The notes beneath the pieces are model-generated. The model did no database searches and had not been told where the DNA came from. It was given only the letters and a program-made list of their open reading frames with translations. From Marsupella aquatica (Eukaryota > Plantae > Marchantiophyta): DNA of 64,000 bases. Location: assembly GCA_973895155.1 (NCBI GenBank), contig OZ316893.1, forward strand, positions 24,293,520 through 24,357,519, read 5' to 3'. Positions 1-64,000 of the stretch are shown piece by piece. The first letter of the stretch is position 1. The number at the start of each line of letters is the position of its first letter. Position numbers and translations under genes: made by a program.

Positions 1-10
1 TAAAAGAAAA

Positions 11-107
11 GGTAACTAAAATGGTTATGTCAAATAAAATTACCTTCTGTTTTACGGGAGGTAACTAAAAAGGTTATGTCAAATAAAATTACATTCTATT
101 TTATGCC
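11..107. repeat. Imperfect 49-bp tandem duplication
   Basis: GGTAACTAAAA(T/A)GGTTATGTCAAATAAAATTAC occurs at 11 and at 60. Confidence 0.8.
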
Positions 108-689
108 ATGATGCCCCTAAATTTTACCTAGAACTTGCCACAAACACGAAAAGAGGAGTTATTTTAATTTGGAAACAAATCTGTTTTTGTTTGCAGCACG
201 CCATGATGATGTGACACGCTATGGAGTCTCAAATTTTGGAATGGACCTCCAATGGAATCCGTAACAAGATGGAATTGAAATGAGAGGCTGTTTTCATAGT
301 TCTATCATAATAACACCAAAAGAAGGCCTTAAACCCTAGTAGCGATGAGCGAGAAAGACAGGCTTGTGATGTACAGGCTTACCTTACATATAAATTAATC
401 AATCCAGTTTTACATGCATTAATTAATTTTATAATTCAAATAAACCCTAAATTAGGGGGTCCACCAACCAATTGGACTTGTGATTTGCTTAGAAAACCAA
501 CCAAGTACAGGTCTCAATAAATGAGCCTGGAGCAAGTAAGTTTCTCGTCCCCCACAAATGTTTGCATCTCCAGTGCTCGTCCAAAATGAATGAGCCCAGT
601 ACGTGCTACTCAATACCGGTAATAAAGGAGGACATTGCATTTAGCAGCCCCCATCATGTATTCTGAAATTCTCAGGTTTATTGAGGGGA

Positions 690-830
690 AATCCAAGTAC
701 ACACGAAATGATTTGCAAGTCCATTGAGGGGAAACTCAAATACGCACTGAATGATTTGCAGTCCAAGCACACACGAAATGATTTGCAAGGCCATTGAGAG
801 GAAACTCAAATACGCACTGAATGATTTGCA
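690..830. repeat. About 70-bp tandem duplication
   Basis: TCCAAG(T/C)ACACACGAAATGATTTGCAAG(T/G)CCATTGAG(G/A)GGAAACTCAAATACGCACTGAATGATTTGCAG occurs twice. Confidence 0.85.
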
Positions 831-2501
831 GAAGGCCTAAGTGATGTCTGGACAGTACAGTACCGCAGCAGCAGTTTCGTCCCATCGACAGAATGATCTT
901 TCCAAGGGCATCGACAGAATGATCTTTCCAAGATCGAGGCTGTTCTGTGCTAATTGAGGTACCTTGGGCAGCTGCCGATTGAATTCTCGATTCTGAACTG
1001 GACTGCCAGAGAGAGAGAGATATCTTACAACAAGACCTTTTTGCAATTGAATTCTTCAATCTGGACGGAAGCAGACATCGTTAGAAGAGGAGAAGTTTTT
1101 TGTTTTTGTTTTGTTGCCTTGAACCGAAAGACGATACACCCGGGAGTAGACGATCATCTTGAAGGAGGCTTCTGCACGATAGCTAATTCAGCTGAGATTT
1201 GATTTCACAAGTGCTTCACTCCTGAAATTCTTGGCTCTTCAGTTCAGCAGCAGATAGACACATGATGAGGAGTTCTTGTCACAACGGACGGACTCTTCTT
1301 CTTGTAGGCTGCGCACGCTACGAAATTGGCAATTTGTGTTGTGGTCTGGGATACAATCAGTCGATGGAATGAAACCCACTGCTGAGTCAAGGTACGTACG
1401 CCGCGCTTCCTGTATGTTTACAGCTCGGACAAGGAGGAGCTTCTTCTCTCTGCTCTTGGGTGTTGTTGTGTTGTGAGTGAGTGAGTGAATGATCGACAGT
1501 CACGAGTCTGAGTTGCAGCAGTCCGGGGAGGCTGTAACAGCGATTGAAGCATAGATCACTTGGAATCCTCATCGGGAACCACGTATTAAAACTCTTTCAC
1601 ACACTTTCGTACCCCAACATTGGAACGGACGGCAATCAGCAGCAGCACGAGAAACCTTGAAGCGGAGTGTCATACAGAGCACACAGAGCACACAGAGCAG
1701 TCATTCTGCCGTTAGCAAGAAGAGAAGTCTGCTAAAGCCGGGAAGCCAAACGCGTTCGCGAAGTTGACCTGCGAGCTGAGTAATTAATGACTCATGACGC
1801 CGCGACGACAAGACAGTACAGTAGTGTCCTGCTCGTTTTTTTTTTGTCGTTTGACTTTTTGGGGCCGGCAAATTAAGTTCATGTATGCAAGATTTTGCTT
1901 CCTCTCAAGCCTCCGTCCGTCTGTCGCGCCTGAAGGACCTTCGATTCCATTGGAGCAAGACAAAAAATGGAATAGCGGGTCCTGGAGGAGAGCCGTGTTC
2001 CCAGGGGCCGACGACAGGCGAAATGGATCGGTCATCAAGCCCAGCAATGCCATCGCGCTTTATTCACGCTCGGTCATTTTTTGGCGATAGCAGCCCGGGT
2101 TTAGACAATTTGGGTCTTCAGGTTCGGTCGCTCTTGCTAGCAATCTGTGAGATCACTTCGACATCCATTACTCTAGAATGGATGTCGATTGGAGGAGCGG
2201 GAGTCTAGACAATTTGGGTCGTCCTAGTTCCCTCGGAACGAATTTGGCACGATGTGTGAAAGCGAGTTCATGGGCAGAGTTCCGATCTCAAAACGAGTTG
2301 AAATTGAATTGAACGAAGGTGATATCACTTGAAGAGACCTAGAAGATTAATTCTTAAAATGCCACTGTCAGGAACGGTCTCAGAATGATTTTGCGCGTAG
2401 CTGTCGGAGTACGAAGTTGTGTCGCGAATATTCTGGATTGAGCCCGATCTTGTTCTTTGTGTAGAGCAAGGTAGGTGGCGAAGGAAGATAGTGCAGTAGA
2501 G

Positions 2502-5500
2502 ATGACTCAAATGGCGAGTCCCCAAACTATGGAGTTCATCAACACCATGTTTCCAACGGGTATTTGATCTTGTCCAACTCTGTTAATCTTGTTGCAAACT
2601 CACTCTATCCTGTTCCTTTGCCAGTCATAGTAGGACGCAGCCTAGTGTTTGCATTCAGAATGTATTACTCTCAACTCGTGCAATTCTCCTTGCAAGCTCT
2701 ACACGTGCGCCTGACTCAGCTATAAAATTGTTTCATTCTGAATTCTCCAGAGGCATCGTTGGTGGGTGTTGAACCCCTGATGCACAAGCTAAAGAATGAA
2801 ATTCGACGTGTAGATTCGGAAGTTTTGACCGCCATTCGCCAGCAGGTGCTTAACGACGTTGGTTATGCTCGCTTGCTACTGTGCATTTTAGAGAGGCAGG
2901 AGTAGAATTCTATTATCGAAACTTTTATAACTGCACTAAGCAGAGGCAGCCAATCAGATTGCATTCTGAGTGCTTGAATGTTTTACTTACGAAATATTTT
3001 CTCTTTATCCGACGGTTCTAACTTTCATTGTTACGCAGAGCTCATCGGGTTCGAAAGCAAAAGAGGATCTTGCGGCAGCTATGCGTGCTATCCAGGTACA
3101 GACACTCATGGTAGACGAGATGCTTCCATGAGGCCTAGCTTTGCCTGTGTTGCTCTAATCTAGCACGAGATGGCAGCACTGTTTTGACCCTTCTTTGTGG
3201 ATGAGGCTGAATAAGGCTTTGCAGATTGAGTAGGCTCGCATTCGAATTCTGAGTATCTGATTTGCTTTTCGTTTTACATCAATTTCTGCGCAGGAACTGT
3301 CCCAAAAAATTAAACAGATCAAAAGTAAGGCAGAACAGAGTGAAGTAATGGTACAAGAAATATGCCGAGACATAAAAAAGTTGGACTTCGCAAAAAAGCA
3401 TATCACCACCACTATAACTGCCCTACATCGACTTGCAATGTTAGGTACATGCCTACTGTATTTCCTTTTCTTCAGAAACGCAATGGAGAAGTATCTTTGA
3501 GAATTGAAAATCACAAGGTTATCTCCCGAATGGCTTTTTGGTGTAATATTTAAGGTTTTCGTGGTTTGCAGTGTCAGCTGTGGAACAGTTGCAAGGCATG
3601 GCTGCAAAACGTCAATATAAAGAAGCTGCTGGGCAGCTTGAGGTAGCGCTCTCGTGAAAGCGGCCATTATATTAAGCTACTGTTTGAAGCTGATGCACGT
3701 TTTCTATGCGGAAACTACACGAGGCTTGAACTGGTTGTATTTTGAGTCTACTACATTGCTGACTTGAGCTTAAATGTCATACAGGCAGTGAATCAACTTT
3801 GTAGTCATTTTGAAGCATACAGTGATATTGCCAAAATCAGTGAGTTGAGGGAAAAGTTTAAGTCTATCAAGCAAACTCTGAAGTCACATGTCTTCTCCGA
3901 CTTTTCAAGGTGTGAGGGACACCCTTTTGTCCCAGGAGTGTAAACAGCACTGGGTGCCTGACTTACATGAATGGATTTCAAGTAGGAACATTCATTGATT
4001 GAATTTTGTGCGATATCCTGCATCTTATCTTCTACGCTTTGACCTGTGTTAGTATCGTCGTGAATCAAAAGAACTCCCGTAAAGCTCTTTGAAACAACAT
4101 CTAAATGCTAATCGCTACTGCAAGCTTTCTCATGGCTGATTAATTTTGGTTTGAATGTACTTCCATGTTATGTTGATATTCAAGATGACGTTGAATTTTG
4201 TAAGAACTTTTATCAAACGCCTGCTGTAGCTGTCATTTGCAAACAACGAACTACGTGGATGCGTTCGGAAAATGCCAGCTTAATCCATTTTAGTATGATA
4301 TGTTCATTCCCCTGAAATATTGATTTCTGCACTGGAGTCTCCAAAATTTATGGAACGATTTACGCATGGCTTTACTTGAATAGAGCTGTCTTCTATATAT
4401 CCATGGAATTACCTCCTTTTAACAGATGGGCGATTCATTCAACTATTTCTTTCATGCAGTTTGGGGGCAGCAGGATTGAAGGATGATGGTCAACAAATGC
4501 AACAATTAGCAGATGCGTGCTTGGTAGTGGACTCTCTAGATGAGTCTGTACGTGAGGAGCTGGTCCGAAATATATGTAGCAAAGAGTTGACGGCATATCA
4601 ACAAATTTTTCAGGGGACAGGTTTGAGACAAATAGTCTACTGCCGAAGATGATCAAGCTCGATTCTTTGTAGCATCCTAACTCGTGATGATCATCTCCTA
4701 TGAAGTTCTAGTGCTAGAAAGCTTGATAATGATTTTGCCATTTGAGATGTGCTTGCCGTTGAGAGTTAAATTTAGAAAGGATGACTTGCTGATGGGTTTG
4801 CTTGAAAATAAGACGATACTCAGCAGCATCCATCATCTGATGTTGATTCTTGTAGAGGTTTCAAGGCTAGACAAAGCAGAGCGGCGCTATGCATGGATCA
4901 AGAGGCAATTGCGAGCCAATGAAGAAGTCTGGCAGATGTTTCCGCCGGCGTGGAAGGTTCCATACTTGCTGTGCATGCAATTTTGCAAAGTTACAAGGTA
5001 GGAAATAGTTTATCTCATTTTCATGATATTTCTTGTCAGTTTGAACGCGTTTGAATAAACATCCCATATGTTCTGTGGAGCTTGAGGTCAGGTAGTGATT
5101 TCACCTGAATTAACTTCGGAGAGTGGTAATATTGCCGGGATGAATGAGCAGAGTCAAATGAGAAGGAATTGGACACAAATAGTATGTGGCCCGGACATAT
5201 GTCAGAGGAATGCATAGAAACAATCTTGCAGGACCTTCTTGTTGTGATCTCGTTCACCAATGGGAGTGGTTTGGGAGTGTTAGGGCGCAGCTTATGGAGA
5301 TTCTTGACACTGCAATGCCTAAGCCAGACGTTGCCACACTGCTTCAGGTTAAGGATCTCTTGCCTGCCCAGTGCTATGCATATGTGGCCGTTGTGCAATC
5401 ATTGAAATTTAAACCGGGGAAAACATGCTTTCTATGGCAAGTGATTTACCGAGACTTATTGGAGACTGGACAGTGAGTGAATGGAAGAATTCAGTCCGTT

Positions 5501-8500
5501 CATGTACCTTTTTTCTGGGCGCAGAGTCATTAAACAGGGTATTCATTTACGAAGTGATAGAAATACAAAACAGAAAACATATCTGTATTAGGTTGTGACC
5601 TAAGGAACAGAGCAGAATACTAATTAGCAATAGTAAACAGGTCTTGTGGAACTTCTGGATCCCTAGTTCTAATTCTTGACACGTCTCAGAAATTCGGTTA
5701 AGTTCTGCATCGCCCATTTTGCTCTTGATGGGCGCCTTAGTATTATTGCTAATTCATCTGCGGTCCACTATGCCCTCTCTGAACGGAATTGCGATGGCGG
5801 TGGCTGCATAATGGCCCAAGAGTTTTAGTCCATCTTGAAATGCATTCTGAACGACCTTGTAAATCATGAGCTTATTGCGTGGGATGCTGTTTTTTTTCAC
5901 AGGCGTTGCAAAGGACACTTGAATTTGAGCAAGAACTTGCTGAACGCTTTGGTGAGAGTGGCAATGCCGGTAACGCCGATGAAGGAAGCGATGAAGATAC
6001 TGAAGGGGTTGGAGGAGATGGAGAATTAACAGCATCAGCAATCAGAAAGAAGTATCAGAAGCAGCTTGCACAAAAGCAGGTTAGAACTATCCTGTTGGAG
6101 GACTAGATTTCAATAGGCGGTCTCCTTTTCATGTATTTAAGGAAGCACAACGTGCAAAGTTCCTGCGTAAATTGTCTTCTGGGATGGTTGGCACAAACTC
6201 TTTTTCAGATTCTCCACCATTTTCCATGGTGTACTCGAAGGTTTCTTTGCTCATCACTACATGAAAGGCTGCACATGTCTTTCAAAATGTCTTCATTCTT
6301 GTTAGGCTTGTCTTGATATTCTCTTCTTAGTATCTACTAAAAAGAACTGTATTCTGTTTTACACGTTAAACCTGTCCAAGACAGATGTGATCTCCCCAAG
6401 CAAGCCTTGTGTGTCCTGCCAATGAACATGATTTCTGGCTACGAAAGGGCTATTTGATGGTCACGGGTTGCTGCCTGTGCACGATAAAGATCACATAAAT
6501 CAGAAATTGTCGAAGGCTTTGAAGCTGTAATCATTGAATTTGTCGTTCGTATCAATGTGACTTATCTACTGGTGCCTGCTATAATAACCTGTTGTAAATT
6601 ACTGGGCTGGGTGGTGGCAGCATGAGGGAGACACTCAGAAGCAAGTTGCGCTCAATGCGGGAAATGCTGTAAGTAAATTGTGTCGTTGATGCCTTATTTC
6701 CACCTTTCCAACGTCCTCCTTATGTGTGGCATACAGTTCGTGACTAAAATCTCAACGCATATATAAATTTCCCCCAATTTATAGCCCAGTCGAGCTTGAA
6801 CGACTTTGGAGGGCTTTCCTCCGGAGAAGTGCCTCGTGTAATTTTCCCAGGCTTTTATTTTATGCACTGTTGGACAGTATGATTTGCGGAAGTTCGGACG
6901 TACAATTTGAGAATTCTGGTCGTCATTTTAATAGCTCTGCACGACTGCAGGCAGCTATAGCTAGTTTCAGCTTCAAAGGCACGATATCATCTTGTTTTGA
7001 GCCCCACCTTGGTCCCTACGTGGAGCTGGAGGAGAAGACTCTTATGGAAACCTTAGAGAAACTCATTCAGGTATGCTGTTGAAATTTCTTTTTTGTCCTA
7101 CTAGTCTGCAACTCACCAGGTGCATTGCACTAGTGCTGTGTTAATTGTACATATTGCTTGCTGACCAGACATTCCTTCCTTCGTCTGATGTACGAGCTCC
7201 ATATGCATGTTATGCAGGAGGAGACTTGGGAGGTCGAGGAAGGCAGTCAGACGAACATCCTGAGCAGCAGCACACAGGTCAGATACGCTATTGGCTTTTC
7301 TTCTATTGTGGGAGGAAATGTGCTGTACGGGGGCTTCCTTCGGGTGCAGGTGCTGAAATGGTTTCTAATATCAGGGAAAGCGGAAATATTCAACATAGAA
7401 AGGGTTGATCAAGTCAGCCGCATTCTGCAATTCTGTTGCAATTTGAAGTTTGGTCAAATACACATATCGTATCAGTTGCTAGTGTTTCTTGCCAGTCAAG
7501 CTGTTGTACATCCCGCAACTTTGAAGCTCAGGTGGGGTTTCTTTTGGGGAACAGGTTTTCTTCGTTATAAAGAGGAGTTTGAAACGTTGCAGTGCCCTGA
7601 CAAGGAACACAACACTTTTTAATCTTTATAAGGTACTGTCTTTTTCAGTGCTGTCATGAGCACGCCAAGCTTTGGTGGAACTGGGTTATTGCTTACGTTT
7701 CAATCCACCTGTGTTCTTTACTTAGAATTGACTTAATGTTTGGACTAGACTTTCTCAGCAGGTTTCTTGGTTAGCCTTGAATCAGGAAATTTTCATTCTT
7801 GTGATAATCATTTGGTTTATCAGGAGGGTCCGGAAGCTGTTAATGGAGTCGAAAATTTTGGCTTGGATGACAATGTATTATTGTTGCCAAATGCTTTTGT
7901 AAATAGTATGAAGGCCTGGACGTCGTCTGACAATGTCATCGTTTGAACTTGTCATACTCTTTGCAGGTTTTCCAGCGGATCCTCAATGCTTATGCTGGAA
8001 AACTTAGTGCCCGGCTCCCAAGAGGTGGAACAGGACTTGTGGCATCTGCAACGGGTACTGAAGGACAAGTGAAGGTATATTACTGGTTGGGATTTACCAT
8101 GGGTGTCCCTCAAAAGCTTTGTAATGTAAAGTTGAAGGGAATTCCTAGGGGCATGTTTTTGTTCGATCGATCAAATGTGCATTTCCGTCGTAAGTAATTT
8201 TGAATATGAACTCCAATAATGTTAAGCATTAGCATGTTACAACTAGAAATTGTATGTCTATCATCTACCTGTATTCCTAATTTGAGTTACTTAAGTCCAC
8301 TCAGTGCTTATAGTGCCATATTGGTCAATAATAGAAGTAATCACCCTCCATCTTCCCAAAGGTTGGTGATCTTGTGACATATTCTTTCATTCCGATAGTC
8401 TCCAACGAGCCTTATTTCGTGGACAGTCATATTTCAGTTCAACAAATTGAGGGACCATCAGGAGCCAATGAAGAACTTCGACTTGCAATTACAACGCGCA

Positions 8501-11500
8501 TTTGAATCCCTTACTCTGGACTCTTGCTACTTTCACATTGTCTACCTCAGTGATTTTGTATAGAACCTTGTGACGAATGTGGGCTTGTGCCCTCCGCCAC
8601 TTTTACTACGTCCGCCTCCTCTGGCTCGTCTAGCTCACCAGGGTTATCTGTACCTCTTGTTGCCGATGGGCCAGTACAGTTACATTATAAGAGGTTCTTC
8701 AGCGTCTTTGGTAAACATTACACACTCTCAATACTTTGGTTTTCCTCGACACCAAGATCTATCGCAGATAATTTGTCGAAATCTTAACTTGACTAGAACT
8801 GTCTGCATCTCGATAGATTGATACTTTTCGTCTCACTAGTCTAGATACGTAACCAAATACTCCAATAAAGGAAGTGGGGGCGAGAAACTCGTTTCAATCA
8901 CATGAACTGACAGGTGACTGATTAGAATCCCTTGTCGTAGTTGTCGCTTGACACTCCATAGTCTCATCAGGATAGGATAGACTTTGGAACTAATTTTGAG
9001 GTAACGATTTGAGACCTCCAAAATGAAGTAGGACCCATGTGCGGGACAAGGATCAGTCACCAGACTCGCCCATGAAGTGTCAGCAATCAACCTGTGTTCA
9101 ATTGTTCCTGGCAGGTGACCGATAGAGACGAAAGAGTAATTTGCTTTATTGTAAACACTGCGGAGTACTGCCATGAGACGGTACGTTTGTGATCGAGCGA
9201 GCATTAATCTTTAAGTGCCTTATCTGTTCCTGTTCCTGTTCGTGTTCCTGTTAGTAATTGCTCTCTTCTCTTTAAAGGCAGGGCAGTTAGCAGAGAACAT
9301 TGCAAAGATCATCGACACCCAATTCGCTGAGAGTATAGAGATGTCAGACGAGCAGGTAGTGTGCCCTCCACGTTGCCAGTTTTTCCCTAATGTCTTGGAA
9401 ACTTGTTGTAGAAGTTGATGGATATTAATCTTTTGTTGTGACTAATCCGTAGAAATGTCAATCTGAGATGTTTACAGTCGACGGTCAATTCTCGATGACG
9501 GAAAATTGCTCGTTTTTGAGTCGCCAGGATGAGTTTTCTGGAGTGATTACAAAAGCGTTGTCAACCTTGGTCTTGGGTCTGGAGAATAAACTGGAGGCGG
9601 AGCTTGCAAATATGGCCAGGATGTCATGGTCCACTCTGGAGGGAGTTGGGGACCAGTCTGAGTAAGATATTCATCCCCAAAGTAGATTATTTACTAAGAT
9701 GGGGGCATATGTACTTGAGTACCATGCCCAATGTGATAAGATTGTGTCGTTTTCATCCTGGTATCGATGAATTAACAGCTGAGTTCAAGAGATAGCCCGT
9801 GTTTTGTACGATATTGTGTCACTTTTAGGGCAAATTTTCATGCAGTGGTCAAATTACGTGCAGTTATGTCAACGGGATCAGTGCCATACTCTCAAGCAGT
9901 GTTCCCACCATTTCTGGCCTCCTATCCAAGCTTTATGTTCAATTCTTTATGGATAAGGTACGTGGAATCTGGTTCGATAGGGTAAGGAGGACAAGCTTGT
10001 GAAATTTGTACTCGCTCTAAAATTGTCGCCTATGACAGACTCTAGAGTACTTATGGTTTTGTACGAAGTTACGTCCAGGAAGGGGACACTGATGTTCTGA
10101 GTCCTTTGATGAATGCAGTTAGCGGCATCATTTGCCCCACGGTTTTACTTCAATATTTTTAAGTGCAAGCGCATCTCAGAGACTGGTGCTCAACAGGTGA
10201 ATTGTCAAGTTTTGATTTGAAGGTCTCCTCGCGTCTTTGGATTCTCGTGCAACTTTGTTTGCATAGTATTTGTGGCAAATTATCGCGCGCAGTGTTGTTA
10301 GGATGCATCCTTTGCAAAAGCACTTAAATTGAAGATTATTTGTTAAATCCCTGCTTATTCTGAGATGTTCACTGGTTCATTGCAGATGCTCCTAGACACA
10401 CATGCAATCAAGACCGTTCTATTAGAAGTCCCTGCTCTTTGCGGACAGGTACTTGCTTCCATATTCCAAACTCATTTGCTCTTGCCATCAACCAGAGACG
10501 TCGTTTTGTTTGCACTGATTGTGTTATGAGATCTCACATATTGCCAAATGGGAAACTCCAAATAAGAAAATTTCAATTAAATTTAGTCACTGACACTGAG
10601 AACATTTCTCTTAGAAGCTGGTTGAATATTGACGGAGTTTTATGTGAAGTAAGCCATTGAAATATGTTCGTTTGTCCTTAAGGTTACGTGTTCACGAGGT
10701 CGAAGTGCACCATTTAAGTTTGTATGTGTCGTATTATTATGGACTTATTGTGTGTTCGTACTTTCTGTGCATGTCAGACGCCATCTCCTGCAAGCTATAC
10801 TAAATACGTCACGCGTGAGATGGGTAAAGCAGAAGCTCTTTTGAAGGTGATTCCTGTCAGTCATTTCCTTGTAACTTCCTATACAAGGATTTTGTCAAGC
10901 GGATCCTTTTGTTCCTTTAGTACGTGTTTGGCGGAAGTTTCGGTGACAGTCATTTCTTTGTTGTGCTTTATGTAGGTTATCTTATCTCCGATGGAGGCGA
11001 TAGCAGACACATATCGAGCCCTACTCCCAGAAGGAACTGCGGCTGATTTCCAGCGAATTCTTGATTTGAAGGTACTGCCTTTCACAATCCAGGACAAGGA
11101 ATCAGAAAATTTCCTATAATTTTCATTGCTCTGGATCACGGAGTTTCTTGTTGACCTCCAGATCTCCCCGTGTCTCACCTCGAACTAATGGTCCCCACCC
11201 ATAGACCAGATGCTTACCTGCTTCCCATATTCGAAGGATGTAGGAGCTATTTTGAGGCTGGCCCTTTAAAATCTGGTGAAATTGAAGTGCTGGTCTTGAA
11301 TCCATCTATCGGTGGATTTGATCTTTGGTAGTCATTTGCTGTAATAAGTGGTACAAATAATTTGAGCATTCTGATGAAAGCTGACTCTTGTTGGCAGGGT
11401 GTTAGACGAAATGATCAACAACCTTTGGTGGATTTATTGAGCAAGCGGGGTCAGGGTAGTGTGCCACCAAGCCCGTCTGCCTTTATAAATTCATCTTTAG

Positions 11501-11712
11501 CCACAACCAATCCGTTAATGCACTCTTCCAGTCACGATGTTAGGGAAGCAATGATGGCCCGAGCAGCGGCATTAGGAAGGGGAGCTATGGCTCAAACTGC
11601 AGCAGCAGCTGTTGTATCCAGTACTGGTCTGAAGCGAATTTTTGCTTTGGCAGAGCAGGCTAAAGAGGGAGCTGCAAAGAAAGATGGGTTTCGGAGGCTA
11701 TTCAATAATTGA
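2502..11712 (+). CDS. VPS53: Vacuolar protein sorting 53 (GARP/EARP complex subunit; HIT1 homologue), about 24 exons
   Basis: Spliced exons translate to [136 protein letters not shown] and [17 protein letters not shown], all matching plant VPS53. Intron boundaries are GT-AG (e.g. exons 2502-2559, 2751-2845, 3039-3095, last exon 11399-11712). The start could be the ATG at 2502, 2511 or 2529. Confidence 0.95.
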
Positions 11713-12574
11713 AAAGGGTCCGGTTAATTTTGCACTTTCTTTCATTTCTCGTCCTGCCAGGTTTTGGTCTGGTCTAAACTGATGATAAAGCCAATTCTCC
11801 CATTTTCTTGTATATGTATGTGCTGCCCACACTGCAATTCCTAGTCGAAAGCGGCCCCAAAACTTGTACAGCTTTTGCACAGACTTATTCATGGCTTGTG
11901 TTGCCATTCGATCATAAATCCAGCTAAACCCCTGGGTACTGGGAGTTTCTTCCCGCCAATGGTAGTAACTAGTTACTATCCTGTGCCCATCATATGCCTT
12001 AGGACCATGGAGAGTCCCTTGATTGACAGAGCTTAGCTCAGTGACGCAGCAGATAAGAGACACAGCATCTGATTCAGAACGGGGCTGGAGTCATCATAGC
12101 CTGGCATCACCGATTGTGAGCCAATGAACATCATTCACAACGTTCTGACATGTTTAGTACATCACTTTTACTCACCGAGTTGTGTTTTTGGAGGAGCACA
12201 ATGTAATAAATAGTCACTGCCTTCTTGCTTGGTGTAAAGTGTATGGCCTTTGTTCTTGAGCATTGTGTGGATCTAGTCTTGTGCAGATGGTAAACTTAAA
12301 ACGATGTGTCAAGTTGATTTCGACAAGCAGTGACGTTGGGATTGTTGTATGCATCATCATAACACTGGAATATGCAATCTTGCTCTCTATTTCCTTTTTC
12401 GTTTTCATGATCTTTACAAAATGTCATTCTGGCAGGAAATATCCCTGGCCACTCCATTATGGTGACATTGTTTTTGAAACCACGAGATGGATCCCGAGGT
12501 GCCACTTTTTCCTAACCAAGAGATGGACCTAGAGGTGCAACTGTGATCCTTTGCCATGCCACAACTGCCACTCC

Positions 12575-12920
12575 CCCCCAAGCTTTGCACACTCGTTGAA
12601 AGAGGTGCCAAATCTGTCACTCTCCCTGCAAGCTTGCACACTACTTGCCCCTAAGCTTGCACACTACTTGAACGAGAGTGCAAGCTACTTTCCCCTATTT
12701 ACAAATTTGTAAGAATATTCTAAGCATCTCTAAGCATCTTGGTCTGTCACTCTACTTCAAGCTTGCACACTACTTGAAAGAGAGAGATTGCAAACTACTT
12801 TTCCGTTATTTACAATTTTGTCATGTGAAGAGATAAAGGAGAACAATATTCACTCTTGACACCAGATGCTTACAATGTTCTTAAATCTTACATGACAAAA
12901 TTGTAAGTAGAGTGACAGTA
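12575..12920. repeat. Complex cluster of direct and inverted repeats (probable TE relic)
   Basis: AAGCTTGCACACTACTTG occurs three times. CTGTCACTCTACT and TTACAATTTTGTCATGT reappear in reverse complement at about 12886-12917. Confidence 0.55.
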
Positions 12921-13094
12921 CATGTTCTTAAATGAAAAGGGTGTTGAGAACAATATTCTAGGAAAGTAATCCTTGGATGGCCCACTCCCATGAACCTTGC
13001 AACCCTGATGGACCAGTTATTGTTGAACAGAAACCTATATATTTTTTTAACAAAGGAGGAGTGCTATCTGAGGACAAAAAATGTTTAGTGTTAG

Positions 13095-14045
13095 TCTGTG
13101 GTTTGTGTCCATCCCAGCATTTTGTCAGATGTTTAGGTCTATGGGGGCTTTAGTTACAGACCCCCATTAGGGGTCCTTTCCAAAATTCCTAGCTTCACAG
13201 CGCGCCACATCATCATGGCATGCTCCAAACAGGAAGAGACCTGTTTTTGGATAAAATTAACTTCTGCATTCATGTTTGTGGCAACTTTGCTGTAAAAATT
13301 GGGACACCATGCCGTAAAAAAGAATGTAAAAAAATTGACATGCAAATCAAAAGACAAAAATAAAAACATAAAATAAATAATAAAAATATAAAATAATTTG
13401 GATATCAATTTTTGATTTGACATTGCTGAGTTAAATCAAAATGGAAACTCACGTATAATATGGTGTTGGAAAGATCTTGAAGAGACGGTCCTAATGAGCT
13501 CAGCATTGTCACCATTCGATAAAAATTGAGTAAGTAATTTGAAAAATAAATTTTACCCGTGATTTCGTAATCTCTAACGTGAATATAAATCTATGTTGTA
13601 CAATCCCTGAAATGTTGACCTGTTTGATGAGAATGAACCTCAAATTGACAGACTTTATCAAGTACTAATGAGATTATGAATTTATAATTTCTTTAGTTTT
13701 TTAATGAACTTAATATTGACAGATTTAGTTGAGTTAACCAACGAGCACCTTCTTGCTAAAGTGGGCAATTAAGTTACCCACACATTAAACAATATGATTT
13801 TAAGATTGATATTAATTATGGTTGCCTTGATAAGTTTGGCAACTGTTTCAAGTGTCAAACATTGACTTGTCCATTTTTGAATTTTTTTTCTTTAGATTTG
13901 GAGGTCCATCTAGGCTTCAGCTTTTAGATAACAGCCTCTAAAATAACATGGGGGTCCACGGATTAATTTAGATATTCTAGCCTTATGTTACTTTATGAAA
14001 TGAGAAATGACTTAGAGGTCTTGTGACAACTGGGATGGTACTCCG
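13095..14045. mobile_element. AT-rich degenerate DNA-transposon-like relic
   Basis: The motif GTCCATCCCAG at about 13107 has an approximate reverse complement (CTGGGATGGTAC) at about 14030. Related motifs recur at about 33563 and 34687. No transposase ORF is present. Confidence 0.35.
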
Positions 14046-15908
14046 GTACTGGAAATGGACATGGGATAGTTGCAAGGTGTCCTCTTCGTCTCTGTTTTCT
14101 GACCAGTTTGCACTTTTTGTAAGTGCAAAGAGCACCCATAAAACAACAAATGTATAACTGCAAAGCCCCTATAAGATTTTATATGCACTTATGTTTAACT
14201 GCAAAATTCCTCCAATTACATATAATTAAGTGCAATTCACTTTAACATATATAGAGTAAAATTGCACTCATGAGATAGGGGGTCATGTTTAGGGCAGGGA
14301 TGTAAAACTCAGGGAGGAAGTCAGCAGGGGTTAGACCAACAGAGTTGCACTATGGATATGTACTCTTATTGATAAATGTAAATTTCAATTGTTTGCACTT
14401 ATGACATAGCGCAAACCGCTCATTAAAACCACACCTGACCATATAAAATGGCCCCATTCCCTGCCCCACTTTTGCTGATTCTTGTCTCATGGTGAACAGT
14501 GTACCAACAGTAAACAATGGAGCCAAAATCCAGTCATAGTGAAACTGAATTGGTAGCTCTTATGTAGGTACAGTAGTTGTGAGCCACTGTCCCCAAAGCA
14601 AAATCTGGTGAATCCAGGTACTAAATGAGTGAATAATGTTCTCAAGAAAATAATAAAGTGCACTTTTTTGGTACTCCCCGAACCTGGTGATTTAAGTACA
14701 TATTGGAGGCTTTGCCCCAGGAGTGTGCACTTAGAGAGAAGTCTCTATATTCCCAACCATCACACCGGCCATAGCCCAACACCACCACTAAGAAGGCACT
14801 CATTCTCTCACCACCGCATCTCATTCTCTGGTCAGTATCCACTCCTTGGCTGCAAGTTTGAACACACAACCCATCTCCTAAAACAACGCCCACCACGTGT
14901 TCTCCTCCTATACTCATTCTTTCTGGAAGTCTCACGATTCACAAAGGCTCTCCATCTGTCGCTGCTGTGTCCCGTGCTTGTTGTTTGCACATTGGAGAGT
15001 TTCAGTTGCAATACAATACAGCTTGTTGGTGGGTTGGTGGTGTAGATTTTACAAAGAGCAGCTACTTACCTCTCTCGACATCGTTCTCGGCCAGCATCCA
15101 ATTCAAGTTCGAATTCTCCGTGTCTAGATCGTTGCGTTTCAGCTCCTACGGTGATCAATCTTCATCCTCTCTTGGCATCACATTTCTCGGATTGGTGGGT
15201 GGTGTTCTGGGCTTTGCATCTCATTGTCCAAATCAGGCAAGGCAGGCAGCCCGGAGGTTGCTCAAAGCAGGTAACTGGAAAATGAGCTATGGACTACGAA
15301 CGAACTCGTTTTCCTTTATTTCTTTTTTAGTCTTCCTCCTCTTTCTCTTTTGCGCCCACACTCTTTTGATTGTATCATGGGTTTTTCAAAGATTGAGAGT
15401 ATCCAATTTTCGTTGACGTCTGTGGAGGTGTTGAGTATGGCTTTGTGGTTTGTGGATTGGGAGGATCGCAGCTTTCGTTCGGATGCAAAGAATTGTTGGT
15501 GTAGTCAACCGTCTAAGGTGTCATCTAAGTAATTTAGCGTTTGATCAATCACGGTTCTGCCCATGTTATGTCGTCTTGGATTTTATGTGAGTTTCTGTGT
15601 CCTTGGAACTATTGAGTAAATCATCGAGGAGGGGAGAGGCAGGTTCTCCTTCTGTGCACCTACCGTAGTCTGTGGGGAGCCGAGGTCTCTGTTGTGAGTT
15701 CTCTACAGGATTCAGGACCTGAACTCTTTCCGGGTCAATTAGAAGTTGCTACTTTCTAAAGAAACGCTTGGTGGGTTGGTGGGTAATCCAGATTTATGTA
15801 TTTTGGTCTCCAGCTGTAATATCTCGGGGAGGGCTCTGCCCAATAGCTTTTATTCCAAAGCTCGGTCTGACGGTGCTATGGTTGCGTTGCCCTCCTGTGC
15901 AGGTCTGA

Positions 15909-17950
15909 ATGGCTCACGCTTGTGGCCATCTTCTTTCAGTGAAGCCGACTTCATTGGTTGGCCCTTCTGCTGCTGCTGTGGAGAGTACTCCAAAGACACA
16001 GTTGAAATGCTTCCGGTCTGCCTCCTCTTCCCCATCGGTCTCATTAACGGCTAATAAGAACGCAACGAGGATGACGGTCGTGACGGAAGGACGACTAGGA
16101 GGACAAGGAGGCGGAGCGGGCGTCCTGGAGAGACCAGGACTCGATCAGTCTAGCCCTGATACTGCACCTCGTACTGAAGAAGGTATGATTGGATTGCGTA
16201 TTGGCTCTCAGTATTCAGTTCTGAGCACTGCATTCTCGAGCGTTTGTCATGACCTTATGGCCAGTTGTGTTTAAGAGTGAATATTCAGAGATAGTTGAGT
16301 GGATGGATGTTGGAATAAGTGGGACCAACTGCGGACAGGGGACTAAATTTGTTGGAATTGAGTCACACTCCAACTGATGAGGGGGGTAGGCATCAAGGGC
16401 CTGTAGCTCAGTGGTAGAGCACTATGATGTACACTGGAGGTCCTAGGTTCAATTCCTAGCCGGTCCATGCTGTTGACAATTCCAGCATGGTATCAGAGCC
16501 AAAGAACAGGAGTTTCCCTTGTAGCAAGTGTGGCACAAGGGAGGGTGTTGGAAATGAGCCTCACTCGAACTGATGAGGGATGCAGGCATCAAGGGCCTGT
16601 AGCTCGGTGCTAGAGCACCACTATGTACACTGGAGGTCCTAGGTTCAATTCCTAGCTGGTCCAAGCTTTTGACAATTCCAACAAAATTGTGTTTCTGATT
16701 AGAGGGGTAGATGTTGTCACCTGATGGTTAATTTGTGAATTCTATGGGGGATGTGCGAGAGGTTGCAGAGTTTTTAAAAATCAACCGAACAGCATGGTTT
16801 TGTTACCGAGCTGAGAATCATTCCGGTTACTGGTCTGAATGGAGATGACTGAAATGAGGAGTAAACAGCTTGTGATTAATATTCTGCTACAAATCCACGC
16901 ATTAGCTTGGATGAATTCATCCGGATGGGTCAAAGAGATCCATAGATGTAGTCATTACTCTGAAAATCGAAAGTGTTATTTTCTAAGAATTTGCTCAAGG
17001 CGTTTGAAAAGACTCCAATAGATAGTTTCGTCTCGACTTGCTCTTTAAACAGTCCAGACAATACTGTACCTGCTCCGTCAGATTATCTAAATCTCTTCTA
17101 AATGTACGAGAGCCTCCAAGTGAAGTTGTCCTTAAGTGACTCTAGAGAACACTGCTCATCCTATCCTTCGTGGTCTCGCAGGTGGAGAGATGGGAAAGTC
17201 TCGCCAGACGGTGAAATTTGGTGGTGGCGATAGGTACCGTGTTCTACTCCTTGATCATGAACGTCATACTGAATCTCACGGTAAACAACTCTGAAACCTT
17301 ATTGGCTGTCAATCAAGGGATGTTCCTGTGATCTTGTGGGTTTGGAGGATTTCGTCTGTGACAATCATTCGTGTTTCAGTGATGATCATCTGCTCTAATC
17401 TAGTTATTGTTCTCTCTTGATTTCTTAACCGGGTATGTCGTTGTGGTCAGTCTTCTGATGGAACAATCCATGATCATTTTAACGTTTTTCGAGTCGAATG
17501 GTCCTTAACTCTGCCACTTGGAAATTGCAGTTGCAAAGGTGATTCCACGAGTAGTGCCCTCTGTTACCCCGGACGAAGCCAGAAAATGCTTTTACGAGTC
17601 TAGAGAGTTTGGCTTTGGATTGGTGACCATCGCAGTTAGGGTAAGAATTCCTATCCTCACCTCGCAAACTCGCTGAAGGTCTCTGTACAACAGATGAATT
17701 CAATGCCCTGCTTTGAATCTTTGAGTATTATAATCTCCGTCAATCTTGAATTAAATGGATGTTGAAGCGCTTTATGTATAACTTGCCTGATAGCCCATTG
17801 AAAACCTGCTGACTATTTCAATGTGGAGCCCACAGAAAACCTTCTGACTATTTCAATGTGGGAGTGCAGGAGCATGCTGAATTTTATGTTCAAATGTTGT
17901 GTCGCTATGGATTACGGTCCACAATGGAGCAGGACAGCACTGTCGCTTGA
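15909..17950 (+). CDS. ClpS-family ATP-dependent Clp protease adaptor, probably plastid-targeted (4 coding exons)
   Basis: Exons 15909-16182, 17182-17280, 17531-17640 and 17870-17950 give a Ser/Ala-rich transit-like N-terminus, then GGAGVLERP...GGGDRYRVLLLDHERHTESHVAKVIPRVVPSVTPDEARKCFYESREFGFGLVTIAVREHAEFYVQMLCRYGLRSTMEQD. This is a ClpS core of the variant lacking the canonical HNDN motif of CLPS1. Confidence 0.88.
16397..16467 (+). pseudogene. tRNA-like cassette in 5' LTR (A and B boxes intact, anticodon arm degenerate)
   Basis: Imperfect GGGCCTG/CCGGTCC acceptor stem, A-box TAGCTCAGTGG at 16404-16414, D-stem GCTC/GAGC, T-stem CTAGG/CCTAG and B-box GGTTCAATTCC at 16446-16456. The anticodon region ATGTACAC is ambiguous (GTA or TAC). 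Confidence 0.8.
16593..16663 (+). pseudogene. tRNA-like cassette in 3' LTR
   Basis: Second copy GGGCCTGTAGCTCGGTGCTAGAGC...GGTTCAATTCCTAGCTGGTCCA, followed by TTTT at 16667-16670. Confidence 0.78.
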
Positions 17951-18633
17951 ATGTCAAAAATGCTTGCAAATTTGCAGCCTGCTGACTAGGAAGTTTTGCA
18001 CCAAGGAGAATTTACCATAGGCAATCAAACAATTTAGGAAAAATTATTCGTTTTGTGAAATTGAAACCACCCGGATTTGCGAAGTTCATGTATCCACCAC
18101 CACCCTATGCCTGTGAAATCCGTTTTGCTAGGATGCAGGCTATGGTTGTATTGAATATTATAGAAAGACCAATTTGTCTGAGTGTACTATTAACCTCAAT
18201 AAAGACCCCTCGAGGGATTTGCGCCCCATAGGCTCGCAAGATTGAAATCAATGTGGTTCCATCAACAGATTTACGATTCTATGTACTGCACGAAAGGCTG
18301 CAGCATTAATAACAGTGGGTAAATACTGGGAATATGAGAGCTCTAAAGAAAAATCAACCCCTGGACCCTGTTGAAAGCCGTGCCCATTTTGCTGCTCATG
18401 ACAAATCGAACAATGCTGTTGGCAAATCACTGGACTGCCACCAAATGTATGCACTGAGTCGTATATCCCAAAAGTTTGCGGAAGGAAGCTTTGTTGATCA
18501 CTTTGGAACGGTGGTCCTGGTTTAGTAACCCACGCTTTTGCATGAAGCATCTTCCGCCAATGTCTTCTTGCATGGCGGCCATAACACTACAATTCCATCT
18601 TCTTCGAAAAATAGAGTCGTTAGAAGGATTGGT

Positions 18634-19244
18634 AGTTGGCACTCTTGCTTTAAAAACTAAATCAACCATATCGATCCCAAACGTTGACTATACAGGCTCC
18701 CTGATCATTTTCTATACTCAATTATGGTAACCATCGTTCGACTTACGATAGTCTCCGATTCTTTTATACCATTTTGGCGAATAGATGCATTTGACAGAGC
18801 CCCAACGATATACAGAGACGGGAGACACTTGGATATGTTGGACTACCCAAAATCTTGGGGCGGAAAAGAGAAATGTCCAGGATCCCATCTAAATCTATTT
18901 TCAGTTTTTTATAGCTTGAAAGTCTCTTGCTCAAGACACCGTGTTGGGCTGTCCAAGTTATCCCTGCTTTAACAAGTTCAGGGATTTGTTGTCCGACTCT
19001 TGCGAATCAACCGGTACAACTTGGCAGCATTTGTACACATGCCAATGACAAAATTGTCACAGTAGTCGACTGGTTGAAATGCCAATCGATGCTGGGATTG
19101 CAGTCCTTTGTGACAATGGGAGCAGCAGATGCCATTACTGAATTGCTCCCGTCAATCTTGTGTTGCGGGATATCATTCATTCCATGAAGCCAGATTTCTC
19201 TTCCTCCAGAACGGATGCACAAATTCATCGCGGGTTTTAGTAGC
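18634..19244. repeat. About 600-bp dispersed direct repeat, copy 1
   Basis: Colinear with 28045-28595 (shared AGTTGGCACTCTTGCTTT, AAGTTATCCCTGCTTT, GGTACAACTTGGCAGCATTTGTACACA, GCCAATCGATGCTGGGATTGCA and AAGCCAGATTTCTCTTCCTCCAGAACGGATGCACAAA). Confidence 0.9.
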
Positions 19245-19869
19245 CATACCTGGACCAGACCACCTGGGAAGGTCACTAATTGCTATCTCACCAAGAATTC
19301 TGCAAGCTCCACCGTTTATCTGCTTACACAAATAGTTCAGCATCTTGGATATACACAATGCTGGTAATGGATAACGAAGAAGAGAAACTCGCCAGAAGAA
19401 GGGCTGTTGTTGCCCTCCTTGGGCACCGAAGTAGTAGATTGCTGAAAATGAGAAGCTCCTCCTGACTGCCCACTTGATTGCGTAGGCTGACTATTTTGAA
19501 TGTTTCTGTAGTCTGGTCCTCGCTGCACCTCTTCTCTCGCCAAATGATGTACGCTACCGTCCCCAACACTATTTGAAGGTCGAGAGTCCCCTGACTTGTT
19601 GAACCCGCCACTGGGAACGGAAACTATGCATTGAAGAATAATTATCACAACAGGGATAAGAAAGCCATGAACGGAATGGCATGCATTAAGTAGATTAAGC
19701 CACGATATATGTAATGGACCTGGTAGATCTTAGAGCCTGCTTGATCTGTAGACTGCTGGGGTTGGTAGTTATTCCCCGCCGTTGCCACGGAGCCTTCTGG
19801 ATTCGCCGACCAAGCTGCTCTTGTCGCCATTTGAGCCAGTGATGGTTCCACGGAACCTCGTCGAGTCAT
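19173..19869 (-). CDS. Putative small low-complexity orphan protein (about 3 exons)
   Basis: Three consecutive minus-strand open segments (MTRRGSVEPSLAQMAT...KIYQ; VPSGGFNKSGDSRPSNS...NNSPSSG; ILGEIAISDLPRWSGPGMATKTRDEFVHPFWRKRNLASWNE*) are separated by T-rich intron-like gaps. One donor would have to be GC. No recognised domain. Confidence 0.3.
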
Positions 19870-20126
19870 GCTTATAACACCATGCCAGCCTTCAGACTCC
19901 CGAATGATAAGACGGGTTGGTAAATTTCCACGATGATGTTTGCAGGTGTCAGCCAAATTAAACTTTCCCTATCTCGGGTTATGCAGTAACTACAAAATTT
20001 GGGAATTGCCAACACGGCTAAGTACCGTCTTCCACGAGGAGGCTTATTGATTACTTGGACAGCTCGTACGCCTAAATGCTCCACACTTCGTCCCAAAACT
20101 TCCAACAGCTCTGGCTCGAGCTCTTC

Positions 20127-20331
20127 CTTCCTATTAAATGCTCCTAGATCACGGGTGAGGTCTCACCACAATGCTCCTAGATCACGGGTGAGGTCTCACC
20201 ACAAGCTTCCTATTAAATGCTCCTAGATCACGGGTGAGGTCTCACCACAAGCTTCCTATTAAATGCTCCTAGATCACGGGTGAGGTCTCATCACAATGCT
20301 CCTAGATCACGGGTGAGGTCTCACCACAAGC
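20127..20331. repeat. Minisatellite: 5 copies of a 33-bp core, in 33-bp or 45-bp units
   Basis: AATGCTCCTAGATCACGGGTGAGGTCTCACCAC occurs five times, with an optional AAGCTTCCTATTA linker. The core contains the inverted repeat GGTGAG-GT-CTCACC. Confidence 0.92.
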
Positions 20332-21951
20332 TGCAGCCTCTTGCAGGAATATGCCTGTGCAACCGTCACGTACTGACAGGATTAATATTGTACAATTAAG
20401 CTCATTTGAGAATTGTGTATTCTTTCTTCCATACTTTTGGGCTCATGGCCGTTTCTGTTTGTCAAGACAGCTCACGCATCACCGATCACTCATCACCGAA
20501 TCCATGCTCATACCACACACGATTCAACTGGATAATGATAGCTTCTTGTCCCAATGTTTGATTAGTTTACAGACTGATTTCTGCCAACAAGTCCAAGGGA
20601 CTTTCTTAGCAATTATCCATTGGAATTTCGGGTTTAAAAACAGGTGTAAGCTACACGAATACTTTAACTACGGACATGGCCCTTGAGAGTCAATCGTCTA
20701 TTTAAAAAATCCCAATAAAACAAGAAAAAATCCCCCCGGAACAAGCTGGGCAACGAACGGCATCAGAAGTGAAGCTTACTAGACCTATGGAGTCCTTGGA
20801 TGCATTGCCTACACACAGCAACACTTTTGAAGTTTTTTCGATTAGACATGATCGAAAAACTCGCTGCTGATAACTGCACAAATGTGAGACCAATTTCGCC
20901 TGGAAGCTCATGATGGCTTTGATTCATCACTAGAGACCGATCCAACGAGTAATTTGAGGGGACCATCGCAATCACATCTTGCTCTGTAAATATTAATTTT
21001 TCAATGTATTCACAAGATTGTAGAATAGAATCTGTGAAATTGATCTGATCTCGTTCTTCCCCATGGTTCACAATTTACAATCACTAATCATTCGAAGTCA
21101 ATGGTGTAAGTGGATACTTCTATCAGATGAAAGGGAAGGGTCTGGAATTTCTGGCCTAGGCTTCGAATTGTTTCGGAGTTAAGAAGCCCTTTTCCGCAAG
21201 AAGTTTTCGTCTCTGTATTTTGTTAGTCCTTAGCTGTTGTTCTCCATCGCTCTTTGATTCTGGAATTGGCAGCGGGTCCGAATTAGTTCCACACATACAC
21301 CCCTGATCAGTTCCATATATACATACCCACGTGGGCACCAATGTACTTTAGAAACAATTCATTGCTCAGTCATTCATTGCGAGATGGTCTTTGCACACGA
21401 AATTAAGTAATCTGACGAGAGTTTAATTAGAAAAACGTAATTTATGCAAAGAATCTCGATGCCAGTGAGAAGAGCTGGAACTGCATATGCCTCGTCTGAC
21501 CTTACATAAAGACATCTTCTCATCGTCCGGAAAGCTCTTAACGAATTATTGGGTGTCAACACAGAATTCGAGTAACCAGGATTATATCGCGCAGACAAAC
21601 TTCAAAATGTTTTATACATGACAAACGTAAGTTGTTTCCTGTAAATTTCAAGAAAAAGCAGTTTCATGAGTACCTGATTCACAATCGTCGAAATGTCCAT
21701 CACAGAATCGCTGTCCTTTGAGCAGCCCGAGGGCAAATCCATCAAGGGCACCACACCTGCTGCAGCATGTCAGGGTCGATACATGTAGAGTACAGATCGA
21801 AAAATGGGGCAGGGTACACAATCGATCATTCTAGATGGATGTACGCCGATATTATGCCAACCGATGGGATGACAGCTCTCTCACAATTCTGAGATGCATC
21901 TTTTAATTCTGACTCGTCAAACAAAACTATTTTACCCTTGTACTCCAGCTT

Positions 21952-24900
21952 TCAATGAGGTACAGAGCGCAATATTCGCTGATTAAATCCCTTCCGAAAG
22001 TGGCTCTCACACACCCAGCCGATCCTTGTTTCATGGCCTGGTTCTGTGTAGACAACTTTGCGCAGTTGGAAGTCATTCCAAAAGCTTGAGCCGTCATCCA
22101 GTTTAAGGATCTCCTTGAGGCCTTGCGTGTGGGGATCAACCTTCCAATACCTCTCCAGCGCCTTCAAGATTTGTTCTTCTGAAATTGGGCCGCGGGGGCG
22201 GCCAGGGTTCATCATCTCGTGCACCATTTCGCCATCCAGGGTGGGCATTTCAGGGACGGTGAACAAGCTCTGGATCCAGTCGTCTACCTGCGGCACTACA
22301 CCAACCATGCTCACACCGGCCCATAGGAGAGACACGGCAAGCTTTGCTATAGGTATGTTATAACCACCGGCCCTGGCATTCAACTTCACTGTCCTCCCCA
22401 GCTGACCTTCCACTTTATGCGATCCGTCTTTGTGATCGCAAAGCAGATGGAGCTTGATGGGAATCACCTTGCTCAAGTAGAGGCGTGTTTCCAATCTCCT
22501 GAGTGTCCCCACGTCTTCTATTGACGGATAGAAGAGAGTTGGTAATTGATCAGTACCACTCAACACTGAAGCTGTGGACTTTGAAACCAAGGGTACCAGA
22601 CTTCGTTGACCTTTGCTGCTAATCTTTTCGTACGAACCCTTTCCCTCCAGCAGGTCAAGAGCCCAGTCAGTATCGCTCACATCTTGTATTCTTTGGCTCC
22701 ATATATGTCGGTAGCCATTGTCCTCAGCTACTAGACCTTTCAGCTCTGCGATCGAAACAGAGTGCGCTTTCCTATCTATGCACAAGTGCAGATACTCGAC
22801 ACATATTGGCCTTATGACTGATTCAACAAGCTCCACTCCTTGGCAACCTTGAGGTGAAGCACAAAAAGTGCGTATTGTTTCCACCACATGCTCTCCTACA
22901 AATTCTGTAGACTTTGCAAACGGTTCCGATGATTTGACTAGAATGTCGATGAAATCGTCGGTGTCACCTGCATATTCCATGCACACCTCAATACCACTTT
23001 TTGCAAAGCATATGAGATTTCTTCCAACTTCAAAGCCAAGATTCTCAGTCCACCTCTTCGCATGTATGTAATTCCGCAAGTGAACCTGCACATAGGAACT
23101 GTGACTTTTAGAAACAACCAAGTAAAATTCAATGCAATCTCACAACATATCATATGCTGAAGAACGAAAAAGAACAATATTCGCAACGTCAACAAGGAGA
23201 GTCCATCTGTCGACAGGGAAAGTACACTTGCTCCCGATATGATCATCCAAACAAGATATATCACAAAAGATTTGAAACGACTTCACAACTTCCAGAATTA
23301 CCTGCAACCTTGGGAAAAATCCAGGCGTCAAAAATGTGGTTGATCTATTCTGACATTCAAGGCGACGGCCAAAATACTCCAAGTGCCCTTCCTGTTGTAC
23401 TTTCCATTGCAGTTGTCGTTTGCCTTTGGCAGCAGTCTCGTTGTCATCATCAAAAAGGGCTGGCATGAACAACAAAGAATACATATTTCCTGCTTCTTCG
23501 TGGGTGTTTTGAAAACACATTTCCAAGTGGATCATCAAATCTATTAACTTCTCGGGTGGGATAGATTGCTTGAGATCCATGCTCTGCAACGATTGCTCCA
23601 AATGTTGTTGCATGTCTTGCCTTTCCACAAAGCCCTCACAATGGGCAAGCTCACAAGACTCTGTGTGACTCCAGAAAGCACTAATGCACGTGGAAGCCTC
23701 TCTTTGGGGTTGGTCTGCTCCTTTGAATGCATTTATCAATGAACCCAAAACATCTATCCCAAACCAACTGGGGTTGGTCACAATGAAATCAGTTTTCTTG
23801 GAAAATATGATTTCGCCTAAATCGTGCAAATAAGCCAACACAATCTTCCAGCCGTCCTCTGAAAGCCATTCAAATTCTAGCTTTTCTTTACAGAACTTGT
23901 AGAACTCATCCAGGCTTAAAACAGGTTTCAGCGGATTTACTTTTGACCAGCCCTCCAAAAGATTTCGAACTTGCTCACATACTACATATTCTTGCTGCTG
24001 TCCCAAAATCTCTTCTAAGCTGTTGTTACTTGTAGTCAGTAGGCATTGCACATCTTCCGCAGAGTGAGCGTTCACAACATCAACGACCTCACACAAATTG
24101 AGAACATCCTTGAATACATTTTTCAGCTCACGCACCACACACTTTGCTCTGGAAATGGAATTAGTTTTCCCCCGAGTGTCGAGGGTATCTGTCTTCGTTA
24201 GAACAAATCTCACTCGAGGCAATTGACTCCCTCCACCTTGCCTGGAATTGGATGCCAGAAATCTCATCCAATACTCACACTCACCTCTGATGGCGCTTTC
24301 ATCTTTAATTTTACCCTTTGGGTCTCCATCATCTGGAGGGAATCGGCAACTACAGACGTACAGAAACAATGAATTCTTGACATCAGGGAACATATAGTCA
24401 TGAAGGGCATAATATTCCTTCTGCCCAGCAAAGTCCCAAACGGACTTTAAATATGGCTGTTTCTCAAGAACTACTACCTGAAATCCTCTAGTTCGGGCTG
24501 TCGATGCTTCGTGCGCATCGCTCCCAAGAAGGATTTGTTGCAGACAAGGGTACGATTGAATCAGTCTCTTCCAAAACATTTCGAACTGATGAGAGAAGGA
24601 AGTGCCATGCTCTATGCGCTTCATGGTCTTGGAAATTTCTGTTTTTCCTGCGATTTAAACGAACAGACCTAGCAGTTACATCACATTCATCAGACGAGTT
24701 TTAGTTCTACAAAAGCAACGCAAAATCATGTTGAGTCAACGGAGCAAAGATGATTGTGGACAGATACGGAGCACAATCTGTCCACAATGCAGCCACTGTT
24801 ACTGATGAACTTGTGGTTGGGTCTTTAGCAATCTATACATACAAGCTGGTTCAATACAGTCGAAACTTTTTCAAAATAGGTCTAGAGTAATCAGTTACAT

Positions 24901-26231
24901 GCACGTACTCACACACGTCCAATCAATTTGAAAATTCAGAATTGAGAGTAAGTTGAAGCTCGCATTGAAGAATGAATAAGAAAGAATAAACAGTGAACCT
25001 GCAAAGCCATATCCGCACAACACGATACGACCAGAAGTAGTTGGAGTTTGGGGTTGGCCCCTGAGCCGAGATCTATACTCCTTGTTGATCCTAAGCTCTT
25101 CATTGATTTGTCCCTGCCTGGATTCCAAACCAGTTCCGAGCAGGGAGACCTGCTCTAATCCGGTAAAGCTGTTTTGAAGCAGATCCAACAGAGACTCATA
25201 TACGTCGTCTCCAATCAATCCGTCACATCCCCTCAAGTAGAGATCCGTGAGGGTACTATTTGCTTTCAGGGCAGGAATAATTGTCTCCTTCCAATCTGTA
25301 GGCAGGAATGGCGCCAAGCAGGTCTTGCCGTTGCCTTCTCTATAGAGTCCTAAAAAGCGCAGGGACTTGTTTGTTTTGATCATGTGTGTCACAGACTCCA
25401 CACATTCCCGGTTGGCGTCCCATAAATACAACCTTTTCAAAATAATGTTCTTCAAGCTGTCTGAATTCGTTGCATCTTCCCCAACATCCGGGGTCAGTGG
25501 CTGGAGTAAGATCTTCATTCCTTCTCTCCCCATAGCTCCAACCCCAACACATAAAGTCTCCAATGTGGTGTTGCTCACCAATGCCGATGACTCGTGTTTT
25601 GCCGCTTCTAGAGAGCTACAAGTGTTATGCAGATACAATTCTTTGATTGTCGCGTTATTGGTCAGAAATTCTGCTACACACAAGATTCCTTCATCCAACA
25701 AGGGGTTGTCCGACAAAATGAGTATTTCGAGGGTGTTGTTTGACTTGAGCCCATGTAGTAGGCATCTCACACCTTCACCTCCCATCTCAACCTCTCTAAT
25801 GCGAAGCATGCGCAAAGACGAATTAGTTGACAAAGCATGGCCCAAGAGGGCGCACCCGTGGACTGTACCAAACACCTTATTTTCATGTAAGACAAGACGT
25901 GTAATATTGGTGTTGGAACATAAGTTGACACATAGAGCAGCTGCCTCGCTCACGCTCATAGCTTGAACGGCTTCAGAACAATAGAGTGGAACGGTAAATG
26001 AAATGTCACGACCGAGCGTAGCAAAATCACAGCTCTCCCCAACTCAGGATGTGTCGTGTTGGTCAACTTGTTCAGGTGCAAATTATCTCCACTGCTGTTG
26101 ACCTCATTCACTGTTTCAACAATACTCTGTTCCGAACATCCTGCTTCACGAAGAGCAGCCTCCATGCCCAGCTCTCCAACTCTGCTCCAATAAGCCACTG
26201 CTTCATCCCAGTAGCTGCTACTTACAGCCAT
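21952..26231 (-). CDS. TORNADO1-like LRR-ROC-COR (ROCO) GTPase; apparent frameshift near the 5' end
   Basis: Ribonuclease-inhibitor-type LRRs (LSTNSSLRMLRI, LKSNNTLEILILSDN, LTNNATIKELYLHNT). The P-loop GYGFAG/KT is split by intron 24998-24648. G3 is WDFAGQKEYYALHDYMF and G4 is VLTKTD. The COR motif LTPGFFPRLQ/VHLRN is split by intron 23301-23086. C-terminal IKLHLLCD..DGSHKVEGQLG and WVCESH resemble TRN1. Exons: about 26231-24999, 24647-23302 and 23085-21952. Confidence 0.88.
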
Positions 26232-26795
26232 CTTGAACCCAATTTTTAACAACTTGCAATCAAAGGAAGATTCAGCTGCCCTTGTCGTTGAACCAATTCA
26301 CTGATGATATGTTCTTGAGCGGGTATATGGAAGGCGCTAGCACAAAGAGATTCCCTTCCAAATTTCAGCTTCCTGCGCCGGGGTCAATTTGCATGAATCA
26401 GTACGCATCACACGTTTTCCTGAACAAGCGATCGCCCACGACGCTTGTAGACCTTTCACTGGATTCTACAGTACTATTTCTTTCTAGCTTGGAGTGTATT
26501 TTTAAGACAATTGCCCAATGGAATCTGTCGAGCTAGACATTACGCCCAAGTCCTCTAGATACAATGGATGACGGTCGAGCTAGGAAGGTTCTCCTTGGTA
26601 CGGATCGTGTAATCACTACCTCTGTCAATTTCCCAGGATCGGTAACATTACTTTCGACTCTCGCCTGGAAGAATAGCTCCTGATGAGTTCGTTGCTCTCA
26701 TTGAACGTAGGCTCCGATCATGTACGCTGGAGCCCGTCACTTCCAACTCGAAATGCTTTGCCTTTCCCTGCAAGTCGCCAACAGCCTCCTGTCCG

Positions 26796-26904
26796 TCACA
26801 AGACGGACAATAATCAACAGGAAAGAGATGTCAAATATCACAGCGTGGCCACAAGACGGACAATAATCAACAGGAAAGAGATGTCAAATATCACAGCGTG
26901 GCCA
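26796..26904. repeat. About 54-bp tandem duplication
   Basis: CACAAGACGGACAATAATCAACAGGAAAGAGATGTCAAATATCACAGCGTGGC occurs twice. Confidence 0.9.
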
Positions 26905-26956
26905 GTTGTACAAGTGACGTCACAGGTGCGCTTCCCTGCATAGATCAGGCTCACTG

Positions 26957-27149
26957 TATTGTCGTAGGATGCTCTCCCTTCTTGAGTGATCGGATTGGAA
27001 TGCTTATGCACGCAGGTATGCACGTGGTTCTCAATTGGAGAAGAATCAAAATCTATTGTCGTAGGATGCTCTCCCTTCTTGAGTGATCGGATTGGAATGC
27101 TTGTGCACGCAGGTATGCACGTGGTTCTCAACTGGAGAAGAATCAAAAT
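26957..27149. repeat. About 97-bp near-perfect tandem duplication
   Basis: TATTGTCGTAGGATGCTCTCCCTT...GGAGAAGAATCAAAAT occurs twice with about 3 differences. Confidence 0.9.
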
Positions 27150-28044
27150 TACCGGCACCGGCAGTGATGTTGTTTAGGCTAGGGTTGGTAGTTGGTACTC
27201 TTGGACTGCGATAAACCGGAGTTCATATTTTTTCTTCCTATGCAAATGTAGACCAACCCATGAATAAAGGATGACAGTTCCATGAAACAGCTTGCCTCAC
27301 TTATCCTGTCTTCTAGGATCGAAATAAAAGCGCATTCCGATTTTAAAATCAGGAAAGAAATGACCCTGACCGAGGAAACTAAAAATAAACTGTGCACGAC
27401 CCTAAACTGTAGGTCCAACTCGAATTGCCAGTTGTAAAAATAATTTGATTGACTCTTACTTTTGATTCTTGACCTGCTAACAATTCGGAGGAATTTCAGT
27501 TTTGGTCTCCGCTGGTTTACCTGCGATACATCCATGCAGAACAACCTCGTACTCGAGCAATTTTAATATTTCAAATACAAAGGTCACCATCGATCAACGG
27601 TTGAGTTGTGCTGCTGCAAGACGAGGTGCTCTTGTGACTTCTTGCGTAACAGACTCTTTCCTGATATTTCATACCTCAAAAGAACAGGCAACGAGAATTA
27701 AACGACTTTGGAGTCTCACAGAGAGACCTTGTGCAGGGGTCCGATTCAGTTGCCTTTCGACAATAAATCAATATCGTCAACCACGGGATCCGTAGCAGGA
27801 GAAAAGGTTCCCAATTAACACACGTCCAGTGCATTGACTCGACGCCAGAGTTGATGCAATAGAAAGAACTCTCCGAAAGCATGTGAAGAACGATGTAAAG
27901 TGATTCCAAACAAACAAATGTTGAACCCACGTATCATATTAGGCTCTGATAATCATTCATCAAGTTCTTCTGAGGTAATACCATGTGCACAAGTGCCATC
28001 TGCACAGCGGCTATTCACAGCTGTAACTTGAAGCTCCGCACTTC

Positions 28045-28595
28045 AGTTGGCACTCTTGCTTTTAAAAATGATCAAGAACATCAACCGGTGGCTATCCAGG
28101 CTCCCTGATCATTTCCTATACTGAAAGAGGGTAACAAAAGTGTCCAATTCTTATATACCATTGTGGCTGAGAGATGCATTCGCCAACGATATACAGTGTC
28201 GGGAGACGCCTGGATAAGTTGGAAAGGAGAAATGTCCAGGATCCCATCGAAATATATGTTCAGAATTTATTTTATGCAACTTGGAAATTTACTTGCTCAA
28301 GACACCATGTTGGGCTGTCTAAGTTATCCCTGCTTTGACAAGTTCAACATTTGTTGTCCGACCCTAGCGAATCAATTGGTACAACTTGGCAGCATTTGTA
28401 CACAGGCCAATTGTCACTGGAGTCGACTGGATGAATGCCAATCGATGCTGGGATTGCACTCCCTTGTCACAATGGGAGCTGCAGATGCCACTACTGAATT
28501 GTTTCCGTCAATCTTGTGTATGTCATTCATTCCATAAAGCCAGATTTCTCTTCCTCCAGAACGGATGCACAAAATTCATCGTGGGTTTAAGTAGC
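28045..28595. repeat. About 550-bp dispersed direct repeat, copy 2
   Basis: Diverged copy of 18634-19244 with several indels. Confidence 0.9.
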
Positions 28596-29841
28596 TTTCT
28601 TCGGAATTGTTTCAATGGTACGAAATGCCATTGCGATCTCCAAGCTTTAGGGAGCCCTTAACATTCGCCTTGATTGATTTCATCTCGCGTTCGTCAAGTG
28701 CTTATGGCAAGAGTCGAGGCTCTGTCACCCGACACATGAACAAGATAGGAGTGGTTTCGGTGATACGGGTGATTGGGGCTGAACACTCCCCTTGATATGG
28801 CTTTGCCACTTGACACATGAACAAGACAGAATCGTTTCAGTAATTGGGCGAATATAGTAGATTTTGTCGCCTGCTTGCTAGCTTGTGAAGGCATGACAAT
28901 CTCACGGTACGTGGATTAGTACGGAAACCGCTGTAAGTAGAAGTTCAGAGAAATATTGTTTTAGAAAACATTGCCCGGCTTGCTTCGTCAACACTATTTT
29001 GTCTCGTAGTCACAGAAGTTTTTGGGTGTGTTTGAAAAAAAACGGGAACAAGTTCTTGCAAGATTTCAGATTTTCTTGATGACCAAGACCGACTGACTGC
29101 TAATTATTATTGTTCACATCTTTTTTCAGTCACTTTCACGAAATCCAGATAATAAATTGATCATGACGGGCTATCCTGCAAGCTGTTTGCCCGAGGCTGC
29201 ACCTAGAAGAGATGTTAAACTTCCTTTGGCAAATATACTATCGACAGGGCACATCATTGAGCAAGAAGCTAACCACAAAGGTTGTTTTGCACCCACCTTA
29301 CACGATAAATTACAATTCTCAGAGTGAGAAACATAACAAAGGAAACAGTATAGAGAGCCCGCTTAAAAAATTTAATTTACATCGCTCTGTAGAGCTTAGG
29401 TGAGCTAAGTCCAGGTAATGACCAGGGACCACATGAATTCTATCAGTCTGACTGAATAAATTTCAACAACCAAGCCGACCAAGACGAGCCACGTTTGCTG
29501 ACATTTGCTAGAAATACGTGAAAGCAAACTAGCTTTGATAAAATATTCACCTTCGTGAAGAGGAAAAGAATTGATTGCGATTGATTCAAGAATGTCATGT
29601 ACCAAACAAATTGTTGCTGCAGTCGGATGGGTCAGTGGCCCTCTCCTTGACCCTTTAATTATTCCTCAGCATGTTGTCAATTATCCTGCATTACATTAGT
29701 GGTAAGAATGTTTCAGACTGACTTGGATCAATGCAACTATGCTAGAGAGGAAAAGTCTTCCTTAAATCATTATATAAAGAGGAAACAAATCGATATAAAA
29801 TTCTACTGCTGAGCGCAAAATGAAAGTGAAACAAGCTCAGA

Positions 29842-32179
29842 TCACACACTAGAGCTCACTGTTACAGCATCCTCCAGACAAAGATCACCAACCTCCGTTG
29901 CATCCTGGTCATTGGTAGGGGGTGACTCGGGAGCATCTACTTGGTTGATTCCAAAGAAGCCAATGAGAACTGCAACAGCTCCAACTATGTTCATGAATGA
30001 AGGAATGACCCCACGGATTGTATCCAAGACAGCTGCTATTGGGACTTGAATTGTTAATCCTGCTGTCGCTGCAGTGGGTGTAGTCAGCAGTACGGCCCTC
30101 GCCCACAAATAATCACTCAAGACATTATCAAAAAGCCCTGCATTACATTGTCCAACTACCATTAGATATCGTTGCAGAGTCAATTTTTACGAATTGGATG
30201 GCTGTCTGCCGTCATTGGGGTCACAGGTGATCATGTATATGTAGTTTTGGAGCACCATATCTGGAGCTCATGGCCATGGTGTGCAAGAGAGTGACAGAAA
30301 TATTCTATTTGCCAGGACTCTTTGACGACCTTGACCAACGTTCACATCATATTCAGAAACATTCAGACATGGATTCCAGCTATGAAAAAAATAAATCTTC
30401 AACCACGTGTTTTTCACCTAGGATAGAAACTGCTGAGAAAAGAGAAGGTGCAATATTAGATGAGTTCTTGTATGTCCAATTTCCGGAGAAACAGATAGGA
30501 TCACGCACCTTTTCCTACAATTAGCCCAAGTTGATAGCGAGAGAGCCGGGAAAAGGACTCTAATTTAGTAAAATGGAGAAGTAGAGCAACCGGTGCAAGT
30601 AGCAGAGCATTGAAGAAACCAAGATACCCGAAGACAAGAGCAGTGCTACAATTTCCTTTCTCATCATCTTCGTCAGAAATCTTAACCCGAATGAGAGCCG
30701 TGTATGTGGCATAGAATATTGCTGACGCCAAGCAAATGACATCCCCAAACAACGGGTGGCTTGCAGTATTATCTGACCCTTTCCATGAATCACCAAGGCT
30801 CACAATGATGGTGCCGGCCATGCAGAGGGTAACACTGGCTAGCTTAAGCCATGTAAACCTCTCTCCTAGAAATTGCAGTGAGACCAGGAATGTGAACATG
30901 CTCGATGTTGTGCTAAGTATGGTGTTTGACTGGAATAGACACAACAAACAATCTGTCAATTGCATGTTCTGTGTCTCTTCTCTAAAGCCTACCTCCATTT
31001 TCCTCGGGTCGCAAAGTATGCAATTGTTTAACAGTATGCCTTCATTTGCTCATTCCATCGTTACTGTCTGCCTAAACTAATAACCCTATTTAGGCCACAT
31101 GGACTTTGATATCAATCCCTTTCAATGTCTTAGATTCCAGTTGGACAATCACGAATAAAAAAGCTGACAAGCAATTGAGATTGACTCCTGTCTGCCTGCA
31201 TATGGAGATAAACTTGAATGCCATCAACTTCATCCAGCTTAAACGGAGCTTCAGGGAGCACTAAGTCACTTCGAATGTGTCTCGTTTCCAAGCGACAGGT
31301 CACGTAAAAACACAGTTCTCAGGATGTTACTAACGCCACATGGACATTGCAGGACTTGGGTGGACCAGAGGAGGATAGGGCTCGCACCCACTGGATTCTA
31401 ACTCAAATTGCCTTTAGGCAAAACAATTCAAACCATGGCATTCAGAATTATGATCTAGAGGTCCAAGCTTCTGAGAGGCAATATTCCAACATAGAAAAGC
31501 GAGGGTTCCTGGATGGACTCACAGTCACTGTCGTATACTTTAAGGAGAGGTTGAAAGTGAACTGTGCAAGGAACCAGAAGGGACAGATTGTCAGGCCGAC
31601 CATAGCTGTTCGCATTCTCGACCATGGCTTGTCAACACCGTCATCTACAGTTCCAACGCTGCTAATATTATCCACATTCAGCATGGTACGTCCTTCAGAA
31701 TGTCCATCTGAAGACCCCGTTCCCTCATCATCCTGCACCTCAAGCTCATCGGATATTTCCTTTATGGTTCTGGTAGGGTTGTGATGATCACCAGTTCCAC
31801 TAGGAGCTCTTGCTTCAAGGTTCTCCAAAAGAGTCTCACTTTCAAGAGAGACGTTGCCTTCATGTGGCAACTCGGTCACCTTCTCCACATCATGGGCAAG
31901 TTTCCCATACACATTCTTCCCCCACCAGCCACGCTCTTTGAAGGCACGTCCCAAATATTGGCGAACTTCAACGATGGGAATGTAGATGATAAAGAGAGAA
32001 TTGCATATATACGTGATCAAGAATGGAGATACACCACTGTCTTCTACAGACTGCACGACGAAGCTCGCGGCTATCCAAATCAAGGCTACCAAAACAATGT
32101 ACACCATGCCCCAGACCCATCGCCATGTTGATACACTGTCCGTGTGCCTTCCAAGGGGTTGCTTGACTGCTGAACTCAT
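29842..32179 (-). CDS. EamA/DMT-superfamily SLC35F-type (THI74-like) membrane transporter, 3 coding exons
   Basis: Exons 32179-31523, 30929-30509 and 30137-29842 give WVWGMVYIVLVALIWIAASFVVQSV..PFLITYICNSLF, CPFWFLAQFTFNLSLKYTTVT/SNTILSTTSSMFTF and KG/LFDNVLSDYLWARAVLLTTPTAATAGLTIQVP. There are multiple TM helices. Confidence 0.93.
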
Positions 32180-32773
32180 TTCCTTAGTTTCTCTACACAA
32201 TTTACAATTGGCGCCAAATCATCCCCTATCCAGTTTTTCCGTACAACAAATTTCTCAAAAGCAAGGCAATTCCATTCACGAGCCCCGCCCTAATCCAGCT
32301 TCAAATTCGCAACGACCAGCGCTCAATGCAATACTCCACCACTCCGTGTCCGATACTCGGGGTGTCCATTTGAGGTCAATGACACACGCAAGTAGACCGG
32401 TGTTGCAACGATTCATTCAGTCACATAAAAGCCAGCAGCGATGAGGTAATGGAATACTCATCTAACCTTCAGAACGAGTGAAGAGAATGCAAAACAAGAT
32501 TGACACTCTCTTTTCTCTTTCGTTAGCGGAAGGTCAAGTTCATCCGCGCACGAGAGGCAGTCAGAAGCGCAATTCTCAGTCATGGCTAGCAAACGATAGA
32601 GTCTCTTGAGGAAATCACCGTAGTCCTCAGTTAGAGCTCTGACTGCCGAGAGACTGGCGGTCACCAACGATTCAATTATTTCCATTCCATCTGCTTTAGC
32701 GATGAGCGATCTTCACCGACGTCCGAACTATGCGAATCGTAATCTCCTTGTTTCCCTTCTTCTGTTCTCTTAC

Positions 32774-33078
32774 AATTTGGACGCGAAACGATTGCACGGG
32801 AACCTCGTGCACTCTTCATAAATGTGGGCGAGCATAATAATTACACACGGCACGTCTTCTTCTTCCTTGAAAACTAGTTTTGCTCCAAGAAAGCGCGCAG
32901 CAGAGGAGGTGAGGTGGAGCGGGGGCGGCACACGAGTAATTTGGACGCAAAAAGATTGCACGGGAACCTCGTGCACTTTTCATGAATGTGGGAGAGCATA
33001 ATAGTGTCACACCGGACGTCTTCTTCTTCCTTGAAAAGTAGTTGTACTCCATGAAATCGCACAGCAGAGGACGTGAGC
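32774..33078. repeat. About 164-bp diverged tandem duplication
   Basis: AATTTGGACGC..GATTGCACGGGAACCTCGTGCACT...CGTCTTCTTCTTCCTTGAAAA...CAGCAGAGGA.GTGAG occurs at 32774 and 32938. Confidence 0.88.
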
Positions 33079-33305
33079 AGAATCGGGGACGACACACGAG
33101 ACACGAAAGGAACCCAGAAAGAAACAGAGTGCAGCTCTGAAGCTATCTGTCTGAAGCAAACGAAGACAACCAGAGTAATAAAGTTGCACATTTCTCGAAC
33201 ATCCTAAAAGAATGGTCTACAAAGAAATCAGGGTAAAAATATAAGATTACCAAAGAAGAGCCCCATAGACACACAGGTTGATCCTTGATGAACCCAAGAG
33301 CAGAA

Positions 33306-33398
33306 TTAGCTCCTTTGCCATCGTGTGGGACTTTGATTATTCCTGGGATTTTTAGCTCCTTTGCCATCGTGTGGGACTTTGATTATTCCTGGGATTTT
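33306..33398. repeat. About 46-bp tandem duplication
   Basis: TTAGCTCCTTTGCCATCGTGTGGGACTTTGATTATTCCTGGGATTT occurs twice. Confidence 0.9.
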
Positions 33399-34044
33399 CC
33401 CCTTGCTTTCTCCCCTTTATTTGGGTGTCCTCTCTCCCAGTTTGGCATCCCAGTTTGTCGCCTTTTATTCTATGGCAGTATGACGTATATTTTGGAAAAA
33501 ACTATGAATAGTGTTATGGAAATATAATTTGATGCTTGGACTATGTCTATGGGGTTTTGTGAGTCCATCCCAGTGCCTTGTCAAACTTTTATGTTTATCA
33601 AGGGCTTTACTTTAGTTTCCATAATTACCCTTACAAGCTACCAGATTACTGATGTACCCTTCAAGTTTGAAATTTACAAAGCATCCCTGTAATGTCTAGC
33701 CTAAGGTATATTACTTTGTTTCTCACTATAGCTGTGGCTATGTCTTGGCTTGCAACGATCAGAACCTATAATGTGCTGTGCTGTACGATTAGGGTGCACA
33801 TTGCATAGCAGTAGAATAATTTTTGCTTTCAATGGTGGTTGATAGTAGTGGTGGCATAAGGAACACTTGCATTCCAGCGAATTTTGGTGGATTTGTAAAT
33901 TTTTCCAGAACTTATAGTATTTTTAACAAGCTAAAGATGGGCACAAAACTGCAAAGAATGGAATAATTCACTTCCTTAAGTTGTGGTCCAGGTTCTCTTG
34001 TTTTATGCAGAGAAGGGGCTATAAAAGCTAAGATTAGATCTTTA

Positions 34045-34364
34045 TCCAAGTGTTTTTTTTTCTCTTATTTAAAAAATAATAATTTAAAGGAGAAATCTAT
34101 GAAACTCCACAGAAAGAGAATAGTCAATCACAACAATTGAACCCATGACTTATCCAAGTGTTTTGCTTGTATAGGATTTTAAATTTAGTTGTGATGTATG
34201 AAAATGGAAAAAGAGCTCAGAGAGACATGGCTGTGTGGTAACTCACTTGAGTGCAAATTAATAGGGCTTGGGTTCAAATGTTGTCATTGACTGTTCACTT
34301 TCTGTGGGGTTTCACATATTTCCCTTAAATTTATAAAAATTAAAAATGGAAAAAGAAGCTTGGA
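34045..34364. mobile_element. Foldback/MITE-like element with about 100-bp imperfect inverted arms
   Basis: The left arm 34045-34145 (..GGAGAAATCTATGAAACTCCACAGAAAGAGAATAGTCAATCACAACAATTGAACCCA) approximates the reverse complement of 34269-34364 (TGGGTTCAAATGTTGTCATTGACTGTTCACTTTCTGTGGGGTTTCACATATTTCCC..CTTGGA). Confidence 0.65.
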
Positions 34365-34957
34365 TGTCCGGGTTTGCACAAATGCCTGAATAGACTCGCA
34401 CAACATGCACGAACCTCAGCAAAATTTCTTTTTGCTCCAATGAGACACATTAATGCATTACACCAGGGAGTAATCTTAGAAGAGAAAAATAACCAGAGTG
34501 AAATGTGAGAAAAAAACTACAAATCTTTGGAAATGTGGTAGCTCTCTCAATTCTCAATGAAAGTTAGAGATATTGGGATTGATGAGAAGGTCTTTCCAAG
34601 CCACTTCCAACAGCATGAGAAGAGTCTCAGCTAGTGAGGGGTGGAAGGGGTGTCACTATCCATTGGGGTTTGTAGAGTTAACATGGGTCCATCCTAGTAT
34701 CTTTTCATGAAATCGTGCATTTCAATTAAAGTGATATGGACTTATAGTAGATTGCTGTAGTTAATTTAGAATAGGACGACTTTTCTTTTGGAATGGAATT
34801 GTCACGGCGTCAATAAAAATTGATTTCATACACACACCGCTTTGTGATCCGATAGGAGTTCAAATGTGGAATGGAGATCCCATCTGAGCTTATCAAACTT
34901 TCTCTCAGCCATAATGCTCAAGGTTTGACCCTACTACACTAGAGCTCACAGCATGAA

Positions 34958-35084
34958 AAGTCGAAATGACGATGATCTTGCAATCGAGCTATTGGGTAGA
35001 AACAAGTCAAAATGACGATGATCTTGCAATCGAGCTATTGGGTAGAAACAAGTCGAAATGATGATGACCTTGCAATCGAGCTAT
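34958..35084. repeat. 46-bp tandem repeat, about 2.7 copies
   Basis: AAGTCGAAATGACGATGATCTTGCAATCGAGCTATTGGGTAGAAAC is repeated. Confidence 0.9.
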
Positions 35085-35808
35085 GGCACTCTGTTCCACT
35101 CGAGACACGTGTATTATCCTCTGAATCCGAAGGATGCTGCATTATTTAGATAAACATCGTATCGTAACGGAGGAGAGTTGATTCAATTTTGATCAGTGAT
35201 CCATCGTTTTGAATCGGGAAATCTTCGTATCCGCTCCCAAGAGATCACTCGAAATGCTATGCAGCACACGGATATGGAGCACAGAGCGGTTCTTTGGGAA
35301 GATTCTTGCTAGTGGGTGCCTTGATTCGCTCGTAACTCTTAAATTGGCTTGAGCTGGAATGATGAGCCATCTGCTTTTTGTGTTCAAGAAATCTCTTTTC
35401 GAAAAGTTTTCTCCTCTTCTCTACCGTCGGTGAGGAATCTCTTGTGTTGCTGGTTATCATAGTATCGGTGGGAAAGTCTGGACTAATTGCAAAATTGCAT
35501 GATGGGTTTTATTCTTGTGTCAGAGCGATCTCCCCCATGGTTTTATTCACTATCAGAGCTTCTTGTGCAAGACTCAATTGTTTCCATTAATGCTCTCTAA
35601 GATTGCGCTTGCACTCATCCTTCCTTGTGGCAGGCAGTCTTCTTGTTGTTACTGAAGGAAGGGAATTGCCATGAAGGCATCCATCAATTCCCGGACATAT
35701 TCCTCGCTTTTATTGGGGAGCATCGATCAGTAGGTTTCTTCAATTAGTACATGACCCTCCAAAATCAGTGCTTTCGTGGAATCTGGTCTAGGATTGACAC
35801 AAGCGATT

Positions 35809-38800
35809 ATGGGATCCATTCGAGTACAGCCAGATAGGGCAGTAGTACGCGCAGCTGCATCATCCTCTGTCGAATCAATTTTCACTCGGTGTCCTTGTGG
35901 CACCGTTCAACAGAGACAATCGCCTAATTTCCTGATAAGTGTGAAATTCCGGCCTGTGGAGTTCCGAAAGAAGTCTTCATCATTGTCATCCGGAAGTGTC
36001 ACAGATTTGTCAAGAAGATTCTCTCGTGTTGTGCCTTTGAGGTCGCTTCCTAGTGGCCCGGGAAACTCTTCCACAGAGAACCCGGCCTCAAATTCGAAGG
36101 AACTTGAGTCTTCGTCTGCATCCAAGGATGGGTCACCCTATGTGCCTGGGGATAAGCAGGAGCCTTCCATCACACAGGACCTTAAGAAGACGGCAGCTCA
36201 GATTGCTTTGGAGAGAGCAGCAGCATACAAGAAGCTGAAGAAATTGGGTGCTCCTTCAACAGGTGGTCAGGTTGGACAGATGAGCTCAGTTTCTCCTCCG
36301 CCTAAATTGCCACCAGAAAATGATTTGCCTCAAATTGTAATCATCAGGGGCCAGAATGTTCAGTCCAGATTGCAATCTACTAATCCCCTTACCTCCGCAC
36401 CGTTAGATTCTTCTCCTGCTACACCATTAGGCACTTCCACACCGTTGACAAGTGTAGGTAGGACAGGAGATGCTAAACGCAGTGAGAGTCAGGATGGGAA
36501 GAACATTGACGTTCTTAGCTTCATAGAGGACAAAATGGCAGCAGCAGAAAAGGAAGTGAATTCGGAGGTTGAGCTAGCTCCTACACCCTCACCGAGTAAA
36601 GGGAAGCAGCTGGAACTCGTGTCACTAGCTGCCTTTGAAAGAGCAAAAGCTTACAAGCAGCAGCAGTCAGAGATGGTTGCTGCTCTCCGAGGGGAAATCC
36701 TTGGAGCATCCTCGTCGAGCAATTCCAAAGAAAGTGGTAGTTCTGACCAGTCCGCCGTAGCTTCAGACGAGAAGGTTATGGAAATTGAGATTGTAACCAG
36801 AGATGGTGTAATCAAGAGAAAGGTAATGAGTGCCGAGGAGCAAATGAAAGCCTTCTCCAATATAAAGGATGTGAAGAGGCGGGGAGTATCTGGTATAGAT
36901 TTTGCAGGTCTTGGGTTTGCAGACAAGAAGAAAGCTGGGAGGCCAGCTGGACTGAGTGAGGGTTTTGCTGCCCCCCCGACCGGAGCGCTTCCAGAGGTTG
37001 AGATTCTTACTCGGGATGCTGGGAGTCCTCAAATTGGGAGCGAGGAACAACCAGGCCAGGATGCAGAGCAGCTTTACAAGCCGAGAATTTCTACTTGGGG
37101 AGTATTTCCACGTCCTGCTGATATCTCCAAGGCGGTAAGTGACTTCTGCCTTGTTCTTTAATTGATTGACTGCTTCACACCATCGTATGAAATAGCGCTG
37201 CCCTGGATGGTGTGCTCCTGCAATGATTGACATCCAAAATGGCAATATGTTTTGCAGTAGATTCTCATTGACGTTGTTGAAGGAGTTTATACAGTAGAGT
37301 TCCAAACTTCTAGTGGGTGAGGGAGTCGACTGGAAGTTCTATTGACGCCAAGACAATCGTTTGTTTAAACTGATTTGGTCATTGGTTCTTTGTGAATGTA
37401 TCCTAGATTTCGTTCGTCTCTCTGTCCAGAGGTTTGCTACCAAAATGATAGTTTGATTTTCTTGGCTAAAGTTTCACTAGTCCTTGCGTTTTTTCTCTGC
37501 ATCTTCGCACAAAGGTCAAACTGTCATTCATCGCTGAAAATTGCTTATTTGAGGCCATGGTGAAAGTCCCTTCACATTTCTGCTTTGGGAAGAACATTAT
37601 TCATGCTGTGACTCGGAAAGACAGGGTTTTTCCCTCGGTCTTTTATCGACGACAAAAAACTGAGAACACGAACATGCAAAGTGATGAGGTGGTACCAGCA
37701 TTTGTGTGAAGGGACTTACATATCCTAAGAAATATTGTTACACAAAGCGTACTCGCACCTATGTGACCGATGTTCTCGGCGAAGTTGTGGGTGAATTTCA
37801 TCGCTCGGATATTGTTTTCACCAGTACGGAGGGGGACGGACGATCAGGCCGGGAGAAAGTTTAGAAACAGAGGAAGAGAGGGAGGTACGAGAGGCTCGAA
37901 CTAAAAAGCTACTTGCCGATTATAAAAAGAAGATGGGACTGGATGTCGATCCAAAGCTCAAGGCCGAAGCTGAGAAGGTAACTCCAGCACGTACTAAATG
38001 TTTGTTCTTCTTAGAATCGCAAAATGCATGAAGATTCAAATTAAACCTTGTGACCACCGAAGTTTGGCAAGTCCAAAATGTTTTACTCTATTTGAAAATG
38101 CACACGTAGATCAGACTGGGGATACTTTTCCAATTTCAGACGGGCCAGGGCTTTTGATTATTTCTCACGACTTGAAATTGATTTCAGGTTGTCAAGCAAG
38201 GAGACAGTCTTATGGACAATGGACGGCTGAGAGAAGCCCTCCCGTTCTATGAGTTAGCAATGCAGAAGATGCCGGCTAAGGTATCCGGTCTCTCTTTCTC
38301 GCTGTTAGTCTCGTGGCCCAACTTATCCCAATTGGCTTTATTGTTAATGTTCATTGCCCCCTCCACGCCTTTCTTTGATCTGAAAAGTCGTTTTTACTCA
38401 CGGAATAAGCTCTCGTCCGATAGTCTTACTGGTACCATGAGCACTGCAGATGATATGCATTCATCCATGCAACAGTTTCCAAAGTAAGCTGCCAAATAAT
38501 GAGGCTACATCTGCAAAGATTTAGACTAACTAATTGTATTTCTTGATCCTTTTAGTGCTGTTGGAAACGAGGGGATCAGTGTGGGCTCCTGGGGAATGCA
38601 GTTTGTCATCCTGTGGTCCTCGAATAATGTTTCTGACAGAATGTAATCAACTTTGGTGCAGAGTGAATTGCACGGAAGGGCAGCTCTTCAGGCCGCAGTT
38701 TGTCTTGATTCACTAAGCAGGTGCTTACCACCAGAGTCTCATGGGTTTGCTCGATATGTTGGAAATTAGAAAGCCGCGTTGGGTGTTTATATGGGTCTTT

Positions 38801-39585
38801 GCATTATGTAGGCATCAGCAATGTCATCTAGAGCCATCGTACTAGGCAGGTAACTCCACGGTTCCGAATTCAGTGGAGAGAATGAATGAAATCTGACGGG
38901 ATAAAATGAAGCTAAAGGAAACCCAGTGAAAGCTTGTCTAACCGAACAAGACAAATAAGTACTAAGAATGAATGAGGAGTTCTTGTCCTTCTGCATTGTC
39001 TATGAGGTTTCTAAAAGCGAAGTCCAGATACTGATATAATGATAGTAACTTTTGCGTCGGGCTAGGCAGATACGATGAGGCTAAGCAAGTTTATGAAAGG
39101 CTTCTAGGACATCCCAATGGAGCAATCAGTAAACAGGCCCGACGGTTTCTGTATGGATTCACGGTATGCCCTCTCTGAATATCCGTGTCATGTGTTGTCA
39201 GCGTTCTGTGTTCGACATCTGACCTAGGAAATAGAAGTAATTTTCTGATGGAGTCTTATGGACATGACCTGCACTCCTTGAAAACGAGAGAACAGGATGA
39301 TTCTAGAGGACTACTAAGATCCCCTGAGATTCCTTTCGAAAGGACAGAGAGGAGTCTAACTTTGTGTGCTGATTTCAGGCCATGGAGAAGCTAAAAGTGG
39401 ATGTAGGATACCAATGGGACACATCCACATATCGAAGGTACTTCGATTCGTTTGCAGATGGTTACAATTCAACGTACAAGGCCGCTAATGGGGAAGAAAC
39501 AAAGGAAAATTTGCTTCCCTATGCGTTACTTCTATTATGTCCAATCCTTCTGGTGTTTGCCCTGGCTGCATCAAAATCTGGTTAA
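35809..39585 (+). CDS. Conserved uncharacterised plant protein with TPR-like helices and a C-terminal TM helix, probably plastid-targeted (resembles Arabidopsis At2g38780 family from memory)
   Basis: Exons 35809-37134, 37825-37977, 38188-38280, 38662-38720, 39070-39163 and 39379-39585 splice in frame. They give SGIDFAGLGFADKK, YKPRISTWGVFPRPADISKA/YGGGRTIRPG, LMDNGRLREALPFYELAM, SELHGRAALQAAVCLDSLS, AKQVYERLLGHPN and a hydrophobic tail LLPYALLLLCPILLVFALAA. Confidence 0.88.
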
Positions 39586-40899
39586 AAGACTGACCTTCCG
39601 ACTATTGTCCACCCGTTTGCTCACGTCTGCTTCACCAATTCACTTCCAAATGATTGTGAAGGTGGATAAATTTGTAATCACTTCTATTTACCAATTGCGC
39701 TGAGCTCAGGGTGTTCGAATTTCTTGTGCTTAAACACCTGGCCTATCAAACAGAATCTGAGTTTTAAGAGATGATTGTTAAAAGCTGAGCGAGCAGGACT
39801 GGTGCATCCCTTCATGCACCTCCTGGTTACATCAAAATAATAGGTTCCCTCGGGTTGGAGCTAAATTTCCAAAGCTGACCGTGAATATCGCGTTCGTGGG
39901 CAATTTGGTGCCATGGCCTTTCTAAAATAATGTAGCTGTCGCGCAGAACTGCAATAGTTCTTATTCTGGGAGGTGGACCTAGGAACTGTCAAAGGTTCTC
40001 CTAATGCTGCTCAATTCAATGCATTCTCAACATGACGATATTTTGCTACGAACACAGCAGGGATTGCTCTTTTCAATTAAAATTTGGCCTTCCGAAAGTC
40101 TGCTGAAGTAGACCACACGATGACACCAAAACAATGAACGTCAACATACGTACCATGATCAGCTCCGGGCTGTTCACGCTAGAGAGAACACATTATATAA
40201 TTTTGAGTTTGACATTTACCGTACTTCATGGATTAGGAATGAGGATTCGCGCAATCTATCTCTCAGGAGACGTCCTGCGTGCGTTGGACAGAACAAATTA
40301 TACAATTTTGAGTTTGACAATTACCGTTCTTCATGGATTAGGAACAAGGATTCTCAGGAGAGTCCTGCGTGCGTTGGATGCCAGTGTGGTGTACATCGTG
40401 AAGCAGGGCAACTGTTCAGATTCAATGCCCGAAACTTCGTGTCCTCGAGATGATGAATCATGTTGACGTTCGCTGCAAAGGCACGGAAAACAATTTGCAC
40501 GGTTTTTGTGGACCCAAGTGTAGAGAGGCTGCCAATTGAGACTTTCAGGGCTGTTCAACGGGCAGAGACTCATCATCCGGACAGAGACTCATCATCAGGC
40601 TCCCGATCTGATTGGCATCGCCGCCCACCTGCCGACCCTGAAAGCAATGTCAAAGGATGGAGAAGCGTCTTTTGCTGCTGCAGGTCTTACGAGGTAGAGG
40701 CTACAGTACTAGCAATGGCCAGGGGTTTGCTTTGCAAAAGTGAGAGCTGGACGAATCTTTTTATGGTCACATTTACGACTCACATGCCCACAGCAGCCCA
40801 CATGCTAATGCAGGGCAGGAAAAATGGGAATGAGGGCTCGGCATGGAGGGTATTATTGTATAGCTAGCTCAATACCCGTGGATTGCACAAAAGAAGTAG

Positions 40900-41160
40900 T
40901 GTCAGCCGATGTTGTTGAGAAAAAAAGATGTCGTGTCAGTCAAGAGGAGGTTGTGGAGAGAAAAGATGTCGTGTTGGTCAAGCGGTCGTTGAGAAAGAAC
41001 GATGTTGCGTCGGCCAAGAGGATGTTGAGAAAAAAGATGTTGTATCGGCCAAGAAGTCATTGAGAAAAAAGATGTTGTGTCGGCCACTATGTTGTTAAAA
41101 TTTTTGTTGTTGTGTCGGTCAAGATGTCGTTGAGAAAAAAAGATGTAGTGTCGGCAAAGC
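40900..41160. repeat. Degenerate array of about 35-bp units
   Basis: The motif TTGAGAAAAAAAGATGT(C/T)GTGTCGGCCAAG recurs. Confidence 0.7.
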
Positions 41161-41231
41161 ACAGGTTGCAAAATCCCGTTCAGAATAAAGAAGTCATTTT
41201 GCCAAAGATACCATTATATGAAATATGTTTT

Positions 41232-41412
41232 TAAGAGAAAAGGTCTCATTTTACCAAAGATATAGTGAAGTAAAAGATGTTACAAGAGAAAAGTTTTCAT
41301 TTTGCCAAAGATATAGTGAAGTAAAAGATGTTACAAGAGAAAAGGTGTCATTTTGTCAAAGATATAGTGAAGTAAAAGATGTTACAAGAAAAAATGTGTC
41401 ATTTCACCCAAG
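41232..41412. repeat. 51-bp tandem repeat, about 3.5 copies
   Basis: AAGAGAAAAGGTGTCATTTTGCCAAAGATATAGTGAAGTAAAAGATGTTAC is repeated and appears as a 17-aa periodicity in ORF 41225-41458. Confidence 0.9.
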
Positions 41413-43515
41413 GTGTCTATATGTGAAAGATGTATATGTGAAAGATGTAGTGAAATAAAAATTTAAGGAGAAAAGGAGCAAGTCTTTTTCTTTGTTTTGC
41501 TTTTTTCCCAAAATGCCCCTGCATTTGAATGGCGACCACTCTATAAATTGGCGCAACGTTTATTATTGGTTTCAGGTTTAGGGTTTTAGGGTTTAGCAAA
41601 GATGACCATTATGTCGGTATCCTTTCAATCCCCGTGCAGTGCATAAAAGATGTTGTTTGGTTAAAGATGTTGAGAAATAGATTGTGGTGCAAAAGATATC
41701 GTTGAATAACAAAAAATTGTGAAATTATATTATTGCACAAAAACTTTTGTTGAGTGAAAGATATCATTGTGCAAAATAGTGACTACGGCACCCACAAAAG
41801 TTATCTTTTCTTTTTTTTCTTTTTTCTTTTTTTTCTCTTTGCACAAAAAAATTCTTGAATAAAAGATGTCATTGCACAAAAGACTGGCTATGACAACCTC
41901 AAAAGTATAACAAAGTGAGAGGTGTTTTTTTTCCCCTCCCTTTTTTCTCTTTTGTTCATTTTAAACCTTAACCTCCCCCTTTTCCCCCTTTTCCTATTTT
42001 TGGTCTTTTCTTTTTCTCATTCACCATCACTCCACTTGTCCGCTGCCCCTCCCCACCCATGCGAGATTGGAGCCCTTCGAGGGGCTGCCCTACATTGCGA
42101 GTGTGCCCCTCGCCCGACACCTTGCCATCAACGCCCATGCCATGCGCTTCATTATGTCTTTGGGCCTTAATACTTTTGTTTTGGGAATTGAAAATGACAC
42201 TATAAATGACTATAAAAATCACCACAAATATGGGGAGAATAGTTTTTTATAGATCTAGTGACTAAAATATTATTAACAATTAAGCTACTTTTACCAGTAT
42301 TACACAAAATTATACTGCACACAATATTGAATATGTACTATACTTATTTGCTTGTAAGTACAATATTTACTTGCATGGATCATGGAGGGAGTATCCTCCT
42401 TGATCCGAGTGCATTGATTTTTGTGTATTGTGTTAAAAGTCTTTCAATTTTTGTGTGTGTCTGGTGTGATTATTCTTGCTTGTCTTGGGCACTTGTGCAA
42501 CTTTTTGTGAGTCACATTAAACTCAATTCACACTTTGGCTTTATTGCTTACCTTTGACCAGATTTTTTAATTTTTGTGCCCTGCAAATTTAAATGATGAG
42601 CACTGTAAAAAGTGGCGCAATTGTGTATTATAGTTTAGGATGCGAGCAAACAAGAATTTTGTCAGTGAGGAGAGTGTTGTTAACAAGAGACTAATGAAAT
42701 TTAGTTTGCTATTTGCTGCCCTTTTCTGGTGTTTTTTCATGACATCAAATGGCTACTGTAGCTGGCTAGCAAATTGAGTAGTCCCCAAATGGATGTTATC
42801 AACCAGGTTGTTGTTAGCAAGACAGTTGGATACAGAAAAATTAGGGGTCATGTGAGAACAAAAATTGCTTGTGCAAGTAATCTTTTTATTTGTTTCCTTG
42901 CAGGCTACAATGATCCATATGAATAAGTAGTCTGATATTAATTGTCAAGCTTCGTCTTGGGGACAAGTTCGTGGGTGCTTACTGCTGTACTGAGATTTGC
43001 CATCTCCTTTCTTCAATTTGAATAGTAAAATTTCCACATCTGCAATCTTATTTCTAGAAAGGGCAGGAACACAATATGCATTAAGTGTGGACCCCATCAA
43101 CACATTCCCCCCCCCCCTCCATTTTCTAGGCAGTCTCAAACCTCCTGGGTTTGGCTCCAGTCATGGTCACACAAATTTTTGGGGAACTAAAGTGGTGGAC
43201 AAATATGTGTTTCCCATTGGGACCAGAGTCCAAACCTCATAGTATTGGGCAGGGAATTTCTTGCAGCCTTCAATTTTGAAATGCCATATTGGGTCTCTTG
43301 TATTTGGGATCCGGCCTCAGGGATACATTGAGCCACTTTATCCAACCTATTGGTGAGAGCCATGAATTACATTGAAGGAGACTATTCCCTGGAAGTCATT
43401 AACGACTTTCCTATATTGGCTGCCCGTACACCGTCCAAAAAAATCCATACATTGTGTCACCTGCTTATCAAACGATTTACACGACAAATACGTATTTACT
43501 CCTACTAAAATCATT

Positions 43516-44758
43516 TGTTATCGTATGACGGGAACGTGGAGGGACGCTATTAGGATTCTATTGCATGTAGGATGAGTATGTTTGATTCCGCTCCCGGAAG
43601 TGTAATTTTTGATCAAGTCTACCGACTAGCCCCTCTGCTTTTGATCAAGTCCCATGGACTACGCCACACACACACTCCTACTGGTCGCTGGTGGAGTGCT
43701 GTCACCACCCCCCCTACTCACACAGTCGACCAATCCGTGCAAGTAATCCTTAGACACTTCTTGGGAAAGAACACAATCGTGAGCCGAAAAAAATAACGCC
43801 ACACCAAAACTTGAGGAATCAAACCAAATCCATATCTTTTGGCAAAAAGTGATAACACATTGCAAGGACAACCCAGTCTCCTGCCGTCTGCCCAACTCCT
43901 GCCTCACTGGGGCAAGCGCTACACCTCTACCTCACTACTCTGGCTTGAATTCCCCTTCTGGCTATGAGCTAACTTCCCTAACACCAACACTAGACTGAGT
44001 TCTCCCCGTTTTCGCCCCTCGGTACCCTGCTGCGCCCGGTACCCTCCTGTCCCGGGTAGCCTCCTGGTCTTGGTACCCTCCTGTCCCGGGTACCCTGCTG
44101 CTCCTGGTACCCTCCTGGTCACGGTACCCCCTCGTCTTGGGTACCCTCCTTCGCCCTCGGTACCCTGCTGCGCCCGGTACCCTCCTGTCCCGGGTAGCCT
44201 CCTGGTCTTGGTACCCTCCTGTCCCGAGTACCCTGCTGCTCCCGGTATCCTCCTGGTCATGGTACCCCCTCGGTACCCTCCTGGTCTTGGGTACCCTCCT
44301 TCGCCCTCGGTACCCTGCTGCGCCCGGTACCCTTGCCTCTGGTACTCCTGGTACCCCCTGGCTCCTCCTGCTCACGGTACCCCCTGGCTCCGGTACCCCT
44401 GGTCTTGGTACCCCCTCGGTACCCCCTGGGTACCCTCAATCATGGTACCCCTCGGTATGGTACCCTCCCGGTACCCCCTCGCCCTCGCGGTGGTCTCGCT
44501 GCCCCGGTACCCTGGCTCCTCCCGGCTCCTCCTGCCTTGGCTTGCGGTAGCACCTAGGCTTTTAACAAAAACAAACAAAACACCCCCTTATATACCCTTC
44601 TACCCTTAACACTTAAAGTTCCTCTCCCTACTCCTTGCTATTGGGGTCCCCGGGAATGGCCATAAAACAATGGAGAATCCCCCAAAGCAGGGCCTTCCAT
44701 CAAGTTCTATTTCTAAGGGGCCCAACCTATAAAATACTTCGGTCCATCATAGGTGACG
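43516..44758 (-). mobile_element. Solo-LTR-like segment containing a GC-rich repeat array
   Basis: It starts TGTTATCGTATGACGG and ends CCATCATAGGTGACG (imperfect inverted termini). A minus-strand TATATAAGGGGG lies at about 44592. The flanks TCATT and GAATT only partly match. Confidence 0.35.
44013..44530. repeat. GC-rich higher-order tandem repeat built from GGTACC-centred subunits of about 17-18 bp
   Basis: A higher-order unit of about 138-150 bp starting CGCCCTCGGTACCCTGCTGCGCCCGGTACC occurs at about 44013, 44152 and 44302. There are many GGTACC palindromes and strong C/T versus G/A strand skew. Confidence 0.92.
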
Positions 44759-47700
44759 GAATTAACTTCAAAAATTAAAAAGCAGCGTATTTACAATGGT
44801 TATTTACATGGCACAACCTCAGTAAACAATTATGGAGGGTTTTCAGTGACTGGAACCCCGTCACACATTGATATTTTTTCTAAGTGTCACAAGAGTAGTC
44901 TGATCCCCACTTTTGGGTATGGTTTGTGTAAAGAGAAGTATGCCTGTAGCAGGATTCTAACTCCACACCTCCGGGTCCACACTTGCATAAGCTATCACTA
45001 TGCCAGAGCCTGCTGGACGAAAGCATGAGAGCTTTTCTTATACCTCTTTCCGTTGCATATACTTCAGGCAGTGGTACGGAGAGTCATTAATGACTTTCCA
45101 GGGACCAGTAGCCCTGAATTAGATTACATGGTTAATTTCAGAGAGAAAAACTCGAGGTTTTTTTTTGTGTTGTTTGCTTTATTTACAAGAAAACATTTGA
45201 TAGGATAGAAAATTTCTGTAATTCTACTACTGTAGTAATATTGTCCTTGTTTCACAAATATTGTATATTCCCTAGCAGGACCCAGGTACTCTCTATATAG
45301 TGCCTAATATACATAGGATCCCCAAGCCCAAAACCCCAATTAAGGGGGATAAACAGTGGAAGAAACTAGGCAAACCAGATAGCCAAAAAGCTGAAGAGCC
45401 AAAAAGCCCAATACCCCAAATGGCTAGTAGGTTCAGAGGTTATGAGCAGTCTGGGATGGTTGCCAAGCCATCCTCAGACTACAAGATCTGGTGGCTGTTG
45501 GTTTGGGGTCGCTTCCATGGAATTAATGCAAGGTTCCATGTCTTACGGGCAAGGAGTACTGCCACTCCGTCCCACCTGATGTCCACACATTCAATTTATC
45601 TACATACATGCAGAAATTGATCAAATGCTACAATCCACTTTTTAATTTAACTACTGAACACACAATACCAATTGCTTTCCTCCCCACTCCCCCCCTCCAT
45701 CATGCAAAATACTCCTTTCTCCCTTCATCCTAGTAATTGTTATCATGTCATTTGGGTCCAGCCCAGTTTGTACCTGCTGCCCCTTCCTGTATGGAACCCT
45801 GCTCTAAGGGCCAGCTTACTGGACAGGGCCAAAGAACAATGAGGTAAAAGCAAAACAGGTAGAGAGGACAAACTCAGAAACTAAGAAGAGGCAAATTCAA
45901 ACTCCAGGAAAAAAATAAGAGGTAAAGATTTACTAGTCAATTGTGTGATGAGCTAATGGTACACATATATAGTGCAATAATAGGTTATGATACAAGGGAC
46001 AAGACGAATGTGGGGAAAAGTCCACAGCCCACATTTGAGTGCCACATAATGCCCTTCATGATTTTGTCTTTGTAATTATCAGGGTAATATTGGAGAAAAA
46101 TTCCAGTCAAGATTTGGATCAGCTCATAACGAACATTCTCCTCTATTTCATTAAAATCAGTAAAACTAAAAATATTCAAATTATTAAGTGTATTAAGGTT
46201 GTGTTACCAAGCAGACAATAACAGCCCCTCAAAAGACAATAACAACCCCTCAAAACTCTAGCTTAAGCTCTCATTTTCTGGGGCACACAATGCCAGTAAA
46301 CTGAACTTTTCTATATACATCATTGGTTTGTGGAGCCCTTACTTATGTATGCTCAGGGAAGCTAATACATTGTCTCTTCTTCTTTTAAAATAGATAAAAT
46401 TCAAACATGATATAAAATACTGCAACATCAGTGTTTGCATCAAAATGCTCAAAGCATTCTTAAAGTTGCATCACAAATTTATTTTGAGGTTTCACAAGCA
46501 CCCTAAAATATTTTGTTAATCAGGTACACAATTTTAATAGTCATTCATTTTATACACAATCCAAGATGACACTATGCTAGTATCTGTTGTTGTGATTTTT
46601 TAATCAGCTAAATATTTCCCAAATTCCCTTTGGCAGATCCTCGCGCATTGATAAAAAGAAAATCAGGGGAACATTTGATATTATATGGCGATCTAACAAA
46701 TCCAATTGCTTGCACCTTTTCTTGTGAACATTGTCATTGCATTCTTTATTAGTCAATGATTGACTGATTGTTTGCATAAATCAATCAGATTTAATGGCAA
46801 AAGTTACTCATTGTTTTTTAATAAATTAAATTTGATTAAAATATTCATTATAATCAAAAGAGTAAATAAAATGGTTAAATTAGTTTATTTAATCCCCCCT
46901 CTTGGTTATTGTCAACATTAATCCTTCCTAAGTTTAATTGATAAATTCAGGCCTTACCCTACATACTAACACTACTCTTTATTCCAAACATGCAGAATAT
47001 GGCTCGGGGTGGGAATTTATGATGTGGCAGAAATAGAAGGCGGGAATTCAAAACCGCTTGTCCTTGGGTGAGCATTGCATAATTCTAATGGGCACTAAAG
47101 TATTCATAATTCAAGTTTTAAGGAAGCCACCCAATAGGTCGAGTGATGGCGGGAACTCTACAGACTGGCGGACAGGTCACAAGGGATACCACACTGTTCA
47201 TACACTAGTTCACAATTTCACATGGATTGGTTGGGACACAAAACCGGACGGTGTGCCGAAGTTTGTGGGCACCCACTTTGTGCGTTTGTTGGTGAAGAAG
47301 AGTCCAGAGTCCAGAGTCCAGACTTCTGATGAGTCGGGCCTAAAATAATCGGCTGATGATCAATGTCGGAGGCGAGGTTCTGGAGGAAGCTATGGCCGTC
47401 GATCGCCAGAAATTAACAGAATTACTGTAGAAGGAACATTGCTCGAAGTTGTCAGCCTTGAGGACCTTTTCACTGTACATTCCGCAAGCAGCTATCCACT
47501 CGAGATCTCCAGGCTTGGCGTTGCCATGGAAGAATCTGCTGCTCCTGATTTCGTAAAATGCTAGTGGGTTAGGAGCCTCCCCGTCATTGCGGGCTTGTGA
47601 GGTCGAGAGGAAGAAGGGCCTAACTTTACTCCCAAACAAGCATCAATGAGCAGTCTCTTGAAAATCCAATTGCTGCAGAAGTTCAGCGCAAAGACGGGGA

Positions 47701-49983
47701 TGAGCTGACGGTGCGATTTCTAGAATGCTGGATAGATTTCAGAGGATAAATAATGAAAAGGGCGGATAAATTCTTCTACACTAGTGTTCACGGCAACGGC
47801 TGCAGATTTTCTACAGCCTTTGACGACACTAATCATTTTAATAATGGTACGAGCGGCGCTGTTGGAATGCCATAACACTAAAAGTGTGAATTTGTTCCGA
47901 GCATCCGAGGGAAGTCCGTGATAAGTGGAAGTGGATTTTCCTAATGTTCGGACGAGGCCAGAAAACAAACAACCGGGAAACATTCCATCCGAGAGAATAA
48001 CAGCTACCATCATAATTACCAAAGTTGATGACTTCTTCACAAAGCTTTGTACAGTTGGCATTTGGAGAGGCAAAATGTTTTTTGGCTAAAAGGAACAAGA
48101 AGCGCGCCGTACTTTTTGAGTCGGAGGGGGATTTCTGTGAAAGGTCCGTTCATTGTGGTGTTGACTGTACAAAACTGTAGTGATCTAAAGTTTTTTATTT
48201 GGGTGGAACGACTTCGATGTGAGTGAAGAGGACGTTCGCAGCCACTTGTGTAGCGGAAATCGGCTGCCTCTCAGCGATGAGTTCGTGAACATTTTATTCA
48301 GAATATGAGAAGCCCGTGGCGCAGCACTGACCATGAATGGGAACAGGCGATGGTGGTCTAGGTGTCTAGGCGTCATACTGCCCCCATGTTTATCCAGACA
48401 GCGTAATGCTATTATGCTAAGCCTGCCCACAGCAATTGCAAACTGCTCATCAGATCTGGTCGTCTAGTAAGAAATCAATCAAGAGGACATCCCTCCATCC
48501 TTATCACGGATCTTTACGACTGTTGATTATTTGACACTATCAATAGTCTCTACTGTAGTCCTTGCTTTTCTTCCTCAATTCTTGGTCTGGTAGTCTCTTT
48601 TTGTCCGCTCTTGGTAGGTGTGTCTCTTCTTACCCTTCCTCAATAGGACCCCCTGATTTCGTTGCCACTTGGGAAGGTCGGTAATGACGCGTTACTGTAG
48701 CTCTCGCATGCAAACTATGAGACAAGCGAAATCGCTGTCTGTTTTCTGCTTATGGTGGTCGTCCACTACAAGGAACCTTTTATCATGGCAGCGGAAGACC
48801 TACCCAGTACCCACGTTTCAGTAAGCAGCCAAGAGTGACCAACCTACAGAGTACAGACAATCAGTGGCAAATTACAATAATTGCGTAAGCTATAATAAGA
48901 GGCCAAGGTTCCGGGAAGCATCATGGGCAACCTGTGAAAATGTGGCAAACTACAATAAATGGCAAGCTCTAAGAAGGGAACTATGTTCCGAGACAACCCG
49001 TCAATAATGTGATACCTTTTGACCGTGTGTGACTAATGACTTGCAGGTCTAGGAGAGCTATAATTGTTACCCTCCCATAGGCCCTGTAACTTTTGCCAAA
49101 TTAGTGATTGGCAACGTTTGTTAGAACACGTTTTCGTCACGGACCGAGAGCTTCTTCAGACCTGTAGCCACCTCCATGGGCTCTAGGGACCGTGTGAGTT
49201 TGACCAGCGGATGCCAAGCTGTTGAATGGGTTTTCGCTTCTGGAAAGCTGTCAGTGGAGAATCTTAGAAACTCGTATACATGTAGATATTTTTGGTATAA
49301 AGAGATGAGATGCCACCGTAATTTGCAATAGCAGCATAGAATATCCAATTGGAAGCTTGGGCACGGAAGACAGTGGAGCATTTGTGTCTCAGCATTGAAA
49401 GAAATATTTGTATCACGACAACAAGTTTGACTCGGTTAATCCTTTTGCCAGGATACAAGCCGAGTGCTACAGGAGAGGCGCAAACGAATTCGATCGATCG
49501 CTTAGCTGGGTGAGGAATTGATTGATACGTGACCAAAAGCTTCGTTGAGACGACCGAGTGCGCAGGAGGCGCAGGAGGCCTTTTAAGAATAGGAGTTGAC
49601 CGGTGGCTTGCGGAGCACTTCAAGGAAAGTCGTGCACTAGACAGCGGTGAGGACAGCGTGGTACCGCGTCACTCCCCATTTCGTACTCGAAGTTCTAAAT
49701 TCAGGGCAAGGTCACTATCTCATAAAGAATCGGTACCCACTTCAGCTCGGGAAGCAGTGAAGCATTCCCATTGTGGATCATCACACTCAGAAGACGTAAG
49801 ATTCTCTGTTTGCAACGCTGGAGCACAAGATTTGGGAAGCTGATTTCATTGCAATCTTGGCTAGGAGCTGGTTGAAATCTGAGCAAGGTGGTCAGGTCGT
49901 TTATAAGGACGGAATTGGTCGAAATCGAGAAGGTTGACGTACTGCGAACATCAGTTTTGGAGTGGTTTTAGCCTCACATCACA

Positions 49984-52766
49984 ATGACGAAGGGGTGGAC
50001 AAAGTTTGGGATGCTAGCACCTGTTTGTATTGTGGCAGTGCTCGCATTGTTGGCGGGAGGCAGCAGCGCAGAGATGTGTGGTGTGGACTCCACAGACCCG
50101 GAGAGTATGAACTGCAATGCTGGCATGGAAGGCAGTGCGGGCATGGAAGGCGGTACAGTTTACGAGTCGCTGACAGTTGCACGAGTACCACTAGTCTCTG
50201 GCCTCTCGTACAATTTCTACGACAACTCATGCCCCCAGTACAAAACTATCATCCAACAAGCAGTCAGCCAGGCTCTACAATCAAATCCCTTGCACGCCGC
50301 TGGCCTCACTCGGATCATGTTCCACGATTGTTTCGTCCAGGTGTGTAACGCATTGCATTGCTCAATCATTCAGATTCATTGAAGTTTGTACTGCTGAAGT
50401 GTTTCCTGGCCTGTGATTGGGCTGATCATCTGAATATCTTTCCATTTGTTTCTAAGGATGACTGTCTGGGATGGATTAAGCCACCGCCATGCCGCTTTAG
50501 AGCGTTTAGTTTCATTATTCTCGTCATCAATGAAACAGGCCAAGCGTAGCTCCAGCATGATCCGTTCGCATTTTTATCGAATCTGGGACACTGATCTTTT
50601 CGTCTAGTTCGAACTGAATCGTTACTTTGTCTTCGTTTAGCCCTGTTTTCCTCCTGAGAAATGTGTCCACCGGTACGTTAAAAGTGTCGATCGTCCCTCG
50701 GTAGATATGTTCCTTTCTAACTACTGTAGTTGAAAGGCTTCTAATGGTGATTTTTGTTTGGCCTCGAGAAGACTTGTGATATCCGGTCAGTTCACAGTCT
50801 CTAGTTACTTCCCAGGTGTGCTGCCTCTCTCACAGCCTGTGCACTAATTTGTTTACATCAATGATAGCGATGTAGTTCGCTTCTCCGAGGAGTCGATTCT
50901 TCGCTGAGGACAATGCCTTCAATCCATAACGTGCGTTCGAAAGATGTCATAGTTAAACGAGAGACCCTCATTTTGACGTCCTTGTAGAGCTTCCTTGATA
51001 CGCGTAAACCAGGCTGGAAAGAGCAAGAAATGCTCGAAATGGTTACGTCTCGTGAAAAGTGGTCTATATACAATATAATAGTGATCAAAACCGATTGGTC
51101 ATGAGCAGGGATTTGAGGGTCTTTTGCAGCGTGTTGGTAGTAGCGTGATCAATGGTTGGGTTTTGCCAGCGGTCTGACCGTTTTCATCAATTGATTTCTG
51201 ACCAACTTTTCATTAATGCAGGGGTGTGATGCGTCTGTACTCCTGACCGGCGCAAATTCAGAGCAGGTAGACACTCCCAACCAAACTCTCAGGCAAGAAT
51301 CGCTCCAGCTGATCAACCAGATAAAGTCTACATTGGAGCAGACATGTCCCAACACTGTCTCCTGCGCTGACGTTATTTCTGAGGCGGCCGCTGAGGCCAT
51401 CAAGCAGGTATGTATCTTCAGAGTTGACGAGACTCTGGACATTTGCTCGTGTAGGCAATTGATTTCTTTAATGTCGATGAATTCCTCGAAGTTTTCTATG
51501 ATGTAGATTTTCGATTGCCACCAATATCGCCACCGGCCTAGGAAGGGCATGGTGGCTTTTCAGCAACACCGCCCTGTTATAGTTGCTTAATCACGTCGTC
51601 CATCTGTTCCTCGAAGTCTTTCCTGCTGGAGAAGGGTTTTGTAAATAATGTCTACTGGGTCACGTAGTACATCAATTGGATTGTGTACTGTATCCTGTGA
51701 TGAAACTCGAATATCTGGGTTCCCGGTTATTTTACGAAATCCGATTCCCAATGTTTTGGTACAGTGGTTGATTTGTTATACCCGATGTGATTTATTCAGG
51801 GATTGATTCAATACCGCCTATCTGAGCTTCAGGCTGATTGACGCTGAGATCATTGCCGTGATTGCAGGTGAACGGGCCAAAAGTAACAATGCCGATGGGC
51901 CGTCGCGACGGCACCTCGATGGCGTCGGCGAATACCGTCAACAACGGCCTTCCCTCCCCCTTTAAAAATGTCTCGGAAAATATGCCTATCTTCACCAACC
52001 TCGGCCTCGACTACAAAGACTACGTGGCTCTCTCTGGTAATCAGCTTGAAATTGAAATTGACTGTCAGCAAAGATTTGAGAGCATATGTATTGTGCAAAC
52101 TGATAGGCTACTGTGTATTCAGCTTCATCGTTCTTCATACTCATGGGCTATTGTTTCTACAAGGGGCCTTATGCTCTTCGGGTACATTCTGTTATGCTGA
52201 TGCCCAGTGTTGCGAATTGGGAGACTTGAAATGAGTCTCTTTCTCATCACGCAACTGGAAGAAGCAGTGAGCGCTTCTTGCTGCAACCGAAAATGGAGCC
52301 CCTCAATCTATTGCTGTGAAATTCCAGGCATTTATGTCTGCCAACCGATCCCACGAATTCTCATGTGTGGTTTCCTGTCTGTTGCACAGGCGCGCACACG
52401 CTCGGCCAGGCGCATTGCGCGGTCTTCAGCGGCCGTCTGAATCCACTGGACGCCAATTTGGACGTCAAGCTCGCGAGCTCTCTCCAGCAGCTGTGTCAGT
52501 CCGGCAACAACGCGCACTCTCTTGATGACACAATGAACACCTTCGACAATAAATACTACAAGCAAGTACTCTCGGGAGACGTCCTGCTCCAGTCGGACTC
52601 CTCCTTGGATTTGGACAGCCACACTTCGTATCTCGTGAAGCAATACGCCAGGAGCAACAGCAAATTTGATTCCCAGTTCGTGCGCTCGTTCCTGAAGATG
52701 AGTCAGCTTCATGTTCTCACCGGCAGCGCTGGCACAATCCGGAAAACCTGTACGGTTGCCAATTAA
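49984..52766 (+). CDS. Class III secretory heme peroxidase (4 exons)
   Basis: Signal peptide. Exons 49984-50340, 51222-51407, 51868-52036 and 52390-52766 have the typical class III intron positions. Motifs: LSYNFYDNSCP, RIMFHDCFVQ/GCDASVLL (distal Arg and His), CPNTVSCAD, GRRDG, VALS/GAHTLGQAHC (proximal His), FDNKYY, LLQSD and GTIRKTC. Confidence 0.96.
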
Positions 52767-52849
52767 TAATCGCTCTCGTTTGACACCACCTACCCTTCAC
52801 TTGACTGCACTTCTCGTTTCGGAATGAGCCCCATTTCACCATCCAGACT

Positions 52850-53035
52850 GAAGCGAGTGTAGGCATTATGTTGCTGATTGAATCTGAGGGATTTGACAAG
52901 AAAGAGAGCCCCAGTCTACCATTAAGACTGACTTCTCTGTGAAACAGGACACGCTTGGGAATCATTTTCATTGGAAGATTTAAAGCGAGTGTAGGCTTTG
53001 TGTTGCTGATTGAATCTGAAGGACCTGACAAGAAA
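52850..53035. repeat. About 55-bp direct repeat spaced about 133 bp apart
   Basis: AAGCGAGTGTAGGC.TT.TGTTGCTGATTGAATCTGA.GGA..TGACAAGAAA occurs at 52851 and 52983. Confidence 0.8.
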
Positions 53036-54470
53036 TGGAAATTTCCTCACAGAAGCTATATTTGATTGGAAAATACGGGAGAGATCCCCAGGGGTTACTC
53101 ATATAGTTTTGGAGACTCTGATTACCCTGATAATCAATCTGGGAGGAGTTTGGATGAGAGACTCTTCTGAGGTGCTCATTCTAGAGCTGAATTTTGTCAC
53201 AAGACTTGAATATCTTCTAGGCTGCCAGTAACACCGTGAAGAAGCCTACAGTGTGCAGGCTTGTGATTTGGAACGAGAAGTCGTTACTAGGTAATGATTT
53301 CAAGATACTCGTGAAGGATACAGCTAGTCAAGTCAGAGAGAGGGAAGACATTGTGTACAGATTCAGAGAGATTATAAATTTGTCTCATAGATTAGGAATA
53401 TTATATTGTCAGTGTCACATTTATTGGGAGAAATTGTTTAAACTGAGTGGGTTGACATTTGAATGTGCCATCTTGCCGTACGGAATGTTACCTGAAGCAG
53501 AGAGTTGATCTCATAGACTCTCCACAGAACGCGGAAGATTTCAGAATTTAGTTGAACTCGGTGGAATAACCTACGCCGAGGGAGACAAGTTCTCCTGTCA
53601 ACGGAACTGACAGCACGACATTATGGACAGTGTTTTTTCAATTCTTGGAAACACTACGTACCTAGATTTATTTGACATTGTCAGTTCATCTGCCTCCATA
53701 TCACAGCAGCTGATGAGACCGCAAGGACGACATTAGACGAGAGGTGGACACTAGACGAGAGGTGGTGGACACTAGACGAGAGGGGGAGGACCTCTAATTC
53801 TTGAATTGTTATTGGGCTGTTTCGGACTTCCTTCCGCGTTGTAGTTGCTCTTTTCGAGCCCATTTAGGACCTGGGACCATTTTCCCATGCATTCAATAAG
53901 GAATTGTGATACGGTTGGACTCCAGTTTGCCCTGAGTCGACGTTGTCTGACAAAGTTGGCATGCATCCCTATGAATCGTCGACAGGCGCATGCTCATGCT
54001 TGAAAGTAATCACTCGGGACACTTCTAACCGGAAAGGATTGTCAGAATGAAATAGTATTTGAATAAGAAGATGAGTCTCTGTCCAGAAGCTGCGTTTCAC
54101 TTCTTGAATGAACTTGACTGTGAAGCCCATAGGATCCAATCGGCACTCGAGACTTTCTGCGATATTTGGTACAGCAGAGTTGGAGATTGCAGAATTGGAC
54201 AATTCTTGAGGTGTTCACGATATGTCCCTATTGAAACCATTTGAAAGAATTGCTAAAAGAGATGTTCAGTAAATTGTCGTCGTGGCCCAAATCCCTCTCG
54301 TCCGGAGGAATGAAAATGTACAGTTACAATCGACCACGGATAAGATGAGCTCGAGTATGGCAACTCTAGCAGACTATACTAAACCTAAGTAACACCTGGG
54401 TGATCAAGGGCATCCATATCCAGTACGCCCTGCTGCCTCATAGTTTACTCAGCCCTCGAACCTCAGGCCC

Positions 54471-55016
54471 CTACACTCCTCCAGCCGGTACATCACCTGT
54501 TCTATGTCGTTGATCGAGTACAGTGGGGTTTCCGATTGGATCGGTAATGCCCTGCGCATATGCAAGAAGGCCAGGGTGTGCAACCATATCCCCATTGTCA
54601 ATGCAGTTCCGTCCATCAGTTACTCACAAATTCCTCCCTCTTTCTTCACACATGATCCGCGTCATCTTCTGCAACCTCTCATTAGTGCCAACTCCACCTA
54701 CAATCAACACTTCGCACGGGGGGCAATAGCTCTCAACCAGCATAGCCAACACTCTCTACCGTAGAGAAAAGCACAAGTCATCAGAAGTAAACTCATTTGT
54801 AGCAATCTTCGGATTTGCAACTTCCTCGATGATGCTCTCAATCCCACTGAACCAGACATCCATGGATTTCAGCCCACAAGACATCTCCGCAAACTCCTTC
54901 CCCTCCTTGGCCAGCTGCTCAGTGTTGTATCCGGGATTTAGATCATTTCAGATTTTCAGCACTCTTACAAATCTGTCCAAGCAGATGCCCAACATTCGGC
55001 AATAACCTTCACTACT
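54471..55016 (-). pseudogene. Kae1/OSGEP (t6A tRNA threonylcarbamoyltransferase, KEOPS) pseudogene fragment covering the C-terminal half, intronless
   Basis: The minus strand reads [122 protein letters not shown]. This matches the Kae1 motifs [41 protein letters not shown] and QRFRTDEV, but with stops, deletions and frameshifts. Confidence 0.9.
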
Positions 55017-55336
55017 AGCCCCCACTATTTGAAATTGAATAGAGGAGAGTACAATAAAAGTGACAACAAAAAGTATTTACTATTTCCATTCTTTTAAACT
55101 TAAATAATATTCACTATTGGCACCTACTACCCGTTTTTGGAACGAGAATAGAGTACAGGACTATAAAATTGTCAACAAAATATACTTATTGTTCCCATTC
55201 TTTGAAAGTTAGTGAAATGATAAAAAAAAAACCATCATGCCTGGCCCAATCATTTTAACAATCATACATATCATAAGAGCCTCCTTTCTATGCACAGATA
55301 TTATGGTGGGACTCTAGAGTCACGGTAGGTCTAGCG

Positions 55337-55405
55337 TCTTCACTCTAGAAGTTTGGACCTCAATTCTAACTTCACTCTAGAAGTCTGGACCTCAACTCTA
55401 GCTTC
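55337..55405. repeat. 32-bp tandem duplication
   Basis: CTTCACTCTAGAAGT(T/C)TGGACCTCAA(T/C)TCTA occurs twice. Confidence 0.8.
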
Positions 55406-57246
55406 CCTTTGGGCTTTGTATATAAAATGAGCTATCACTTGAGTGTTTCCATGGTGACAAAAGGGTCATCTGCACCACACACAAACCTCCCCATCTCAAT
55501 GTGGGCAATGGTCTATAGTGAAGCAAAATGTGACAAGATATGATGTCTTATGAATAACACTAAGTGATCTAACAATATAAGGTGTGCTGTGAATAAAATT
55601 CAATGATCTAAAGATAATAACTGGGTTTGTCAAGGTATGGAGTGACATAGTACATCCTACATGGTCACATTTTGATGTGTATTGTGCACATACACATGCT
55701 ACACACCCTACATTGTTTGTCACCCATATCCAGACATAGACACAATCTCAACATCACAAACATAAGAGAATGAGATACAAGTGTAACTCATGTCCACGCA
55801 GGTCCAAAACCTATAATAATTTTCACAAGATCGAACTCCAATCGATGCCAACAACATGCAATCGATCCCACCTGATCCAATCACACATTTATGTTGAGCA
55901 AAACACACGTTGCGTTCAAGGAATCCACAGTCATGTGCACACAATTTGGCCGGACACCATAGTTGCTAGAGCTCATGCTTGAATGCTCAACATAAAGGTG
56001 CTCAAGCCACCAGAAAGGGATAACTATCCCTCACCAACACAAATTGAATCCTAATAGCTCATATAACACACATACAAAACCTTATACTTGGATAATATGA
56101 TATACTCTGCTAACATCTAGAATGATGGGACATGTGCAATTACCAGGACACATGTTGACTAGGTCTCACATGTGTTTCTCTGTTGGGGATTATAACCCAT
56201 TAGCCCAAATGCCCAATCTTTACTCATAAATAGATGGTGAGTACAAGTCATGCCCATTTACACCTCCACCCACAATAGTACTTGTGCCCCTAGTCACCCT
56301 GGAGGCTTCACTATAGACCATCTTACTAATAAATCCCCATCAAAAGCTAGAGTTGGGTGAAGCTTTTAGAATGAAGCCTCTCCACAGTAACTCCCGGGCC
56401 CCACCAAAATGTATGTGGTTAGGAAAGGGCCTCACCCAAATGTATGCGGATAGGAAAAAGAATGAAATGTTGTGCAGGTCAAATAATTATCATGCATGAC
56501 GATTTTTGTCATGATTTCTTATTGATATTCAAATGCATTCTTTTCAGGCTTGTAGATACTAATTCAAGCTTTTCATCACACTTGACTAGACAAATAACTA
56601 CTGTAGATAGATAAGTCTCTGGTGGGGCATGGGTTGCCCCACACATGTCCATGACTTGTACAGTCATGTTCGTACCTACTGTAGAAATGGATTCTCGAGA
56701 AATTGAGGCCCGGCTTGCTAGTCCCAGTGAACATTCTCCTTCAATTCCGATCAACCTCCAACTCCATCTTCCAACAATAGCAATACATCCACACCTCAGG
56801 CCCAGCTTCTTGGACTCACTCAGCTCATCAGCTAACAACCACATGCCCAGCCTGCAGAGAGAAGCAGTGATTGATTGTCTGATTGAGTTTAGTGAGAGTC
56901 GTGTAGTCTCATGGGAAAGCTTTCATGACTAACACCCATCCACATTTCGCAGAGTAGCCAGCCATCCGCTGTGTTCAGTGTGTCTGCCATCGCTGGCAAC
57001 TTGAAGGACCGTCACACAGCTCCAATTTGTTCCAACATCTTCTTTTGTTTGTTGCCATGTGCATCTAAAACAGTCAAGGTATCGATCGATAAGCACGACG
57101 CATGATATTTCTTATCGTCAATGTGTTCGGCATTGCCGTCTGTATGTGATTGTCAATTGTCGCTGCGTCCTTCCTGCCTTCCTGCCCTGGCAGATTGATC
57201 CCTAAGCTTTCCGAGCCACATAAGTTTGACCTGTCGAGTCTTGGCG

Positions 57247-60200
57247 ATGGCGGTTGTTGGAGTGATATCTCTGAACTTGTTTGGGCCTGGAATCTCTTAC
57301 GGGAGGGCAATTGGAAGCACCCAGCTTGCTCCCAATGCTTGTTTGAGCCGGCCTTCTTCCTTCAGTGCCGGTAGTCTTGAGAGGACGCTACGTGGTGCTC
57401 GAGGACAGCAGCAGGAAAGAAGCAGCAGAGGGCGCAAAAATCATGGAATGCCTCGGGCAGCTCTGTCACAGTCCGTGGAAGCTTACCGCCGGGTGGGGGC
57501 AGCCAATTTGGAAAATTTGGACTTGACAAAGCTGGTGCAGTGTTTAGAGGAGGCCAGCGCTAAGGGAAGAGAGGCAAGTGCCTTTTCTCACTACTGAAAT
57601 TCAAACTGTTTGGAGGTGCTTGACTACTGAGAAGCCACTACTTAAAGAACTCAGGGTCAAGGTTCAGTGCACTCTTGTCTGGGAATTGGGTCCTGACGTG
57701 GAATTGGGTTGTTTGGTTTGTCATCCACCTCTTGGCTCTGAAATGATTGTTACATGGAGTCTTCGCAAATCAAGGACAGACCGTGTGAACAACTAGGCAG
57801 ACCCCGACATTGAACGGCTTTTAGCGGTATTGGAGTTTCGTATTGGAGTTTCGCACTGGCTTGTCTCTTGATTTCTATGCTTTTCGTACTTAGTGTCTAC
57901 CCTCCCAGTGAGTGATTTGTGTTATATCCCTTTCTACCGTTGTCAATGTCCAACTGTTAGGAAGAATACTGAGACTACAGTGTTATCTTCTTCAGATACA
58001 CCCGCATTGAAGGAAGTGAATGTAATCCTAGGAATAATGATTAAATGTGGAAGGTAATTACGGATGGCGTTGAATGTAGTGAAGATCATGGAGGCGTAGA
58101 TGTTTGCAAAGATCTTTGTGATCATGACAGTATAGTTACGCTCGTCATAAATGCACGTAAATGGAGAGACCTGACTTCGTAATGTTGGTTCTTGGAATGA
58201 ATCTCACGCTTCTTAACTGAAGTGGTCTATTTTCCTAGCTCTGTTGCTGCTGCTATGACAAAGTCCAGAGAATCTCATTAGTTGAGTGGATAACCGGAAC
58301 TTCCACATGTCAATACATCGATTGTCAAACTCGAGGGGACCTATCCGGATTAACAGAGAATGTGCGTACTCTACTTGCAGTGCAGGTAGTAATGGCAGCT
58401 GTTGATAAACCTCGGAGCATTGAGTATAAGGGAGTCGCAGACCTCGTAACAGAGTAATGATATTCAAGAATTTTCATGCGAGCACAATCTGTCAAAGTGT
58501 TTTGTAGTCGTTACCTCCTCAAGGCCGCTAAAAAGCCTTTTTCTACTTCCTAAGGTCCAGAGCAGCAATCTGGTTCGCTGCTTTTCATAAATTGGAGTCA
58601 GTGCATGTGAAGTATGATATTAGAAAAATTCACAATAATGACACTTATGTAGGAAGGCAACGTTATGTTTTCTTAAGGTGTTCTGTTATGTCAGAGTGTA
58701 TCTGACATAACATACGCGTAACAGGACAGACAGAAACAGCGAGGAAGCAATACTGGAGGTTGTAAGGAGATATTTCCCTGATCATCTTATACTGGGCGAG
58801 GAGGGAGGTGTGAGTGGAGACCCGTCATCAGAATATCTTTGGTGTGTTGACCCCTTGGGTATGTCCCTTTTCACCTTGTTATTCCACTGGCTGCTAATGA
58901 TATAAATGCCTTCACTGTGAGATTGACTTTTCTGTGTGATTTACGATGAAGCCCACGATACGATATGAATTTTACTTTGAATTGCGTATATATTCATGCT
59001 TGCAGTTTCATGCCACCTTTGCAGACGGCACCACGAACTTCGCTCAGAGCTACCCTAGTTTTGCTGTGTCCATTGCCATTCTATTCAAGGGAAGACCAGT
59101 TGCTGCTTCAGTGGTGAGACATTTACATTCCTCGCATATCTTTTTTGAGTACATATGAAACTGGAATTTAACTTCTGTCACCATGTACGAGGACGTTGTA
59201 GATTGCAAAACACCGGAAATTTTGTTTCATAGAAGCGACGACTGTTTATAGTGATTAATTCCGAGACTGGGCTTTGATAGGTGGAATTTGCAGGAGGTCC
59301 GTTCATTTGGGATACACGAACTTTTATAGCAACCTCAGGTTATTCGTCTCGTACCGTGTTTTCAGCACTCATCCTCGTATCATACTTATCTAATGGGTTT
59401 CCACTAGTTAAACTGGAAATATTGCAAGAATTTGTCTCGCAGTCATCAAATCTAAGGCATGGACTCCATCAGTTTGAGATTGTTGGTTCTCAATCATAAG
59501 GAGGTCTGCTCGGTGCTCATTGTACAGCAAGAACACCTGTGTCATTGATTTCTAACTGAAGACAACCTGAATGTTAACACTGAAAGGAGGAGGAGCATTT
59601 TGCAATGGAAGAAAAATAAGCTGCAGTCAAAGGGATCAGGTCAGCTTCTTGAGATTTTTCTTAATTTTTACAGTTTGTAGTTATCATGCTAACGTGATGG
59701 CGCTTGTAATGCACAATACCAAAAGGCTTCGTTGTTAATGCATCGTTTTCAATCAACATCGGAATGAAGGGCAAGGACTGCATGTCAAATTACTTAAAAC
59801 TATTATATGAGTGCATCAGAATTTAAAAAGTTATCTGTGCTAACATCAGGATCGTTTGTACCAGGTGGAAAGTTCGCTCTTTGTGACGGGATTTGGTTAT
59901 AATCATGATGCAGCTTGGGCCGCAAACCTCGACTTATTTAAAGAGTTCACAGATAAGAGCAGGGTATGTGGCTGATTTCGCCCATGCAGAGTCATTGGTC
60001 CATTTATTGAGAAAGCGTGCAAGATGTATTGGACATAAAATCTCGGTATGGAAAGAGATGGCAGGTTTCTATGATGAATTAACTTTGAATAAGTTCTGTC
60101 AATGTGGTTAGGGTGTAAGACGACTTGGATCAGCTGCAGTTGACATGTGTCATGTTGCTCTGGGAATTGTCGAATCTTATTGGGAGTACCGCTTGAGGCC

Positions 60201-61028
60201 GTGGGATATAGCAGCCGGAGTCCTGGTCTCTCATTCTCACTCTAATTTTTTCAATGTTTGCTTTCAGGGACCCCACGTTCCAACTTAGTTTTTCTCCTTT
60301 CAAGTTTTCATCGTTGGTTCTCATACAGCTATTGCTTTCTGTCCTCGGCACGTCCATTGAGTCACTGTGCCTGTCATCAAGATTAATGAGCCCTCTAGTC
60401 GGTCCCGTTTCCTGAATTTATCTAGTTTGTGTACCTCAGCTTACAGTCTGGCAGCAACGATCTTATGATTTGAATTGATTTGACAAACTGCATTTAAGAT
60501 GTCTGGTCCTGTGCAATTTCTTCTTTTGACAATGCTGTGATGGATTTCTTGCCTACCTCATATTGTAGATTGTCGAGGAGGCCGGTGGTAAGGTGACGCG
60601 CATGGATGGTGGTGACTTTTCCGTCTTCGATTCGTCCGTCATTGTATCCAATGGAGTCATTCATGACAAGGTAAGTTTTGAACCCTTAACTATTAAGTAG
60701 CTTAACCATTCCACGACTTTTAGCGAAAGATTGAAGTTCAGGTTTGCTACTTTGATGGAGATCAATATTAGTAAGAATTGAGCCTGATTTGAAGGATTTT
60801 GATATCTATATTGTACATTTATTTATGTCGGTCTTGCAATGCCAACTTGTGGGCTATTTGCCATCACAGTTCATTGCTCTCGACCAATTAAATCAGAGTG
60901 ACAATGATGAACATTGTGTTATGTGGCAGCTTCTGGAAATAATAGCTCCACCCACACGCAAACTCATCGACGATGGCTTTGACTTCTCACAGTGGTACAA
61001 ACCACAGGGCTACACTTCAGATGTATAG
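57247..61028 (+). CDS. IMPL1: Chloroplast myo-inositol monophosphatase-like 1
   Basis: Spliced exons give [137 protein letters not shown] and [16 protein letters not shown]. The N-terminus is transit-peptide-like. Intron 1 appears to be GC-AG. Confidence 0.95.
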
Positions 61029-62221
61029 GGTGTCCACCTTTCTCCGGAAACCTGGGAAGGAAAAGTTTTCATTACTCTCGCTAGATTTTTAGAGTCTGGG
61101 TCATTTCCAGTACAAAGCTCAAATATTGGTCGTTTCAAAAAAAATATTAATGGAATTCCGTGGACTAGTATGTGGGGACATTCGATCTGAGGCAATTGCA
61201 GTCCAGATCAATGTCATGGAATTCAAAGTTCCTGCATTGGTCCATTGCCTGCCCTTTTCCTGAGCCTCTGTCTCGTGCGAGTGGATGGCTAAATCAACTT
61301 AACTGGAACTATTTCTCAGAGTACAGGTCTGACTTGATTCTTGCAGATTGTTGAATTATCTAGTCAACCAACCACACTTTGCTTGCCATTGACTGTTTCG
61401 ACACGGAGGTTGTATCACGACTTGCCTCTTCACTTGGAAATTTCAATGATTGGCTTTTAAAAATTCATTCACAGAGATGAGGTGTTGGCTCTGGGGTAAT
61501 TCATGTCCCCATACTTTCAACATGCCTCTTCCACTGTTGAAGCTACTTATCTCTTACAGCTTGCAAGTTTTAGCAAAGAATTTCGACGACCTTGCACCGC
61601 ATTGACGGAGAGGCAGCCAGGGAGGAAAATTCACAGAAAATTTTCAAATGAAGAGATCAGCAGACTGGACACTAATAGCTCAAGCCAGACCAAAAAATAC
61701 AGGCAACCAAAATCAGACCCAAACTTCAATGAGTTAACATGTGAGCTCCTCAAACCTTCTGCAAGGAGGTTAACCACCTTACAAGCACTTTTACATCGCG
61801 AACGTCGCAAAGGCTTCAACCGAAGGTTGCGGGAGACAATGAGAGGCCGTGAGAGCACACGGCGATGGCGAGGAGAGAACGTATGAAGAAACCCGTAGCA
61901 TGTAACGCAATGAAGCCAGCACCACGTCTTGTGAAATTGCCAGGGAGACAGATAGACAGCTGCAGCAAAATGGATCTCGGTTGCACCAACTGCATTTGCT
62001 CCAATGCGAAAGACACAAAATTTTACAGTTGCCTGCCCCAGCGATCCGTCTCGAGCACCCCATGGAAGCATGGGGAAGCATGGGGAAGCAGGGGATCCTG
62101 GGAAGAAAGCGTCGAGAAGCACAATCGATTTCAATGGAAACCAGAACGGATGCGATGCCGAAGTCGATGTGGCAGCAAAGCCGCAACGAAGGAGGAGACC
62201 CTTACTTTCCGTTGTGCCCGG

Positions 62222-64000
62222 TCATCCTTTCCTCCGGGCGGACACTACTTTTCTCCTGGAGAGCCCTCGCTTTGCTCGGTTTCCTCTAAAGTCTGTCGGT
62301 GCTGGACTTCTACTTTGATACCGAAATCTGTCTAACGAGGAAATGTTCAGAGTTGCTTGTGGTTGTCTGGATTGTCCTGATCTTGAATTTAAGTTTGTTT
62401 CTTCATGCGCCGATGGAGAGGTCTCAAGCCAGTCAGGCCGGGGAGCAGGAGGAAATTCTTCAATGCCATTTGGACAAAGTGGCAATTTGGATGTGAAAGA
62501 GCCGTCGATGTCCTGCAGGTCGAATGCGTCTGTCATGAATTGACGATTAACTCCTCGAACTCTCTTGTGCTCATTCCAGCTCCCAAGAGCATTGCTCAAA
62601 CCCATCTCCTGTCGTCCAGCGTAGACCGTCAGCGGAATAGAGGAGACACTTGAAGCACCGCGTATTATTCCCAATTGTGGCCGACGAATTGGTTCTTTTG
62701 CGTCCTGAAGAATCTTATGTCCTCCATGTAACTTCTCTGGCGCTCCACCTAAGCGTTTAGATCCATTCGCAGACGCTGACGTTACCCAAGGCCAATGTCT
62801 CTTTCCCAACTGGAAAGGGAGGTGCTGTATTTCATACTGTGAAGCGCGAGGATTTAAAGGCTTATCGAAATTGTTCTCTAATCCATTCGGGAATCCCCCT
62901 GATTGAAAGTCCGCAGACCCTGAGCCTTTGCTAAACATTTGTATGTCGTCTTCCGCATATATCTCCTGCGCTTTAGTCTGTCGGCGTGCTCCCCTGTACA
63001 GGGATACATCGTCTTTTTGTGAAGGATTAAAATGCGAAGGTGCAATTTCAGCCTGTGAACGCTTGAGATTGTTAATAACTCCGTAGAGATCTATTGAGCA
63101 AGGTTCGTTCTCCTCTGGATCTTCAGCTTGGCTACTTATTTCTGATACAGGAGGAAAATCAGGAAACCTATCAATTGGGTTGATGTCACGAAAACTGTAA
63201 GTAGGGTAGTCTTCACTTATTGCACTTGCAGGGGGAAACTCTGGAAAGCTTGACCAAACTTCTGATCTTGAAGCTTGGCTAGGGACATCTACACGGACAA
63301 CCGGTGCATCCGCCTGATGTTGGTAAGGGATTCCCACATCATGTTCATCTGTCTGCGCCTCAATCCCTTTGCAATCCGAGACCGCTGTGGTAGCAAGGGC
63401 GGTAAAAGTGCACTGGGCCTTGAAAAGCTCCAAGCAGTGCTTGGGTACTTCGTATGGCTCAACAGCTGCATACTGTTGTTCAAGAGAATATGACATAAAT
63501 AGAGGCAATGGACAGGCAGATGACAAAATCGCATGTGCTGTAAGAGAATTAATGGAGGGAAATCCTGTAAGGAATGCTTCCGCCAGTGTTGGACCCTCTG
63601 TCATGATTGGATATGAGGGCACGTGCTTTGATCTTCTCACTGCTTGGATGGAGTGGATCAGAATTGTATCTGTGACAACCGGATGTCTCGAGCCAAAACA
63701 TTGAAATTGCATGTCCAATGCAAAGGCAAGTGTGTAGATTTGAGTGGAGATCTGCAGAGCTGCTTTGGTGAACTCTGTCGGTCCTTCAAAGATCTGGAAA
63801 GCCGTCAATAAGACCGGTCACTTTTACGTTGAACGAAAGTCAAGGTAAAGACTTTTCAACAACTGGAAACATCATGGAATGCTTCTCTCTAGTTGTACAT
63901 TATCAACTGATTAAACTACAAGTAAAAGGAAAAGAGTTGTCAGTTAAACAGACCATGATGCAGTCACGGAAGGAGAAACTGATAGCTTTGAGATGAGTGA
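62222..64000 (-). CDS. SHOC1: SHORTAGE IN CHIASMATA 1 (XPF-like meiotic ZMM protein), 3' part; the 5' part lies beyond the window
   Basis: Exon >64000-63954 (HLKAISFSFRDCIM) splices to exon 63793-62222 (IFEG..QIYTLAFALDMQFQCF..TDTILIHSI..YPIMTEGPTLAEAFLTGFPSINSLTAHAILSS..YEVPKHCLELF). These match the conserved XPF/HhH-like region of plant SHOC1 and are followed by a disordered tail. Confidence 0.85.

Follow-up and report, generated by a model that had tools for sequence, protein, structure and literature searches.

Cassandra, Helenus, and Ajax make up the TRIMp3 class (PMC10886601). Helenus elements have been described as TRIMs with tRNA-derived sequence in their LTRs; they are 311 to 1263 bp long and have 5-bp duplications of the target site (TSDs) in fungi and plants (Kojima 2024, PMC10886601), and families are delimited by clustering at 75% identity over 75% of the length. 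In the accessible text of that article, the only plant Helenus is Helenus-1_SMo from Selaginella moellendorffii, the use of RNA polymerase III (Pol III) is untested for any Helenus, and Cassandra is the only TRIM of its sort with demonstrated Pol III transcripts. A further article, PMC13570524, cites Helenus only in passing in the portion available.

We analyzed a 64-kb stretch of liverwort DNA (referred to as the window) that contains a complete retroelement with a tRNA-like sequence, here called a cassette, in each LTR. Judged by its sequence, the element is of the Helenus kind and belongs to a family distinct from Helenus-1_SMo. All seven Helenus features that could be tested were found: TRIM size, tRNA sequence in each LTR (Rfam), a PBS and a PPT, a TSD (AAATT, for the window copy only), dispersal as a family, a cassette that is not itself the primer (it fits the PBS at 4 bases), and boxes A and B, which are full in LTR1, whereas LTR2 has lost the YGG motif that the majority of the family keeps. 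The initial annotation had named Helenus as the precedent for a tRNA-carrying TRIM and suggested that the family or host might be undescribed. Both suggestions hold: the architecture agrees with the Helenus description in every respect that could be compared (PMC10886601), the family is distinct, and no liverwort or bryophyte Helenus or other tRNA-bearing TRIM was found in the literature searched, a body that lies outside Repbase, Dfam, and subscription journals. The same literature held no report of RNase P processing of tRNA-bearing TRIMs. The element is apparently the first of the Helenus kind to be recorded from a bryophyte. It extends rather than overturns current understanding, since both the architecture and the mechanism proposed below are already in print.

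Like the window element, Cassandra is a plant TRIM with a piece of a Pol III gene in each LTR (PMC7215508, PMC10886601). In contrast to the window element, it carries a piece of 5S rRNA rather than of tRNA, is 565 to 860 bp long, and has been reported from vascular plants; the words "moss" and "liverwort" do not occur in the accessible text of PMC7215508. Assignment to Cassandra or Ajax was rejected, as Rfam gave no 5S match at E values up to 1. tRNA-derived SINEs share with the element a tRNA head with boxes A and B and a non-autonomous lifestyle; unlike it, they lack LTRs, a PBS, and a PPT, and their mobility depends on target-primed reverse transcription. This assignment was rejected on the LTR structure of the window element. 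Retrozymes have a hammerhead ribozyme in their LTRs, and they were rejected because no hammerhead was among the 5 Rfam matches in the window.

Structure of the element

The element is 334 bp long and occupies positions 16350 to 16683 (Table 1). The initial annotation had placed the TSDs, LTRs, PBS, interior, and PPT exactly where we find them. Its length of 334 bp was also right; the span it gave for that length, 16345 to 16688, takes in the TSDs as well. With two LTRs, fewer than 1000 bp, and no coding capacity, the element is a TRIM by size. An 8-bp inverted repeat lies at the TG..CA termini of the LTRs. We take TGGTATCAGAGC, the PBS, to be the complement of the 3' end of the plant initiator tRNA-Met. 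Identical 5-mers were found at the spacing of the TSDs at 84 of 63654 window positions (0.13%), which is the chance rate. If the cassette marks the start of transcription, the 47 bp that precede it would be U3, and the trailer that follows it is the putative U5. As the initial annotation had estimated, the two LTRs differ at 16 of 138 positions, and we counted no gaps; 8 of the differences are transitions and 8 are transversions (K2P distance, 0.126).

Table 1. Positions, in the window, of the element, its parts, and the gene that holds it
Feature	Position	Strand	Remarks
5' TSD, AAATT	16345-16349	+	5 bp
LTR1 (5' LTR), TG...CA	16350-16487	+	138 bp
Sequence preceding cassette 1	16350-16396	+	47 bp; varies between family members
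Cassette 1	16397-16467	+	71 nt; Rfam RF00005, 47.4 bits, E 1.2e-8
Pol III box A	16404-16414	+	Intact; fits Helenus TRGCY and YGG motifs
Pol III box B	16446-16456	+	GGTTC, as in Helenus
Trailer after cassette 1	16468-16487	+	20 bp, without a T4 run
Interior	16488-16545	+	58 bp, non-coding
PBS, TGGTATCAGAGC	16488-16499	+	Adjoins LTR1 directly
PPT, AAGGGAGGG	16537-16545	+	Adjoins LTR2
LTR2 (3' LTR), end TTCCAACA	16546-16683	+	138 bp; TTCCAACA forms a terminal inverted repeat with TGTTGGAA
Cassette 2	16593-16663	+	71 nt; Rfam RF00005, 44.9 bits; called by ARAGORN
TTTT	16667-16670	+	First T4 run 3' of cassette 1
3' TSD, AAATT	16684-16688	+	A short deletion in organism B overlaps it
GT-AG intron	16183-17181	+	First coding intron, open spliced frame; contains the element in the sense direction
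Host gene exons (four)	15909-16182, 17182-17280, 17531-17640, 17870-17950	+	187 codons

Neither a further copy of the LTR (nhmmer) nor a second PBS was present elsewhere in the 64-kb window. Other occurrences of TGTTGGAA (38559/38757, 13464, 47860, and 56776/57037) were considered as LTR pairs and rejected, not being LTR pairs. The string TGTTGGAAT, which is the same as the LTR start, also occurs at 16308 to 16316, 42 bp upstream of LTR1; this was not significant and is likely due to chance, because 54 of 500 shuffles reached the same result.

tRNA-like cassettes and Pol III boxes

Both cassettes matched the Rfam tRNA model over its full length (model positions 1 to 71), with scores above the gathering score of 29. 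ARAGORN made a single call, cassette 2 (tRNA-???, anticodon undetermined, 2 nt), and left cassette 1 uncalled. The initial annotation had expected a tRNA scanner to mis-call two tRNA pseudogenes; ARAGORN gives one. The LTRs exceed the Rfam tRNA threshold and would inflate tRNA counts in liverwort annotations, as shown in rust fungi. A functional tRNA gene was rejected as an explanation, given the 16-nt anticodon arm, the tRNA-??? call of ARAGORN for one LTR, and its lack of a call for the other. Self-priming was also rejected; a CCA-tailed cassette fits the PBS at those 4 bases only. In the search for the source tRNA, the best phage and plasmid matches were 72 to 82% identical and belonged to tRNAs of various specificities (Met, Thr, Asn, Lys, and Phe); none among them could be named as the source.

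In both cassettes, the D stem has 4 of 4 pairs, the T stem 5 of 5, and the acceptor stem 6 of 7; the acceptor stem, absent from the earlier description, includes a G3.U70 pair in cassette 1. That description, with A and B boxes, intact D and T stems, and a decayed anticodon arm, fits both cassettes except at box A of LTR2, which has lost its GG (TGG to TGC at 16610). Two changes in box A of cassette 2, at 16606 and 16610, are private to the window copy, and the family has the canonical base at these positions in >95% of the depth of sequencing run X1.

The T4 run in LTR2 is a candidate Pol III stop. No T4 occurs between 16397 and 16666; T4-free stretches of 270 nt are common by chance (1465 of 6373 windows). 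A T4 directly after the cassette is found in some family members, in LTR2 here, in the Selaginella Helenus, and in 6 of 6 Puccinia graminis consensus LTRs.

A dispersed family in public sequencing runs

Evidence for a family came from contigs of public sequencing runs aligned on the locus, for 7 of 13 listed runs; the runs left out were air metagenomes with a small share (X5, X6, X8, and X9), together with X7 and X13. The four runs of organisms A and B gave 277, 187, 435, and 432 contigs on the locus, with all identity bands represented. Summed depth in X1 rose from ~8 in the flanks to 6176 over the cassette, which is a crude sign and not a copy number, and the other three runs had similar depth steps. 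Organisms C, D, and E contributed 4, 72, and 92 contigs, respectively, on the interior and LTR2; the family seems rare in organism C.

The ends of the contigs coincided with those of the LTRs. In X1, the comparison of the interior and LTR2 gave 18 contigs that exit with the last LTR base, with an agreement of only 0.41 among the flanks they run into, and 5 contigs that enter at the first LTR base. The same junction of LTR end and PBS was found in contigs of X1, X11, and X12, and two X1 contigs hold interior and LTR together, with 36 and 27 differences. Loose contig ends before 16388 to 16397 reflect the variable upstream part of the LTR. In organism B, the flank differs by 1 to 2% and both element junctions are present. 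Runs X3 and X4, both of organism B, have a short deletion at 16686 to 16700, over the 3' TSD, with the element kept. A solo LTR could be read into both flanks in one case only, X10 record 9 (organism C); it is full length, has 11 differences, and lacks a matching TSD.

No second full copy flanked by TSDs was present among the contigs of the runs examined, and no joint that skips the element, and thus no empty site, was among the joints listed. Pattern scans of metagenome, genome, and viral contig collections gave 0 matches. Membership of the window element in a dispersed multi-copy family is supported. The initial annotation had called the locus a mobile element and was prepared to give up this call if there were no other LTR-PBS-PPT-LTR copy with a different TSD and the orthologous intron held a genuine tRNA; dispersed copies were found, with contigs that exit at the LTR ends, and the objection falls because multi-copy dispersal is supported. 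A multi-copy family in several organisms makes it testable whether plant Helenus elements are one old lineage or of fungal origin, and also whether the cassette acts as a promoter only or as an RNA structure too.

Comparison with described Helenus families

We compared the element with Helenus-1_SMo. The two are similar in length (325 bp for Helenus-1_SMo and 334 bp here), TSD length (5 bp), PBS (complementary to the 3' end of a Met-type tRNA, with 11 of the first 12 bases shared), LTR ends (TGTT.GAA and TTCCAACA, respectively), and the placement of the cassette toward the LTR's 3' end. Outside the anticodon arm, 51 of 58 cassette bases are equal (by eye), and G3.U70 is present in both. The 7 differences comprise two compensatory pairs, one G.U wobble, one loop position, and one broken pair (by eye). 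In contrast, Helenus-1_SMo has an LTR that is 120 bp long rather than 138 bp; its interior is 85 bp rather than 58 bp, with likeness only in the PBS and PPT; its anticodon arm is unrelated and 1 nt longer; the upstream part of its LTR is unrelated; its consensus has a T4 after the cassette, found here in LTR2 only; and its host is a lycophyte rather than a liverwort. The two elements are not alike over their whole length, as the upstream LTR part, anticodon arm, and interior could not be aligned (by eye).

Helenus-1_AmAr, from the fungus Amylostereum areolatum (PMC10886601), has a cassette that equals that of the window at 50 of 58 bases, with two 1-nt insertions (by eye). It also has a PBS of the 3'-end Met type, similar LTR termini, and no T4 directly after the cassette. 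It differs in its longer LTR, in having A3-U70 in place of G3.U70, in its anticodon arm and interior, and in its fungal host. For a bivalve control, Helenus-4_CVi, 41 of 58 cassette bases are equal to those of the window (by eye). The string ggaggtcct occurs twice in the accessible supplement of PMC10886601, in exactly Helenus-1_SMo and Helenus-1_AmAr, and three other motifs of the window LTRs have 0 occurrences there; line breaks in the supplement can hide matches for all of these motifs.

The weight of the Selaginella cassette match is limited, since the phage and plasmid tRNAs described above reach a similar identity over the whole length. Moreover, the cassettes of Helenus-1_SMo and Helenus-1_AmAr are equal at 56 of 58 bases and are nearer to each other than either is to the window cassette; hence, a simple vertical plant lineage is unsupported. 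Similar tRNAs may have been captured independently, the lineage may be old and shared, or there may have been transfer between fungi and plants. We regard as quite unlikely a broader scenario in which the liverwort, Selaginella, and Amylostereum elements would be one Met-primed Helenus lineage that predates the split of liverworts and vascular plants, or that crossed between a fungus and an early land plant, with the cassette kept as a folded tRNA mimic (an acceptor-T helix, with G3.U70 in the plants, switchable by a U5-PBS hairpin) for tRNA-processing enzymes or packaging by the partner and not as a mere promoter.

The words "acceptor" and "cloverleaf" do not appear in the accessible main text of PMC10886601, and Figure S1 of that article draws acceptor or cloverleaf stems for some families. 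In the supplement, all six P. graminis consensus LTRs have 6 to 7 acceptor pairs, and in each a T4 follows the cassette (by eye). In four of these six cassettes, the second acceptor pair is a C.A mismatch and the remaining pairs covary, an observation absent from the accessible main-text discussion.

Proposed mechanism and alternatives

We consider it probable that the element is an old copy of a Helenus-type TRIM, with cassettes that likely serve as Pol III promoters, and that it was likely mobilized by the proteins of an autonomous, Met-tRNA-primed element. Pol III would start at approximately 16397 in LTR1; read the PBS, interior, PPT, U3, and cassette 2; and stop at the first T4 (16667) or in the flank, giving an RNA of ~274 nt. 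The terminal redundancy (R) of this RNA would be the cassette itself. The host initiator tRNA-Met would prime a strong-stop DNA of ~91 nt, which would jump by way of cassette homology, and the PPT would prime the plus strand. Reverse transcriptase and integrase would be supplied by the autonomous element, and the borrowed integrase, most likely of Ty1/copia and otherwise of a chromovirus, would make the 5-bp duplication. As described in the accessible part of PMC6317226, every copia lineage primed by a whole tRNA uses tRNA-Met, as do most chromoviruses but not the non-chromoviruses, and 5-bp TSDs are found in 93.4% of elements. On these distributions of tRNA-Met priming and 5-bp TSDs (PMC6317226), the partner would be a copia element or a chromovirus. 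No autonomous partner was seen in the 64-kb window or in the contigs examined. With a T4 behind the 5' LTR cassette, Pol III would fail to reach the PBS unless termination were leaky. As an alternative source of RNA, the sense placement in an intron allows Pol II read-through.

A second reading, which we consider unlikely, retains the TRIM and has the cassette used as folded RNA, not solely as a DNA promoter. The acceptor-T helix would be kept for cuts of the RNase P or RNase Z type that set the RNA ends, whatever the polymerase, or for packaging as a tRNA mimic; the 5' cassette would be hidden by a U5-PBS hairpin, and the 3' one would fold. The acceptor (6/7) and T (5/5) stems persist in both LTRs despite the decayed anticodon arm, and in cassette 1 the five outermost acceptor pairs have a predicted pairing probability of 0.91 to 0.92; however, the folding energy of the cassettes is no better than that of shuffles (z scores of 0.11 and 0.06), and pairing of the D stem is predicted at 0.03 to 0.06. 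Relative to Helenus-1_SMo, 4 of the 7 differences outside the anticodon arm form the two compensatory pairs (by eye), which speaks for this reading, but the pairs may also predate capture, having arisen in the source tRNAs. Similarly, all six P. graminis consensus LTRs keep 6 to 7 of 7 acceptor pairs with differing sequences (by eye), whereas neither an acceptor stem nor a T4 is evident in the fish Helenus families (by eye).

The predicted U5-PBS hairpin (16462 to 16494; -13.7 kcal/mol; z score, -2.69; 2 of 200 shuffles, for a segment picked post hoc) joins the 3' end of the cassette and U5 to the LTR end and the first PBS bases, and it competes with the acceptor strand in the 5' LTR only. Among 10 U5 strings (2 from the window LTRs and 8 from run contigs), all 3 strings with G136 have C121 and all 3 with T121 have A136, consistent with pairing, but 4 of the 10 lack the 121-136 pairing, and the two pairing types may equal two subfamilies.

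It is distinctly unlikely, in our judgment, that the element is an ordinary Pol II TRIM in which an ancestral LTR took up the head of a tRNA-derived SINE or a tRNA pseudogene, now a passenger irrelevant to replication. The sense orientation of the window copy in an intron and the loss of the box A GG in LTR2 would suit such a history, and the Pol III products of those copies that have a T4 after the cassette would be useless as genomes. Nevertheless, between copies and between organisms no other part of the LTR is as well conserved as the cassette, and the part upstream of it varies, the boxes match those of lycophyte and fungal families, and the 47 bp upstream of the cassette leave little space for a Pol II promoter. 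We consider it highly improbable that a tRNA pseudogene or SINE was duplicated locally in tandem and so imitates LTRs, and this reading is already contradicted: the window has several short tandem duplications, and an empty site is missing from the joints listed, but the TG..CA ends with their 8-bp inverted repeat, the PBS and PPT at exact junctions, the 5-bp TSD, and the many contigs that exit at exact LTR ends or hold the LTR-PBS junction in other organisms all argue against it.

Age of the insertion

Most differences between the LTRs are private to one LTR relative to the family majority: LTR positions 16, 61, 65, 74, 77, and 112 in LTR2, and positions 35, 36, and 38 in LTR1. These private differences fit mutation after insertion. 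At LTR positions 13 and 86, both window LTRs have minority bases. The U5 differences at positions 119, 123, and 136 match alternative types found among other copies. Some of the count may therefore stem from template switching or conversion, which makes LTR divergence an imperfect clock. Substitution rates of 1.3e-8 to 2.7e-9 per site per year would give roughly 5 to 23 My, which is a soft date. The insertion is common to organisms A and B. An old insertion, as first proposed, is probably right in view of the private differences and the sharing between A and B, even though part of the 16 mismatches, those in U5, is not clock-like.

Host gene and genomic context

The element lies in a gene that we take to be ClpS-like, similar to plant ClpS-like proteins; its exons, searched singly, had no Pfam, PDB, or Atlas match. 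Among the 7989 best candidates scored for one long open reading frame of the window, Calypogeia fissa gave the best one, at 75% with 96% of the query covered, and Marchantia, Riccia, and mosses gave matches of 37 to 57%. On this one protein, the host is probably a leafy liverwort.

Three long frames on the minus strand (21952 to 26043) had weak LRR, Roc, and COR-A matches, all below the Pfam curated cut-offs, with a stop at 23140 to 23142 between frames of 504 and 395 amino acids; presumably, they represent a TORNADO1-like LRR-Roc-COR gene. A dispersed direct repeat of ~600 bp (18634 to 19244 and 28045 to 28595; 77.5% identity) is probably another repeat family, and a dispersed inverted repeat of 167 bp (89 to 255 and 13164 to 13329) has 75% identity. 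A minisatellite and short tandem duplications are located at 44011 to 44534, 20127 to 20332, 26957 to 27149, 32774 to 33100, 692 to 831, and 40890 to 41433. Finally, two plus-strand frames, at 49972 to 50382 and 52320 to 52766, read like what we assume to be exons of a class III plant peroxidase.
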